DNA of 64,000 bases from positions 224,001 through 288,000 of the forward strand of contig OY762721.1 in NCBI GenBank assembly GCA_963666345.1, in the 5' to 3' direction. Position numbers and translations under genes: made by a program. The stretch is from Desulfatiglandales bacterium. GTDB taxonomy: Bacteria; Desulfobacterota; DSM-4660; Desulfatiglandales; Desulfatiglandaceae. Of this stretch, positions 1-64,000 are shown piece by piece; positions within the stretch are counted from its first letter, which is position 1, and each line of letters begins with the position of its first letter. The notes under the pieces were generated by a model that was not told the origin of the DNA, made no database searches, and saw nothing but the letters and a program-made list of their open reading frames with translations.

Positions 1-597
1 AAGGCAGGTGAGGCTCCCCCCGTACACCGCTCCGGTGTCGATCCCGATCTTATTTTTTTCTATAAGGGGTTTTTCAAAGGGGGTATGGCCGAAAATGACC
101 TGTTTTCCAAAATCATGATCCGAGTAAATGAAGGGATCCCTTATCCACAACATATCCTGCGGGTCCTGTTCCTTGAGCCGCCTTCCCGGCCTGAAACCGG
201 CGTGAACCACGATATGCCGTTCCAGTTCGATATACATCTTCAGGGATCCATAAAAATTGAGGTGGTCTTCAGGGACAGAAAAGCCTTTATCCCGGCTGTA
301 GCTTCTTATCGTGCGCAGCCCGCCGTTCATAAAATAGAGGTCCCTGTCTCTTCCCGACATATACTCCAGAAACATCGATTCATGGTTCCCCATGAGGCAC
401 TCTATGTTGGGTGAATCCCTTATGAGATCCAGTATGAAATTGACCACCTCCTTTGAATTTTCTCCCCTGTCGATATAATCACCTACAAATATCAGGCTGT
501 CCATTGCCGGGTCCCAGTCGATCTTTTCCATCAGCCGCATCAATGGATCAAGGCACCCATGGATATCTCCAACAACGAATGTCCTGTTTTCTTTCAT
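1..597 (-). CDS. Calcineurin-like metallophosphoesterase (PPP-family Ser/Thr phosphatase), runs off the window start
   Basis: Not in the ORF track; translated by hand from ATG 597: MKENRTFVVGDIHG...GDYIDRG...GNHE...IGIDTGAVYGG. ATGA overlap with the upstream gene stop. Confidence 0.9.
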   Translation of the reverse strand, partial: MKENRTFVVGDIHGCLDPLMRLMEKIDWDPAMDSLIFVGDYIDRGENSKEVVNFILDLIRDSPNIECLMGNHESMFLEYMSGRDRDLYFMNGGLRTIRSYSRDKGFSVPEDHLNFYGSLKMYIELERHIVVHAGFRPGRRLKEQDPQDMLWIRDPFIYSDHDFGKQVIFGHTPFEKPLIEKNKIGIDTGAVYGGSLTCL

Positions 598-1529
598 CGG
601 AACCTGAAGATGATTCGCTTTCTTTCCCTTGTATCCAGCCTCTTGAGACCTGCCTCTCCGGCGGCGGCCACCGCCTCCCTGAACTCATACGACCTGAGCC
701 GCCTGTCTATGTATTCATCCTCCCCCGCCCTGCCGCATGGTCTGTACTGATCCATGACATTGAGGTAGGTGCCGACAGAGATCTCTTCCGCGATAAAATC
801 CGTTACATACCTTGATCCTGAGATCCCGTTGGGCATGACTAGGTGCCTCACAATAAGTCCCGTTTCGGCTAACCCCGCTTCATCCACCTTAAGATCCCCC
901 ACCTGACGGTGCATCTCTTTCACCGCATCGATTGCATACCGCCTGTATCGGGGAGCATCACAGTACCTGAGTGCCCATTTGTCGTCCCAGAATTTAAAAT
1001 CAGGCATGTAGATATCAAAGATATTTTCCAGCAGCCTCAGCGTTTCAACCCGTTCATAGCCTCCGCAGTTATAGACCAGGGGCAGTTTGAAGCCGTTATC
1101 AACAGCCGGCAAAAGGGATTCCAGGATCTGGGGTACTACATGGGTGGGGGTGACAAAATTGATATTGTGACAACCCATCTCCTGAAGCCTCATCATCATA
1201 TGTGCCATCTGTTCAGGCCCCACTTCAATCCCTTCGGACAGATGACTTATCTCATAATTCTGACAAAACATGCACATGAGATTGCAGGAAGCGATGAAAA
1301 TGGTTCCCGATCCTAATCTTCCCACCAAGGGAGCCTCTTCGCCGAAGTGCGCGTCAAAGCTTGCCACGCGAGCCCTTCTTCCTGTCCGGCAGAAACCCGT
1401 TTCATTTTTCAGTCTGTTCACACCACACCTTCTGGGGCAAAGATGACACGATTTCATCATATCGGTTGCCACCGAGATACGGCGGGACAACTCCCCGCTT
1501 TCCGCCAGTTTCAGGTATGAGGGTTTCAT
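594..1529 (-). CDS. Radical SAM protein, PflX-like
   Basis: CHLCPRRC N-terminal motif plus CNLMCMFCQN radical SAM motif, YMPDFK, RHLVMP. Likely ATG at 1529 (ORF track starts at TTG 1550). Confidence 0.85.
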   Translation of the reverse strand: MKPSYLKLAESGELSRRISVATDMMKSCHLCPRRCGVNRLKNETGFCRTGRRARVASFDAHFGEEAPLVGRLGSGTIFIASCNLMCMFCQNYEISHLSEGIEVGPEQMAHMMMRLQEMGCHNINFVTPTHVVPQILESLLPAVDNGFKLPLVYNCGGYERVETLRLLENIFDIYMPDFKFWDDKWALRYCDAPRYRRYAIDAVKEMHRQVGDLKVDEAGLAETGLIVRHLVMPNGISGSRYVTDFIAEEISVGTYLNVMDQYRPCGRAGEDEYIDRRLRSYEFREAVAAAGEAGLKRLDTRERKRIIFRFR

Positions 1530-1621
1530 GTCGTTTGGATCTTGAAACAAAAAACCCCCTAAAAGAATATATCCTTGCAGGGGGTTCGCTTTGATATCGC
1601 TCGTTGACGGCTTTTTCCTGT

Positions 1622-2326
1622 TTAGTCTCTGGAAGTTCCGAAAATCCTCAGCAGCATCAGGAAAAGGTTTATAAAATCGAGATAAAGTGAAAGAGCCCCC
1701 AGGATCGCCCCTTTTCTCATCACCCCCGCCTCGAGATCCCCAGGCCGGCTCATTGCCATGTTTTTTATCTTCTGGGTGTCATAGGCGGTCAGACCCACGA
1801 AAACGATAACCCCGATATAGCTTATTATCATATGCATGGCACTGCTTCTTATGAACACGTTGACAAGCGAGGCTATTATTATGCCTATGAGCCCCATCAT
1901 TACAAAACCGCCCAGAGAGGTGAGGTCTTTTTTGGTGGTCCATCCGTATATGCTGCATCCCACGAATGTCCCTGCGCATATGAAGAAAACGCTGGCAATG
2001 GACGCCCCGGTATACGCCAGGAATATAAAAGACAGCGTCACTCCGTTAAGTGCCGAATAGAGGATAAAAAGGGACGTTGCCGTACCGGCGCTTATCCTGT
2101 TTATCATCCCACTTATTGAGAATACAAGCCCCAGTTCGGCAAAGATTAATATAAAGAAAATAAAACGGTTCCCATATATAAGGTTGAGCATAGTCTGACT
2201 GCCGGCCACATAAAATGCGATAAATCCCGTCAGTGCAAGACCTATTGCCATCCAGTTATACACGCTTCTTACAAAATCGTTTACAAGGGCATCTGTCCCA
2301 GCTCTTGTTATTGAACCTTCAACCAT
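1622..2326 (-). CDS. Bax inhibitor-1/YccA family membrane protein
   Basis: About 7 hydrophobic segments; TAYDTQKIK and GALSLYLDFINLF signatures. Confidence 0.92.
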   Translation of the reverse strand: MVEGSITRAGTDALVNDFVRSVYNWMAIGLALTGFIAFYVAGSQTMLNLIYGNRFIFFILIFAELGLVFSISGMINRISAGTATSLFILYSALNGVTLSFIFLAYTGASIASVFFICAGTFVGCSIYGWTTKKDLTSLGGFVMMGLIGIIIASLVNVFIRSSAMHMIISYIGVIVFVGLTAYDTQKIKNMAMSRPGDLEAGVMRKGAILGALSLYLDFINLFLMLLRIFGTSRD

Positions 2327-2479
2327 CGGTTTGCCTCCTGAAATATTGTTTTCTACGGTAAAAGAATAATGTATCGTAACAGTTGATGCATCCGTAAAAG
2401 GCCAAAGACGACACGGTAAAGAGTTCTCCCGCCCTAGGTGCGTGGCAGTCGGTCTTTTTACATAGCCGTCAACCTTTAA

Positions 2480-2507
2480 ATTATAATCCCTATCATAAAA
2501 ACTTCAA
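2480..2507 (-). promoter_or_regulatory. Sigma70-type promoter for the YccA gene
   Basis: Minus strand TTGAAG-N16-TATAAT. Confidence 0.6.
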
Positions 2508-2817
2508 GATCAATCAACCGGCAGATCAGGCCAAAAAAACAAACCTGCCCGTCACATAACGCTTGCTGTTAAATTAAAAGCGAAGGTGCCGGAGCTCTTT
2601 TCTTTGCTTCGCTATACTCAGTCCCCGTTAACCACTATAGAGCAGGCGCCGGCACTCTCTATCCGGCCTTATCTATTTTCTACGGAGAAAATGTGAATGG
2701 AGAAAGACCTCCATACTTTTTTTGACTCATGAACGGGGGAAGCCCTGGCCGTAAGACTCGGAACAGAAAAAAATGATCCATGCCGTGGTATTGAAAAGGG
2801 ATTCTGTAGCGCCTGTG

Positions 2818-4065
2818 CTATTTATCTATCTTTTCAAGCCGTTCAACCCTTTCAAGAAGCGGGGGATGGGAATAGTTGAACAGGACATACAGGGGGTGTG
2901 GCCTGATATCTGCAAGATTATCCTTTGCCATTTTTTTAAGGGCGGAAGAAAGCATTTCAGGCCCGCCTGCCGCCCGCGCTCCATAATAATCGGCCTCTCT
3001 TTCAAATCTCCTGGACAGGGCCATACTGATCGGCGACAAGAAAAAACCGACAGGCCCCCAGATCACCCCTACCAGAAATAAACCCACGTATGCCGATGTT
3101 TCCGAAAAACCGAAGGCCTCATACATCCCCTCCCATTCAATCATCAATGAGGCGGCATAGAAAAGGACAAGCGTACTGAAAGAGCTGATAAGAAGCTGTT
3201 TCAAGATATGTCTTTTCTTTAAATGACCGATCTCATGGGCAAGTACGGCAGCTATTTCGCCCACGCTGTGAGAGCTTATCAGGGAATCAAAAAGCACTAT
3301 CCTCTTTGCCTTTCCAAGACCTGAAAGATATGCGTTGGTGTGCCTGCTCCGTTTGGAGGCATCCATTTGAAAAATCCCCTTGAGACCTATCCCCTGTCTT
3401 GCGGCCAGATCTTCCACCTCCTTTCTCAGATTTTCATCTTCAACAGGAGTGAATTTATTGAAAATAGGTGCAATAACAGTAGGATACAGTACCGTAACAA
3501 GGAGCTGGAATAAAATAAACAGGACCCATGCCCATATCCACCAGTTTTTCCCCGAATATTCAAGAATAACCAGCACCAGACAGAGAAGTCCTCCTCCCAG
3601 AACCGCGACAATCAGCACCCCCTTGATCTGATCCATTACCCAGGTCAGGCGGGTGGCCGTATTAAAACCGTGCCTGTCCTCTAAGACAAAACGATTATAG
3701 TAATCAAAAGGCATGCCGGCACAGACCATGATCACGGATGGAAACGCGAAAAAAAGGACCCCTGAAAGGATGTACGGAAGCCCTTTTGTCAACCCCCGGA
3801 ACCAGGGAAGCAACTCTGTAAGAATGATCAGGAGGAACAGTGTCTTTGACACGGCAGAGTGAAACATGTTGAAACGGCTCCGATCCCTGCTGTAACTGGA
3901 TATCTTGTTTAGCTCCGCCCTGTCTATATAACCCCTGAACTGCTCCGGGGGTTGCTCACTGAATTTTGCGCAATATCCGGAATTAATAAACTCTATAAAT
4001 AGTTCTCCGAGCCCGCTTACCGCAAACAGGAAAAGATACGCTATCAAAACGGGATTTGCATTCAT
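2818..4065 (-). CDS. M48 family zinc metalloprotease (Ste24-like)
   Basis: HEIGH zinc motif, NAYLSG, EREAD, YSHPP; multiple TM helices. Confidence 0.92.
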   Translation of the reverse strand: MNANPVLIAYLFLFAVSGLGELFIEFINSGYCAKFSEQPPEQFRGYIDRAELNKISSYSRDRSRFNMFHSAVSKTLFLLIILTELLPWFRGLTKGLPYILSGVLFFAFPSVIMVCAGMPFDYYNRFVLEDRHGFNTATRLTWVMDQIKGVLIVAVLGGGLLCLVLVILEYSGKNWWIWAWVLFILFQLLVTVLYPTVIAPIFNKFTPVEDENLRKEVEDLAARQGIGLKGIFQMDASKRSRHTNAYLSGLGKAKRIVLFDSLISSHSVGEIAAVLAHEIGHLKKRHILKQLLISSFSTLVLFYAASLMIEWEGMYEAFGFSETSAYVGLFLVGVIWGPVGFFLSPISMALSRRFEREADYYGARAAGGPEMLSSALKKMAKDNLADIRPHPLYVLFNYSHPPLLERVERLEKIDK

Positions 4066-4125
4066 ATGGGTATTGACATAAGCTTTTCATGAAGATTTAC
4101 TGTTTATCGCCCCGCAACCGCCATT

Positions 4126-4154
4126 TTGTCTGAGACTCGAAAGATTAGTATGAT
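4126..4154 (+). promoter_or_regulatory. Sigma70-type promoter for the PFK-2/FBPase-2 gene
   Basis: TTGTCT-N17-TATGAT. Confidence 0.45.
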
Positions 4155-4292
4155 ACGGCAAAGTGATCAAGAAGTCACGTGAGGTTCATAGATCACCTCG
4201 GCAACCAGGGCGGGGCAAAATCATGGGGTTGATCGACTCCAGGGATTGAAACATCGACCCCTTTTACCCACTCATATCGGAGAAGCGGTATA

Positions 4293-5510
4293 ATGGACAG
4301 CGAAAGGCTTTTTATAGTAATGATGGGACTGCCTGCCAGAGGCAAATCTACCCTTGCAAACAAACTGAAGGAAAATCTTGTCCGGGATTCGATAAAGACC
4401 AGGATCTTCAATAACGGTGACCTGCGCAGGAGACTCATCAAGCGGGATACGTCCTATCCGGAATTCTATGACCCGGACAACTATGAGGCGGCGACATTCA
4501 GGGAGAAGATAGCCCTCATAAACATAAACCGCGCAAAAAAATTCCTGGAGCATCGCGGCGATGTGGCGATACTGGATGCGACCCATGTAAGCAGAAAGAG
4601 GAGACAAAGGGTCACCGGCCTGTTGAAAGATCACCCGATCCTGTTTATCGAGTGCGTCAACATGGACCCTATGATCCTTGAAGCCAGCATAGAAAGGAAG
4701 ACCACCCTGCCTGAATTCACTCACCTGTCAAAGGCAGAGGCAAGAAAGAGTTTCAAGGAAAGGATAAGGTACTATGAGCGCATATACAGCCCCTTGGGGA
4801 AGGAAACAAACTATGTCCGGCTTGATACCCTCAACAACCGGATAGAGGAGGAGGAGATAAAAGGCTCAATCCCCTTTTACGACCGCTTGAGGGATTTTCT
4901 TGTCACGGACAGTGTAAAGAACCTGTTTCTTATAAGGCATGGGGAGACATATTTTAATCTTGAAAACAGGATAGGCGGAGACTCCAGCCTTACGGAAACC
5001 GGGGTTGCTCAGGCCAGAGCCCTTTCCAGGGCTTTCAGCAGCCGGAAGATCCCCTTTATTTTTACAAGTGAAAAAAAGCGAACCATTCAAACCGCCGAAC
5101 CTATAAAGGCGCTTCAGAGTAAGTGCTCAATCATCGGCCTAAAGGAATTCAACGAGATAGACAGCGGGGTCTGCGAATGCATGAGTTATGAGGAAATCAA
5201 CCTGAAGATGCCGGAGATCTATCATGCCAGAAAAGTGGACAAATACAATTACATATATCCGCAAGGCGAAGGATATATTTCCATGAAAAAGAGGGTCTAC
5301 CTCGGAATAAAGAAGGCCCTTTATCTCAGCGGCAACGCCAGCAATATCATGATAATAGGGCACAGGGCGGTAAACCGCATGATCCTTTCACACTTCCTAT
5401 ACAAAAGGCAGGAAGACGTGCCCTACATATACGTGCCCCAGGACAAGTTTTATCATGTAGTGGCCACGCAGGACAAAAAGCTTTTCCAGCTCAAGGCCTA
5501 CGATATCTGA
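4293..5510 (+). CDS. Bifunctional 6-phosphofructo-2-kinase/fructose-2,6-bisphosphatase-like protein
   Basis: N-terminal GLPARGKS P-loop, FNNGDLRR, ILDAT; C-terminal histidine phosphatase RHGE, RIGGDS, NEIDSG, DKYNYIYPQGE, GHRAV. Confidence 0.88.
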   Translation: MDSERLFIVMMGLPARGKSTLANKLKENLVRDSIKTRIFNNGDLRRRLIKRDTSYPEFYDPDNYEAATFREKIALININRAKKFLEHRGDVAILDATHVSRKRRQRVTGLLKDHPILFIECVNMDPMILEASIERKTTLPEFTHLSKAEARKSFKERIRYYERIYSPLGKETNYVRLDTLNNRIEEEEIKGSIPFYDRLRDFLVTDSVKNLFLIRHGETYFNLENRIGGDSSLTETGVAQARALSRAFSSRKIPFIFTSEKKRTIQTAEPIKALQSKCSIIGLKEFNEIDSGVCECMSYEEINLKMPEIYHARKVDKYNYIYPQGEGYISMKKRVYLGIKKALYLSGNASNIMIIGHRAVNRMILSHFLYKRQEDVPYIYVPQDKFYHVVATQDKKLFQLKAYDI

Positions 5511-5714
5511 ACAGCCCCCTGACCGGGAACCGCAACTAATCGAACAGCCCCTTTACCATGTACAATTTTCCTTCCCGATGGTTCAGGTACATTACAATGC
5601 TCCTGAGCGGTTCAGGCTTGATCCCCGTCTCTTCCATTATTGTTTGAGCGTCTTTTTCAAGACGTATAAGCTGTTTTACCTTGTTTATATTCCAGTTCAA
5701 AAATCCACCCCTTT

Positions 5715-7268
5715 TTATTTCCTGCTTTCTTTAAAAAAGCGTTTCACATTATCGTTTAATACCTTTCCCATGCTGTTTCTGGGAAGCTCGTCAACAAATA
5801 TTACCTGTTTGGGGCACTTCCACGGCTGAAGATCTTTCCTGCAAAAATCCATGATCTCCTCCGGCGCGGCCTCCCCGCCCTGTTCCAGGACTACTGCCGC
5901 ACATACCATTTCACCCCACAGTTCATCCTCGATGCCTACTACCGCTGAATCGGCCACACCCTCAAATCGGGCGATTACGGACTCAACCTCCTTGGGTGAA
6001 ACATTCTCGCCGCCTGATATGATAATGTTCTTTATTCGGTCTGTAAGATAATAATAACCATCCTTATCCGCCTTTGCCATATCACCCGTTCTGAACCACC
6101 CATCCCTGAAGGCACTCTCGTTTTCCTCGGGCCGGTTCCAGTACCCCGGGCTTATCCCTTCTCCCTTGAGCCATATTTCACCGGTCTGTCCATGCTCCAT
6201 ATCCACCAAGGTCTCGGGATTCACCAATCTTACCTCAACTCCGGACATGGGCAACCCTATGGATCCGGCCTTTTTGATGCCTCTGACCGGATTGGAAAAA
6301 TTCATGCCCGTCTCAGACATGCCTTCACGTTCGACAGGTTCCTTCCCGAAAGTCGTCTTTATAAGCTCAAAGAGCCTCAGTGAAAGAGGGGCGGACCCTG
6401 ATGCGATAAGCCTTAAATTCTCGTAGTTCCCTCCGTTATCCTCTGCGTATCCAACCAGCCTTTCATACATGGAGGGTACACCCATGCAAAACGTGCAGGC
6501 AGTTCCTCCGTAGCCCTCGGACAGGACTTTTGAAACGACCTCACGGGAAAACCTGTCAAGCATGATTACCCCGGCGCCTGCGAGAAGCGGTGTATGAAGG
6601 GCGAAGCAAAGCCCATGCACATGAAATATGGGCAGCGCGTGGCAGATAGTGTCCGATTCGCCGATTTCCCACGCGGACATGACCTTTTGTGCATCGTGAA
6701 GCAGGTTTTTATGTGTAAGCATCGCCCCTTTCGGCCTTCCCGTAGTGCCGGAGGTATAGATTATAAGCGCCGTCTGCTCAGGTAGAAGCTCAATATTGGT
6801 CAGTTCCGGTCCGCAGGCACACCCGAAAGAGGCCCATATCTCTTTTTCACGGCCCTTTTCAAAAATAAGCCTGTTTACACAGCCGCCTATCCTGTCGATC
6901 ACACGGCCGGCCGAGTCCCCGCATATTACCAGACAGGGGCTGCAGTCAGGCACCAGGAATGACAATTCATGCTCAGTCAAAAGGGGATTAAGAGGAACGG
7001 ATACGGCCCCGATCGCCTGGGCCGCCAGATGCGCAAACAAGAAAAAAGGCTCCTTTTCCATCAGAAGCATTACCCGGTCCCCTTTTCTTACGCCGAGCCC
7101 ATCCAGTATCCCCGCCATGCGCCTGGTATGATCATACATATCCTGATATGAATATTCCGATTCCTTTTGCCCGTCTCTCAAAAACACCATCGCGGTTTCC
7201 CCGCCCTTTGTTCTGAACGTCTCAAAGAGCGCCCTCACGAGGGTATCTGCTTTTAATATGTCTTTCAT
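5715..7268 (-). CDS. AMP-forming acyl-CoA synthetase (malonyl-CoA synthetase/MatB-like)
   Basis: YTSGTTGRPKG, LPIFHVHGL, EREGMSETG, WFRTGD, LPRNSMGK. Confidence 0.88.
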   Translation of the reverse strand: MKDILKADTLVRALFETFRTKGGETAMVFLRDGQKESEYSYQDMYDHTRRMAGILDGLGVRKGDRVMLLMEKEPFFLFAHLAAQAIGAVSVPLNPLLTEHELSFLVPDCSPCLVICGDSAGRVIDRIGGCVNRLIFEKGREKEIWASFGCACGPELTNIELLPEQTALIIYTSGTTGRPKGAMLTHKNLLHDAQKVMSAWEIGESDTICHALPIFHVHGLCFALHTPLLAGAGVIMLDRFSREVVSKVLSEGYGGTACTFCMGVPSMYERLVGYAEDNGGNYENLRLIASGSAPLSLRLFELIKTTFGKEPVEREGMSETGMNFSNPVRGIKKAGSIGLPMSGVEVRLVNPETLVDMEHGQTGEIWLKGEGISPGYWNRPEENESAFRDGWFRTGDMAKADKDGYYYLTDRIKNIIISGGENVSPKEVESVIARFEGVADSAVVGIEDELWGEMVCAAVVLEQGGEAAPEEIMDFCRKDLQPWKCPKQVIFVDELPRNSMGKVLNDNVKRFFKESRK

Positions 7269-7359
7269 ATCTTCCCTAGTTCACGTTAGGCGTTCCAACG
7301 CCCGGCATAACAAACTGGCCCTTTCGGAGCAAACCGACGGTCCTTTTCGCCTGGATTCT

Positions 7360-8256
7360 TTAATGCCCTCCCCTGTTTTCAAGCATCTCTTTTATAATGC
7401 CCCTGTCCCTGTGCCTTTCAAGTCCAAGCTCGCTTAAACCGGCTCCCAGACAAAGTCCCACAAGCTGGGTAAAAAAGAGCGCGGACGGCAGACGGGACTC
7501 CTTTTTCCGGTATTTCTTATCCACCACAAAGGGGTACAGGTAATATACGACCTGACAGTTGGGGCAGGCGTTTATTATGAAATCGGCACCGCTTTCTTTA
7601 AGGGCTGCGTATCTTAAGGCCACAAGCCTCCTGCCGACCTCCTCGTCAAAGGCCAGCATGGTTCCCCCACAGCAGCGTCTTTCATAGGCGAAATCGCATA
7701 TTGAAGCGCCGGTTATATCGATCAACCCCCTCAGCTTCCTATTGAAGGAATCACAGTCCATGCCGGGATGAAGGCTGAGAGGTCTCGAAGCATTACAAGG
7801 CTCCTGGATCGCGACCCTGACATCGATATCATCCCTTTTCAGTTCCCCTATTTTTTCAAAAAGCCCCTTTTGAGTGAGAAATTCCACTATGTGCATTACA
7901 TTGAAATTCTCATCCGGTTTGTATTCAAGCCCCTCTTTTCCCAGGACCTCGTTTATCTCCGAGAGCCGTTCACCTTCTTCCATCTCCTTTTTGGCCCTCA
8001 AAAGCTCGAAGGTACAGCTTCCGCACAGGGCCACCAGGGTGTTTACGCCATGTGATTGCGCAATAGCAAGATTTCTGGCACTGAGTGCCGTCAGGGCCTT
8101 CTCATCCACGGACTCGAGCACCTGGGAGCCGCAGCAGGTGAATTCAGGTATGAACATGCCTTTAAGGCCCAGTTTTTCGAGGATAACGTAGGCCGATTTT
8201 TCATATTCAGGGTATCTGTAGGTTACAAGGCATCCCGGGAATATAGCCAGAGTCAT
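7360..8256 (-). CDS. hdrB: Heterodisulfide reductase subunit B-like protein (two CCG domains)
   Basis: PGC...TCCG...CGSC and PC...RCCGG...ACPNC motifs. Confidence 0.8.
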   Translation of the reverse strand: MTLAIFPGCLVTYRYPEYEKSAYVILEKLGLKGMFIPEFTCCGSQVLESVDEKALTALSARNLAIAQSHGVNTLVALCGSCTFELLRAKKEMEEGERLSEINEVLGKEGLEYKPDENFNVMHIVEFLTQKGLFEKIGELKRDDIDVRVAIQEPCNASRPLSLHPGMDCDSFNRKLRGLIDITGASICDFAYERRCCGGTMLAFDEEVGRRLVALRYAALKESGADFIINACPNCQVVYYLYPFVVDKKYRKKESRLPSALFFTQLVGLCLGAGLSELGLERHRDRGIIKEMLENRGGH

Positions 8257-8266
8257 AATTCACCAT

Positions 8267-8677
8267 CTATGTCCTATATCTGCGAATATTTTCAAAAAAG
8301 GAACTCATGCCGCAGCTGATTTTTTTCAGATCCAGTTCAGGCAGACCGAGCGCATTCCTCTCCTGATTGGTATCATCGTCCACAGGGAAGAGAAAGCCTC
8401 TTTCTTTCAAAAGCCTGATATACTTGAGCAGCCTTTCCCCACCCTTGAATCCGTTAGCAATTTTCAACCTTCTGATCGCGAACATCTTATCGCGGGGGCT
8501 CAAGGCCTCGGGGCAGTTATCCGTGCACAGATGACAGGAACAGCAGAGCCATGGATTTATCTCCTTTTCAAAGAAGAGATCACTCAGGACCCTGTCCGGC
8601 TCGATCTCTTCTATGGGACAAATCCTGCTGCAGGTACCGCACTGCTGACATGTGACATCGTTCATCTCCATATCCAT
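8267..8677 (-). CDS. hdrC: Heterodisulfide reductase subunit C-like 2x[4Fe-4S] protein
   Basis: CQQCGTCSRICP and WLCCSCHLCTDNCP; lies immediately upstream of the hdrB-like gene. Confidence 0.75.
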   Translation of the reverse strand: MDMEMNDVTCQQCGTCSRICPIEEIEPDRVLSDLFFEKEINPWLCCSCHLCTDNCPEALSPRDKMFAIRRLKIANGFKGGERLLKYIRLLKERGFLFPVDDDTNQERNALGLPELDLKKISCGMSSFFENIRRYRT

Positions 8678-8741
8678 CCTTTCCGATACGTTGGGGAATA
8701 TAAAGGCTGGGCAAAGTTAAGGCAAGAAATATCGAAAAAAA

Positions 8742-9041
8742 TCATCCGCCCCTGACCCTGAAACGCGGCCTTTGAATGTGGGTGCCCCTGCACTTCGGGC
8801 ACCGCCCCGGTTCCGTAAAACGGGTTCTTTTTGCAAAGATAAAACCGCACCCGATACACCTTGAAGGAATTATCTCAACCTTTGCGCCCGATGCCGTCAG
8901 AGAACGGTTTACCTTCGGCAGATGATCGTAGACCTCTTTCTCCCCGATTCCTATCCGCCGGGACAGGTCCATGGCGCTCATTTCCTCATCCTGCAAAAGA
9001 CGCATGATCTGTTTTCTTATGCTCTCCGCCCGATCGCTCAT
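8742..9041 (-). CDS. HTH plus zinc-ribbon putative transcriptional regulator
   Basis: N-terminal HTH (MSAMDLSRRIGIGEKEVYDHL), then CIGCGF...RCPKC. Likely ATG at 9041. Confidence 0.75.
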   Translation of the reverse strand: MSDRAESIRKQIMRLLQDEEMSAMDLSRRIGIGEKEVYDHLPKVNRSLTASGAKVEIIPSRCIGCGFIFAKRTRFTEPGRCPKCRGTHIQRPRFRVRGG

Positions 9042-9211
9042 GACGGATGATTCTTTCACACATCTTGAGCAGGTTCAAGAGGGACTGATTTTTTTCTTGT
9101 ACAAACAAGCTTTGAGCTGATAGTTAATTTTGGTTATCCAAATTCTGCAGCTTTTTAATGATGGAAAACCGGAGTGGATTCATTAAGTTTTGTCGGATGG
9201 AGGAATACCGG

Positions 9212-9601
9212 ATGAAGGCACTGGGCAGGCATGTTCTGGTGGAGATGTACGGCTGCGATCAACTCATTTTGAACGACAGGGAGTCGGTACGGAACTCGAT
9301 GCTCAAGGCGGCCCGGCAATCAGGCGCCACCATAATGGGCGATTCCTTCCATGATTTCATGCCTCACGGAATCAGCGGAGTTGTGGTAATTGCAGAATCG
9401 CACCTGTCAATACACACCTGGCCCGAATATGGTTTCGCGGCCCTTGACCTTTTCACCTGCGGTGATGAAGTGGATCCGTGGCAGGCATTTGAGCATCTGC
9501 GTGAGGCGTTTAAGGCCGATCACTCCTCACAGATAGAAATCAAACGGGGGCAGTTCCCTCTAGAAAAAGACACCCGGCGACCCTACAAGCCGGATATCTG
9601 A
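9212..9601 (+). CDS. speD: S-adenosylmethionine decarboxylase proenzyme
   Basis: [19 protein letters not shown] self-cleavage motif, DLFTCG. ATG 9212 follows GGAGG. Confidence 0.93.
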
Positions 9602-9743
9602 ACCATACTGCCATTTACAGGTGTACGGTCCTGTGCACGACAAGAGGGGGTTTTCTTCGGGCATTGCAAGTTTTAAGCGACTGCTTCGGCCCTTTTTCCC
9701 GTCCTGCTTCATACAAACAATCGGATGGTCGAAGGATAGGATA

Positions 9744-10592
9744 ATGGATCAACAACACTGGTATACAGAGCTCGAAAATGAAAGCTACGGCATAACAATA
9801 CGGATCGACCGGCAGATATTTAAAGCTGACACGGGTATCCAGCAGATAGAGATATTTGAAAACAGGGACCTGGGAAGGGTCCTTGTCCTTGACGGCTGCA
9901 TAATGCTTACGGAAAAGGACGAGGCCGCATACCATGAAATGCTAGTTCACCCTGCCCTGCTTTCCCATCCGGACCCTCAACAGATACTCATCATAGGCGG
10001 AGGCGACGGCGGAACGCTCAGGGAAGTTGTCAAACATGGGGAGGTGAAAAAGGCGGTCGTCTGCGAAATCGACAAAGCCGTGATCGAGAACAGCATCAAG
10101 CACCTTCCCTTCACGGCGGCCGCATTTGATTCCCCCAGGGCCGAGATACATATCGGAGACGGAATAAGGTACGTGGATGATCACCCGGGATCATTCGATA
10201 TAATAATAGTCGATTCCACGGACCCGGTCGGCATGGCGGAAGGCCTTTTCAGGGCACCCTTTTACAGGAGCTGCCTCAAGGCCCTTAAAACAGGGGGAGT
10301 GTTTGTGCAGCAGTCTGAATCACCATTTTTTGAATTTGATTCATGGCGGCGCATATTCAGGGAGCTTGGATCGGTTTTCACGGACGTATTTCCCTATTGC
10401 GCGGGAGTACCGATGTATCTGAGCGGATTCTGGACCTTCGCCTTTGCATCAACCCGGATCGACCCATGGAGATTCTTTGACAAAAAACGGGCGTTTCAAC
10501 TGCCCGAGCTGCGATATTACACGCCTCAAATGCAGCAAAAGGCATTCTGTCTTCCAGGTTTTGCCGAAAGAGGTATAAATAATAACGCCTAG
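9744..10592 (+). CDS. speE: Polyamine aminopropyltransferase (spermidine synthase)
   Basis: YHEMLVH, IIGGGDGG, CEID, IIVDSTDP; follows speD. Likely start at MDQQHW. Confidence 0.93.
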   Translation: MDQQHWYTELENESYGITIRIDRQIFKADTGIQQIEIFENRDLGRVLVLDGCIMLTEKDEAAYHEMLVHPALLSHPDPQQILIIGGGDGGTLREVVKHGEVKKAVVCEIDKAVIENSIKHLPFTAAAFDSPRAEIHIGDGIRYVDDHPGSFDIIIVDSTDPVGMAEGLFRAPFYRSCLKALKTGGVFVQQSESPFFEFDSWRRIFRELGSVFTDVFPYCAGVPMYLSGFWTFAFASTRIDPWRFFDKKRAFQLPELRYYTPQMQQKAFCLPGFAERGINNNA

Positions 10593-10842
10593 TTTCTTAA
10601 GTCGAAGATATCGCGCTTCTGCCTGCCGGTAAATCCCTTTTTCTGCCCGTTAATATAACCGGATCACCTGCCCCGGGAGATCCTCTTTGATTCGGCAGGC
10701 GTGAAGCCTCAGGGCTTAAAAGGGGTTCTTACCGAAGATCCCGCCGGGGGGATTCCCTTTTACCACCAGGTTGCAGGAAGACCATATAACCGGGCTCATC
10801 CATGAACCGGGAGTAAATGAAAGGCTGTCAGCTTTGCCGCAT

Positions 10843-13800
10843 ATGAAAGACATCGAAAAGATACGTTCCCTTATACCGGATCTTATGATCAGTGACAGGG
10901 GCTTGATCCTTAAGGGCCTCAAAAGGCTGAAGAGCAAAAGCAGGAACGCTGGAAAACCGGAACACGCACGCGTCCTTCTAAGGAGTCTTCTCAGGAAGGC
11001 GGAGTCCTCGGTCGCCAAGGCGGAAAAACGCCTCAGGCTTAAACCTCACATAGATATCCCCCAAGCCCTACCGATATCCTCCAGAACCAGGGAGATCGTA
11101 GACACCATAAAAAAGAACCGGGTTGTCATTATAGCCGGTGACACCGGTTCCGGCAAAAGCACCCAGATCCCGAAGATGTGTCTCAAGGCGGGTCAAGGCG
11201 TTAGAGGCATAATCGGCTGCACGCAGCCCAGGAGGATCGCCGCCACTACTATTGCCGGACGCATAGCAGAAGAGCTCGGAGAGGATATCGGCAGGTCGGT
11301 CGGCTACAGGATCAGATTCAAGGACAGGACAAGCCCGGGGGCGTATATCAAGATGCTCACAGACGGCATGCTTCTTGCCGAGGCACAGAGGGACCCTTTT
11401 CTAAACGATTACGACACGGTCATCGTTGATGAAGCGCATGAAAGAAGCCTCAATATAGATTTCATCCTGGGGATACTCAAGAGGCTTCTGAAAAAGAGAA
11501 AAAACCTGAAGGTCATAATCACCTCTGCTACAATAGATACCGGAAAATTTTCAGCCGCCTTTGACAGTGCACCGGTAATCGAGGTGTCCGGGCGCATGTA
11601 CCCTGTGGACCTTGAATACATGCCGCCTGATGAGACGTCAGGGGATTCTGAAGAGCTCACATATGTCGACAGGGCATTAGAGGCGGTTGAAAAGGTGAGG
11701 AAAGAGAGCCTGTTCGGCGGAATCCTCATCTTCATGCCGACCGAGCGGGATATCCTCGAGACGTGTGAGCGGCTCAAGGGAAGAAAATATACGGAAACCC
11801 TTATCCTCCCGCTCTTTGCAAGACTTCCAGCCTCAAGGCAGAAAAGGATCTTTTCATCCTTTGCCGGACAGAAGATAATCGTTGCCACAAATGTTGCGGA
11901 GACATCCCTGACCGTGCCGGGCATAAGGTATGTTATCGATACCGGACTTGCCAGGATTTCCAGATATACCCCGAGAACCAGGACTACCAGCCTTCCGATA
12001 AGCCCGATATCGATAAGCAGCGCTGATCAGAGAAAAGGCAGATGCGGAAGGGTGGAAAAGGGAAAATGCATAAGGCTCTATTCAGAGGAGGATTACCTGT
12101 CAAGGATCGAATTCACCCCTCCCGAGATACTCAGGGCGAATCTTGCCGAGGTCATACTTCGCATGATCTCTCTAAAGCTGGGAGATATCGCCTCGTTTCC
12201 TTTCATAGACAAACCCGGAGGCAGGAGCGTAAAAGACGGATTCGACCTTCTCATGGAGCTGGGCGCACTTGAAAAAGCGGGTAATCGTTACCTCCTCACT
12301 GAAAAGGGAAAATCCATGGCACGCATGCCTCTTGACCCTAAAATATCCAGGATGATGATAGAGGCTCAAAAAGAGGGCTGCATAAAAGAGGCGGCAGTGA
12401 TAGCCTCGGCCCTCAGCATACAGGACCCGAGAGAGCGGCCGCTTGAAGCGGCAGGTGAAGCGGACAGGGCGCATGAGGTCTTCACGGATCATACCTCCGA
12501 TTTCATGAGCCTCCTGAATATCTGGAACAGCTACCACGCATCGCTGAAAAAACTCAGGACCCAGAACAGGATGAGGAGGTTCTGCAGGGAGCATTTTCTC
12601 TCTTTTGCAAGGATAAAAGAGTGGCGCGATATCCATGATCAGATAATCTCCATACTTAAGGAGCAGGGCATAAACCCCGATTCAACCATAAACGGCACGC
12701 CTGAGGCCCTTTACCAGGGGGTTCACAAGACGATCCTGAGCGGGTTTCTCTCCAATATCGCTCTCAAAAAGGAGAAGTATATATACGGCGCGGCAAAAGG
12801 CAGGGAAGTGATGCTGTTTCCCGGGTCAGGCCTTTTCAAGAAACCGCCTGCCTGGATAGTGGCGGCGGAAATGGTCAAGACGTCCAGGCTTTTCGCCAGG
12901 ACCGCCGCCCGGATAGACCCCGGCTGGCTGGAAGCGCTCGGAAAAGGCCTTTGCAGGTACAGCTATTCCGATCCCCACTGGGAGAAAAGCAGGGGCGAGG
13001 TGGTGGCATCTGAACAGGTAAGCCTTTACGGTCTTATTATTATCGAAAAAAGACCTGTATCCTACGGCCCGATAGACCCGGAAAAATCAGCCGGAATCTT
13101 CATGGAACAGGCCCTTGTATCCGGAAACATCAAGGGAAATTTCCCGTTTCTAAAACACAACCTGGAGCTCGTAAACAGGATAACGGAAATGGAGGCCAAG
13201 GTCAGGCGCAGAAACATACTTGCGGATGAAGACAGGATGGCTCGATTTTACGAGGAGCGGCTTGGCAGGATCTACAGCTCAAGATCCCTGGCCGCCCTTA
13301 TCAGGAAGACAGGTGACGACGCATTCCTCAGGATGAGCGAAAAGGACCTTGTCACGGCCTATCCTGAAGATTCCGAACTTGATCAGTACCCGGATCATCT
13401 GAAGATCGGCAAGGCAAGATTCAGTTTTACCTACAGATTCGCGCCGGGCGCTGAAGAAGACGGGGTAACCATAAACATCCCTTCAAGTCTCGCGTCCCAG
13501 GTGCCGCCTGACAAACTCGAATGGACGGTCCCCGGGCTTTTCAGAGAAAAGGTGACCGCCCTTATAAAGGGGCTCCCCAAGCGGTACAGGCGCAGACTCG
13601 TGCCCGTATCCAGGAGCGTGGACATAATCCTGTCGGAGATGGAAAAGCAGGACATACCTCTTAAGATTGCCTTGAGCAGGTTTATATATAACAGATTCGG
13701 CACGGACATCCCGCCTGAACAATGGCCTGACAAAGGCCTGCCCGAACACCTCAAGATGAGGGTTTCCATAATAGATCATAAGGGGAAGGAGATAACCTCG

Positions 13801-14763
13801 GCCCGGGATTCACGCATTCTTTCGACAAAGGGATTCGGAGGCAGGCCCGAAGAACTCGACTCGTGGAAGGCGGCCGTGGAAAAGCTTGAAATCTCCGGCA
13901 TCACGAAATGGGATTTTGACGCCCTGCCGGAGAGGATAGACATCGACTCATCACTTGCCGCCTACCCCGCCCTCACCCCTGAAGGTGACGCCCTTTCAAT
14001 AAGGCTTTTTTCAGATAGAAACAAGGCGGAAACAACCCACAGGGAAGGAATGGGAAGGCTCTTTGAGATCCATTTCAGAAAGGAAATCAAATTCATTAAA
14101 AGGATACTTGTCTTCCCCGCAAATATAAATGAGCCATGTGAAATTCTGGGAGGCAAAAAGGACCTTGAGGCCTCCCTTCTCGTAAGTCTCACGAGCCGCC
14201 TCTTTAAAAAGGATTTCAGGAGCCGGGATGAATTCGATTTACACGCGCAAAAGATTTCCCCCCTGCTTTTGACGGAGGCAAAAGAGCTCCTTGACGCCTC
14301 GATAGACGTGGTGAGCGCGTATGCGGATACCAGGGGGTGCCTTTATTCACTTGAAAAATCAAACAGAAAAAACAATCCCGCGCTCCTTCTTTGCTCTCAG
14401 CTTCGCGATGAACTTGAAGAGCTTGTTCCGAAGCGCTTTCCTGAAAAATATCTGCCTGAAAGGCTCGCGCAGATTCCCCGTTATACAAGGGCCATATCCA
14501 TAAGGGCCGAGCGGGCCGTAAACGATCTTGAAAAAGACAAAAACAAGGCAATTAAGATAACCCCTTTCATATCTGTCTTAAGGGGAATGCAAGACGGCAT
14601 TTCAGAGCATGCCTCGGAGGGAAAAAGGAGTGCGGTCAAATCCTTTCGCTGGATGATCGAGGAGCTGAAGGTCTCGATCTTCGCGCAGGAGTTAAGGACC
14701 CCTTACCCGGTTTCCGAAAAGCGGCTCATTAAAATGGCGGATGAAATAAACCGTATGCTCTGA
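10843..14763 (+). CDS. hrpA: ATP-dependent RNA helicase HrpA
   Basis: GDTGSGKSTQ, TQPRR, DEAH, SAT, QRKGRCGR, C-terminal EELKVSIFAQEL. Start uncertain (10771-10843). Confidence 0.93.
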   Translation: MKDIEKIRSLIPDLMISDRGLILKGLKRLKSKSRNAGKPEHARVLLRSLLRKAESSVAKAEKRLRLKPHIDIPQALPISSRTREIVDTIKKNRVVIIAGDTGSGKSTQIPKMCLKAGQGVRGIIGCTQPRRIAATTIAGRIAEELGEDIGRSVGYRIRFKDRTSPGAYIKMLTDGMLLAEAQRDPFLNDYDTVIVDEAHERSLNIDFILGILKRLLKKRKNLKVIITSATIDTGKFSAAFDSAPVIEVSGRMYPVDLEYMPPDETSGDSEELTYVDRALEAVEKVRKESLFGGILIFMPTERDILETCERLKGRKYTETLILPLFARLPASRQKRIFSSFAGQKIIVATNVAETSLTVPGIRYVIDTGLARISRYTPRTRTTSLPISPISISSADQRKGRCGRVEKGKCIRLYSEEDYLSRIEFTPPEILRANLAEVILRMISLKLGDIASFPFIDKPGGRSVKDGFDLLMELGALEKAGNRYLLTEKGKSMARMPLDPKISRMMIEAQKEGCIKEAAVIASALSIQDPRERPLEAAGEADRAHEVFTDHTSDFMSLLNIWNSYHASLKKLRTQNRMRRFCREHFLSFARIKEWRDIHDQIISILKEQGINPDSTINGTPEALYQGVHKTILSGFLSNIALKKEKYIYGAAKGREVMLFPGSGLFKKPPAWIVAAEMVKTSRLFARTAARIDPGWLEALGKGLCRYSYSDPHWEKSRGEVVASEQVSLYGLIIIEKRPVSYGPIDPEKSAGIFMEQALVSGNIKGNFPFLKHNLELVNRITEMEAKVRRRNILADEDRMARFYEERLGRIYSSRSLAALIRKTGDDAFLRMSEKDLVTAYPEDSELDQYPDHLKIGKARFSFTYRFAPGAEEDGVTINIPSSLASQVPPDKLEWTVPGLFREKVTALIKGLPKRYRRRLVPVSRSVDIILSEMEKQDIPLKIALSRFIYNRFGTDIPPEQWPDKGLPEHLKMRVSIIDHKGKEITSARDSRILSTKGFGGRPEELDSWKAAVEKLEISGITKWDFDALPERIDIDSSLAAYPALTPEGDALSIRLFSDRNKAETTHREGMGRLFEIHFRKEIKFIKRILVFPANINEPCEILGGKKDLEASLLVSLTSRLFKKDFRSRDEFDLHAQKISPLLLTEAKELLDASIDVVSAYADTRGCLYSLEKSNRKNNPALLLCSQLRDELEELVPKRFPEKYLPERLAQIPRYTRAISIRAERAVNDLEKDKNKAIKITPFISVLRGMQDGISEHASEGKRSAVKSFRWMIEELKVSIFAQELRTPYPVSEKRLIKMADEINRML

Positions 14764-14895
14764 AAGGTTGAATGGATAAAAAAGGCCCTTATATTTTCAT
14801 GGCTCCCGGCTCAGATTTGACATATAATAACGGAATCGATTTTATATGGCCCTTTTACTTTTATTAGCCTGCCGATACCAAGGAGGGTAAGAGAT

Positions 14896-15789
14896 ATGGA
14901 AAAATTCGACCTAGTCACCGATAGCACGAAAACACCCGCCTGCACTGATACCGGAAACACCTACTCATGTTATGCCTGCAAGACTTGCGTATCGGTCTGC
15001 CCGATAAATATAGGCTCAGGCAAGACACGCCTCCAGCCGGCGGTCATAGTAAGGATGGCCAATATGGGCATGCATGATCAGGTCCTGCGGCTGCCGGAAC
15101 TCTGGTACTGTCTTTCCTGCGACCGCTGCAGCGCCCTCTGTCCCATGAACGCAAACCCCTCTCAATTGATCTCTTCACTGAGAAAAGAGGCTTTCAGCAG
15201 CGGCATAATCGATAAAGGCTCCGTGCAACAGTTGGAAAGGCTTGTATACCGTTTTCCAAGGGCCCTCTGGCATGCGGCGTATCTATGCATAAAAGGAGAA
15301 GACCCGGCACCCATAGCCGGGGACTTCGATCACTGGACCGATCAGCCGGTAATCCATAACCGGGACCCACTGTTAGTGCAAAAGGAATCTTCCGGGACTC
15401 CTCATTTCAGAAACGAGGCTGCGGATTATTTCGGTCTTTCATCCAGCCTGCTTTCCTGCCTGACATGCAGTGAGTGCAGTAATGCCTGCCCGATTTCATC
15501 TCTTAGAAAGGCCTTTGATCCTCTTTTCATATTCCGCATGGCGGCACTCGGAATGGAAAACGAACTTCTCAGTTCCCCGTCCCTCTGGATATGCCTTTCA
15601 TGTCAGTCATGCACCAACGCCTGCAGACAGGGGGTTAAAGGTCACCTGCTGATTGAAAAGCTGAAATATCTGGCTGTGAGCAAGGGGATACTGGAAAAGG
15701 GTTTTCTGGAGCGCTGGAGGGGGATAAGGGCCAGGTTATACGACAGACTGCTTGAAAAGATGGACCATATAACAGGTCTTGGCACCTGA
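14896..15789 (+). CDS. Iron-sulfur protein made of two tandem HdrC-like domains
   Basis: Four CxxCxxCxxxC motifs arranged as two HdrC-type pairs (LWYCLSC, LWICLSC). Confidence 0.75.
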   Translation: MEKFDLVTDSTKTPACTDTGNTYSCYACKTCVSVCPINIGSGKTRLQPAVIVRMANMGMHDQVLRLPELWYCLSCDRCSALCPMNANPSQLISSLRKEAFSSGIIDKGSVQQLERLVYRFPRALWHAAYLCIKGEDPAPIAGDFDHWTDQPVIHNRDPLLVQKESSGTPHFRNEAADYFGLSSSLLSCLTCSECSNACPISSLRKAFDPLFIFRMAALGMENELLSSPSLWICLSCQSCTNACRQGVKGHLLIEKLKYLAVSKGILEKGFLERWRGIRARLYDRLLEKMDHITGLGT

Positions 15790-15853
15790 GGGTTTCTTAT
15801 AGGCCTTTTCACTTGGATCCCGCACCCCTTGAATCCTTGTCCCCTTTTATATG

Positions 15854-16237
15854 CTAGGTATAAGCTATTGCGTCCATTTCAAGCCGTATGCCGAGCGGCA
15901 GCCCGGCCGCCTCAATGCACGTCCTGGCGGGAAGTACCCCTTTGAAATATCTTTTGTAAACATTGTTAAACCTCACATATTCCTTCATATTTATCAGATA
16001 AACCGTTACCTGAAGAACCTTTTCAAGAGATGAGCCCGCGTCCTCCAGGATTATCTTCATGTTTTCAATGGCAAGCCCCGCCTCCTCCTCGATGGTTCCC
16101 AGGCTGAGCCGGTTGGTGCAGGGATCGATCGCTCCCTGCCCCGAAACATACACAATACCCTTGTGTATGACCGCCTGTGAGTAGGGCCCCCCGATGATCG
16201 CGGCCCTTTCGGTTAAAAACGCCCTTTTTTCATCCAT
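15854..16237 (-). CDS. RidA/YjgF family enamine-imine deaminase
   Basis: GPYSQA, VSGQ, FNNVY, PAR, LP...EMDAIA. Confidence 0.9.
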   Translation of the reverse strand: MDEKRAFLTERAAIIGGPYSQAVIHKGIVYVSGQGAIDPCTNRLSLGTIEEEAGLAIENMKIILEDAGSSLEKVLQVTVYLINMKEYVRFNNVYKRYFKGVLPARTCIEAAGLPLGIRLEMDAIAYT

Positions 16238-16247
16238 AAGCCACTCC

Positions 16248-19200
16248 TTATTCCTCTTTTTCAGGGGTCGTTCCTGTTATGCGGTAAAAAGGGGCCCAGT
16301 AAAGCCTTCTGATCCCCTTCACGCTCCTCTCGGCCGCCCTGGAGGTGGTATATACCATGGAGTAGAGAGTCGGAACGACCACCAGGGTCAGGATGGTGGC
16401 AAGGGCGAGCCCGAATATGACCGCGCTTGCCATGGAGCTCCACCACTGTGTCGACTCACTTACCCAGGAGATCTCCATATCGTGAAAGTTGTAGGAGATG
16501 CCGGTCACCATCGGAAGAAGCCCAAGTATGGTGGTAATTGCGGTGAGTATCACGGGCCTGAGTCTCGTGCACCCGGCCGCGATTATGGCCTCCTTGAAAT
16601 CAAGCCCCCTCATATGAAGCCTGTTCGTGTAATCTATTAGGACTATAGCGTTATTTACCACAACCCCGGCAAGAGAAATCACACCCACACCTGTCATTAT
16701 TATCCCGAAGGGCTGTTCCATAAAAGAAAGCCCGAGGAAGACACCTCCAAGAGACAGTATGACCGACGTCATAATAATGAGAGGCTGGGTTACGGAATTA
16801 AACTGGGTTACAAGCACAAGCACTATCAGGAACAGGGCCGCGCCGAAGGCCTTGGTGAGAAAGGCCTGTGATTCTTCCTGAAACTCGAACTCGCCCGTAA
16901 AACGCATCCTGTATCCGGGGGGATGCGGATATTGTGCGAGAAGCTTCTCCGCCTGGGCACGGGCCACAGGCCCGGGGATATGCTTCTCATCAACGCTTGC
17001 CTCCACCGTTACCACCCTTTCATGGTTTATCCGGTTTACCTCTCCCAGCCCGCCCGTCACCTCAAACCTTGCCACGGTGGTAAGCGGAACAAGCCCTTCA
17101 TTGGTAGGTATGAGAAGTTCCCTAAGTATATCCGTAACCTTTCTGTCCGATTCGGGAAGCTGGACCGTTATGTCGTATTCCTCATCCGCCTCCCTGTATG
17201 TGGACACCTGTATCCCGTTAAATGCCACCTTGAGCGCGAATCCTATCATATCGGTTGAAAGTCCCAGAAGTGCCGCCCGCCTGCGGTCCACGCGCACCTT
17301 TACGGTCGGTGCGCCTGCCACGTAATCGTCCCGTATGTCCCTGACAAAGGGGATCTTCTCGAGGATCTTTTTTACATCCTTTGAGATCCTGCCGAGGATG
17401 TTGAAATTTTCCCCCGAGATCTCGATATTGATGGGTGCGCCCGTTGGGGGGCCTTCCTCCTGCTCGGAGATGCTTATTTCGGCTCCCGGGATACTCCTGA
17501 TCCTTTTCCTTATCTCATCCACGCTCTCGGGAGACGGTTTCACCCTGTCTTTCATGTCATGGAACTGTATTCCGACATGATTCGGCGAATTGCTTTCGAA
17601 TGCGGACTGCCCGCCTATCACTGCTACAGTCTTTGCATAAACATATTTTATATCGGCCATATCGGTCGGACCTTCATACCTCTGTCCGTGCGCCAGGGTG
17701 TGTACCCTGGCCTCGTCATTTTTTGAAAAACACTCGACAGGATCGGCATCCGGATTATCAAGGCCGTACTCAGGCCCTCCTTTGCAGATCGCAAGCTCCA
17801 CCTGTCTTGCCAGTCTGTCCGAATATTCCAGGTCGGCTCCTTCCGGCATATCCAGATTCACATAAACGGCATTAGGCTCGATACTGGGGAAAAACTCTAT
17901 CGGCTTTTCAAGGCCTATCTCGTAAAGCCACACCATTGCCATGGCAACCAGGATAAGGAAGGATATCAGGATAACCGCAAGACGGTTGTTGAGCGCGCTT
18001 CTGAGCAAACTGCGGTACCCCTTTAAGATGGGACCCTTCACGGCAATAGGCGCTTCACCCGCAAGTTCCATCTCCTCGGCGCTTGCATGTTTTCTGGAAG
18101 GCCTTGAGCTGGGCAGCCGCATGAATATGGCCGCAAGCGCAGGGTTTATCACAAGCGCCACAAAAAGGGACGAGGAAAGCGTGATAATGACAGTCAGCGG
18201 CAGATAGCGCATGAACTCGCCCATGATACCGGGCCAGAAAAGGAGCGGGAAAAAGGCAGCCACGGTTGTAAGAGTTGAAGCCGCAACCGGCTGGGCCACC
18301 TCTCCGGTCGCCTTCATGGCTGCACGAAGCCGCGGCACGCCCTGCTCCATATAACGGAATATGTTTTCGATTATTACTATGGCATTATCGACAAGCATTC
18401 CCAGAGAAAGGGTAAGGGAAAAAAGCACAACCATGTTGAGGGTTATTCCTAATCCGTGCAGGATCATAAAGGAGATAAACATGGAAAACGGGATCGCCAG
18501 ACTCACCAGTACCGCGTTTCTTACCCCCATGACAAAAAAAAGGACGATTATAACCAGCAGGAGTCCCGTTATGATATTGTTTTCCAGGTCCGCCACCATC
18601 ATCCTTATGTCCTTGGCCCGATCCATAAGTTTGGTGATCCTGGTCCCGGCAGGCCACGTGACACTTCGCTCTTCGATTAAACGGTCTATCTCATCGCTTA
18701 TCTTGAGGACGTTTTCCCCCGCCCTCTTCTTTACCTGGATATTTACCGCCTGAGTCCCGTTCAAACGCGCCCGTCCCGCCTCGTCCTTGAACCCGTCCAC
18801 CACCCTTGCCACATCCTTCAGGTATACGGGCCGGCCCTTGTGGTTCCCCACGACCAGTCCGTATATCTCATTAGGGCTTGAAAACTCGCCCGGCACCCTC
18901 AGCTGAAAACGCCCGTCCCCCATGCGGATGCCGCCGCCCGACACATTCTGGTTCTCCTCGGCTATCACCTTCTGAAGGCTTGTTATGGGAAGCCCGTAAT
19001 AGGCAAGCTTTTCAGGAAAAGGCTCCACCCTTATCTCCCTTTCAAGCCCCCCTGTCACGTCCACTTCAAGCACGCCCGGTATGGCCTCGAAGTCTTCTTC
19101 CAGGTCATCGGCGAGCCCCTTCAATCTGACAAGGCCCACGGTACCTGAAAGCGAAAATACCACTATCGGAAGTTCAGAGACATTTATCTCGAACACCTCG

Positions 19201-19580
19201 GGATCATCTTCCAGATCGGCGGGCAGATCAGGCTTTGCCAGATCGACTTTGTCCTTGGTTTTGGTGAGGACATCATCTATGTCGGTGCCGGCGACAAACT
19301 CTATGACGATCGAACTCATGCCCTCGGTGCTCGATGATGTTATTTTCTTTACACCTTCAAGACCCTTCAGCTTCTTTTCGATCGGCACTGTTATGGACTG
19401 TTCTATATCCTCGGGCGCCACCCCCTCGTAGTTTGTCATTACGAAAATGTAAGGGATGGTTATGTCCGGATCGGACTCCCTGGGCATGGCGTTGTATGCC
19501 AAAAAACCGAATACTGCGATGACAAGCGCCATGATCACTACGCTGGTCCTTTTTTTGACTGCCGTATCAGATATTATCAT
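16248..19580 (-). CDS. RND efflux transporter permease subunit
   Basis: GMLVDNAIV, RLRPVILTAITT; two periplasmic/TM repeats; 1110 aa. Confidence 0.93.
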   Translation of the reverse strand: MIISDTAVKKRTSVVIMALVIAVFGFLAYNAMPRESDPDITIPYIFVMTNYEGVAPEDIEQSITVPIEKKLKGLEGVKKITSSSTEGMSSIVIEFVAGTDIDDVLTKTKDKVDLAKPDLPADLEDDPEVFEINVSELPIVVFSLSGTVGLVRLKGLADDLEEDFEAIPGVLEVDVTGGLEREIRVEPFPEKLAYYGLPITSLQKVIAEENQNVSGGGIRMGDGRFQLRVPGEFSSPNEIYGLVVGNHKGRPVYLKDVARVVDGFKDEAGRARLNGTQAVNIQVKKRAGENVLKISDEIDRLIEERSVTWPAGTRITKLMDRAKDIRMMVADLENNIITGLLLVIIVLFFVMGVRNAVLVSLAIPFSMFISFMILHGLGITLNMVVLFSLTLSLGMLVDNAIVIIENIFRYMEQGVPRLRAAMKATGEVAQPVAASTLTTVAAFFPLLFWPGIMGEFMRYLPLTVIITLSSSLFVALVINPALAAIFMRLPSSRPSRKHASAEEMELAGEAPIAVKGPILKGYRSLLRSALNNRLAVILISFLILVAMAMVWLYEIGLEKPIEFFPSIEPNAVYVNLDMPEGADLEYSDRLARQVELAICKGGPEYGLDNPDADPVECFSKNDEARVHTLAHGQRYEGPTDMADIKYVYAKTVAVIGGQSAFESNSPNHVGIQFHDMKDRVKPSPESVDEIRKRIRSIPGAEISISEQEEGPPTGAPINIEISGENFNILGRISKDVKKILEKIPFVRDIRDDYVAGAPTVKVRVDRRRAALLGLSTDMIGFALKVAFNGIQVSTYREADEEYDITVQLPESDRKVTDILRELLIPTNEGLVPLTTVARFEVTGGLGEVNRINHERVVTVEASVDEKHIPGPVARAQAEKLLAQYPHPPGYRMRFTGEFEFQEESQAFLTKAFGAALFLIVLVLVTQFNSVTQPLIIMTSVILSLGGVFLGLSFMEQPFGIIMTGVGVISLAGVVVNNAIVLIDYTNRLHMRGLDFKEAIIAAGCTRLRPVILTAITTILGLLPMVTGISYNFHDMEISWVSESTQWWSSMASAVIFGLALATILTLVVVPTLYSMVYTTSRAAERSVKGIRRLYWAPFYRITGTTPEKEE

Positions 19581-20722
19581 GACTCAAAGATCTCTTTCGG
19601 ATCCGTAATATTCTTCATCACCTCCACCGGCTGTCCGTCATCGACCATCCGGTGGCCTACCGCGATAACCCGCTCCCCAGGCTCAAGCCCTGACTCTATC
19701 ATGACCTGCCACCCGAAAAGCACGCCTATCTTGACCAATCTCTTTTTCGCCACCCCCTCCTCTTCGATAAAGACGAACTGCTCCTCATCATGAGTTATCA
19801 CGGCATAGAGAGGCACGCTCAGCGCCTTTTCATAAACCGACTTTATCAGAAATACCCTTGCGAACATTCCGGGCAGTATCCTGCCTTCCGGATTTGCTAC
19901 CTCAAGCTCAAGGTCATAGAGCCTTGAAAGACTTCGCGGCTGGCTTGAAAGGAACACCTTTTTACCTGTAACCCTCTTTCTGTCGAGCGCGTCTATTATC
20001 ACCTCCGCCTGATTCAGATCCAACACGGCGGCCACATCGCTTTCAGGCACCCCTGCCGTCACCTTGACTTTGTCAAACATTAGTATATGCGCCACCTCCT
20101 GGCCTTTATCCAGAAAGTCGCCCAGCTTGGCGGGGATCTCATTTACCCTGCCGCTTATAGGAGAGGTAATCCTGGTTCTTTCAAGCGCAAGCTGTGCCTC
20201 TTTTCTCTGCGCGACAAGATCCTTGAGTCTCGCCTCTACCTCATCCAGTCTGCTGGCTGATGTTATTTTCTGACTTGTAAGTTTTTCCATACGCTTATAT
20301 TCAAGCCTGGCCAGGTCGTAATTGGCCTCTATCCTGTTAAGCCTTGCGATATAGTCCCGATCGTCGAGTCTTATGAGCACCCGTCCTTTTTTTACCCTTA
20401 TCCCCTCATCGGCCAGTATATGGGTGACCTGGCCCGGCACCTCAGCCTTTACCCACAAATCATCCCAGGGTTCAATTACGGCCGGCAACTCGATTCTGTC
20501 CTTCACCGTCTTCTCTTTAAGGGTCAGGGTGATAACCCTTACAGGCGGGATCTCCTTTTTCATGGCCGCGGCCTTCTCTTTTTCAATCCGCGCCTTTTCA
20601 TGATTAATCCGTCCTCCCATGGATACCACAAAGCCTACCACGGCAAGAACCATAAGCCACGGGACAATACCCCAGACAAACCTCAAGATCCTGGTTTTTA
20701 TCTTCTTTTCATTGTCTGCCAT
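19577..20722 (-). CDS. RND periplasmic adaptor (membrane fusion protein)
   Basis: N-terminal TM, ITSPISG, LPGMF, SGLEPGERV; overlaps the permease start. Confidence 0.92.
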   Translation of the reverse strand: MADNEKKIKTRILRFVWGIVPWLMVLAVVGFVVSMGGRINHEKARIEKEKAAAMKKEIPPVRVITLTLKEKTVKDRIELPAVIEPWDDLWVKAEVPGQVTHILADEGIRVKKGRVLIRLDDRDYIARLNRIEANYDLARLEYKRMEKLTSQKITSASRLDEVEARLKDLVAQRKEAQLALERTRITSPISGRVNEIPAKLGDFLDKGQEVAHILMFDKVKVTAGVPESDVAAVLDLNQAEVIIDALDRKRVTGKKVFLSSQPRSLSRLYDLELEVANPEGRILPGMFARVFLIKSVYEKALSVPLYAVITHDEEQFVFIEEEGVAKKRLVKIGVLFGWQVMIESGLEPGERVIAVGHRMVDDGQPVEVMKNITDPKEIFES

Positions 20723-21053
20723 CTATTTTGACTCCTGAAAAAGGGCACCTAACATCTTAATACGGAAAACAGGGGATGGTTACGGATGAGTAGACCTGAG
20801 AAATACCAGATTTCCTAAAAGATGTAAAACACAAAAAAAACAACCGTTTAACATCATTTGGAAAAGGCATTTCAATGAAAATCCCCTGGGCCCCAGGCTG
20901 CATAATATCTGTTCCGTTAGGGATCCCAATAATATAGGTTCGATTGTTTCCTTCTTGTATATAGGAACAGACATGTGTCGGGTCACAGGAAGGTGGGATT
21001 TTTCTGTTTATAACGGCTAAACCAGCGTCCGCTGAAGGCGTTTTTCACGGTCT

Positions 21054-21838
21054 CTATTTTTTGATACCTATTATGAATTCCCCTTCCGTAACCCCTTTTT
21101 TGATCGGATGCTGATCCTGCCTGGAGGCATTTGGAACCGTCTTGGAAAGATACCCGAATATCTCCTCAACGGTTATGAGGCCGTCTTTATCATAATCCGC
21201 CCTGCCCCTGAGCCCTTCTATGAGGTAATATGTAAAAACGCCATGTTTCAGTTTGTCATCCTCTTTACTGACCTCATTAGCCGAACAGGAGGCTATGCTG
21301 ACGCGCGCCTTTCCTCTGGTGATCCTCTCATAGAAACTGTCTGAAAGACTTGCTCGGGTCTTGCTGGAAAGGATTGTCCTTCCCCCACTCGCCCCGCTGT
21401 AACAGGTATCCGCTATAAATATGAGACGCTCGACACGGATGCGCTGAAAGATCTTTTTGATCTCATCCATGGATATCACTGTTGTGTAAAGGTCATTCAG
21501 GTCCGCCTCATGGGCAAGAGGGTATTTCTCGAATCCATCACCGTCCATATTTGTGGGATCCGTTTCCACCTCGCCGTGACCGGCAAAAAATATAAAGACC
21601 GCATCCTCTGCGGCTGTCTTTCGCTTTATCCGGGTGCCGAGAAGGCTTTGAATGCTGTCTTTGGTCTCTTCATGATCAGACAGAAAAAAATATCCTTACC
21701 CGATAAGGCCAGATTGTATTTAAGATATCCCCTGAATTCATTTGCGTCATTGAGGGCGTATTTGAGATCCCGCGCATTTCTGTAATCATTTATTCCGATG
21801 ACCGCGGCGATTATCTTTCCCCTCTGGATCGTGCGGTT
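21054..21838 (-). pseudogene. Caspase/peptidase C14 family gene remnant, 5'-truncated and frameshifted
   Basis: AVIGINDY...LKYALNDA in one frame; FAGHG and ADTCYSG...HGVFTYYL in another. Shift falls in the A7 run at 21684-21690; no start codon. Confidence 0.8.
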
Positions 21839-22448
21839 AATTCACTTGCTATTTGCTTAGGATATGTTTTCCCTGCTTCTAGAATTGATTTGTCGGTTTT
21901 TGGGGAAAAAGACTGCTTTTCTAATTCTTTCAGCAATTCACCTATACGAATTTCCATTTGTTCCATGGGACCCTTTGCTAGATAGTTCCCATCTAGAAAT
22001 GATCCATTTCTGGATGTTGCCTTCAGCTGTCAGCTATCAGCAAGTAGCCAATAAATTGATATCTCAAGTGTTTTACTGACTGCTGAGAGCTGATTGCTGA
22101 TAGCGTGAGTCCATATATCTTGATTTATGGATGAGCGCCAGATAGTGATCAGCGCCTGTTTCTTCTATTTCATCACGTTGCTCAATAATAATGCCTGAGA
22201 CAGCAACAATTGGAAAAGGATCGTTTGGAAATTTATCTCGGATAAATTCCATCACTTTCCGACCATCTATTTTGGGCATAATTAAATCTACAAAAAGAAT
22301 ATCGACAGGATCTATCGCATCCAGTTTAGGTATGCATTCCTTGCCATCATAGGCTTTAAGGACATCATTATGTCTCTTTTCAAGTATCTCAGAAAGAAAT
22401 TCCACAAAGAAAAAAATCGTTGCCTACAACCAAGGCTCTCTTAACCAT
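21838..22448 (-). pseudogene. Response regulator-domain gene remnant
   Basis: MVKRALVV..., +1 frameshift in a T7 run near 22410, FVDLIMPKIDG, 160-bp insertion, then YLAKGPMEQME...IASEL and an abrupt junction with the caspase remnant. Confidence 0.75.
21980..22146. mobile_element. MITE/REP-like 153-bp insertion with 7-bp direct repeat
   Basis: AGATAGT at 21980-21986 and 22140-22146; imperfect terminal inverted repeats; internal TCAGC/GCTGA heptamer-type inverted repeats. Removing it restores the reading frame. Confidence 0.65.
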
Positions 22449-22462
22449 TTCCCGCCCATTTA

Positions 22463-23467
22463 CTAAAAAGTGAACTTTTTCTCTCTGAATAACTTCAAAC
22501 AGGCATCCGCTACATCAGGATCATAAAAAACCCCCTTATTCTTTGAAATCTCATCCAAGGCCTTGTCAATCCCTATGGCCGCTCTGTAAGGTCGATGAAA
22601 GGCCATGGCCTCTATAACATCGGCTACGGCTATAATCCTTGCTTCAAGTATGATGTCATTTTCTGAAAGGCCCTGAGGATAGCCTGACCCGTTCATTCTC
22701 TCATGATGCTGGTGCACGGCGTCAGCGATTGGCCAGGGGAATTCAATCTCTTTTAGGATATCGTAACCGACCTGGGGATGAATTTTTATAAGGCCGAATT
22801 CAATATCGGTGAGACGGGTGGGCTTGCTGAGTATCTCCGCTGGAACCGATATCTTGCCCAGATCATGGATTAGACCGGCAAAACGAATTCCCTGTATCCG
22901 ATCTCCTGAAAGCCCCATCTCCTCTGCAATTGCTCCGGAAAGGACACCCACCCGCTCCTGATGGCCGGATGTATAGGGATCCCTTGACTCTACTGTCAGG
23001 CTCATTGCCCTAATAATCCCTTCCATGGCCTTTCTCAAACTGGCAGTACGCTCTTCCACCAACACTTCCAGGTCCCGGCTGTAACTCCTGGTGACCACTT
23101 CAAGATCCCGACGCTTCAGGGCATTATGGATATTGATAACCACCTCATTAACATCAAGAGGCTTGATGAGGTAACCATAGACGCCGGCGCTTATAGCCCC
23201 GTCTGCAACCTTGGGATCATCCACACCCGTAACCATAATGACCGCCGTATTCTCATACTTCGACTCGATATATCGTGCCAGTTCAATGCCGGACTCCCCG
23301 GGCATGTTTACATCGCAAAGGACCAAATCAATGCTTTGCCTTGCAAGATATTTTCGGGCTTCTGCGGCATCTGCGGAAAGGCTACAAGCGAATCCGTTCC
23401 TTTCAAGGATCCGGTTCAGCATTCGCCGGATCTGTTCTTCATCGTCCACTATCAGAATATGGGCCAT
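22463..23467 (-). CDS. REC plus HD-GYP response regulator (putative cyclic di-GMP phosphodiesterase)
   Basis: ILIVDDE...CDVNMP...KP receiver; RDPYTSGH, HDLGK, HHERMNGSGYP, HRPY. Confidence 0.92.
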   Translation of the reverse strand: MAHILIVDDEEQIRRMLNRILERNGFACSLSADAAEARKYLARQSIDLVLCDVNMPGESGIELARYIESKYENTAVIMVTGVDDPKVADGAISAGVYGYLIKPLDVNEVVINIHNALKRRDLEVVTRSYSRDLEVLVEERTASLRKAMEGIIRAMSLTVESRDPYTSGHQERVGVLSGAIAEEMGLSGDRIQGIRFAGLIHDLGKISVPAEILSKPTRLTDIEFGLIKIHPQVGYDILKEIEFPWPIADAVHQHHERMNGSGYPQGLSENDIILEARIIAVADVIEAMAFHRPYRAAIGIDKALDEISKNKGVFYDPDVADACLKLFREKKFTF

Positions 23468-23542
23468 TTCCGAGTTTCCTCTTTCCGATATACATACTCA
23501 ATTGCCGATCCAGCGGTTGCGGACAGGTCTTTCACCTTCAGC

Positions 23543-26500
23543 CTATCTGTTGAGTGCCTCACTCACCTTGCGGCACAAAGAATCAGGCGTGAAGGGCTTG
23601 TTAACGAGATCTATAGGCGATTTGAGGATTTCGTTATGGGAAAGGGAACCATCCGGGTAGCCTGACATGTAAAGCACCTTGGTCTGCGGACGAAGTGAGG
23701 CCATTCTTTCCGCCAGTTCCTTACCCCCCATGCCCGGCATCACTACATCGGTAAGCAGTAGATGGATCTCCCCTTCGAATCCCTCACTCACCTGGAGTGC
23801 CTCTTCACCGGCTCCGGCCTCAAGGACTTGGTATCCCGCCCTTTGAAGGGACCTGACGGCCAACCTCCGAAGGGATACTTCGTCTTCCACCACCAGCACA
23901 ACTTCGCCGCCGGCTGCTGCCTTCTCAGATGCCTTTTTTTTCTTCACCTTCGCCTGAACGCCCTTTGCCCTGGGAAGATAGACCTTCATCGCCGTCCCCA
24001 TCCCTGGTTCGCTGTATGCCCAGATATATCCTCCGCTCTGCTTCACTATTCCATATACCGTGGAAAGCCCCAGCCCTGTTCCTGTACCCCTTTCCTTAGT
24101 TGTAAAAAACGGCTCGAATATCCTGGCCTTGGTTTCCTCATCCATACCGAGTCCCGTGTCCGTTACCGACAGCATCACGTAAGGCCCCCTAGATCCCTCT
24201 ATCCCGTGGTATTGAACATATCTCCCGTCAAGCTCCACATTGGCAGTCTCAATTGTCAGCTTTCCACCATCTAGCATGACGTCCCTGGCATTTACCACTA
24301 GGTTCATGATCACCTGTTCCATCTGCCCTGGGTCCGCCTCCACCTCCCACAGGTCCGACGCCAAGGTGGTCCGCATATCGATATTCTCTCTGATCAAACG
24401 CCTTAAGAGCTTATCCAGATCCAGAATGAGTTTATTGAGGTCCAGGATCTCGATATGGCGCGTTTCCCTGCGGCTGAATGCCAGGAGCTGCCGGGTCAGA
24501 CGCGCACCCCTCTGCCCGGCCTTCTCAATCTCTTCAACATCCTCCCTAGTGGGATCGTCCTTGGGCAGAGTATCCAAGGCGAACTGGGCGTTCCCGATAA
24601 TCGCTGTGAGCAGGTTATTAAAGTCATGGGCCACCCCGCCCGCCAGTATTCCTATGGCCTCTATCCTCTGTGCATGATGGAACTGGGCCTCCAGTTGCTT
24701 TTTTATCTTTTGCTCCTTTACCGCCTTTAATCTCGAATCAAGAACAGGTGCTATGTTATCAGCAATATCTTCCAAAAGTTTTATGTCTCTTTTATCATAA
24801 TCCGTCTCTTTGTTACCGACAACCAAATTGCCGATTAATACCCCTTTATAGATGATAGGAACATCCAGAGCGCGGGTGATCTGGATATGCCCCTCAGGAA
24901 TGGTTAAGGTGTTATTGGAACAGATTGTTTTTTTCTCGGCCATGGCCCGGCCCCAGATGCCGCCCCATTTCTCCTGCGGAAACACAATATCCTTTTCTTT
25001 AATCTGGCACCTGTCCCAGACATCTCTGGTCATGGAGGGACAGACCAATTCGCTATTCTCGTTTATATAACCGAAGATTCCATATCGGCTATGCATGGTC
25101 TCCAAAATGACATTGAGGACCTCTCCATACATCTCCTTATCGGGAATGGTGAGGAAGATTTGGTTGATTCGGTTCCGGATGGACAATTCGAGTTCTGACC
25201 ACCTCAGCGCCTGTTCCGCTATCTTCCGCCCGGTGATGTCTTCAACTATACCCCTGAAATGAGTGATGTGTCCGTCATCATCCCGGACCATAAAAGTCCA
25301 GTCATCGACGATTTTTTCAGAACCGTCCCTTGCAATGATGCGATACGGTTCGTGGACAAAATCGAGCGTTTCCGCCTTGCCGCTAAATGCCTCTACCTCT
25401 GCATTCACTCTTTCAAGGTCTTCAGGATGGATACGCTCTTTATAGGTCAGTTTCCCCTTAATGAATTCTTCAGCCGTATACCCAAAGAGCTTCGCGACAT
25501 TTTCAGAAACAAACTCAACCGGCCATCCTTCCTCATTCTTCCAGGTAAAGGCCACGGATGAGCTTTTGTTGATGGTATCATAGGCCTCCCTTAATGCCTT
25601 CTCCGCCTCCTTGCGCTCGGTGATATCATCGTACACGGCCACGACCTCTCCTGAAGGCAATTTGTAAATATGATTTTCGCGCCAGCCCTTGATCCGGTTG
25701 TCGTGATAGAAAGTTATTGGAAACTCTTCAGGCACGCCAGTCTTCCACACCCTTTGAAAAACATTTAGCAGGCCGAAATCCCTGACACCGGGAAACACCT
25801 CGGAGACCCGCCGCCCGATCACATCCTCCCGGCGAATTTTTTCCATCCTTTCTCCCGCCGTGTTGAAGTCCCTGAATATGAAATCTCTGCCACCGTCCAC
25901 AGCCTCGTACACAGCCACGGCGCTGTTTATATTGTTAAACAACTCTTTGAATCGAATTTCGTTTATCTTGATCTTTTTATGCGATTGCTTCAGCTCAGTG
26001 ATATCTCTGCCAATACCCAGTATATCCAATTCGTTTCCATCCTGCATCCGGAGCGTTGCCGTAAATTGAGCTACAATATGCCCGCCTGATTTGGAAAGAA
26101 TGCGCAATTCAAAGATCGGCGGCGTTTTACCCTGCAAGACACCCTGAAATGCCTGCATCGCCAGATGCAAGTCCTCGGGATGGATGATGTCCGTAAAGGC
26201 TCTACCAAGCCACTTAGCCCTCGACCAGCCGGTGACCGTTTCGAATGCCTTGTTAAGTGATGAGAAGGTCCCATCTGTTGCAAGAATAAAGACAACATCC
26301 GGGCTGCTTTCAAACAGGGCACGATAGAGTTCTTCCGACTTATGCAGTGTCTCTTCGGCCAATCTGCGTTCGGTGATATCCTGCACTGTGCCCATCATTA
26401 AGGCCGGCATTCCGTCATCATCATAGATGCTTTGGGTTCTTTCATGCAAATATTTGACCGTCCCGTCCTTGAGCAATACACGATATTCGATATCGGATTT

Positions 26501-27229
26501 GCTCTTTTTCGCCAGTGACTCCCTGTGGGACGTTGCAACATAATCCCTGTCGTCCGGATGCACAGCCTCCAGAAACGCCTCGTAAGAGGGATCAAAACCA
26601 TGCGGCTTTAATCCCAAAATACGGTACAGTTCATCAGACCATTCCAGGGACTTGCTTTTAAGGTCGAGTTCCCAGTGACCCAGATAGGCCAGTTCCTGGG
26701 CCTCTTTAAGCCTCTTTTCCGATTTAATCAGCGCCTTCTTTTCAGTTAAGAGTTCTTCCACGGTTTCCGCCAGCTTGCGGGCAATGCTATTATCATACAT
26801 CTCCAGAAGCAGATCTTCACTCCTGAGAGGCTCCTCAGGAACCGGCAGGGTTCCCCGCTGGTGTTCCTTAAGCACTTCATCAAGGATCTGTATGAATCGC
26901 TCCCCCTCCGTGGGTTTTATGATAAAACGGGAGGCTCCCAGACTCATGGCCAGTCTCTCGTCGTCCTTTTCGACGAAGGTGGCAGTATAAAAGATAAAGG
27001 GAATAGCCCTCAGTTCAGCGTCTCCCTTTATTTCGCGACAGAGTCTGAAACCATTCATTACCGGCATCATTATATCGGAAATGATGACCTCGGGCTGGTC
27101 CTCACGGGCAAGCCGCAGTGCCTCCTCCCCGTTTTCAGCAGCCATAATCTTATGACCGCTTGATTCCAGCAATTGTTTCAGCAGGTAACGGCTCTCGGCA
27201 TTGTCTTCAACGATAAGAATTTTGCTCAT
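23543..27229 (-). CDS. Hybrid sensor kinase REC-PAS(x4)-GAF-HisKA-HATPase-REC
   Basis: Repeated DITE PAS-PAC ends, AHDFNNLL, NLVVNA, FEPFFTTK, GTGLGL; receivers at both ends. Confidence 0.93.
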   Translation of the reverse strand: MSKILIVEDNAESRYLLKQLLESSGHKIMAAENGEEALRLAREDQPEVIISDIMMPVMNGFRLCREIKGDAELRAIPFIFYTATFVEKDDERLAMSLGASRFIIKPTEGERFIQILDEVLKEHQRGTLPVPEEPLRSEDLLLEMYDNSIARKLAETVEELLTEKKALIKSEKRLKEAQELAYLGHWELDLKSKSLEWSDELYRILGLKPHGFDPSYEAFLEAVHPDDRDYVATSHRESLAKKSKSDIEYRVLLKDGTVKYLHERTQSIYDDDGMPALMMGTVQDITERRLAEETLHKSEELYRALFESSPDVVFILATDGTFSSLNKAFETVTGWSRAKWLGRAFTDIIHPEDLHLAMQAFQGVLQGKTPPIFELRILSKSGGHIVAQFTATLRMQDGNELDILGIGRDITELKQSHKKIKINEIRFKELFNNINSAVAVYEAVDGGRDFIFRDFNTAGERMEKIRREDVIGRRVSEVFPGVRDFGLLNVFQRVWKTGVPEEFPITFYHDNRIKGWRENHIYKLPSGEVVAVYDDITERKEAEKALREAYDTINKSSSVAFTWKNEEGWPVEFVSENVAKLFGYTAEEFIKGKLTYKERIHPEDLERVNAEVEAFSGKAETLDFVHEPYRIIARDGSEKIVDDWTFMVRDDDGHITHFRGIVEDITGRKIAEQALRWSELELSIRNRINQIFLTIPDKEMYGEVLNVILETMHSRYGIFGYINENSELVCPSMTRDVWDRCQIKEKDIVFPQEKWGGIWGRAMAEKKTICSNNTLTIPEGHIQITRALDVPIIYKGVLIGNLVVGNKETDYDKRDIKLLEDIADNIAPVLDSRLKAVKEQKIKKQLEAQFHHAQRIEAIGILAGGVAHDFNNLLTAIIGNAQFALDTLPKDDPTREDVEEIEKAGQRGARLTRQLLAFSRRETRHIEILDLNKLILDLDKLLRRLIRENIDMRTTLASDLWEVEADPGQMEQVIMNLVVNARDVMLDGGKLTIETANVELDGRYVQYHGIEGSRGPYVMLSVTDTGLGMDEETKARIFEPFFTTKERGTGTGLGLSTVYGIVKQSGGYIWAYSEPGMGTAMKVYLPRAKGVQAKVKKKKASEKAAAGGEVVLVVEDEVSLRRLAVRSLQRAGYQVLEAGAGEEALQVSEGFEGEIHLLLTDVVMPGMGGKELAERMASLRPQTKVLYMSGYPDGSLSHNEILKSPIDLVNKPFTPDSLCRKVSEALNR

Positions 27230-27618
27230 ACAACGCCTCCTCTCTCCTGTCCGGGCAGAAAACTTTTTACCTGTGCGACAAAGCTGTCAGGATCTATGGG
27301 CTTTTCAATGTATCCTTCACAGCCCGCGGCCAAAATAGCTTCCCGGTCCCCAGCCATTGCATAAGAGGTAACCGATACGATTGGAATGGATCTGGTTTCC
27401 ACATCCTGCTTCAGCCGCCCAGCCACTTCATACCCGTTCATCACCGGCAACTGGATATCGAGAAGGATCAAGTCCGGTTTTTGGGATACGGCGAGCTCCA
27501 GTCCCTGCAGCCCGGTCCGGGCCTGGACTACATCGAAACCCTGTTTTTCCAGTAAAAACGTCGTCAGATAAAGGTTCTGCTCATTATCCTCAATGATCAG
27601 GATTTTCTTTTTCGTCAT
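27226..27618 (-). CDS. Single-domain response regulator (DivK-like)
   Basis: IEDN, LLDIQLP, TSYAM, GYIEKP. Confidence 0.9.
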   Translation of the reverse strand: MTKKKILIIEDNEQNLYLTTFLLEKQGFDVVQARTGLQGLELAVSQKPDLILLDIQLPVMNGYEVAGRLKQDVETRSIPIVSVTSYAMAGDREAILAAGCEGYIEKPIDPDSFVAQVKSFLPGQERGGVV

Positions 27619-29734
27619 CTTTTCCCTCCCGGTTCAACGGCAATATGACGGTAAAGGTACTGCCTTTACCAAATTGACTTTTCACTCGAATATGGCCGCC
27701 CATTATTTCAAGGATCCTTTTGCAGATGGATAGCCCAAGGCCTGTTCCTTCATATTTCCGGGAAATCCCGGTATCAAGTTGCTTAAACGGTTTGAAAAGC
27801 CTGTCAATCTCCTCATTTTTGATGCCGATTCCGCTGTCTTCGATCTCAACTTCTATGCTGGAATCGCATCTGCGGCAGCTAATCTTCACCCCTCCTTCTT
27901 CGGTAAACTTGATGGCATTATTGGCCAAGTTGATCAGCACCTGCCGAATGCGGCGTTCATCACCGTAGATAACTTCGACCTCCGGTGCGATCTCCACGGT
28001 CATATTCAGCTCCTTCTTTTCCACGAACGGGATAAGCGATTCAGCAACCTGGTTAACGGCATTTCGCATACTGAATTTCTCAGAGGAAATCTCCAGTTCT
28101 CCCGCCTCAATCTTTGAAATGTCCAGCACGTCATTGATCAGATTCAGCAGGTGCCTGGAACTGCCTCGAACCATCTTCAACTGTTTTTTCTGCTCCAAAT
28201 TTAAAGGTCCTGCAAGCTCACTGATAATGATACCGGTAAAACCGATAATGGAGTTGAGAGGCGTACGCAGTTCATGCGACATACTGGCGAGAAAGGCGCT
28301 TTTTACCCGATTGGCGGATTCGGCCTGATCCTTGGCAATTACCAGCTCTGCGGTGCGCTCCGCAACGCGTTGCTCCAGCACCTCCGCATTCCGACGCAAT
28401 TCATCATTAAGCTTACGAATCTGCTCTTCAGATAGTATGCGATCGGTTATGTCGGAACCGATGCTTAAGATCTCTTTTATTTGGCCCTGCTCATCGAGCA
28501 TCACCTTGTTTGTCCAGTCGATCCAGACCCGTTCTCCATTTCGGCGCACATTCTGATTTATATTACGCTCGTACTTTTGGGGGTTAGCTAAAATCTCTTC
28601 CATTAGCAAATGTAAATCCCTGCCTGTACTCTCTTTATCCGGAACTATGGTCCCAACCACATTTCTGTCAAGAATCTCTTCCTCAGTATAGCCGAAAAAC
28701 TTCTGACCGAATTCATTCAGGAAAATGATTTGCCCGTCGCGCGACCAACGCATGATGATACTGTTGGCCAGCATCACCAGTTCACGGTATTTTTGTTCAC
28801 TTGCATGCAGGAAAAGGTTCGTCTTCTGAAGATCCCGAGTACGCATATTCACCTGCCGCTTCAAAACCATGCTTCCCAACAGGCTCATAAGCAATACGAC
28901 AACAAGGACAAGACCCGTGGCCTTAACCCAATTCGGCAACTTGAATGGGACCTTCTCGGAGATCCATCGTTTCAGGGACTGGTAGTATATCGACTCTGTG
29001 TCTCTTTTCAGCTTTATAAGGTTAATGTCAATAGCGTCTAATAGTTTTTTATTAACACCTTTGGGCGCGGCGAAAAAAAGGTCGGAAGGATGAAAAATCA
29101 CGGCCGTATCTTCAAGGCCGAGTTTTTTCGCGTGCATCGTTCCATAGAAACGATTAGTGATAGCAGCGTCGGCCCCACCCCTGGCAACGATGTCAAAAAT
29201 GGCTTGGTAATCCGGCAGGGGAATGATGGTGGTACTTAATCCAAAGCCGGCAGAGAGTCGGACAAACGCATCGTGCTGAACTGAACGCTCCAGTACGGCA
29301 ATTCGTTTTCCGCCAAGATCCAATATAGATCTGATCCCGCTTCCTTTACGAGCATACACCTGAAACCAGGAGGACAATACCGGCACTTTGTGAAAGTCAA
29401 ATATCTTTTCACGATCCCCTGTATAGGCCACATCGGGCATAAGATCAATTTGCCCTTTTTCCAGCCGGTCCAATCCTTCACCCCAAGTGCCTAAAAGATA
29501 TCGCAGACGCCAACCTTCCTTTTCTGCAATGTATTCGATGATATCAATAAAAATGCCTGCTGGTTTACCGGATTCGGAGATAAAAACCTTTGGTGCATTT
29601 TCATAGACGCCAATTGTCAGAATCAAATCACCGGATCTTGCAGGTAGGGTCCTGGGATATAATAAAGCCAATAAGACAATGAAAAGGCTTAAAAATAAGA
29701 GCTTGTGACAAGCTTTGTCCCTATTAATTGGCAT
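27590..29734 (-). CDS. Membrane sensor histidine kinase with periplasmic solute-binding domain and PAS
   Basis: Signal/TM segment, SBP family-3-like domain, TM, PAS, SHELRTPLN, NAIKFT, GTGLGL. Confidence 0.92.
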   Translation of the reverse strand: MPINRDKACHKLLFLSLFIVLLALLYPRTLPARSGDLILTIGVYENAPKVFISESGKPAGIFIDIIEYIAEKEGWRLRYLLGTWGEGLDRLEKGQIDLMPDVAYTGDREKIFDFHKVPVLSSWFQVYARKGSGIRSILDLGGKRIAVLERSVQHDAFVRLSAGFGLSTTIIPLPDYQAIFDIVARGGADAAITNRFYGTMHAKKLGLEDTAVIFHPSDLFFAAPKGVNKKLLDAIDINLIKLKRDTESIYYQSLKRWISEKVPFKLPNWVKATGLVLVVVLLMSLLGSMVLKRQVNMRTRDLQKTNLFLHASEQKYRELVMLANSIIMRWSRDGQIIFLNEFGQKFFGYTEEEILDRNVVGTIVPDKESTGRDLHLLMEEILANPQKYERNINQNVRRNGERVWIDWTNKVMLDEQGQIKEILSIGSDITDRILSEEQIRKLNDELRRNAEVLEQRVAERTAELVIAKDQAESANRVKSAFLASMSHELRTPLNSIIGFTGIIISELAGPLNLEQKKQLKMVRGSSRHLLNLINDVLDISKIEAGELEISSEKFSMRNAVNQVAESLIPFVEKKELNMTVEIAPEVEVIYGDERRIRQVLINLANNAIKFTEEGGVKISCRRCDSSIEVEIEDSGIGIKNEEIDRLFKPFKQLDTGISRKYEGTGLGLSICKRILEIMGGHIRVKSQFGKGSTFTVILPLNREGKDDEKENPDH

Positions 29735-30312
29735 CGTCCCGTTCCTTTTGTATGAAAGCCCTGTAACTTTTCGATTTTAAATAATGTATTAAATTACCTT
29801 TTCGGTCGTAGTGAAGTAGGGACGAGATTCGCTCTCGTCAATCAGCTCCTCTCTAAAAAACCTGTAGTTTCTGACAAAGACGATTATCAATTCCTGGGGT
29901 TAAAATTGCAGCTTTACTTGATGTGTTAATCTTGATTCTTCAAGTCTTTACAATAGAAATGGTATCTGCAGGTAGTAATATATCCAAATGGTTGTTAGAC
30001 CTACACAGGGGCTTGTATATCTGAACCAACAAAGAAAAGTATGATTTTTATTAGCCAGTTTATCAGCTTGATGAAAAAAAACAATATTTTTGAGTGAGTT
30101 GCGCACCTATTCAGGTTGAGGGAGCTTATCGATACACCAATATTTCAACTGAAAAATTTTGTATATCTGACTAGGCGCTGTCTTTTTTATTAGCCAAAAG
30201 GGACATGTTTTGTCTTGGGATGTCAGGTAGCCAGTGGTGTGATATTTGCTATATATGCCAGCATTAGAGAAGGTTATGATTTTATGATCCGTATCAGGAT
30301 CGAAGGAAATTC

Positions 30313-30591
30313 ATGAAGACCCTTTGCAAGGCGGCAAAGGTTCCCTACTTCAGGTTTCATCCCCTGAGACATTCCGGGGCTTCGGTCTTGGACAATAACA
30401 ATATCCCTATTGGATCGATTCAGAAAATCCTTGGTCATGAAAATCGTAAGACAACCGAGATCTATCTTCACACCATCGGAGATTCAGAAAGGAAGGCAAT
30501 GGAGATTTTTGGTCAGGTTTCCAAAAAGTCTCACACAGATTCTCACACAAAAACAAAGAAGGATTTAAACGAATTTGTTATTACCGCTTAA
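30313..30591 (+). pseudogene. Tyrosine recombinase/integrase C-terminal fragment
   Basis: FHPLRH, ILGH, TTEIY catalytic boxes only; no N-terminal domain; ends 24 bp from the tRNA 3' end. Confidence 0.85.
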
Positions 30592-30615
30592 ATCCTTGAT
30601 TTACTTTAATTTTAC

Positions 30616-30692
30616 TGGTGCGCCTGGGAGGACTCGGACCCCCGGCCTGCGGATTAGAAGTCCGCTGCTCTATCCAGCTGAGCTACAGGCGC
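30616..30692 (-). tRNA. tRNA-Arg (anticodon TCT)
   Basis: 77-nt cloverleaf GCGCCTG...GCGGA-CTTCTAA-TCCGC...CAGGCGC-ACCA. Confidence 0.95.
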
Positions 30693-30828
30693 TTTTGAAT
30701 GAATCTATAATATATATTGAATGGAAGTAAACAAAAAATATTTCTTTCAAATCGGGTTGGAGAGGAGGATTCAAAGACCCAAGGGGCCAATGATTCAGGG
30801 GAATGTTTTCTATCGATCTTATCAGTCG

Positions 30829-32175
30829 TTATCCGGAACTTTTGCCGTTGTTTTTCCCGTTTAGTACCTCTCTGAGAACCCTGTTCGTCCTTTTCTCCAT
30901 ATCATCCATGATATCCCTCATGGTCTTGAGCTGCAAGATGCTCTTTTTGGACTTTTCCTTGAAGGGCAGTTTCAAAGAGGGTTCTTCGAGTATCTGAAGG
31001 AGTCTGTTCAGATAATTTGAATCCAGTTGATCCCTGTCGTTGTATATCAGATCCACCCATTCCTGTTTGAGCGAATCGGACATGGCGCCGTAGGCATTGA
31101 GATTATCAGGGTCTTTTCCTTGATAAAGGGACCTCTTAAGCTGTTCGAGGTTGTCTTTTATCTCCTGCCTGACAGAGTCTTCAAGAGCTGCCCTTTCGAG
31201 TAATCTCATCCACCTCTTTTCTATCTTCATCCGGATCCAGTTCTCTCCCCTTTCAGGAGGAAGAGAGAATTCAAGGAATCTTTCCTGAAGCTCGACCAGC
31301 TCCTTTGCCAGTTCACCTGCTTTCCCGTCCACCCTGGACAGGAGGCTGTTCAGATTTTCCACTGCCAGCTGCTTTATCCCCTTTTTACCAATCTCCTTGA
31401 GCAGTTCCTTTTCCCACTGGCGTCTCAGAAAGCCCAGCTCCAGCTTTATGAGAGAAAGGATGAGGCCCGATTTGGTTATGGTGTTTCTGAGCGCGTCCGC
31501 CAGTATGTTACATGAGTTAAGCCTGTCTTCTGCCAGATGCTCCATGGCATCCAACGATTCCTGTCTCAGTTCGTAGGAGAGCAGTTCCGTGCCCAGGGTC
31601 CTTGAAAGGCGTTTTATGACCTTTGTCGCAGGCCCCCCTATCCTGATGCTTTTTTCCTGAAAGTGTATCTTTATGACGGCTGCTACCAGATATTCACTGT
31701 CCTGCCATATCGTGCCGCCCTGGACGACCTGGGGGTACCTGATCTCATTCTTACTGCCCTTATACAGATCCTCTTTTCTTATCAGAACCGGCTCCATGTG
31801 ATGGGTATCATTCTGAATACCTTCTAGCTGGAGTTTCACGCTTCGCTGGTCGTTTTCAGGGTTTTCGGCGGTCCAGCTTCTCTGCTTTTCAACGCACCAT
31901 GCCATGGCCTCGAGTGCCCGGCCTGTTTCATCCCTGTATTGAAGCCATGGCTTGCCGGGCGGATTGTACTCCGAGTCCTCGGGAAGGCCCCAGGAAATAG
32001 TCTCCCTGTCGGAGCTTATTATTCCGGAAGTGATCCTTGTAGCCGTAAGCTTGGGGGGACTTCCTATCAGGTATACTGTTCCCTTGTAGGCGTTGGGCAG
32101 ACAGAAAAGGATCGTTTCAATAATCTCCTTGCAGGCCTGCTCCAAAAATGCCTTGTCAAGTATATTGTCAAGCAC
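30829..32175 (-). CDS. Hypothetical protein; putative GAF-like domain, degenerate HisKA and helical tail
   Basis: 448-aa ORF with GTG start after AAGG. Domain guess from motif pattern only. Confidence 0.7.
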   Translation of the reverse strand: MLDNILDKAFLEQACKEIIETILFCLPNAYKGTVYLIGSPPKLTATRITSGIISSDRETISWGLPEDSEYNPPGKPWLQYRDETGRALEAMAWCVEKQRSWTAENPENDQRSVKLQLEGIQNDTHHMEPVLIRKEDLYKGSKNEIRYPQVVQGGTIWQDSEYLVAAVIKIHFQEKSIRIGGPATKVIKRLSRTLGTELLSYELRQESLDAMEHLAEDRLNSCNILADALRNTITKSGLILSLIKLELGFLRRQWEKELLKEIGKKGIKQLAVENLNSLLSRVDGKAGELAKELVELQERFLEFSLPPERGENWIRMKIEKRWMRLLERAALEDSVRQEIKDNLEQLKRSLYQGKDPDNLNAYGAMSDSLKQEWVDLIYNDRDQLDSNYLNRLLQILEEPSLKLPFKEKSKKSILQLKTMRDIMDDMEKRTNRVLREVLNGKNNGKSSG

Positions 32176-32348
32176 TACCTTATATAGCCTCCATAAAATA
32201 TAAGCGCCTTAAGGCGCTGCCATGCGTCAAGATAAAACCTTTTCGCCTCTGCATGGTAAAAGTTTTGTTAATTTATACCTTTTTTCATCTTTGTCAATGA
32301 TAAATAAGGCCTCTTGACATTGCATTTCAAGGGTGTCAAATAGTTTCT

Positions 32349-33209
32349 ATGGAAAATAAAGGAATAATAATTGAAAACCGGCCTGAATCGAACGCCAGGG
32401 TCCTGGTAGCCGGGTTCACCGGATGGGGAAACGCCCTCGAGATCTCAAGCTCCATGATGGATTATCTCATAAAAGGGCTTGGCGCGGTTAAATTCGCCAG
32501 GTTAAACACGGATCTTTACTGCCGTTATATTGAAGAGCGCCCGGTCGTGCGAATAAACGACGGCGCCCTGACCTCAATAAGTCATGGCTTGGGTGAATTG
32601 TATTTCGCCGACTCCACCCCTAACAATATCGTCATACTCAAGGCTCAGGAGCCCGCATTGAGATGGTTTCACTTTACCGAAGCGCTCTTATCACTTTGCG
32701 GGCAGATGGGGATAAGGACGATCGTCACCATAGGCAGCATGTATGATAATGTCCTTCACAACGACAGGATAATGTCAGCGGTCAGCTCCAATGAGGAGCT
32801 CTCGCTCAGGCTCAAGGAAAAAGGGATCCTTCCAATTTCCTATGAAGGCCCCTGCTCCATACACACGATCGTCCAGTCGGAGGGGGAATGGAAAGGATTT
32901 GAATGCGCAAGCATCTGGTGCCACTGCCCCTATTACCTTCAGGGAACGACCCATTACGGCATACTCTCCCATCTCGGCTCTTTTCTCTCCGGTTTCTTCG
33001 GATTTGATCTGGACCTGACGGAATTAAACACACTTTGGAAGGAATTAAAGGAAAAGATTCAGGAAATAATCGACAATAACGGGGACCTCCAGGATATGAT
33101 CGCCAGGCTGAGAAAAGAAAAGGTGGGCGGATCATGGGCGCATATGAAGGAAGATGACCCGGGCCATGACAAGGTACTTGATATAAGGGATTTTATGAAG
33201 CCGAGGTGA
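32349..33209 (+). CDS. PAC2 (proteasome assembly chaperone-like) family protein
   Basis: AGFTGWGNA, RP, EPALRW, YEGP, WCHCPYY. Confidence 0.85.
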   Translation: MENKGIIIENRPESNARVLVAGFTGWGNALEISSSMMDYLIKGLGAVKFARLNTDLYCRYIEERPVVRINDGALTSISHGLGELYFADSTPNNIVILKAQEPALRWFHFTEALLSLCGQMGIRTIVTIGSMYDNVLHNDRIMSAVSSNEELSLRLKEKGILPISYEGPCSIHTIVQSEGEWKGFECASIWCHCPYYLQGTTHYGILSHLGSFLSGFFGFDLDLTELNTLWKELKEKIQEIIDNNGDLQDMIARLRKEKVGGSWAHMKEDDPGHDKVLDIRDFMKPR

Positions 33210-33216
33210 GAGTTGA

Positions 33217-33984
33217 TCAGGAATCGAGCCTCTTATCGCTGTCTCTTTTCTTTATTTCCTCTACAAGCCTGGTTATCACTGTCCCCGCCTGACCCTGAAG
33301 AAAGATATCCGTGACACTGTCCGTGAGATGGGTCCTCTCGGTGTTGATCTCTATAATCTTTGCCCCGTTCTTCTTGGCTATGGAAGGGATACTGTTTGCC
33401 GGGTACACCACCGCAGAGGTCCCCACTACCAGTACCGCCTGGCATGAAGAAGCCAGCCTGAAAGACCGGTCCATCGCCTCCTGGGAAATGGCCTCCCCGA
33501 AGAATATCACATCCGGCTTGAGAACCATGTCACATTCGCATCTTGGAGGATCGGCGCCCCTTCTCTCGTTTCCCTTGTAACTTCTGCCGCAGCGCAGACA
33601 GGAAAGGTTCCTTGAGTTCCCGTGGTATTCTATGACGTTTTTTGAACCTCCTGCCTGATGCAGGTTATCCACATTCTGTGTAATGACGCAATCCAGATAC
33701 CCCATCCGTTCAAGCTCTCCCATACCCTTATGAGCGCCGTTCGGCTTGGCCCCGGATACTATCGTCTCAAGTTCCCTGAGCATGTTCCAGACCTTCTCGG
33801 GATTTTCGCGAAAGGCTTTTATGGTGGCATATTCGGCCGGGTCGAACCTTGACCATAGACCGCCGGCACTTCTAAAATCCGGAATCCCCGATTCAACCGA
33901 TATGCCTGCTCCTGTCAGAGCCACGGACAACCTGGAATTTAAAATGGCGTCCGCGGCCCGGTAAATCAGTTTTTCCCATCCCAT
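33217..33984 (-). CDS. cobB: NAD-dependent protein deacylase (sirtuin)
   Basis: GAGISVESGIPDFR, TQNVDNLH, HG, GTS. Confidence 0.92.
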   Translation of the reverse strand: MGWEKLIYRAADAILNSRLSVALTGAGISVESGIPDFRSAGGLWSRFDPAEYATIKAFRENPEKVWNMLRELETIVSGAKPNGAHKGMGELERMGYLDCVITQNVDNLHQAGGSKNVIEYHGNSRNLSCLRCGRSYKGNERRGADPPRCECDMVLKPDVIFFGEAISQEAMDRSFRLASSCQAVLVVGTSAVVYPANSIPSIAKKNGAKIIEINTERTHLTDSVTDIFLQGQAGTVITRLVEEIKKRDSDKRLDS

Positions 33985-34040
33985 TTCAGATCTCCGGGCA
34001 TGTAAGACAACGTCGCGTCAAAAAGAAAGGCAGCGCCTGA

Positions 34041-34229
34041 TCAGGCCGGTTCAAACAGGATCTTCCCCTCGCTGTTGTTGTACAGCCTGAATTTCGCGTT
34101 AAGCGATTTCTGCTCTCCGAATATGCTGGTAAGCAGGATATGATCCTCCTTGAATTCAACGAGATCCACGCTTTCAAGGATCTTTTCTTCCTTTCCATCC
34201 CTTAACATAAATGCATGAGCCTCACACAT
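34041..34229 (-). CDS. cooT: CooT family nickel-binding protein
   Basis: MCE N-terminus (ATG 34229), SIFGEQK, 62 aa. Confidence 0.8.
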   Translation of the reverse strand: MCEAHAFMLRDGKEEKILESVDLVEFKEDHILLTSIFGEQKSLNAKFRLYNNSEGKILFEPA

Positions 34230-34277
34230 CTTGATCCCCCTCGCCAAAAAACAGTTAATCCCTGTTGTTCATATTCA

Positions 34278-34481
34278 TCAATCTTCAAGACAGGCAAGCG
34301 CCTTGCGGAGGCATTCGGTACTCTCAGCGGTGAGCCTTACCATCTCCCTGATCTGCCCCGCGCTTTCAGCTTTTCCAGACTGCTCCAGCTGTTCGGCGAA
34401 CATCTCGTATTCTTCCTGATGGTGTTCATTGTGACTTACCCAGTGTTCTATCCGGATCCTCGCCTTTTCTGCAAAATCCAT
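34278..34481 (-). CDS. Small helical His-motif protein, possibly metal-binding
   Basis: HWVSHNEHH motif; GGAGG RBS; directly upstream of cooT. Confidence 0.7.
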   Translation of the reverse strand: MDFAEKARIRIEHWVSHNEHHQEEYEMFAEQLEQSGKAESAGQIREMVRLTAESTECLRKALACLED

Positions 34482-34857
34482 TATGACATTCCTCCAAGTT
34501 CAGATATTATTTTTTCCCCGCGACAACCAAACCTCTTTGAGGCACAAGGCAATGCCCGGACTTGCTTTAGTCTGTCAGGTTTATCTTTCACCTTGCTCAC
34601 GTTATTGAAACGTTAAGTAAAGCGTCTTTGATTGTCAATAAAATTTACTTTATATCAAGTTTGAATTGAGTTGGTAAAAATCATAATAATTAATGAAATC
34701 ATATGTTCATTAACTATAGGATGCTTTTAGATATTGACTACAAATATCTGCCGGAGTAATATCCTTTACTGCGAGGATTCATCGACTCAGACCAACATGG
34801 TATAAAAGATTTTTTCCGGCCAAATTCATATCCAAACATCCCAGGGGAGGATTTAAC

Positions 34858-35376
34858 ATGGATGAAATGCTTGAAGGCAAAAAAATCCTTATAGTTGACG
34901 ATGAACCGGATATCTTGGAGACCCTTGAAGAGATACTCGACATGTGCTCCATTGATACGGCCCCTAATTTCGAGACAGCCCAAAAATTCCTGAATAAATA
35001 CAAGTATGACGTTGCAATCCTGGATATCATGGGTGTCAGAGGATATGACCTGCTCAAGCTTGCCAATGAAAAGGGTATCCCGGCCATAATGCTTACCGCC
35101 CATGCCCTTAACCCTGAAAACCTGGTAAAATCGATAAAAGGCGGGGCACACTCCTATGTGCCCAAAGACAAGATTGCCGAGATCGACACCTTTGTTGAAG
35201 ATATAATAGCGGCCAGGGGAAAAGGGCCTGAGAAGCAGGTAAAATGGTTTGACAGGTTGAAGCCCTTTTTTGACAAGAAATTCGGTGCGGGATGGAAAGA
35301 ACAGGACAGTGAGTTCTGGGAAGAATTTGACAAGAGCTACCGGGTTTCAAAGGATGAAATCGAAAAGATGATGTAA
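34858..35376 (+). CDS. Response regulator (REC plus short aromatic C-terminal tail)
   Basis: ILIVDDEPD, ILDIMG, MLTA, PK. Confidence 0.88.
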   Translation: MDEMLEGKKILIVDDEPDILETLEEILDMCSIDTAPNFETAQKFLNKYKYDVAILDIMGVRGYDLLKLANEKGIPAIMLTAHALNPENLVKSIKGGAHSYVPKDKIAEIDTFVEDIIAARGKGPEKQVKWFDRLKPFFDKKFGAGWKEQDSEFWEEFDKSYRVSKDEIEKMM

Positions 35377-35384
35377 TCCCTTCT

Positions 35385-36272
35385 TTATTCCACAATCTCA
35401 CAGACATCTTCAGATAAAGGAATCCTTACGATAAATTTTGCGCCCTTTCCCTGATCACTTTCAAGGGAAAGGCTGCAATCCATGTCCTCCACCAGGACCA
35501 TGACCCCGGCAAGGCCCAGCCCGTGCCCCCTTACGGTATAGGTATCGCAGGCGTCCATCTGAAAATAGCTTTCGAATATCTTCTTGTGATAAAATTCCGG
35601 TATACCTTCACCGTCATCCTTCACATAAAAAAGCAGGGATCCGGGATACTGCTCGATTCCAAGCTCAACCAGAGTCTTTTTATATTTCAGGGCATTGGTA
35701 AGCAGATTCCTGAGGATCTGTTTCAGTTTTGCCTCATCGAGCTTGAACTGCCTGCACCAGAGCTCATCGGTCACATTGAGCCTTATACCCTTGACCTCCA
35801 GATTCTCCCTGAGAACCCCTATGCCGGTGCACGCTTTTATCTTTTCGGACGTGGCCCCGTCCGCCAGATCGAATATCTCCACGAGTGACTGCTCTATGAG
35901 ATCGGAGACCGTGACTTTCGACCTGTTTATTATACCCTCCCTGGATCTTCCCAGTTCAAGGGCGTCACTTACCAGAGTCTGAATTACCTTTATATTTCTC
36001 AGTGCCCTGACAAGCACCTTTTCCTGTTTGTCTGTCAATGGCCCGTATTTTTCAGGCCTTCTGAAAAGGGAAGTGATTCCCGCCTCTATTACCGCAAGAG
36101 GGACTTTGAAATCATGAATGAGAAGGTCCAGCTTTATCCTCTCGCGCCTTTTTCCTCCTCTTCCGGCCGCCTGTTTATCTTCCTGTCCTGTCATCTTTTC
36201 AGCGCTGGTACTGGTCATTTTTTTTAATATTTTTACTAGATTTTTGTGTATTGATCTTCGAAACAGCATCAT
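35385..36272 (-). CDS. Cytoplasmic histidine kinase without an evident sensor domain
   Basis: IHDFKVPL, NLLTNALKY, DDGEG, GHGLGL. Start uncertain. Confidence 0.85.
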   Translation of the reverse strand: MMLFRRSIHKNLVKILKKMTSTSAEKMTGQEDKQAAGRGGKRRERIKLDLLIHDFKVPLAVIEAGITSLFRRPEKYGPLTDKQEKVLVRALRNIKVIQTLVSDALELGRSREGIINRSKVTVSDLIEQSLVEIFDLADGATSEKIKACTGIGVLRENLEVKGIRLNVTDELWCRQFKLDEAKLKQILRNLLTNALKYKKTLVELGIEQYPGSLLFYVKDDGEGIPEFYHKKIFESYFQMDACDTYTVRGHGLGLAGVMVLVEDMDCSLSLESDQGKGAKFIVRIPLSEDVCEIVE

Positions 36273-36518
36273 AATTATACAGGATCTCCAAATCAGCCGG
36301 TCGACCGGATAGTTTCAATCCGGAAAACACACTCATACTCAAGCAGAGGGGGAATGGATGTTACAGCAATAAAATGCTCAAATATCACCTAGTTGAACGC
36401 TTTTTAAATAATTGCGTTGAAAAAAATTTATTATACAAAATTTAATTCTATTTATCTAGTGTTCATCCAAAAATTAAAGAACGGGCACTCATCACTGCCC
36501 AACAGGCCGGTTAGATCA

Positions 36519-37382
36519 TCAGGAGTAAAACAGGAGCCCGGCATAGCCCACGAAGCTTGAATCAGGCCTTACATCATAACTTGTGGCATATACCAGCTCT
36601 TCTCCCTGTACCGCTCCCAGGGTATGGGCCGCCTCCACGGCTGCTCCCGCGGCACCGCCGCAGCAGGCGTTACGGCTTTTAAGGGATTCCAGGACAATCC
36701 CCCTGGCATCCATATTCACCATGAGCTCCACGGCTTTCCTGTCGTTTTCCTCTCTTACCCATTTGAGCGCCTCTTTTCCCGACCCCTTAGGCGTAAATCC
36801 GTAATTCATGCCGTAGTGGGTAAGATCGGTTGAACCGATAACGATCATTCTTCTGCCGAGTGAAGTGCCTATCCCCGCCACCCTCGCAGCCAGATCAAGG
36901 CTGGTCAATGAAGGCGGAACACCTATCGGCAGGATCCTCGTTTCAGGGAAAAAATACTTTATAAAAGGCAGTTGAAGCTCAATCGTGTTGTCCTGCTCAT
37001 AGCGTGATCCGGTCTCAACGACAAATTCATACTCCGACTCGATCCCAGCGGCAAGCTCACTGTCGATCTCAATAGACCCCAGCGGGGTCTCCCACGCACC
37101 CGAGGTCATGATATATCTGTTGCCGGATGGAGGAAGGTGCCTGCCGAAGATTACGCATGTGTCGGGATCTTCATCCCCTTTAAGGCACCTTATGACAGAG
37201 CATGCTATCCTTCCCGAAAACACCCAGCCCGCGTGAGGGACTATACCTCCGACAGCGCTTCCACCCTCCGGGGGACAGGGGATGCCCTTCTGCATGAACT
37301 CCTCTATCTGCCTGCGGCACTCCGATTCTCTTCCCGGGTACCACGCGCCTGCCAAATCGGCCCTTCTGGTTTCCACTTTCAT
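36519..37382 (-). CDS. amrB: AmmeMemoRadiSam system protein B (MEMO1 family)
   Basis: AGAWYP, PHAG, WETPLG, IELQLP, STDLTHYG. Confidence 0.88.
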   Translation of the reverse strand: MKVETRRADLAGAWYPGRESECRRQIEEFMQKGIPCPPEGGSAVGGIVPHAGWVFSGRIACSVIRCLKGDEDPDTCVIFGRHLPPSGNRYIMTSGAWETPLGSIEIDSELAAGIESEYEFVVETGSRYEQDNTIELQLPFIKYFFPETRILPIGVPPSLTSLDLAARVAGIGTSLGRRMIVIGSTDLTHYGMNYGFTPKGSGKEALKWVREENDRKAVELMVNMDARGIVLESLKSRNACCGGAAGAAVEAAHTLGAVQGEELVYATSYDVRPDSSFVGYAGLLFYS

Positions 37383-37551
37383 ACCTCCTTAAAACTTCCG
37401 TAAAATTTCCGGTAATGACCGGCTGCCTGACAGGTAAAGAATTTTGGTTGAAGCATCCGGTATTTACTGATATTAATCGATCCATTACCCTGTGGCTTAA
37501 ATGCGCACAGGGTAGTTTATTTAAAAAAAAGACTGAAAAGAGACATCTATA

Positions 37552-38196
37552 ATGCACTTTGATATATCGGCCCTGATAGTAAAGATTCCGGTCCTGCTTT
37601 TTGCCATAACCATCCATGAATACGCCCACGGAAGGGCGGCCCTCTGGCTGGGGGATCCCACCGCGAAAAACATGGGACGGCTTACGCTCAATCCCATTCC
37701 CCATATCGACCCGATAGGGGCAATCTGTCTGTTTCTGTTCAGCTTCGGCTGGGCAAAACCGGTTCCGGTAAACCCCAGGTATTTCAGGGAACCGAGAAAG
37801 GGCATCATCTTGATGTCCTTAAGCGGTCCTTTTGCCAACCTCTCGGCGGCACTTCTGGCAGGCCTGTGCCTGCGTTTTTTTCCCTTTCCCTTTGAGGTAT
37901 ATCTCAAGGCCCTTTTATGGCTGATCCTAATGAACATAGGCCTTGGGCTCTTCAACCTTGTTCCGATTCCGCCCCTTGACGGCTCGCATGTGCTTGAAAA
38001 CATCCTGCCGCAGAAAATCGCCCTGAGATACAGGCAGATGGGACGCTACGGCGCAATATTCATAATAGGGATCGTGATGCTGGACAATTTCGCGCACACC
38101 GGAATCATCGCCAAGCTCCTTGTGGGTCCGATCTTCAGGCTCGCCCACCTGTTCGCGGGCGACATACTCTTTCAGCTTATTCCCCTTTTGAGATAG
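37552..38196 (+). CDS. Site-2 protease (M50 family)
   Basis: HEYAH, GWAKPVP, FNLVPIPPLDG. Confidence 0.92.
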   Translation: MHFDISALIVKIPVLLFAITIHEYAHGRAALWLGDPTAKNMGRLTLNPIPHIDPIGAICLFLFSFGWAKPVPVNPRYFREPRKGIILMSLSGPFANLSAALLAGLCLRFFPFPFEVYLKALLWLILMNIGLGLFNLVPIPPLDGSHVLENILPQKIALRYRQMGRYGAIFIIGIVMLDNFAHTGIIAKLLVGPIFRLAHLFAGDILFQLIPLLR

Positions 38197-38532
38197 CCCA
38201 CTGCGTAGGCGGACATTATCAATGGCCTCTTAAAGGAATAATTCAAGATTATCAAGAACAGGTCTAACGCGCAAGCCCTTTCAAGACCCTCACCGTTCAA
38301 AATCCTCAGCCATTATGAGCCTGTCCATATCCCCTCTTATAGCTTTTTCATCTTCTTTTATACCAATCTTCTCATCATACTCATTCAGATTCTATATACA
38401 CGATTCATAAGGCATCGAAGTCAACGACGTCCCTCATGTCCTCCCAAAAAAAGAATAAAAGCATAGGTGCGCCTTTTTTTTGCATAGATCCCAAAGCATC
38501 CGATCCACCCGACCGCGGGGCGTCCCGGTCGT

Positions 38533-38561
38533 TTGACACGCGGGCCGCAATTACCTATACT
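38533..38561 (+). promoter_or_regulatory. Near-consensus sigma70 promoter for the ADH gene
   Basis: TTGACA-N17-TATACT. Confidence 0.7.
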
Positions 38562-38644
38562 CCGCACACAACAGGAGAATTCCAACGCCGGGGGGGCTGC
38601 ATCCGGCCGCGGGTGCGACCAGCATACAAAGGAGGACAACGGGC

Positions 38645-39658
38645 ATGAAGGCATGGGTGCTAAGAGAGCAAGCCGCGATCGAGGAAAGACCGCTCACGCT
38701 TGAGGAGATCCCCACGCCCGATCCCGGAGACGATGAGATCCGCATCAAGACCCTGGTCTGCGGAGTATGCAGGACCGATATCCACATCGCCGAAGGAGAC
38801 CTGGCCCTCAAGAAATCCCCCCTTGTCCTCGGCCACCAGGTCGTGGGGGTGGTGGATGCCGTCGGAAAACGGGTCCAACGGTTTCAGAAGGGAGACCGGG
38901 CCGGGGTTTACTGGCTCTACCGTTCCTGCGGGACCTGCAGGTACTGCATGTCCCGGCAGGAAAACTACTGTCCCCGTTTCGAGGCCACAGGCTGGCACCA
39001 AAACGGCGGGTACGCGGAATACATGACCATCCCCGAGCGCTATGCCCTGCCCCTGGGGCATCCGTCCCTGGATCCGAGGGAGATCGCCCCGCTCCTCTGC
39101 CCCGGAATCGCCGGGTACGCGGCCTTAAAGTTGACCGGGGCCGTCAAAGGGGACAGGCTGGGCCTCTACGGCTTCGGCCCCACGGCCTACTTTGTACTCA
39201 AGGCGGCTCAATCCCTCGGGATGGAAGTCCTGGTCAGCACCCGCTCGCCCAAGAACATCGAACGGGCCAAAAAGGAGGGGGCTCTCTGGGCCGCGGACGC
39301 CTCCAAGGAAGCCATGCCTGAGCCCCTGCAGGCAGCCATCGTCTTTCCGCCTGCCGGCAACCTGGTCGAACCGGCCCTGGCCCAGGTGGAAAGGGGCGGC
39401 ACGGTTGTCCTGGCCCCGGTGAGCTCCTCTCCCATCACCATCGACAATTACAGTGAAAACCTCTGGGGCCGCTCAATCCAGACCCTCTACAACCTCAACC
39501 GCGTGGACGCGGAGGAATTCCTACATCTGGTGGAAGACCTGGACCTTGATATCGCCACGGTCGTGGTCCCCTTTAAGGACCTTGAGGACGCCCTGATACA
39601 GGTCAAACATGGAAAGGCTGAGCAGCCTAACGTGGTGATCCAGGTGTCGGAACCCTAG
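38645..39658 (+). CDS. Zinc-dependent alcohol dehydrogenase family protein
   Basis: CGVCRTD, GHQVVG, CGTCRYC...NYC, GFG; AGGAGG RBS. Confidence 0.9.
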   Translation: MKAWVLREQAAIEERPLTLEEIPTPDPGDDEIRIKTLVCGVCRTDIHIAEGDLALKKSPLVLGHQVVGVVDAVGKRVQRFQKGDRAGVYWLYRSCGTCRYCMSRQENYCPRFEATGWHQNGGYAEYMTIPERYALPLGHPSLDPREIAPLLCPGIAGYAALKLTGAVKGDRLGLYGFGPTAYFVLKAAQSLGMEVLVSTRSPKNIERAKKEGALWAADASKEAMPEPLQAAIVFPPAGNLVEPALAQVERGGTVVLAPVSSSPITIDNYSENLWGRSIQTLYNLNRVDAEEFLHLVEDLDLDIATVVVPFKDLEDALIQVKHGKAEQPNVVIQVSEP

Positions 39659-39688
39659 GTTTCTGGTTCACCCGGGGGCGGCATCGGA

Positions 39689-39910
39689 AGGCCGGATGCA
39701 GGAGCCCTGATAAAGGGAAGCGGAGGCCTCAGAAAAGTACGCTGGAGCCTTCCGGGTAAAGGGAAGAGCGGCTCAATCAGGATTATTTACTATTGGATTT
39801 CACCTGACAGTATCTTAATTAACTTTCCTTATAAAAAAAGCGAACAGGAAGATCTCACACCAGAACAGCTTAGGGTTCTGCATGAATTGGTAAAGGAGTT
39901 TTTAGGATGA
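39689..39910 (+). pseudogene. RelE/HigB-type toxin, 5'-truncated
   Basis: Hand translation RPDAGALIKGSGGLRKVRW...RIIYYW...YKKSEQEDLT; no start codon; stop overlaps the antitoxin ATG (ATGA). Confidence 0.8.
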
Positions 39911-40200
39911 AAAATGAAAATTTCGAAAAACTGGTTTCAAGTATAAAAGAAGCCGGCCAAATAATGGCAGGGGAAAAAGAACCAAGCCGCATTTTTGAAA
40001 TTGACGCACCGGATATCAGGGCTGTAAGGGAGAAGCTTAATGTCTCGCAGAATGAATTTGCCCTGATGATTGGGGTAAGCGTCCGTACTCTCCAGAACTG
40101 GGAACAGGGAAGAAGAAAGCCGGAAGGCCCTGCAAAGGCATTGCTTCGAATCGCATCCCGGAACCCGCAGGCTGTAATTGATGCTTTACATTCAAAATAG
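39907..40200 (+). CDS. XRE-HTH antitoxin (HigA/NadS-like)
   Basis: SQNEFA...VSVRTLQNWEQGRRKP; downstream of the toxin remnant. Confidence 0.85.
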   Translation: MKNENFEKLVSSIKEAGQIMAGEKEPSRIFEIDAPDIRAVREKLNVSQNEFALMIGVSVRTLQNWEQGRRKPEGPAKALLRIASRNPQAVIDALHSK

Positions 40201-40273
40201 ACTACAAATAATCAATTTTATTACATTTATATTAATCTACTGATTGTAAGTGCACTCCTGTGTCCCGCTGATT

Positions 40274-40459
40274 TCATTTTGATCCGCCCTGCTCTTCTTC
40301 ACATATATCGCATACCCGATCGAACCAGTCCTCGATCTGGTCCCGGTAATCATCCGGCTTTGCTTCCATTCCGCACGACCTGCAGACCACTCTTGCGCTG
40401 CATCACCGCCCTGTAAGCTCCGCTTCTCCTCCGCAGAATATGCAAATCAGGTTGTCCAT
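40274..40459 (-). CDS. Small zinc-finger protein with one in-frame TGA (selenoprotein or pseudogene)
   Basis: GGGGAG RBS, then MDNLICIFCGGEAELTGR*CSARVVCRSCG...; 62 codons including stop. Confidence 0.5.
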
Positions 40460-40489
40460 ATCTCCCCTTATAACTCCGTACCCTTAGTC

Positions 40490-41105
40490 ATTACATCCAG
40501 CAAAGCCGGAGGCTTGATTTTGTGAACCGCTCAAAGCGGTTAGTTCCGGACCACCTAAAGGTGGCTAAGATTGAAACAGCCCTAATTGGTCGAGCTTCTT
40601 ATCTATTTCTCGGTGTTTTTTGATATACTGCCGGATCACCTCTTCATCGCGCCCGGCTGTTGAAACGTAATATCCCCTCGCCCAGAAGTGTTGACCGCTA
40701 AAGTTTTTTCGCTTTCCCATATTCTGACGCGCAATATGGATAGCGCTTTTACCCTGATATAACCTACAACCTGGGAGACTGCATATTTTGGCGCGATATC
40801 AGCATATGAAGATGGTCGCCCTTCATATGACCCTCATGAATCTTGCTCTCCTTATGGGATGCAAGCTCATGTACAACCTCTCCCAGATGCTTGCGCAATT
40901 GCCCGTAAAGCGTCTCCTTCCGATACTTCGGTATCCATACCAGATGATACTTGCAATCCCATTCTGTGTGGCTTAAGCTCTGAATATCGTTCATCGTAAG
41001 CCTCCTTGAAAGTGATTTTTGAGCGGTTCACAATCGGGTAGGCTTTCGTATTTTCCCGTAACTGTCAAACTTTGCGTGTCTCCCCGGCAAAGCCGGGGGT
41101 TTACC
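40490..41105 (-). mobile_element. IS200/IS605 family element (tnpA only), inactive
   Basis: Subterminal hairpins CCCCGGCAAAGCCGGGG (41082-41098) and a degenerate copy near 40497-40512 flank tnpA. Confidence 0.85.
40565..40994 (-). pseudogene. tnpA: IS200 Y1 transposase with two frameshifts
   Basis: YHLVWIPKYR, DHLH (HUH), then PKYAVSQVVG and KSAI...FWARGYYVST...YI in shifted frames. Confidence 0.88.
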
Positions 41106-41209
41106 CGGATTAATTAAAGCCTATGATTTTGCATTTTTTGCCTCCGTTTGTCATTCCTTCAAGAAGCGCCTCTACTTGTTCCCCCTATGATATTACCCAT
41201 GGCGATTTA

Positions 41210-41268
41210 CCTATCTATTCTTTGTGGATACCCTCATATCCGTGTCAGACGCCTGTGATCCGGCCGTA
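41210..41268. repeat. Imperfect direct repeat, copy 1
   Basis: Shares GGATACCCTCATATCC and ATCCGGCCGTA with 42190-42245. Confidence 0.75.
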
Positions 41269-41367
41269 CACCTCAACAATAAAGGCCTTAAGGGCTATTT
41301 CAATTTCTCGCCGTGTGTCCGTGCTCATGGATGCAACCCTGTTTTCAGTTCGATTTTTATCCTTTGA

Positions 41368-42198
41368 CTATTTCTTTATTGACTCCATCAAGTGTTTTCC
41401 GGCTGAGGTCAGCCTGTACTTCTGCAAACGGCTAGTGGGTTTGTGCGGAATGGTCATTTCGACTAAACCAGATTTCATTGCCGGCTCCAGGTAAAGGTTG
41501 CGGAAGTTTTCTTCCCCTTTTAGTCCCAGGGCATCCTGCAGTTGTCTCCGGCTCAATTCGCTTCGACAGGCATTTAGAAGCCTTTTGACTTCACCCGTGA
41601 CTTCCAGGGATATTGGAGTATCCTTAGCTTTTTCAAATTCCGGCGTTTTGATGACAATCCGAAAAACATCGCCCGCCAGCAGTTCAGGATCACTACCGCC
41701 ATAGGCTTTGCCGTATTTCATCAGCCTCCGCACACCTGAACCGAGTTCATCCGCCCGCCCGATTTCCCGGAAAAAGAGAGCAATCACCGGGTTTTTGGGA
41801 AAGGGCGAAAAGGTTTCCGGATTGATGAGGCCGAAACCGTGTGACTTGTCACTGTTTTCAGTACGAACCTGCCCGCGCTCAAGGATGAGTTTGGCCGGAA
41901 AAAGGTTCGTGTATTCACGGTGAATCAAAATATTCGATGCCACTTCCCGTAAAATGGTGTCGCGGATACTAATACGCATGTCACCTTCCAGATAAAAAGG
42001 ATCAGGCAGGTGTTTTGCCACAAATGCCATGATGCGCTCATAAGTCTCAATCAAATTGGTGCTGACAAAATCACGATCATCGTACCTGCGGAGATTGATC
42101 TTGCGCAGGATCAGATCGGTACGGTAATGAGGCACAGCATAAAGGATGACCTCATCTTTACTTTTCTTTAAAAAGCCCTGCTGCTGTCTCCTATCCAT
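41368..42198 (-). pseudogene. C-terminal part of an AlbA_2/RecG-C-like ATP-binding regulator with C-terminal HTH
   Basis: REVASNILIHREY, PKNPVIA..F, ADELGSG, PTSRLQKYRLT. The N-terminal half expected for this family is absent. Confidence 0.65.
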
Positions 42199-42245
42199 CC
42201 TTTGGGGATACCCTCATATCCACATGCACCAGAAATCCGGCCGTA
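42190..42245. repeat. Imperfect direct repeat, copy 2
   Basis: See 41210-41268; offset 980 bp. Confidence 0.75.
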
Positions 42246-42856
42246 GGCGAGGCTATGCACCGGTAAGAGGCGAAATTAAAGGGGCCAACGCCCCGTAATG
42301 ATGTCGGTTATCGGTTCAAATGTAGCGGGAGGGTTGAACTCCAGTGTTGTGCCGGGGGCGTTCTCTGCTGCGAGCCTTAAGAGGCATCCTGTGAATCTGG
42401 CTTTTGTGGCAGGCCTGTTCTTTTGCATATTCCGCCAGTGTGAGTCGGAAAAAGGTGCGCAGGGAAATAGAGCTTAAATACAAAATCGTGCAAAAAATGA
42501 GCATATTCATAAAAGATTAAAATTTACAAACATTTTCATAGCAAAACCTAGTCAATAAAGAAAGAATCATATTCAGATATTTTTATGGCCCAAGGCGACC
42601 AGCCGGCAAGACAGTGGAAAATAATCCGGACCTTGATTTCCTAAAAAAACGGGTAAATCACATCCGATCCGGCACAGGTACCTGGAACGCCACCCAGGGA
42701 CGGTTTCCAGGGACCTTTAGGCCCTTGATAAGGTAAAGTTTTTTCCAGACTTGGCTTTCACGATCAGGTTCTCTATAATAAGACCTGCAGGGCATCTTTA
42801 AAAAGACCCGGCATACGGCAGTTAAATCGCGCTTCAGGCCTGGTGGAGAGATAGCC

Positions 42857-43579
42857 GTGGAGGAAAAAAACCACAGTATTGATTCAAAAAAGTGTAAAAA
42901 ACGATTAGGCGTCCTGCAGGTTCTGGGCCTGTTATTGATCTTCACCGTTATTACCTCAGGCATAACCATACTGGTCTTAAAGTTCTATCTTTTCCCGTCA
43001 GAGTTTAAGCCCGTACGCCTCAATCCGCGCGAGGAGCAGGTCTTAAGCTCGAAACTTGAACACCTTGATTCAATGGCAACAGGAGCCGATTCAGCTCAAA
43101 ACCGGACCAGTGGAAAATCATCCCGAAAAGAGTCTTCCGATTCGAGTGTCTCACTTACCCCTGAGCCCTACAGCGAAAAAGGCGCCAAAAGACAGATCAG
43201 TTTCACTGAGAGGGAGCTCAACGCCCTTCTTGCCAATAACACGGATCTTGCCGGAAAACTTGCCATCGACCTGTCCGAGGATCTTATAAGCGCAAAGCTC
43301 ATATTACCTTTGGATGAGGATTTTCCAATATTTGGAGGCAAGACCCTCCGCGTGAGGGCGGGAGTGGTTTTTTCCTTTGATAAGGGCAAGCCCCTGATCA
43401 TGCTCAAGGGCATCACCATAATGGGAGTGCCCCTTCCGAACGCCTGGCTGGGAGGCATTAAGAACGTGGATCTGGTTCAGGAATTCGGCGCTGACAAAGG
43501 TTTCTGGAAGGCCTTTTCAGACGGGGTTGAAGACATAAAGGTGGAGGAAGGTCATCTGAAGTTGAGGCTCAGGGAGTAA
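42857..43579 (+). CDS. Membrane-anchored hypothetical protein
   Basis: GGAG RBS and GTG start, single N-terminal TM, GVPLPNAWLGGIK motif. Confidence 0.75.
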   Translation: MEEKNHSIDSKKCKKRLGVLQVLGLLLIFTVITSGITILVLKFYLFPSEFKPVRLNPREEQVLSSKLEHLDSMATGADSAQNRTSGKSSRKESSDSSVSLTPEPYSEKGAKRQISFTERELNALLANNTDLAGKLAIDLSEDLISAKLILPLDEDFPIFGGKTLRVRAGVVFSFDKGKPLIMLKGITIMGVPLPNAWLGGIKNVDLVQEFGADKGFWKAFSDGVEDIKVEEGHLKLRLRE

Positions 43580-43902
43580 GCCGGGCCGCGCGTAAGCAGC
43601 ATACTTTTAATCGATTCCGATACAATCATCCACGACAGCTCTTCTGATAAAGGAACCGAGGCGATTTTCAAGCTCGAACTTTCTCCTTAAAGGACCACTA
43701 TGCCGGTGCGACCTGTGGTAAGCCGCGGTTAACAGGGCTGCAAAACATGGCATAAGAAATACATACGCAACCATGGGAACATTTTCAGATGGAGATTTAC
43801 AGGCCCCTCAAAATTCAAAACCGGAAAAGCAGAGGAGGTTCTTTTATTACAGCTTAATAGAAAACAGGGGAATTTTTCAACCTCAAAAAAAGGAGGTGCG
43901 TC

Positions 43903-44421
43903 ATGAAAAAATTTAAACGCTTTATTATGCTGACCATGGCTATAGGCATTTCAGTAGCCCTTTCAGGCTGCGGGGTCAGCAAAGAGGAGCATGAGAAAAC
44001 AGTCTCCGAGCTGAACAAGGCCAAATCGGACCTGGCTCAGGCCAATGCCAGGATTACAGAGATGGATAAAGAGCTGAGTGAGGCCAAGGCTCAACTAATG
44101 ACCGCCGCAAAGGAGCTCAAAAACGAAGAAAAAAAACCGGTGGCCGTTGAAAAGCCGGTAACAGAAGACACAGGCATGAAGGACAAGCTCGCAGCCCTTA
44201 AGGAAAAAGCCGCCAGCCTTACTGAAAAGGTAAAAGGCCTTACAACTGAAAACAGCCGCCTCAAGGAATTGCTTGAAAAATTAAAAGCCAAGATATCGGA
44301 ATTCAAAGAAAAGCTTGGAGGGATGAAAACCCCTGAAGCTTCTTTACCTGCCAAGGATCTGCAAAGTGAGGAACTTCCGGCCAAAGAGCTGCCTAAGGGC
44401 ATTATGGAAAAGAAGCCCTGA
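43903..44421 (+). CDS. Coiled-coil lipoprotein
   Basis: Lipobox LSGC, heptad-rich; AGGAGG RBS. Confidence 0.8.
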   Translation: MKKFKRFIMLTMAIGISVALSGCGVSKEEHEKTVSELNKAKSDLAQANARITEMDKELSEAKAQLMTAAKELKNEEKKPVAVEKPVTEDTGMKDKLAALKEKAASLTEKVKGLTTENSRLKELLEKLKAKISEFKEKLGGMKTPEASLPAKDLQSEELPAKELPKGIMEKKP

Positions 44422-44689
44422 TATTTTGCCGGCAGGGCTGTACCAGGGATACGACCCATTTCCCGCCCCAGGAGAATTACATCTGTTAAATATTTTAAGG
44501 GCGGTGAAAGGTACCCGTTCAATAAGGGGAAAGGTTTTTTCATTTTGATTATGTGCGAATTGAACGGCATCTGAAATCGATTCAAATATAAACAGAAAAA
44601 CCAAGGACTCTGGAGGAACAATTTTGAACTTAACCTGAACCAAACAGAAATAGGTTAACCGTTAATACCGGTTAACCTATTGAATTTTC

Positions 44690-44777
44690 TGGTGCCTAGG
44701 ACGAGAATCGAACTCGTACGGTACTAAGTACCGAGGGATTTTAAGTCCCTTGCGTCTACCAATTCCGCCACCCAGGC
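44690..44777 (-). tRNA. tRNA-Leu (anticodon TAA)
   Basis: 88-nt cloverleaf with long variable arm, AGGGA-CTTAAAA-TCCCT, TTCGA, CCA end. Confidence 0.95.
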
Positions 44778-45146
44778 ACAAGCCGTATCCAAGGCAATGT
44801 CCGCTGCGAACAGAAAAGACACTTCATGGATGTTTAAGGTGACAAGCAGTTTAATAGGTAGATCTTTGAGAGTCAAGAATAGATATTCGCCCTTGAGCCT
44901 GTGGTTTTGCCGATGCCGGGTGGTAATCCGTAATCCCGGCTCATTATCGTTTCGGCTCCAAATTTTAAGGCAAAAATCCACGCATTACCGGCATTGAAAA
45001 TCCATTAGGATTACATATGCTTTTCAGTTGAAATTGTTGGCTGTTATCCCATTTTTTCATCTATTAGCCGTTTTTTTTGCCGCTATTTGTTCCATTCTCC
45101 GATTTAATACTTATATTAAGTAATATTCCAAAATTTTTCAGGAGGT

Positions 45147-46478
45147 GTGATGATGACACGAGGAATTTCAAAAGGTGTAATATTTTTTATTGCGGCATTA
45201 TTGTTTTCACTGTTCTCAACCCACAACCTAACGGCAAAAGCCGAGATGCTTTCATTTGACCCTGTAGATCTAAACCCGAAGGTCGAATCAGGAGAATATT
45301 CTCAGATAATCGACACCTTCATGGTAATCTTTGATTCATCAGCCTCCATGAGTAACGCATATTCCGGTATTGCCAAGATTGACATAGCAAAAGAGATAGT
45401 TGCCAGAATGGCGGCCACCATCCCCAGGATAGAGGTCCTTTCAGGCATAAGGACATTCGGAAATAGCCTTACGTTTTCTCCGAAGACCACTCTTGAACTT
45501 GAACTAGCCCAGTTTGATATGGCCGCGTTCAAGGGCGCGGTGAAAGACCTTAAGGCGGCCGGACCAAGCCCTCTTTGCATGGCCTTGGACGAAGCGGGAA
45601 AGGACCTGACCCAAGGAAAAGGCGACATGGCACTGATCGTGATAAGCGATGGTCTGGATATGACCGGAACACCTGTTGCCTCGGCAGAGGCCCTGAAACA
45701 GAAATACGGCACCCGCCTGTGCATCTTTACGGTACTTATAGGTGATAACTGGGACGGCAGACAGGTCATGCGAAAGATATCAAAGGCGGGCCAATGCGGG
45801 TATTTCACCACCGCCGATGAGATCGCCTGCGGAAAGGGAATGGCCGACTTTGTCAAAAACGTATTTTTTGCCGCATCCGGTGACAGGGACGGCGACGGTG
45901 TCATGGACCCGAAGGACAGGTGCCCCGGGACCCCGAAAGGGGTGAGGGTGGATAAAAACGGATGTCCCCCGGACTCCGACGGTGACGGCGTTTATGACTA
46001 CCTGGATGCCTGCCCTGGCACACCAATGGGAATAAAGGTGGATGAAAAAGGATGTCCTCTTGACTCCGACGGTGACGGCGTATGGGACAGCCGTGACAAG
46101 TGCCCGGGAACATACAAGGGTGCCAAGGTAAACGAGATGGGCTGCTGGGTAATCGAAGGGGTGAATTTCGATACCGCCAAATGGGATATCAAGCCGAGCT
46201 TCTATCCCGGACTGGATGATATCGTAGAAGTCCTCAACAAGAACCCCTCCCTTAAACTGGAAGTGCAGGGGCATACCGATAATGTCGGGACCAAGGCCTA
46301 CAACCAGGGCCTGTCTCAGAAAAGGGCCGAATCGGTAGTGGACTACCTGGCGCAGAAGGGCATTGATAAGGCAAGGCTTACATCGGTGGGTTACGGTCTT
46401 ACCAGGCCGATGGCGGATAATTCAACCGAACAGGGTCGGGCCCAAAACAGAAGGGTCCAGCTGTCACCCATCTACTAA
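45147..46478 (+). CDS. VWA plus thrombospondin type-3 repeats plus OmpA-like domain protein
   Basis: Signal peptide, DSSAS MIDAS motif, three DxDGDGV..D.CP repeats, GHTD...NRRV. Confidence 0.9.
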   Translation: MMMTRGISKGVIFFIAALLFSLFSTHNLTAKAEMLSFDPVDLNPKVESGEYSQIIDTFMVIFDSSASMSNAYSGIAKIDIAKEIVARMAATIPRIEVLSGIRTFGNSLTFSPKTTLELELAQFDMAAFKGAVKDLKAAGPSPLCMALDEAGKDLTQGKGDMALIVISDGLDMTGTPVASAEALKQKYGTRLCIFTVLIGDNWDGRQVMRKISKAGQCGYFTTADEIACGKGMADFVKNVFFAASGDRDGDGVMDPKDRCPGTPKGVRVDKNGCPPDSDGDGVYDYLDACPGTPMGIKVDEKGCPLDSDGDGVWDSRDKCPGTYKGAKVNEMGCWVIEGVNFDTAKWDIKPSFYPGLDDIVEVLNKNPSLKLEVQGHTDNVGTKAYNQGLSQKRAESVVDYLAQKGIDKARLTSVGYGLTRPMADNSTEQGRAQNRRVQLSPIY

Positions 46479-46559
46479 AAGTCCGCTTTAACGACTCCTC
46501 ATCCTTCGAGGAAGGCGCTTGCGCCTTCCTCGCTTACTATCTGATTCCGGGAGGAAACC

Positions 46560-47297
46560 ATGCAATCCAAAAGATGTCTTGCAGCGGTAATGCTTGCCGC
46601 TTTGGTTTCATTAAGCGTCCCCTTTTCAGCCTCAGCCGGGTTCGGCGATATCCTCAAGGGGGCCAAGGAAAAATTTATGGGGGGCCAGGGAGCTCTTTCC
46701 GAAGGCACCATTATTGACGGTCTTAAGGAGGCCCTTCAAATAGGCTCGGAAAACGCAGTGGCATTTGTTTCAAAGGCCGACGGTTATTACAATAACCCCA
46801 GGATAAAGATACCTCTTCCCGACGCGGTTAAAAAGGTTGAAAAAATACTGAGGGGCGTCGGTTACGGCCCCAAGATCGACGCATTCGAGCTGAGCATGAA
46901 CAGGGCTGCCGAAAAGGCCGCACCCGAGGCCAAGGCCATGTTCTGGGATACCATAAAGGGGATGTCTTTTTCAGACGCGCGAAAGATCCTTGACGGCAGG
47001 GAAAATGAGGCGACCCTATATTTCAAGGACAAGACCCACTCCGGATTGTTCGAGAAGTTTAAACCAATCGTTCATGACGTAATGTCCTCGGTGGGTGTAA
47101 CAAAAAGGTATCAGGAACTTGACGCGAAGGTCAGGACCATACCCTTTACCGATTCTCTAAGCTTTGACCTGGATAAATATGTGACGGACGGCGCGCTGGA
47201 CGGGCTGTTTCTGATGCTGGCGGAGGAGGAAAAAAAGATCCGGCAGAATCCTGCGGCCCGCGTCACTGATCTGCTTAAAAAGGTGTTTGCTAAGTAG
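46560..47297 (+). CDS. DUF4197 family exported protein
   Basis: GLKEAL, MNRAAE, AT.YF, LDGLF..LAEEE..IR.NP. Confidence 0.85.
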   Translation: MQSKRCLAAVMLAALVSLSVPFSASAGFGDILKGAKEKFMGGQGALSEGTIIDGLKEALQIGSENAVAFVSKADGYYNNPRIKIPLPDAVKKVEKILRGVGYGPKIDAFELSMNRAAEKAAPEAKAMFWDTIKGMSFSDARKILDGRENEATLYFKDKTHSGLFEKFKPIVHDVMSSVGVTKRYQELDAKVRTIPFTDSLSFDLDKYVTDGALDGLFLMLAEEEKKIRQNPAARVTDLLKKVFAK

Positions 47298-47299
47298 GT

Positions 47300-49003
47300 T
47301 TATTCATAGTCCCTGAGCGCTCTTAGACCGTGATTCATCGATTTTACCACCGCAAGTACCGTGAGCGCGAACGCGGCCGTAAAGGATGCGATTATGTATA
47401 TCCAGCGCCAGGAGGATATGGCTGCGTCATTAAACCGGGACATAAAGAGCACGTACACGGGGCCTGCCTCAAGCACTATCAGTGCGACTATATAAAGGGC
47501 GCTTAACATCATATACACAAGGCCGCCGAAACTGGTAGACACCTGTGAAATGTTCTCGTGCCTGAAACGGGGGTAGACCGCGCCAAGCCCGACACCCATG
47601 GCCGTTATTGCGAAGACCGCGAAAAACATGGTAACGGATGAAAGGATCATCATGAATCCGGTTACCTCAAGCAGGTAATTGGTGCACACGATCAAAAACT
47701 CCATCAATATCATTACAGGGAAGACAAAGAAGAAAAATTTCCCCCACAGGTAGCGCTTGAGCCCAATGGGAGATGCCTGGATTATCCAGTAAGACTCCCC
47801 TTCCGCACTCACCGCCGTAAATATGAAACGGGCCGATATGGCTGAAAGCACTAGCCCTGCCAGCCCCATATTGAGAAACCCGAGAAGGTTCTGCAAAAAA
47901 TCGACCCTGAAAAAACTCTTTTCAATAGGCAACACGCTGAAGTTATAGAGATAAACGACTACCAGGGCCACCAGCAGAAGGAGTTGAGACCACTGGGTAT
48001 TGTCCCTGAAAAAGGTCCTTACATCCTTCTCCAGCACGGCCCCCACATCCTGACTGAAGGGCTTTTTTATAAGGCCTGCCGCGATATCCAGGAGCCTTCC
48101 GGAACCCGCCATCCTGCTTTTTGCCTCCTGGGATTTTGAAAAACCCTGAAAATAGACCGCGCCTGCGACCCAGATATCTATTACCAGGAGGGAGGCGGCC
48201 GTAGTCCACATGAGAAGGATCTCAAAGACGTGCCCTTTTTCCGAAGAGGGCATGAGCGCGCCCCAGAGGGTCTCGGTTATCCATTGGCTGGGAAGATAGG
48301 GTGACTGGGGGGCCTTGAGCGCATCCATGTACTGCATGACGGTAAAAAAGGATTCAGGGTTCACGAGCCTTTCAGGCCTCATGAATCGGAACATGAAATA
48401 GAGCGCTATAATCATTATTACGGAAAGAAGCAGAATCAGGTCTCTTGTCCTTCGGGCAGGGAATATATACACCAGAAGCATCGTAATGAAAATGCCGATG
48501 GATCCGGCGATCAAGGCCATTGCCAGGCTCATGTGAAAAAGCGCAAAATAAAATCCCGGCCCCGGCCTGTACACATAGCCGTAGGCCAGAAGGATCGGCA
48601 GGCCGAAAATAATGAGCATCCAGGAGCTGTCCATGAATGTGTAAATGGAACGGGAGACGAAAAGTTCCTGAAGGCCCACAGGCGTTGAATGGCACAGTTC
48701 AAGGTCTTTTGAAAGATAGAGATTTGAAAGCGCCGTTATAATGTGGCTGAATAGGAGGAGAGAAAAAAAGACCAGAAAAACCATGCCCAGAAGATGCCTT
48801 GCCAGCAGATTCCCGATATCTTCAACAGACTGAAAATATATCAGCACACGGCAGGAAAGAAGGAAGCTCAGGCCGCAAAACCCGGATCCGAGAAGGCCCA
48901 TGAACAGCACGCGTCTGTTTTTTGTCCTTCCTGAGAACCTGAGCCTGTTGATAAAAGACATGAATCCGGGTCTAATAAGAAGAAGGAGATCTTTCATGAG
49001 CAA
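47300..49003 (-). CDS. Putative ABC transporter permease
   Basis: About 14 TM segments; follows an ABC ATPase. Confidence 0.8.
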   Translation of the reverse strand: MLMKDLLLLIRPGFMSFINRLRFSGRTKNRRVLFMGLLGSGFCGLSFLLSCRVLIYFQSVEDIGNLLARHLLGMVFLVFFSLLLFSHIITALSNLYLSKDLELCHSTPVGLQELFVSRSIYTFMDSSWMLIIFGLPILLAYGYVYRPGPGFYFALFHMSLAMALIAGSIGIFITMLLVYIFPARRTRDLILLLSVIMIIALYFMFRFMRPERLVNPESFFTVMQYMDALKAPQSPYLPSQWITETLWGALMPSSEKGHVFEILLMWTTAASLLVIDIWVAGAVYFQGFSKSQEAKSRMAGSGRLLDIAAGLIKKPFSQDVGAVLEKDVRTFFRDNTQWSQLLLLVALVVVYLYNFSVLPIEKSFFRVDFLQNLLGFLNMGLAGLVLSAISARFIFTAVSAEGESYWIIQASPIGLKRYLWGKFFFFVFPVMILMEFLIVCTNYLLEVTGFMMILSSVTMFFAVFAITAMGVGLGAVYPRFRHENISQVSTSFGGLVYMMLSALYIVALIVLEAGPVYVLFMSRFNDAAISSWRWIYIIASFTAAFALTVLAVVKSMNHGLRALRDYE

Positions 49004-49007
49004 TACC

Positions 49008-49733
49008 TCATCCTTCGGTCAGTTTCAGGAAGATAGCCTCCAGATTTCCCTCTTCCCCCGCCTGTCTTTTCAGGTCCCCGGCACTTCCCCTGGCGATTAT
49101 CTTTCCTTTCCGGATAATGGCGATGTCGTCGCATACCTCCTCAGCCACCTCGAGTGAGTGAGTCGACATGAAGATCGTGGTTCCCTTCCCCGCCTCCTGT
49201 CTGAAGATATCCTTGACAAGCCTTGCGCCTCTGGGGTCAAGCCCGACCATCGGTTCATCCACTATGAGCAGATCAGGGCGGTGTATCAGGGCCGAGCACA
49301 TCACGAGCCTCTGCTTCATTCCGTGAGAATAGCCTTCCACAAGCTCGTTTTTCCAGCCGGTAAGATCGAATGTGTCAAGCAGCAGGCCGATCCTTTCTTC
49401 TATAAAGGAGTTGTTTACTCCATATAGCCCGGCGATAAAATGAAGGAAATCAAGACCAGTGAGTTTTTCATACACAAAGGGCCTGTCAGGGATAAAACCG
49501 ACACATCTTTTGACCTGTGAAGGCATTTCGGCCAGATCCATCCCGTTTATTATTATCCTTCCCTCACTCGGCATCAAGACCCCAGCCATCATCTTGATCG
49601 TGGTGGTCTTTCCCGCCCCGTTGGGACCAAGAAACCCGAAGATGGTCCCCTTTTTTATGTCAAGATCTATCCCGTCAACAGCCCTGAGGCCCTTGAAGTC
49701 CTTTGAGAGTTTTTTCAACCGTATCATTTCCAT
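49008..49733 (-). CDS. ABC transporter ATP-binding protein
   Basis: GPNGAGKTT, YSHGMKQ, VDEP, STH. Confidence 0.93.
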   Translation of the reverse strand: MEMIRLKKLSKDFKGLRAVDGIDLDIKKGTIFGFLGPNGAGKTTTIKMMAGVLMPSEGRIIINGMDLAEMPSQVKRCVGFIPDRPFVYEKLTGLDFLHFIAGLYGVNNSFIEERIGLLLDTFDLTGWKNELVEGYSHGMKQRLVMCSALIHRPDLLIVDEPMVGLDPRGARLVKDIFRQEAGKGTTIFMSTHSLEVAEEVCDDIAIIRKGKIIARGSAGDLKRQAGEEGNLEAIFLKLTEG

Positions 49734-49809
49734 ATGAACCCCGCAGTCAATGCGCCCGATCTTTCAGGGCAAAAGAAAACCCTTTCTTTTACACAGGGAT
49801 GTTGTCGAT

Positions 49810-51315
49810 TCAATAACCGTATTCGACTACCTTTAAAGAAAGCTTGCCTATAACCCCGATCAGCTTTGCATGTTCTTCCAGCCCGCCTTGGATCAGTTTT
49901 ATATGAGTCGCGTCCGCGGGCATCTGGTTCATGGTGGCGTCCATTGAAATCCATGCACCCACATAACACTCGTTCCACGCGTGATAGAAAAATTTTTCCC
50001 TTGCATACACGATTCCCACACAAAGCCGGGACGGGATCCCCGCGGCCCTTAAAAGGGCACCCAAGAGAACCGCATGTTCGTTGCAGTCCCCTGTCATTGT
50101 CCGTATGACATCTGAGGCGCTCGGTACCGATACAAGAGGTCTTTTTTCCATGTTGGCGTGGACCCATTTCATCAGCCTTGACGATACGGTTATCGGATCA
50201 TCTGATTTTCCAGCTATCTCCAAAGCCTTTTTGACCACAAGCGGATCATCGCTCTCCATGTTCATCTCAGGGGCAAGGAACCGCTTCATACCGTCTTCAT
50301 GCCCCTCAAACGGTATCCTGAAAGAAGCCGCAGCCGGGATCTCCTCTTTTCTTATCTCAAGTATCCCCCCCTTATAGACCTGTCTTCCGCGGTTCAGCAT
50401 GATCGGATCAAAATCTGCACTATCCGCCCCTTCCACTTCAAGCCTGAGAAAACTTGTCTTCTCCGCACTCCTGAGCCTTCCTTTCAATCCTACGGCGGCC
50501 AGCTCGTAGAAATCATCTCCTCCACGCTTGTCTATGTCAAAGGGGGCACTTGCGCCGCTTGATCTCACAAGGGTAAGCCCCATAAACCCCTCCTCTTTAA
50601 GTACCCGGCCCTGTTTATCGACCCAGAACGTCACGGCCTGACCGTACAGATTGCTTTCAAGCCTGAAGGCATCGTACCCGATGCGGTTGATAACGACCTG
50701 TTCTTTTGCCGCAACCCTTATCTCCATTTTCCTGTTTGACATGGTGGAGGGATCAAAAATCGGAAACAGGAACCGGCGTCCCAGAAGTATCTTTTCCCCC
50801 CTTAGGAAATACCCGATTCCGGCGGCCAGCATAGGAGGCTCATCCACGGGGATACTGACCTTTCTGCTCCTTTCCCCCCGGCCGATCTCGATATCAAGCG
50901 CCTCCGACCCGACACTTCCAGATACCAGAAAATCGACCACCCCGGAGCTTACCGTGAAACGGAAATTCTTGACTCGAAAACCCCTATCAACCACTGATCT
51001 TGTCACGGTCCTGAGATTGTTCGTCTGCCCCATGAGGTTCAGCTTCAAAAATATCTCCTCCTGAATCAGATAGTCCTTTTCAAGTGCCGTGGCCTGACTC
51101 ATTGAATATCCCACCTTTTTACCCTTCAGATATATCTCCATCCACTCTCTTTCTGAAGATATCTCCGGCAGGGACTCCCCTGCCTCAAGCCGAGGAGCAT
51201 CGGGGGGCCGGCTGAACCCGGTCTTCTGGATCAGTACGCCCAGAAGCACTATCCACAGGGCGACTATGGACAAGCCTAATATATTGAATACATGCCTTCC
51301 CCTTATCTTTCCCAT
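49810..51315 (-). CDS. Membrane-anchored transglutaminase-like domain protein
   Basis: N-terminal TM; GDCNEHA, YHAW, MDAT catalytic triad. Likely ATG at 51315. Confidence 0.85.
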   Translation of the reverse strand: MGKIRGRHVFNILGLSIVALWIVLLGVLIQKTGFSRPPDAPRLEAGESLPEISSEREWMEIYLKGKKVGYSMSQATALEKDYLIQEEIFLKLNLMGQTNNLRTVTRSVVDRGFRVKNFRFTVSSGVVDFLVSGSVGSEALDIEIGRGERSRKVSIPVDEPPMLAAGIGYFLRGEKILLGRRFLFPIFDPSTMSNRKMEIRVAAKEQVVINRIGYDAFRLESNLYGQAVTFWVDKQGRVLKEEGFMGLTLVRSSGASAPFDIDKRGGDDFYELAAVGLKGRLRSAEKTSFLRLEVEGADSADFDPIMLNRGRQVYKGGILEIRKEEIPAAASFRIPFEGHEDGMKRFLAPEMNMESDDPLVVKKALEIAGKSDDPITVSSRLMKWVHANMEKRPLVSVPSASDVIRTMTGDCNEHAVLLGALLRAAGIPSRLCVGIVYAREKFFYHAWNECYVGAWISMDATMNQMPADATHIKLIQGGLEEHAKLIGVIGKLSLKVVEYGY

Positions 51316-51699
51316 GCCTTTAATTTCCCCTGTTTTAACATCGAGATACAGACACCCGGCCTTCGGCTTTAGGCAAATCGGACCAGGCACGAATGTTTCG
51401 GCTTTCTGCTGAAACCTGCCGGCGCCATCAAGAAACAGGCCGTTTCCGGATTGACGATATCCTGATATATTAACAACGGTTAAACGTATTCACAAGACCG
51501 TGTGCAGCATTTTGAGCAAAGCCCCCGGGTCTCCCCGACGCAGGCATAGCCGTTCTTTTCAGGCCCGGCTTGAAAAGCCGGGTTTTCCATAATAAAATAA
51601 GATAGGGATCTGTTTTTGCTGCCGGTTGAACATGGGGCGGTTTCTGGTTTAAACCGTGATTCGGGGAAGGTATATTTTTCTCGTATATCCGGCTGGTTG

Positions 51700-52209
51700 C
51701 TACATCTTGTACTTGCCGAAATCCTCTGGATTGAGGCTCTCCAGGATCTCCTGCCACTTTTTGCCTTTTTCCGATTTATCCTGAGGTTCGGCCTTCAGGT
51801 CTATCTGGCTGGAATTCTTTATGACCTCTTCTGCCACGAAAATCGGGGCCTTTACCCTTAGAGACAAGGCCAGAGCGTCACTCGGACGGGCGTCCACGGT
51901 CATTATCTTGTTGCCCTGCTTGAAATGGATAAGCGCGTAATAGGTATTGTTCTTGAGATCGCAGACCTCGATCTTCTGTACCTTCAGATCGACCATTTCC
52001 ATTACATCCTTAAAAAGGTCATGGGTCATAGGCCTGGAAAATTTAATCCCCTCCAGCTCACTGGCAATCGCGGTAGCCTCAAGCAATCCTATCCATATGG
52101 GCAGGGTCTTTTCACCGTCGACTTCCTTGAGTATGACGATAGGGCTGTTAGTTATCGGGTCCATTGTCAACCCTGATATAACCATCGGTCGATACATGTT
52201 TTCCTCCAT
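51700..52209 (-). CDS. Bifunctional nuclease (DUF151) family protein
   Basis: LPIWIG..EA, RPMTHDL, DARPSDA. Confidence 0.9.
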   Translation of the reverse strand: MEENMYRPMVISGLTMDPITNSPIVILKEVDGEKTLPIWIGLLEATAIASELEGIKFSRPMTHDLFKDVMEMVDLKVQKIEVCDLKNNTYYALIHFKQGNKIMTVDARPSDALALSLRVKAPIFVAEEVIKNSSQIDLKAEPQDKSEKGKKWQEILESLNPEDFGKYKM

Positions 52210-52511
52210 TGGTTATAAAATCTCCTAGGCCTTATATCTTTATGTTTCATTCTTAAACATAGACTCTCTTTTGTCAACACCGCTGGTCTAAAGAAAATTA
52301 ATTTGGCTCTTGCCACCTGAAAAATTTAATTGATACAATATCGGATTATGTACTACCTTTCCACTAAAGTTGACGAACGCGCCTCGAACCGCCGCCCTTA
52401 ACTCCGGCGCTGAAAGGTATTGATCACGGTAACGGAGGTTCACGGCATCTGGAACCTTTCACCATGCCGTCTGCATTTTGACTCTTACTAATACATCAAG
52501 GTTGACATCTT

Positions 52512-55064
52512 ATGGGAAAAGACCCCAAAAAGCCCCTTTTCACCTGTGTTGTAGATCATAAACCCGGGTTCTTTCTGAACTGGCTCCTTTACAGGCTCTT
52601 CAGGCGGGTAAGTTTTGAAGAGAGCATGAAGTCATCCCTCAGAGAGATGCACAGGCAAGGAACCGTGGTCTATTCCATCAAATACAGGGGGGGCCTCGAC
52701 TACCTCCTCTATCATTTCAAGTTCAGGCGAAGCCGTCTGCCATATCCGAAAATCGCATTTGACATGAACATGTCGATGATACTCCCCTTGTCCCAGCTTT
52801 TCAGTGTATTGAGTTCACAGATCTCCTATCTTCTGAAACATGGCCGATTCCCGTCCCCGCTCAAGACCGGATTTATAAAAGAGGCGATAAAACAGGGAGA
52901 CACGGCCCTGTTAACACTCATAGACCCGAAGGAATTTTCAAGGCACTATATCAAGGAGGAAAAGGGTTACCTTCATTTTCTCCTTGAGACCCAGCAGGAG
53001 ATGAAGCGGCCCATATTCCTTGTCCCGCAGATAATTCTTTACAGAAGCACCCCGGAGAAGGCCCATCCAAACATCATGGACATCTTTTTCGGATTCAAGG
53101 ACAACCCCGGTTTCATCAGGAAGATAGGGCTTTTTTTCAGATACAACCGACGTGCGTTCATCGATTTCGGCACACCGGTCAACATGAAGGAGTACCTGGA
53201 ATCCCAGGACCCCGACCGTCCCCTGGAGGATATCGCAACCGACCTAAGGCAGCTTCTCATAGAGGGCATTGACAGGCAGAAAAGGGTCGTACTGGGCCCT
53301 GTCATGAAGTCTTTGCAGCAGTTCAAGGAGACGGTATTAAAGGACCGTGATGTGGTAAAGGCGATAGAGGAGAGCGCAATCGGGAAAAAGAAAGGCCCCA
53401 GGTATCAAAGAAAGAAGGCCGAGGAATATTTCGAGGAAATAGCCGCCGATTTCAACATCACCTATGTGCAGTTTGCCCATTACATGCTTACCTGGCTATG
53501 GAAAAAGATGTTCCAGGGGATAGAATTCGAACCGGATGAACTGGCGATGGTAAGGGAACAGGCCAGGAAAGGTTCGGTGGTCTACATACCTTCACACAAA
53601 AGTCACATAGATTACCTTGTGCTCAACTATGTCCTTTTCCATTATCATATGCATGTGCCGAGGGTCGCGGCGGGAAAGAACCTTGCCTTCTGGCCCATGG
53701 GAAATATATTCAGAAAATCGGGGGCCTTTTTTATCCGCAGGACCTTCAGGGGCGCGAGGCTCTATGCCACGGTCTTTAAAAGATATGTCAAGGCCCTTCT
53801 AAAGGAGGGCCATCCGCTCGAATTTTTCATCGAGGGAGGCAGAAGCAGGAGCGGAAAGCTTATACTTCCCAAGATAGGCTTTCTCTCCATACTGCTTGAG
53901 GCCTACAAAGAGGGATATTGCGACGATCTCATCTTTGTGCCTTCATCCATTAGCTATGACCGCATTATTGAAGAAAAGGAATATCTGAGAGAGATCGGAG
54001 GCGGGAAAAAAGAAAAGGAAAATTTCATGCAGGTAGTAAGGGCCAGACATTTTCTCAAGCGCAAGTATGGAAAGATATATATCCGATTCGCGGCCCCTGT
54101 CTCTTTAAGGCAGTATCTTGCCCAACACCGCGATTTGGGAGAAGAAACCCACCGGCCCCTGGCCCTTCACCTCATAAGATCGATCAACAGCGTAACCCTT
54201 GCAACGCCGCTTTCCATAACCGCCACCGCGATACTTACAAAACACAGAAGGGGTTTTCAAAGAGAGGAGCTGATAGAGACCTCCCGCATACTGTATAAAT
54301 TTCTGGACATGTATGGGGTTCCCACAGCCACCAGCCTTCTCGATTTTGATCAGGCCATTTCCGATTCCCTCACGCACCTGATCGGCAGAAAGGTGGTAAA
54401 TCACCTGGAGGAGGTCGAAGAAAGCGGGACCTTTTACTATGTGGACGATGACAAAAAGCCGGATCTGGAATACTATAAAAACAGTATAATACACAACTTC
54501 ATAGGCCACTCCTTTGTGGCCGTATCCCTTCTCAAGGGTACCGATGAAATCAAGCCGGCCGATGATATCCTGTCTGATTACCTGTTCATGAAAACACTTT
54601 TCAAATATGAATTCATCTACAATGAAGAAAAAGATCCGGCTGAGGAGCTCGATGAAATAAACCGTTTCTTTCTGGATGAGGATTATATCGAATGGAATGA
54701 GGCAAAAAAGGGCTTCAGAATGACCAGGCTAGGCTTTGATCAGCTTCCGATCTGGGCCGAGCTTGCCAGGACGTTTCTCGAATCATACTGGATCACCACG
54801 CGTTCCTATCTGTCAGGAAAGCAGGGAAAGGTGGTGCCTGAAGACAGCCTCAAACAGATGAAATACCTGGGTCTGAGGTTTCATAAGCTGGGCATAATCC
54901 AGCATATCGAATCCGTATCACAGCTGACCTTTAAAAATGCGATCAAGTTTTTCAAAAAAGAGATTATGGTACAGTCCCCGGATACAAATGACCCCGGGAT
55001 CCCCATGGAAAAGATTCATCAAATAGGCAAAAGGATATATGAGTTATCCAACTATAAGGACTGA
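52512..55064 (+). CDS. plsB: Glycerol-3-phosphate acyltransferase (PlsB-like)
   Basis: HKSHID, GAFFIRR, FIEGGRSRSGK. Confidence 0.85.
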   Translation: MGKDPKKPLFTCVVDHKPGFFLNWLLYRLFRRVSFEESMKSSLREMHRQGTVVYSIKYRGGLDYLLYHFKFRRSRLPYPKIAFDMNMSMILPLSQLFSVLSSQISYLLKHGRFPSPLKTGFIKEAIKQGDTALLTLIDPKEFSRHYIKEEKGYLHFLLETQQEMKRPIFLVPQIILYRSTPEKAHPNIMDIFFGFKDNPGFIRKIGLFFRYNRRAFIDFGTPVNMKEYLESQDPDRPLEDIATDLRQLLIEGIDRQKRVVLGPVMKSLQQFKETVLKDRDVVKAIEESAIGKKKGPRYQRKKAEEYFEEIAADFNITYVQFAHYMLTWLWKKMFQGIEFEPDELAMVREQARKGSVVYIPSHKSHIDYLVLNYVLFHYHMHVPRVAAGKNLAFWPMGNIFRKSGAFFIRRTFRGARLYATVFKRYVKALLKEGHPLEFFIEGGRSRSGKLILPKIGFLSILLEAYKEGYCDDLIFVPSSISYDRIIEEKEYLREIGGGKKEKENFMQVVRARHFLKRKYGKIYIRFAAPVSLRQYLAQHRDLGEETHRPLALHLIRSINSVTLATPLSITATAILTKHRRGFQREELIETSRILYKFLDMYGVPTATSLLDFDQAISDSLTHLIGRKVVNHLEEVEESGTFYYVDDDKKPDLEYYKNSIIHNFIGHSFVAVSLLKGTDEIKPADDILSDYLFMKTLFKYEFIYNEEKDPAEELDEINRFFLDEDYIEWNEAKKGFRMTRLGFDQLPIWAELARTFLESYWITTRSYLSGKQGKVVPEDSLKQMKYLGLRFHKLGIIQHIESVSQLTFKNAIKFFKKEIMVQSPDTNDPGIPMEKIHQIGKRIYELSNYKD

Positions 55065-55069
55065 ATATT

Positions 55070-55111
55070 CCGTGCGCCTTGAAGACCGGGTTCAAGGCGC
55101 ACGGCTTTTTT
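55070..55111. terminator. Intrinsic terminator between convergent plsB and ppdK
   Basis: Perfect 14-bp stem CCGTGCGCCTTGAA/TTCAAGGCGCACGG followed by a T run. Confidence 0.85.
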
Positions 55112-57905
55112 AAATCAGCACATATTCTTCTTCCGTCAGCTTTGCGTGCGCCGCGGCCAGCCTTGCGATAGGTACACGCAGAGGTGAACAGGACACATAA
55201 GACATCTTAACATGGTGACAGAATCTTATGGCGTCCGGGTGGCCTCCCTGCTCCCCGCATATACCGATCTTCATTTCAGGCCTGGTCTTTCTGGCCCACT
55301 CTATGGTTATCATCATCAAACGGCCCACCCCTTTTATATCGAGATAGTCAAACGGATTGTGCTGCAGCACACCCCTTTCATTGTAGAGGGGCAGGAATTT
55401 GTTTTCCGCATCTTCTCTTGAAAAGGAAAAAGTGGCCTGAGTCAGGTCGTTTGTACCGAAGGAAATGAATTCCGCCAGTTCCGCTATCCTTCCCGCCCGC
55501 ATGCACGCCCTGACCACCTCCACCATGGTTCCGAACTCAAAGGGCACTTTTATTTCAAACTTTTTTTCCACCTCTTTATGTATCTTTTTCACATACCTAT
55601 GCACCCAATTCAGTTCCTCGAGAGTGCATACCTGAGGGATCATTATCTCTGGGCGAACGCGACCGCCCTCCTGTATATATTCCGCTGCCGCCTCGAGCAC
55701 CGCCCTTATCTGCATGGAATAGATCTCAGGATAGGTAATTCCCAGTCTTACCCCCCTGTGCCCAAGCATCGGATTGGTCTCGGAAAGAGTCTTCACCTTG
55801 TGAAGCATGTTTTCTTTTTCCTCGATAAGGGTATGGGCAAGATGCTTGTTCTTGAGTTCCTCAAGGCCGTGGGTAATCATCTCCAGATTGTGGGCATACC
55901 TCTGATGCAGCTCCGGATCCATCATCTTTAACGTGTCAGGCAGATCAGCCATGCCTATCACGGTCTTTCTCATTTCCTTCAGGTGCCCTATCTCATGGAC
56001 AATCTCTTCTGCGGATGGCAGAAATTCATGTATCGGAGGATCCAGGAGCCTGATCGTAACCGGGTAACCGTTCAGGATTCTGAATATCTCCTTAAAGTCC
56101 TCCCTCTGGAAAGGAAGCAGCCTTTCAAGAACCGCTTCTCTTTCTTGCGTCGTGTCGGCCAATATCATTTCCTGTACAATGGGCAGCCGTTTAATGTCGT
56201 TGAACATCCTTTCAGTCCTGCACAGTCCGATACCCATGGCGCCGTATTTCTTTGCCTTTTCCGCTGCCTCCGGCGTGTCCGCGTTTGCCATTACCTTTAT
56301 GTCGGCTATGTCGTCGGCCCACTCAAGAAGCACCAGCAGATCTTCGACAAATTCCGGTTCTATGGTGGCGACCTTTCCCTTGAAGACATTTCCAGTCGTC
56401 CCGTCAATGGTAATCGTGTCGCCTTCCCTGAATGTGACCCCTGAGATCACCGCCTCTCTTGAGAGATCGTCTATGACGATATCCTCACAACCTGAGACGC
56501 ACGGTTTTCCCATGCTCCTGGCAACAACCGCGGCATGTGACGTCTTCCCTCCCCGGCTCGTGAGGATCCCCTGAGCCGCAAAAAAACCATGGATATCCTC
56601 CGGCTTTGTCTCCTCCCGCACCAGTATCACCTTTTCACCCAGTTTTCCCTTCAGGGCGGCCCTGTCGGCGTCAAAGACCATCTTCCCGGAGGCTGCCCCT
56701 GGGGAGGCGGAAAGGCCCTGCGCAAGCACTTCGGCCTTTGATTCGGGATCAAGCCTGGGATGAAGCAACTGCTCCAGCATATCGGGCTGGATCCTCAATA
56801 TCGCCTCCCGCTCCGAGATAAGACCTTCATTTACCATGTCGATGGAGGTCTTTATGAAGGCCGCCGCATTCATCTTGGCGTTTCTGGTCTGAAGGCAGTA
56901 GAGCTTGCCCTTTTCTATGGTAAACTCAAAATCCTGAACCTCGCAGTAATAATCCTCAAGCGTATGCCTCAGGGCCTCAAGTTCCCGGTAAGCGGCCGGC
57001 ATCTGCCGTCTCAGCTTGGATATCGGTTCGGGGGTCCTGATACCCGCTACCACATCCTCACCCTGGGCATTCACCATATATTCGCCGTACAGCCTGTTTT
57101 CTCCGGTGCCTGGGTTTCTTGTAAATGCCACACCGGTTGCGCTGTCATTGCCCATGTTTCCGAACACCATGGTGCATATATTGACCGCGGTGCCGCTGGC
57201 CATCTTGGACGTGATCTTGAACTGCTTTCTGTAATCCACAGCCCTTTTTCCCATCCAGGAATCAAAGACGGCCTGCACGGCCAGTTTGAGCTGAACATAC
57301 GGGTCTTGAGGAAAGGGCTTTCCCGTCTCCTTTTTTACCAGATCAAGGAAAAGCCGGCACGCCTCCTCAAAGGCCCCGGCATCCAGCTGGGCATCGTTAT
57401 CCGCCTTGTTTTTCTTTTTTATCTCATTGAATATCCTGTCAAATTTAGCATCAGGCAGGCCCAGGGCAATGGAACTGAAAAGTTGTATCAGGCGGCGGTA
57501 GATGTCATAGACAAACCGTTTGTTATCCGTGAGTTCTATAAAGCCCTTTACTGTTGTGTCATTCAGACCGAGATTAAGGATCGTGTCCATCATTCCCGGC
57601 ATGGAAATGGCCGCCCCCGATCTTACCGATACAAGAAGGGGGTTTTCAGGCGAACCGAAGCCCTTTCCGGTCTTGTTTTCAAGCTCTTTCATCGAAGCGT
57701 TGATCTCATCCATCGAGCCCTTGTCAAGTTCTTTTTTCTTCCTTCCGAGATAGTCGAGACAGGACTCCGTGGTTATTACAAAACCGGGAGGTACAGGCAG
57801 GCCTATCTGGGTCATGCCGCAAAGATTGGCTCCCTTGCCCCCAAGGAGCTTTTTGTTCATGGCGTCGCCGTCTTCAAATGCGTAAACATGTCTGCGATCT
57901 TCCAT
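55110..57905 (-). CDS. ppdK: Pyruvate, phosphate dikinase
   Basis: GGKGANL, SMPGMMDT, GGKTSHAAVVAR (phospho-His), GTNDLTQ, GICGE. ATG 57905 follows GGAGG. Confidence 0.95.
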   Translation of the reverse strand: MEDRRHVYAFEDGDAMNKKLLGGKGANLCGMTQIGLPVPPGFVITTESCLDYLGRKKKELDKGSMDEINASMKELENKTGKGFGSPENPLLVSVRSGAAISMPGMMDTILNLGLNDTTVKGFIELTDNKRFVYDIYRRLIQLFSSIALGLPDAKFDRIFNEIKKKNKADNDAQLDAGAFEEACRLFLDLVKKETGKPFPQDPYVQLKLAVQAVFDSWMGKRAVDYRKQFKITSKMASGTAVNICTMVFGNMGNDSATGVAFTRNPGTGENRLYGEYMVNAQGEDVVAGIRTPEPISKLRRQMPAAYRELEALRHTLEDYYCEVQDFEFTIEKGKLYCLQTRNAKMNAAAFIKTSIDMVNEGLISEREAILRIQPDMLEQLLHPRLDPESKAEVLAQGLSASPGAASGKMVFDADRAALKGKLGEKVILVREETKPEDIHGFFAAQGILTSRGGKTSHAAVVARSMGKPCVSGCEDIVIDDLSREAVISGVTFREGDTITIDGTTGNVFKGKVATIEPEFVEDLLVLLEWADDIADIKVMANADTPEAAEKAKKYGAMGIGLCRTERMFNDIKRLPIVQEMILADTTQEREAVLERLLPFQREDFKEIFRILNGYPVTIRLLDPPIHEFLPSAEEIVHEIGHLKEMRKTVIGMADLPDTLKMMDPELHQRYAHNLEMITHGLEELKNKHLAHTLIEEKENMLHKVKTLSETNPMLGHRGVRLGITYPEIYSMQIRAVLEAAAEYIQEGGRVRPEIMIPQVCTLEELNWVHRYVKKIHKEVEKKFEIKVPFEFGTMVEVVRACMRAGRIAELAEFISFGTNDLTQATFSFSREDAENKFLPLYNERGVLQHNPFDYLDIKGVGRLMMITIEWARKTRPEMKIGICGEQGGHPDAIRFCHHVKMSYVSCSPLRVPIARLAAAHAKLTEEEYVLI

Positions 57906-58162
57906 CAAATCCTCCAAATCAATTAAAATTTTGACTCAAAAAGACGAATCTCATGCTCAGACCGGCCCGGATCATTTTCTTTTTTTCAGATATTCCAGGA
58001 TATATGCAAATCCCAGAAGTACAGATGCAAGCCCTGCCACCTTTAACAGGGAAAACTCACTGAAGAAGAATCTTGAAATAAGCAGCCCGAAAAGGCAAGA
58101 CAGAACAGCTCTTATGACAAATCTTTCAAAGGCCACCATCTATAATGCCCCCAGGTGCCTGG

Positions 58163-58480
58163 TCACGATTTCTTGAAAGGGATAACCCTTCCCCCTCTGT
58201 CTCCGCCCTTGTCCTTTTGACCGGTGCCGTCAGGAGATATCGGCGGCTCGGCCCGCTTAACCTTTTCCAGCCTTACCGTGCGCCCACCCATGGTAAACTC
58301 GGCACCATCTATGTATTCATCCCTTAAGATCCATGTAGCCGTTTGAGTCGGTATGGTGAGAAAAAGGAGCGTAACATGATACCAGTCTTTTTTATAGTCC
58401 GCCTCAATGTCCTCTATTCTGGCAAACAAGGCAGGACTGTTCTGATAATATATTAAAACCACATCACCTTCTGCTGACAT
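58163..58480 (-). CDS. Conserved-looking hypothetical protein
   Basis: AGGA RBS, 105 aa, FTMGG motif, C-terminal VIPF. Confidence 0.7.
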   Translation of the reverse strand: MSAEGDVVLIYYQNSPALFARIEDIEADYKKDWYHVTLLFLTIPTQTATWILRDEYIDGAEFTMGGRTVRLEKVKRAEPPISPDGTGQKDKGGDRGGRVIPFKKS

Positions 58481-58525
58481 AATATTTCCTTTTAGATAGC
58501 AGTAAAACCGGACACAGGAATGCCC

Positions 58526-58867
58526 CTAGGAATCTTCTTTCAACACACTGCCCGGATCAGTTCTCAGCCCTTCAAGTTTATTTTCAAAACCGCTTCCCAG
58601 ATCAACTCCCATCTGTCTCGCCCTCTTTTTTGCGTTAAGCCCTATGTTGCGGGTGTCACCGTAGAAGCCTTCACTCTGTCTGGCAGCAGGGTCATAACCT
58701 TCCAGCCTGTCATTTTCAGACTGATGATATGAGACCCTGGAGATGAGCCTTTTAAATCTTGTCCCGTCGCATCCGGGGCATTTAAGCGATTCAAGCTCCT
58801 CGTCTTTCATGACAAGCACCTGAAACCGCCTGTTACACCCAAGGCACTCAAATTCGAATATCGGCAT
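58526..58867 (-). CDS. FmdB family zinc-ribbon protein
   Basis: MPIFEFECLGC...CPGC...RLIS. Confidence 0.85.
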   Translation of the reverse strand: MPIFEFECLGCNRRFQVLVMKDEELESLKCPGCDGTRFKRLISRVSYHQSENDRLEGYDPAARQSEGFYGDTRNIGLNAKKRARQMGVDLGSGFENKLEGLRTDPGSVLKEDS

Positions 58868-59537
58868 GGACCCGGTCTCCTCAAAAGGGCGAAAAAGCCC
58901 GCTTTTATTTTTTTATGTCGCAATAAAAACCTGCCGGAGCAACCCCTGAAACCGCCCTTTTCAAAAACAAGGGGACGTTTTTTCACAAATATGGATTTCT
59001 TATTTAATCCTTAACAAAATGAGGCATGATTGGCAAGATTTCAAATACGCCCTTATCGTGCGTTAATATCCCTTCTGAGACCGGCACAGGTACGCCCCCG
59101 ATCCGGGTGTGTCCATCCCCGGGCCGATGATCGCCCCCAACCACACCCTGTCGGCCCTGAGCATTCAGGTTTCATGATGACCTTTACTGTAAATGGTTTT
59201 TGACTAAAGGAGACATCCGACTGACGATAAATATGAATCACTAAAAGGGCCTTTCAGGATAAAAATCAACCTAAACCTGAGCGTGTCTTGATCGGATGGT
59301 AACTTTTCGTTCACCTGCACATGTGGCAGGGACATGAAATATTCCACATTTTCCTTGACACAAAACCTTTCCCTGTGGCATGTAACAGCACATAATTAAA
59401 CCTAGGGAAAGACGCCCCAGATTATTCCATCAAATCATTTCCGACTTGTTTCAGGGCCTTTCCCCCCGATGTTCGAAATAGATCCGAACGCATTACCCCT
59501 ATCACTATAAATTTTTCTTCCGCAGGAGAATCAGCTC

Positions 59538-62276
59538 ATGACCCAAGGTAAAGCAAAAGGTTCAGTAATAGTTATGGGGGGTGGTATTGCAGGGATGCAA
59601 GCGGCCCTTTCACTCGCAAACGCAGGATACGGCGTCCACCTGATCGAGCAGTCCGCCTCCCTTGGCGGTATGATCCCGAGCCTTCACCGCATCTATCCAA
59701 TATGCGCATGCTGCAGGCTGGATCCCAGAATCGCCGCCTGCCGACAAGACCCCAATATCAGGATACACCTCAATACAAGCATCCGGGATATTTCCGGGGA
59801 GACAGGAAATTTCAAGGCAGTGCTTGATTCGGACGGCCGGCAGGAAACCGTGGATGCGGGTGCCATCCTCCTAGCCGCCGGCATAGAGACCTTTGAACCC
59901 TCGCGCTATGACACCTATGCCTACGGCCGTCTGCCTAACGTGATTACCAGTGTTGAATATGAGCAGCTTCAGAAACCGCTCGGCCCCAACAGCGGCCTGC
60001 TCAAAAGGCCGTCCGACGGCAAAAATCCTGAAAAGATCGCATGGCTTCAATGCGTGGGCTCAAGAGAGGTCAACCAGTGTGACGCGCCATACTGTTCAAC
60101 CGTATGCTGCATGCACGCACTCAAAGAGGCTATGACCACCAAAGACCAGGATGAGGATATAGACACAAGTATATTTTACATGGATATGAGGGCGCAAGGA
60201 AAGGGATTTGAAGATTACCTCAACAATGCCGTTCAAAGAGGTGTCAATCTGATTCGAAGCAGGGTTCACACGGTTGATACCGTCCCCGGAAGTGACGATC
60301 TGGCCATAACCTACGCGGATGAAAGTGAAGAGCTTCATATTGAAAACTTCGACATGGTAGTGCTGTCCGTCGGTTTAAGACCATCTTCGACCGCAGTTAA
60401 CCTTGCAAAAAAATGCGGAATAGAGCTCAAGGAAAGTCAGTACATAGCCACAACGCCCTTTATGCCGGTATCCACAAACATACCGGGGATATTCGTGAGT
60501 GGAGGAATCGAAGGCCCGGCAGACATCTCCGAATCGATTATCCAGTCAAATGCAGCGGTCTCCGAAATCATATCGGTTCTTGCCCCTGAGCCGTTCAGCG
60601 CCCCGGCCTCTTACCCGGAGATAAGGGAACTGGATGATCAGGAGGCATCTATATTCGTGTCATACAATCTCTGCCCGGGAATGGACCCCAAGTTCGCGGA
60701 AAAAATCGCGGAATGTGCAAAGGCCCTTCCGGGGGTCGTCGCGGTCTCACAGGCAGAAGGAGACTTACTGGATGCGATCTCACAGGGAATAACAAAATGC
60801 GGAGCCAACAGGCTTGTCTTTGCGAGCTGCACCCCGGTTGTCCATGAAGGTCTTGTCAGGGAGGCCTTGAGGCTTGCCGGGATCAACCCCTATCTCTATG
60901 AGACGGTTGATCTCAGGGCGATAGGAGATGACACGATATCCACCCAGATCGAGGACCGCCTCCGCATGGGCGCATCCAGGGTTTCACTTATCTCCCCTCC
61001 ATCTTTAAGGGAAATCGCCGTTTCAAAAAGCGCCCTTGTCGTGGGAGGAGGTATTGCAGGCCTTGAAAGCGCGCGTGCCCTCTCTCTGGAAGGTTACCAG
61101 GTAACGGTCATAGAAAAGGAGAAGGAACTCGGAGGGCACGGCCTCCATGTAAGAAACACCTGGCAGGGCTTTGATGTACAGGGGTATCTGAAGGACCTTA
61201 TCTCCTCGGCCCGTAAGGATAAAAATATCACCATAATGACCGGAACCGAGGTCACTCAAAACAGGGGCTTCGCGGGCAACTTCGCAACTACCGTCATACA
61301 AAACGGAAAGGAAAAGGGCCTTTCAAACGGAGCCATAATCCTGGCCCCCGGAGGAGAGACAAAGAGGCCTGAAGAATACCTCTACGGAGAGCATGACAGG
61401 GTCTTTACCTGGCAGGAATTAAGCGCCCGGATGATTGAGGACCCTTCCCCCTTTGAAAACGCCTCAAGCGCGGTATTCATACAGTGCGTGGGATCAAGAC
61501 AGCCGGATTGTCCTCACTGCAGTAACTTCTGCTGCACCTTTGCCGTCAGGGCTGCGATAGACCTTAAGACAAATAATCCCTCCATGAAGATCTTCATCCT
61601 CTACAGAGAGATGCGCACGTTCGGTGAAAGGGAGAACCTGTACAAACAGGCCAGGGAAAAGGGCGTGATATTCATACGCTATGACATGGACTCAAAGCCG
61701 GAAGTTGAGGCGCTTGGGGATAAAGGGCTAAAGGTTACGGTCTTTGATCCTATACTGCAGAGACAGATTACCCTGGAAGCAGACTTTATTTCGCTTCAGA
61801 CGGCGATAGTCGGTTCGAACAACAACCGGATTTCTGATATCTTTAAGGTCGACCTTGATTCAAACGGATTTTTCGCGGAATCACCTGAAAAGCTGAAACC
61901 TCAAAGCACGACCGTTCCGGGAATCTACACGGCCGGGCTCGCGCACTATCCCAAGGACACTCTCAGCAGCATAGGACAGGCAAAGGCAGCCGCGGCCTGC
62001 GCTCTCGAGATCCTATCCAGGGACACGGTCCAGGTAGGCGGGGCGGTCGCAGAGGTTAATCCTGAAAAATGCGCGGTCTGCTGCACCTGTGTAAGGACCT
62101 GCCCCTTTCAGGTGCCTGTTATCGACCATAGCACGGGCGCGGCATATATAGATCCCGGACTTTGCCAGGGATGCGGCATGTGTGTCGCGGAGTGCCCCGG
62201 AAAGGCGATAGTCATGTCCACATGCAGCGATGATATGCTGGTTGAGGCCTCCTCTTTCCTGACGGCGTCATCATGA
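59538..62276 (+). CDS. hdrA: HdrA-like flavoprotein with two FAD-binding modules and C-terminal ferredoxin
   Basis: Two GGGIAG motifs, two QCVGSR...CS..CC motifs, C-terminal CAVCCTCVRTCP and CQGCGMCVAECP. Confidence 0.88.
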   Translation: MTQGKAKGSVIVMGGGIAGMQAALSLANAGYGVHLIEQSASLGGMIPSLHRIYPICACCRLDPRIAACRQDPNIRIHLNTSIRDISGETGNFKAVLDSDGRQETVDAGAILLAAGIETFEPSRYDTYAYGRLPNVITSVEYEQLQKPLGPNSGLLKRPSDGKNPEKIAWLQCVGSREVNQCDAPYCSTVCCMHALKEAMTTKDQDEDIDTSIFYMDMRAQGKGFEDYLNNAVQRGVNLIRSRVHTVDTVPGSDDLAITYADESEELHIENFDMVVLSVGLRPSSTAVNLAKKCGIELKESQYIATTPFMPVSTNIPGIFVSGGIEGPADISESIIQSNAAVSEIISVLAPEPFSAPASYPEIRELDDQEASIFVSYNLCPGMDPKFAEKIAECAKALPGVVAVSQAEGDLLDAISQGITKCGANRLVFASCTPVVHEGLVREALRLAGINPYLYETVDLRAIGDDTISTQIEDRLRMGASRVSLISPPSLREIAVSKSALVVGGGIAGLESARALSLEGYQVTVIEKEKELGGHGLHVRNTWQGFDVQGYLKDLISSARKDKNITIMTGTEVTQNRGFAGNFATTVIQNGKEKGLSNGAIILAPGGETKRPEEYLYGEHDRVFTWQELSARMIEDPSPFENASSAVFIQCVGSRQPDCPHCSNFCCTFAVRAAIDLKTNNPSMKIFILYREMRTFGERENLYKQAREKGVIFIRYDMDSKPEVEALGDKGLKVTVFDPILQRQITLEADFISLQTAIVGSNNNRISDIFKVDLDSNGFFAESPEKLKPQSTTVPGIYTAGLAHYPKDTLSSIGQAKAAAACALEILSRDTVQVGGAVAEVNPEKCAVCCTCVRTCPFQVPVIDHSTGAAYIDPGLCQGCGMCVAECPGKAIVMSTCSDDMLVEASSFLTASS

Positions 62277-62392
62277 GATTTATCCGCCGATTCGGGGATC
62301 AGGGATCCCGTTTCCATGGTCTTTAATGTCTCAGGGTCGATTCCGTTACGGCGGCAGGTGTTGCCGAGCCAAACAAACAAGGAGAATTTTCC

Positions 62393-62800
62393 ATGAACGA
62401 TTTCACACCTAAGATAGTCGCCTTCTGCTGTTCAAACTGTGCCTCTTCCGCAGCGGAGATAGCCCACGGCATGTCAAAGACAATGCCGCCCAATGTTAAG
62501 ATTGTCCAGGTTCCGTGTACGGGCCGTATAGAAATCCTCCATCTTCTGAAACCCTTTGAAAACGGTGCGGACGGAGTCTATGTCGCCGGCTGTCAGGAGG
62601 ACAGCTGCCGGTATGTCAATGGAATCACCAAGGCGGCTAAAAGGGTTGAAAGCGTAAAAAAAATCCTGGAAGAGCTGGATATCGAACCGGACAGGATAGA
62701 CGTCTTCAATCTCTCGGCAGCACAGGGACAGAGATTCGTTGAAGTCGCACATGAGATGGTTGAAAAAATCAGGGATCTAGGGCCAAGCCCAGCCAAATAA
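62393..62800 (+). CDS. mvhD: MvhD/FlpD [2Fe-2S] subunit
   Basis: IVAFCCSNC, VPCTGR, GADGVYVAGC...CRY..G. Confidence 0.9.
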   Translation: MNDFTPKIVAFCCSNCASSAAEIAHGMSKTMPPNVKIVQVPCTGRIEILHLLKPFENGADGVYVAGCQEDSCRYVNGITKAAKRVESVKKILEELDIEPDRIDVFNLSAAQGQRFVEVAHEMVEKIRDLGPSPAK

Positions 62801-62828
62801 ACCCAAGACATTTTGCGAGGTAATCATA

Positions 62829-63497
62829 ATGATCGTTGCTGAGTCAAAACCTATAAAGGAAATCCTCGACATGGTACAGCAATTCCACAGGATACTTGTG
62901 GTAGGCTGTAAAGGGTGCGTCACAGTCTGCAATGTCGGAGGCGCAAAAGAGGTTGCAATCCTCGCCTCCGCGCTCAGGATAGCCGGTAAGAAAGCGGGAC
63001 ATGCATTTGAGATAGAAGAAAGGACCTTGGAGAGGCAGTGCGATCCGGAATATATCGAGGAGCTTGATCCTGTAATCGAAGGCTATGATGCCGTCGTTTC
63101 AATGGCGTGTGGTGTCGGCCCGCAATTCCTTTCAGAACGTTACCTTTCCGTCAGGGTATTTCCCGGTGTGAACACCAAGTTCATGGGGGGGGCCGTGGAA
63201 CATGGAGTGTGGGCGGAAAGGTGCGCAGGATGCGGGCAATGCGTTGTACACCTTTTCGGCGGTATCTGTCCCATTGCCAGGTGTTCGAAGAGTCTTTTGA
63301 ACGGTCCCTGCGGAGGGTCCAATAATGGAAAGTGTGAAATTTCCGATGATGTAGACTGCGTCTGGGACATAATTGTGAGAAAAATGACGGAGCAGGGTCG
63401 GCTTGACGATTTGATCGAATTCGTTCCACCCAAGAGCTGGACCACTGCACGTGACGGAGGACCTAGGCGTATGGTCAGGGAGGAACTGGTGAAATGA
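62829..63497 (+). CDS. metV: Methylenetetrahydrofolate reductase small subunit MetV
   Basis: GCKGCVTVC, RQC, CPIARCSKSLLNGPCGG, CE...CVW. Confidence 0.88.
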   Translation: MIVAESKPIKEILDMVQQFHRILVVGCKGCVTVCNVGGAKEVAILASALRIAGKKAGHAFEIEERTLERQCDPEYIEELDPVIEGYDAVVSMACGVGPQFLSERYLSVRVFPGVNTKFMGGAVEHGVWAERCAGCGQCVVHLFGGICPIARCSKSLLNGPCGGSNNGKCEISDDVDCVWDIIVRKMTEQGRLDDLIEFVPPKSWTTARDGGPRRMVREELVK

Positions 63498-64000
63498 GCG
63501 AGGTTAAATCTGGAAGCAACCTGGAAAAGGTTTTAAGGGCTGGTCATTTCGCATTCACAGGTGAGTGTGGTCCGCCTCAAGGCGCCAATGTGGAGCACCT
63601 CAGGGAAAAGGCCTCTCACCTGAAAGGCTGTGTTGATTCGGTCAATATAACCGACAATCAGACCGCGGTCGTCCGCATGTCCAGCTGGGCTGCGTCCCTT
63701 TTGATACTGAATGAAGGGATTGAACCCAATTTTCAGATGGTGTGCCGGGACAGAAACAGGCTTGCCATTCAAAGCGACATACTCGGCATATACTCTCACG
63801 GCATAAAAAACATGCTCTGCCTTTCCGGAGACCATCAAAAGTTCGGTAACCATCCTGACGCCAAAAACGTCTTTGATATCGATTCCATGCAGCTTATTCA
63901 TACTGCCAAGACCATGAGAGATGAAGGTAAATTTCTAAACGGTCAGGATATAGACGTGCCGCCCAAGATCTTTATCGGGGCCGCATCCAATCCATTTGCC
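63494..64000 (+). CDS. metF: Methylenetetrahydrofolate reductase MetF, runs off the window end
   Basis: Hand translation MSEVKSGSNLEKVL...ECGPP...NITDNQ...QMVCRDRNRLAIQSD...LCLSGDH. ATG overlaps the metV stop. Confidence 0.9.
   Translation, partial: MSEVKSGSNLEKVLRAGHFAFTGECGPPQGANVEHLREKASHLKGCVDSVNITDNQTAVVRMSSWAASLLILNEGIEPNFQMVCRDRNRLAIQSDILGIYSHGIKNMLCLSGDHQKFGNHPDAKNVFDIDSMQLIHTAKTMRDEGKFLNGQDIDVPPKIFIGAASNPFA

Follow-up and report, generated by a model that had tools for sequence, protein, structure and literature searches.

By the usual teaching, fructose-2,6-bisphosphate (Fru-2,6-P2) switches cells between glycolysis and gluconeogenesis in eukaryotes alone. It is a competitive inhibitor of class I FBPases, the E. 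coli enzyme included, and acts at their active site. The PFKFB enzymes whose structures have been solved form dimers head-to-head through their kinase domains. A bacterial counterpart has been on record for some time: Michels and Rigden are said to have mentioned, in 2006, a PFK-2/FBPase-2 homologue of Desulfovibrio desulfuricans, and their account, like that of Rider in 2004, reportedly records the gene and not an assay. PMC9721465 cites Rider 2004 for this homologue. Bacterial occurrence is thus not new, having been mentioned in the literature roughly 20 years ago. The preliminary description of the locus considered here overstated its novelty in this respect, since D. desulfuricans is already cited and positives are widespread in the phylum (see below); its further remark, that some sulfate reducers have homologues for which biochemistry offers no explanation, fits the literature found. 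Our literature search returned no assay of a bacterial PFK-2/FBPase-2, enzyme names containing commas having fallen outside that search. What is new here is the co-occurrence of the gene with class I FBPase, the finding that class I is the sole FBPase type found in the genome, and a difference in domain packing and dimerization that is predicted from models.

The Gene and Its Domains

The gene is single-copy in a bacterial genome of 4.16 Mb assembled as one contig, and it lies near the start of the window, by which we mean the whole stretch of 64,000 nucleotides that was analysed (Table 1). Its open reading frame begins with ATG, contains zero internal stops and encodes a protein of 405 residues in which two domains are joined on one chain: an N-terminal P-loop kinase (6PF2K, PF01591; E 4.3e-37, 128 bits against a cut-off of 27) and a C-terminal branch-1 histidine phosphatase (His_Phos_1, PF00300; E 2.6e-34, 119 bits against a cut-off of 21.7), the combination by which PFKFB enzymes are recognized. 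When PDB sequences were searched with phmmer, human PFKFB3 was the top match (E 2.3e-61, residues 7-383), followed by the rat testis, human liver and human heart isozymes (E 1e-57 to 1e-60), and by these values the PFKFB3-type match is far above chance. The preliminary description had proposed a complete two-domain, PFKFB-like protein of this length and had suggested an HMM search with both profiles; the Pfam domains, each above its cut-off, and an alignment with PFKFB3 from end to end bear the proposal out.

Table 1. Features of the locus; positions are those of the window unless a contig is named.
Feature	Position	Strand	Basis or remark
PFK-2/FBPase-2 homologue gene	4293..5510	+	ORF, translation, Pfam, PFKFB3 alignment
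GGAG, likely ribosome-binding site	4279..4282	+	10 nt 5' of ATG; consensus match only
Kinase (6PF2K) domain, residues 3-182	4299..4838	+	Pfam
Histidine-phosphatase (FBPase-2) domain, residues 211-396	4923..5480	+	Pfam
C-terminal segment, residues 366-400, predicted part of homodimer interface	5388..5492	+	Complex prediction
Metallophosphoesterase, cut by window start	1-597	-	NCBIfam name
Radical SAM protein	594-1550	-	NCBIfam name
BI-1/YccA-family membrane protein	1622-2326	-	NCBIfam name
M48 peptidase	2818-4065	-	NCBIfam name
Class I FBPase	G000:C1:222932-223972, just before window		NCBIfam, 480 bits
CheY-type receiver gene	G000:C1:222340-222834, just before window

NCBIfam holds no model that names the 405-residue protein, and its best matches are phosphatase families that score far under their cut-offs (85.2 bits against 162.9 for the CobC model TIGR03162, with the other matches likewise under theirs). 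CobC alpha-ribazole phosphatase, PhoE/PspA and dPGM have their fold and RHG catalytic core in common with the C-terminal domain but, unlike the protein described here, lack a kinase domain. A single-domain phosphatase of the CobC/PhoE type is ruled out by the presence of that domain together with the low NCBIfam scores, and for the same two reasons the automatic name "alpha-ribazole phosphatase family" that is attached to members of the clade is, to judge from their sequences, misleading. Scans for transcription signals were uninformative: promoter-like sites numbered 2, where 2.6 were expected, and the single terminator-like site (3.0 expected) was on the wrong strand. A search for sequencing runs listed 4 entries of DNA type and none of RNA.

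Catalytic and Substrate-Binding Residues

All of the motifs listed in the preliminary description are present in the translation, both those of the kinase (GLPARGKS 12-19, FNNGDLRR 39-46, EFYDPDN 57-63, DATH 95-98 and FKERIRYY 154-161) and those of the phosphatase (RHGE 215-218, RIGGDS 226-231, RTIQTA 263-268, NEIDSGVCE 287-295, DKYNYIYPQGE 316-326 and GH 356-357). The sites of the kinase domain include a P-loop at G12-S19, a Walker B residue, D95, and K136. In PFKFB3, the Fru-6-P pocket comprises Arg74, Arg75, Arg98, Asp124, Thr126, Arg132, Arg189 and Tyr193, according to PMC3177832. When this list and Lys168 are carried over by alignment, they fall on R45, R46, R70, D95, T97, R103, R157, Y161 and K136, and the predicted Fru-6-P pocket accordingly consists of R45, R46, R70, T97, R103, R157 and Y161. 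The kinase pocket residues are kept in 119-120 of 120 close relatives and in all five representatives of the clade; PFKFB3 Thr48 is replaced conservatively by Ser19 (Ser in 116 of the 120 relatives), and the other pocket residues are identical.

The core of the phosphatase is formed by R215, H216 (the predicted phospho-acceptor), E218, N222, R263, E288 and H357, among which R215, H216, N222, R263, E288 and H357 align with R252, H253, N259, position 302, E322 and H387 of PFKFB3, a numbering checked against PMC6937325. The phospho-His, the Glu and the second His recognized in the preliminary description (H216, E288 and H357) are invariant in all 125 clade members, as are R215, N222, R263, Y299, R313, K317, Y328 and R362. 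At position 263 the protein agrees with the liver, heart and testis isozymes in having Arg, whereas human PFKFB3, whose phosphatase activity is low, has Ser302. The contrast that had been drawn between DATH here and DATN in eukaryotes holds for this sequence but is not a trait of the clade: DATH occurs in this protein and two others only, and DATN, the eukaryotic form, stands in 117 of 120 close relatives. The roughly 120 relatives, at 67-72% identity, have 47 invariant positions in common, and purifying selection on the gene is evident from their alignment. In sum, the 405 residues make up a PFK-2/FBPase-2 homologue in which both domains are complete and the catalytic and substrate-pocket residues are intact.

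This conservation bears on whether one half alone works in vivo, for example a phosphatase attached to a catalytically idle, nucleotide-sensing kinase or the opposite arrangement, since several homologues from protists and yeasts are monofunctional. Michels and Rigden reportedly described, in 2006, such monofunctional members of the family in unicellular eukaryotes. The known cases, however, have substituted catalytic residues, whereas those of both halves are invariant in the 125 clade members here, and we consider a single working half very improbable.

Distribution and Ancestry

Strong 6PF2K matches occur in 51 of the 401 Desulfobacterota genomes sampled, or about one in eight, and one genus holds 11 of the positives. 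Strain NaphS2 is an example of a carrier in culture. The copy described here comes from a Desulfatiglandales-like genome, to go by the names that its nearest relatives bear. In the phylogeny with eukaryotic PFKFB sequences that had been suggested at the outset, an unrooted tree whose eukaryotes are 12 labelled sequences, the Desulfobacterota clade (10 rows) and all 12 of these eukaryotes stand on opposite sides of a branch with 98/96 support. The gene belongs, on this tree, to a deep Desulfobacterota clade outside all sampled eukaryotes. Moreover, its composition is host-like, at the 25th percentile of 1637 long ORFs for GC, the 84th for GC3 and the 47th for codon-usage distance, which upholds an earlier judgement made by eye and used as an argument against recent transfer. 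The inheritance indicated by these data is vertical, and the position of the clade apart from every eukaryote sampled gives no sign of a recent transfer. A frame of 779 residues in another genome (G099) looked eukaryote-like at first; it is actually a gene of about 405 residues on a high-GC bacterial contig, its apparent extra length being a GC artefact.

Eukaryotes supply the best of the relatives that have solved structures or names, and one might suspect from this that the gene was recently transferred from a eukaryote or that the assembly is contaminated with eukaryotic DNA. The gene sits, however, in a one-contig bacterial genome among bacterial neighbours, it resembles the rest of the host genome in composition and codon usage, dozens of related genomes share its neighbourhood, and the 98/96 branch parts its clade from the labelled eukaryotes. 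Composition, context and tree together rule out both possibilities in practice, and we attach next to no probability to either.

Predicted Structure and Substrate

The AF2 model of the protein (pLDDT 93.1, pTM 0.88) matches PFKFB chains residue for residue in both domains (Z 32-34 over about 390 residues), and for the phosphatase domain alone, comparison with rat liver FBPase-2 (1fbt) gives Z 27.1 and an rmsd of 1.8 A over 188 residues. Taken as a whole chain against 25 PFKFB entries, it reaches a TMq of 0.50 at an rmsd of about 16 A, each domain fitting singly, whereas the model of a myxobacterial homologue, made by the same method, reproduces the crystal packing (TMq 0.93-0.96, rmsd 1.2-1.9 A). 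Domain packing in this protein is therefore predicted to be unlike that of the solved PFKFBs, and regulation or even specificity could differ as a consequence. The epithet "eukaryote-type" given to the protein in the preliminary description suits its domains and residues but not its modelled packing. Complex prediction further yields a homodimer with a score of 0.77 against 0.00 for the best control, a model in which the interface includes residue 183, residues 197-205 of the linker and residues 366-382 and 393-400. The 29 predicted interface residues are more conserved within the clade than the remainder of the protein (0.916 against 0.777), and the homodimer is predicted to be joined via the phosphatase domain and the linker.

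Conceivably, the substrate is a different ketose phosphate (sedoheptulose-7-P and tagatose-6-P are examples), and the enzyme makes and breaks a bisphosphate other than Fru-2,6-P2. The divergent predicted packing would be in keeping with such a change, as would the long stem branch of the clade (1.06 to all others) and several clade-specific substitutions: the equivalents of Arg355 and Gln388 (rat liver Arg360 and Gln393), which lie beside the phosphatase pocket, are Ile and Arg in this protein and Ile/Val and Arg in the clade, both unlike 16 of 16 sampled eukaryotes, and Asn163 of the kinase domain is replaced by Ser. Yet the Arg355 equivalent presumably governs substrate inhibition and not specificity. 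Furthermore, the residues that we take to be the binders of the 6-phosphate (Y299, R313, K317, Y328 and R362, for rat liver Tyr338, Arg352, Lys356, Tyr367 and Arg397) are all retained, and so are all of the residues reported to contact Fru-6-P in the kinase pocket of PFKFB3. A substrate other than Fru-6-P thus seems to us decidedly improbable.

Gene Neighbourhood and the Link to FBPase

The block of minus-strand genes at 1..4065 is conserved upstream of the gene, with the same gene order in relatives. Beyond it, the ORF of the class I FBPase, which scores above the equivalog cut-off of 368 bits, ends about 4.3 kb upstream of the start of the PFK-2/FBPase-2 homologue, and an FBPase is found upstream in 32 of the 40 related loci whose upstream flank exceeds 6 kb. 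This synteny is confined to one order; in G338, G016, G079, L079, L081 and L083 the FBPase either lies at a great distance or is missing. An operon with the FBPase is ruled out because genes on the opposite strand separate the two and the linkage is limited to that order, and as functional evidence the linkage is weak.

Gene content across the phylum points to FBPase in another way. Of the 51 Desulfobacterota genomes in which 6PF2K is matched strongly, 50 also contain class I FBPase, whereas among the other 350 the number is 166, counts in which related genomes are not independent samples; the one carrier that lacks it is an 80%-complete genome, and all 11 family codes with a 6PF2K positive have class I FBPase. 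GlpX and FBPase_3 were not found in the genome studied here, which leaves class I as its sole FBPase type found. The same genome has glycogen synthase, a phosphorylase and three PFK paralogues, one of which is a long ATP-PFK of the NF005301 type (671 bits) and another of which (PFK_B) carries the motifs GGDDT and PKTMDND, presumably a signature of PPi-type PFK. The three paralogues lie at C1:2786030-2787130, C1:3290687-3291859 and C1:2861473-2862888.

With three PFK-family genes at hand, one PPi-type-looking and one a long ATP-PFK, the same chemistry could address a receiver other than FBPase, whether one of these two paralogues, pyruvate kinase or the glycogen enzymes. Fru-2,6-P2 acts on PPi-PFK as its receiver in plants and in some protists, and the long PFK is modestly enriched in carriers (33 of 51 against 138 of 350 non-carriers), although this falls short of a tight link. 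The bacterial PPi-PFKs studied so far are nevertheless, to our knowledge, insensitive to Fru-2,6-P2, and the long PFK is absent from 18 of the 51 carriers, including all five genomes of genus g30, as against FBPase I in all but one. We therefore regard a different receiver as unlikely.

Proposed Function and Its Implications

The explanation that we find best, and judge to be probable, is an active enzyme that makes and breaks Fru-2,6-P2, with FBPase I as the most likely target. It is supported by domain identity, residue conservation, vertical inheritance and FBPase I co-occurrence. The gene product would be a self-contained fructose-6-phosphate 2-kinase/fructose-2,6-bisphosphate 2-phosphatase, whose N-terminal P-loop domain would phosphorylate Fru-6-P at O2 with the gamma-phosphate of ATP, the sugar phosphate being held by the seven residues of the predicted pocket, with K136 and D95 taking part in catalysis. 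The C-terminal domain would hydrolyse the 2-phosphate by way of phospho-His216, with E288 as proton donor and with H357, R215, N222 and R263 surrounding the phosphate. Because the protein is without regulatory tails and has Arg at the position of PFKFB3 Ser302, both activities would be expected to be constitutively competent, the level of Fru-2,6-P2 being set by substrates and metabolite effectors and not by protein phosphorylation. The most likely target would be the cell's class I FBPase, inhibited at its active site, which would prevent a futile cycle between the gluconeogenesis that an anaerobe not feeding on sugars needs and the breakdown of stored polyglucose through the three phosphofructokinase paralogues. 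We infer both enzyme activities, the presence of Fru-2,6-P2 in the cell and its target.

A more sweeping account can be put forward only tentatively, and we think it somewhat doubtful as a whole. Under this account, Fru-2,6-P2 would be a native, anciently inherited regulator in Desulfobacterota, where a tail-less, repacked enzyme dimerizing at its phosphatase end gates the sole FBPase, of class I; the eukaryotic enzyme would derive from a myxobacterium-like bacterial form, and the Desulfobacterota clade would be a separate, old branch.

An intact, conserved enzyme of the make-and-break type, nearly always found alongside the class of FBPase that Fru-2,6-P2 inhibits, turns bacterial use of this metabolite into a simple bench question involving one enzyme, one FBPase, three PFKs and one genome. 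The answer bears on the control of carbon flux in anaerobes that mineralize much of the organic matter in sediments, and on the origin of the eukaryotic Fru-2,6-P2 regulator. In addition, research on human PFKFB3, itself the subject of much study, would gain a useful point of comparison in a natural PFK-2/FBPase-2 that is free of regulation and for which another architecture is predicted.

Comparison With Known PFKFBs and Bacterial Homologues

The animal PFKFB1-4 (PDB 2AXN, 1BIF, 1K6M and 5HTK) have the same domain order as the protein described here, to which they are 30-35% identical in a collinear match of its residues 7-383, and they share with it the P-loop, Walker B, the RHGE phospho-His, the Glu, the second His and the Fru-6-P pocket. 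They differ in possessing regulatory extensions, of about 30 residues at the N-terminus and about 50-90 at the C-terminus, neither of which is present here: only 5 residues precede the first kinase strand, and the chain stops at residue 405, just past the last phosphatase strand, so that it has none of the animal PFKFB phosphorylation sites. Long N-terminal extensions are found only in the eukaryote-like representatives. The animal enzymes also keep Arg355 and Gln388, in contrast to the Ile and Arg found here, and the solved PFKFBs differ from our model in the relative position of the domains and in the predicted dimer surface.

The PFK-2/FBPase-2 of the Myxococcota type (P0281, "Myxococcota bacterium", and P0335, "Byssovorax sp.") is likewise tail-less, at about 400 residues, with the same domains and catalytic residues. 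It is, however, much nearer to the eukaryotic enzymes, being 46-47% identical to PFKFBs and interleaved with eukaryotes in the tree; it retains Arg355, has Gln388 in 6 of 11 sequences and, unlike the protein described here, is modelled with the packing of the crystals. The homologue of D. desulfuricans, by comparison, comes from the same phylum and belongs very probably to the same bacterial clade as the gene described here.

The PFK-2/FBPase-2 Gene and Its Product

The ORF for the 405-aa PFK-2/FBPase-2 homologue is a real, intact and vertically inherited bacterial gene of this family. A GGAG lies 10 nt 5' of its ATG, and the ORFs opposite it are short and unsupported. Every motif quoted for the protein in the preliminary description occurs in the translation, and Pfam finds both of the domains expected there (see table). 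Among all PDB sequences the top match is human PFKFB3 (E 2.3e-61, residues 7-383), and rat testis PFKFB4 and the human liver and heart isozymes are among the other leading matches. No NCBIfam model reaches its cut-off on the protein, and consequently its relatives carry mixed automatic names ("histidine phosphatase family," "PhoE/predicted kinase," "6-phosphofructokinase" and "PFK-2/FBPase-2").

Features of the window and of related loci (window coordinates unless a contig is named; G000, the window's own genome)
Feature	Position	Strand	Remarks
PFK-2/FBPase-2 ORF	4293-5510	+	ATG start; 405 codons without interruption
6PF2K domain	residues 3-182		Pfam, E 4.3e-37
His_Phos_1 domain	residues 211-396		Pfam, E 2.6e-34
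Class I FBPase	G000:C1:222932-223972, just before the window		346 aa; 480 bits on NCBIfam equivalog, cut-off 368
Metallophosphoesterase	1-597	-	ApaH/PrpE-like; scores below cut-offs
Radical-SAM protein	594-1550	-	4-base overlap with metallophosphoesterase
BI-1/YccA-family membrane protein	1622-2326
HdrB-like CCG-domain protein	7360-8256	-	Translation only
HdrC-like small 4Fe-4S protein	8267-8677	-	Translation only
Winged-helix and zinc-ribbon-like regulator	8742-9059	-	105 aa; translation only
speD-like, speE-like (SAM decarboxylase, spermidine synthase), then 1330-aa HrpA-type helicase	9158-14763	+	By eye from translations
PFK paralogue, locus L002	G000:C1:2786030-2787130	+	Outside window
Second-type PFK-2/FBPase-2, locus L086	G099:C51, ~1330-2561		Desulfobacterota genome of another family

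Conservation of the Active Sites

Residues were mapped by aligning the protein to the PDB sequence of PFKFB3, whose numbering is the chain index plus 18; the map agrees with the ATP loop (Pro43-Thr48) and Glu322 as placed in an excerpt of PMC6937325. The Fru-6-P pocket as listed in an excerpt of PMC3177832 (Arg74, Arg75, Arg98, Asp124, Thr126, Arg132, Arg189, Tyr193 and Thr48) aligns with R45, R46, R70, D95, T97, R103, R157, Y161 and S19. The Fru-6-P binders are thus present in the protein, contrary to what the refutation proposed in the preliminary description would require. In the phosphatase, R215, H216, E218, N222, E288 and H357 align with R252, H253, E255, N259, E322 and H387 of PFKFB3, which bears out the claimed phospho-His, Glu and second His (H216, E288 and H357). 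PFKFB3, a low-phosphatase isozyme, has Ser at position 302, whereas the bacterial protein has Arg (Arg263), the residue also found in the liver isozyme. In rat liver FBPase-2 the 6-phosphate of Fru-2,6-P2 is bound by Tyr338, Arg352, Lys356, Tyr367 and Arg397, which have Y299, R313, K317, Y328 and R362 as counterparts.

Across 120 close homologues and five clade representatives, all mapped pocket, catalytic and 6-phosphate positions are invariant or conserved in 119/120, except Ser19, which alternates with Thr, and E218, replaced by Gln or Lys in four of the five representatives and in 5/11 other bacteria. His98 of the "DATH" motif is Asn in 117/120 close homologues. Three positions are unlike all 16 eukaryotes sampled: Arg355 is replaced by Ile/Val, Gln388 by Arg (116/120) and Asn163 mostly by Ser. 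Kinase and phosphatase activities probably both exist.

Host Composition, Distribution, and Phylogeny

The host genome consists of one 4,162,108-base contig, in which the gene occurs once. Relative to its 1637 ORFs of at least 300 aa, the gene lies at the 25th percentile for GC (0.475), the 84th for GC3 (0.618) and the 47th for codon-usage distance, and its flanks are similar in GC; the host-like composition first judged by eye thus holds up. A word-indexed search returned 1802 relatives; for the best 120 (one at 98% identity, the remainder at 67-72%), the source names point to Desulfatiglandaceae, Desulfobacteraceae and Desulfobacterales. With one genome per GTDB species, a relative is encoded in 113 stretches, and among the 80 loci retained are those of Desulfatiglandales, strain NaphS2, Desulfonatronospira and Desulfarculia. 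Of 401 genomes sampled evenly across the phylum, 55 exceed the Pfam 6PF2K cut-off and 51 have strong matches (>100 bits), including 6/6 genomes in the window's own family and 4/4 in the next. Scoring against 1.84 billion cluster representatives yielded 263 clusters that reach E 1e-30.

FastTree (121 full-length representatives) and IQ-TREE (43 rows chosen by hand from ~380 proteins: 10 from the window's clade, two named Myxococcota, nine short unlabelled, 12 labelled eukaryotes and 10 long unlabelled) are in agreement. In the unrooted IQ-TREE phylogeny, a branch supported at 98/96 sets the window's clade apart from every other row, all 12 labelled eukaryotes among them. The nine-row core of the clade is supported at 100/100, and its stem measures 1.06 changes per site. 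Recent transfer from eukaryote to bacterium, already doubted in the preliminary description, is therefore unsupported; since the tree has no root, it gives no direction of gene movement between bacteria and eukaryotes.

A second bacterial type, comprising Myxococcota proteins, many unlabelled ~400-aa proteins and one Desulfobacterota genome, is far closer to the eukaryotes, with which it intermingles in weakly supported positions. The ESM Atlas gives the same picture: two of its clusters are Thermodesulfobacteriota (339 and 182 members), a third, of 92 members, is mostly Myxococcota, and others are eukaryotic. The Desulfobacterota member, at locus L086, retains the RYRYP Arg and GHQAVLR Gln on a bacterial contig of high GC, and the 643-779-aa frame apparent there is an artefact of that GC content. 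One phylum thus harbours both bacterial types.

Gene Neighbourhood and the Class I FBPase

By layout the gene is monocistronic, between a divergent M48 peptidase upstream and a convergent acyl-CoA synthetase downstream. A recurring order runs receiver-domain protein, FBPase, metallophosphoesterase, radical-SAM protein, BI-1-family protein, sometimes M48 peptidase, and PFK-2/FBPase-2. FBPase lies upstream in 42/80 loci, and in 32/40 of those with >6 kb of upstream flank, at a gap of 1.2-5.4 kb (median 3.4 kb). An operon with FBPase was considered and rejected, the arrangement being lineage-bound synteny: it is not present in the Desulfonatronospira and Desulfarculia loci, and FBPase and PFK-2/FBPase-2 lie at distant sites in G338 (a member of the window's own family), G016 and G079. 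The metallophosphoesterase, radical-SAM and BI-1/YccA genes lie between the two in most related loci (47, 50 and 60 of 80, respectively). Farther downstream, the HdrB-like and HdrC-like pair adjoins the 105-aa regulator.

Co-occurrence is more telling than gene order. Class I FBPase is found in 50/51 strong 6PF2K carriers vs. 166/350 non-carriers among the same 401 genomes, kin not being independent, and in every one of the 11 family codes that include a carrier; the sole exception, G225, is an 80% complete genome. Of the three FBPase types sought in the host genome (class I, GlpX and FBPase_3), GlpX and FBPase_3 were not found.

Three PFK paralogues are encoded in the host: a long ATP-PFK (NF005301, 671 bits), a second exceeding a general ATP-PFK subfamily cut-off, and a third below every cut-off with motifs resembling the PPi-type signature. 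The long ATP-PFK co-occurs loosely with PFK-2/FBPase-2 (33/51 carriers vs. 138/350 non-carriers). The best-scoring paralogue, at locus L002, scores 299.6 bits against Pfam PFK and 316.8 bits against NF002872, an ATP-PFK subfamily of NCBIfam. Its motifs are GGFDS and TIDRN where active phosphofructokinases have GGDGS/GGDDT and TIDND; it could represent a divergent or regulatory form of PFK. A glycogen synthase and a phosphorylase are also encoded.

Class I FBPases, the E. coli enzyme included, bind Fru-2,6-P2 at the active site in competition with substrate, which makes FBPase the most economical candidate for a receiver. It is about as likely as not to be the main one; the whole proposal, both activities together with an FBPase receiver, we moderately favour.

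Predicted Structure and Pairing

An AF2 model from a 45-row alignment (pLDDT 93.1, pTM 0.88) finds PFKFB3, PFKFB2, PFKFB1 and PFKFB4 as its Foldseek leaders (E 6e-38 downward), yet at TMq 0.50 and rmsd ~16.5 A over ~418 columns, whereas the rat FBPase-2 domain taken on its own gives TMt 0.91 with an rmsd of 2.0 A. VIA-align likewise gives Z 32-34 and rmsd 15-16.6 A over ~390 residues; by itself, the phosphatase domain scores Z 27.1 with an rmsd of 1.8 A. The domains are therefore predicted to be orthodox and their mutual position unorthodox. A control model of the Myxococcota protein P0281, built in the same way (pLDDT 94.2, pTM 0.91), matches the crystal packing (TMq 0.93-0.96, rmsd 1.2-1.9 A). 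The ESMFold model of the protein in the ESM Atlas likewise gives TM 0.98-0.99 against the pair of Desulfobacterota clusters and 0.52-0.57 against those of eukaryotes.

A two-copy prediction scored 0.77 vs. 0.00 for the best of three controls, a mark reached in calibration by 20/30 proteins solved as pairs and 1/23 solved as single chains; contact agreement between runs was 100%, with partner pLDDT of at least 88. The predicted interface (residues 183, 197-205, 366-382 and 393-400, where the 393-400 strands of the two copies pair across the dyad) would comprise the linker and phosphatase end, whereas solved PFKFB enzymes pair via their kinase domains. Within the clade its 29 residues are more conserved than the rest (0.916 vs. 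0.777); ~0.0002 of 5000 random sets (about one set) attain the interface value, a result inflated by contiguous residues and close kin.

Comparison with Known Systems

The existence of bacterial PFK-2/FBPase-2 is already known: PMC9721465 cites Rider et al. 2004 for a homologue in Desulfovibrio desulfuricans. The literature searched yielded no assay of a bacterial enzyme, a weak negative given that only comma-free phrases were searchable. What is new is a near-obligate association of the gene with class I FBPase, the finding of none of the other FBPase types sought in the host genome, and, as the control-backed models predict, a clade whose domains would pack and pair unlike those of the eukaryotic and myxobacterial forms.
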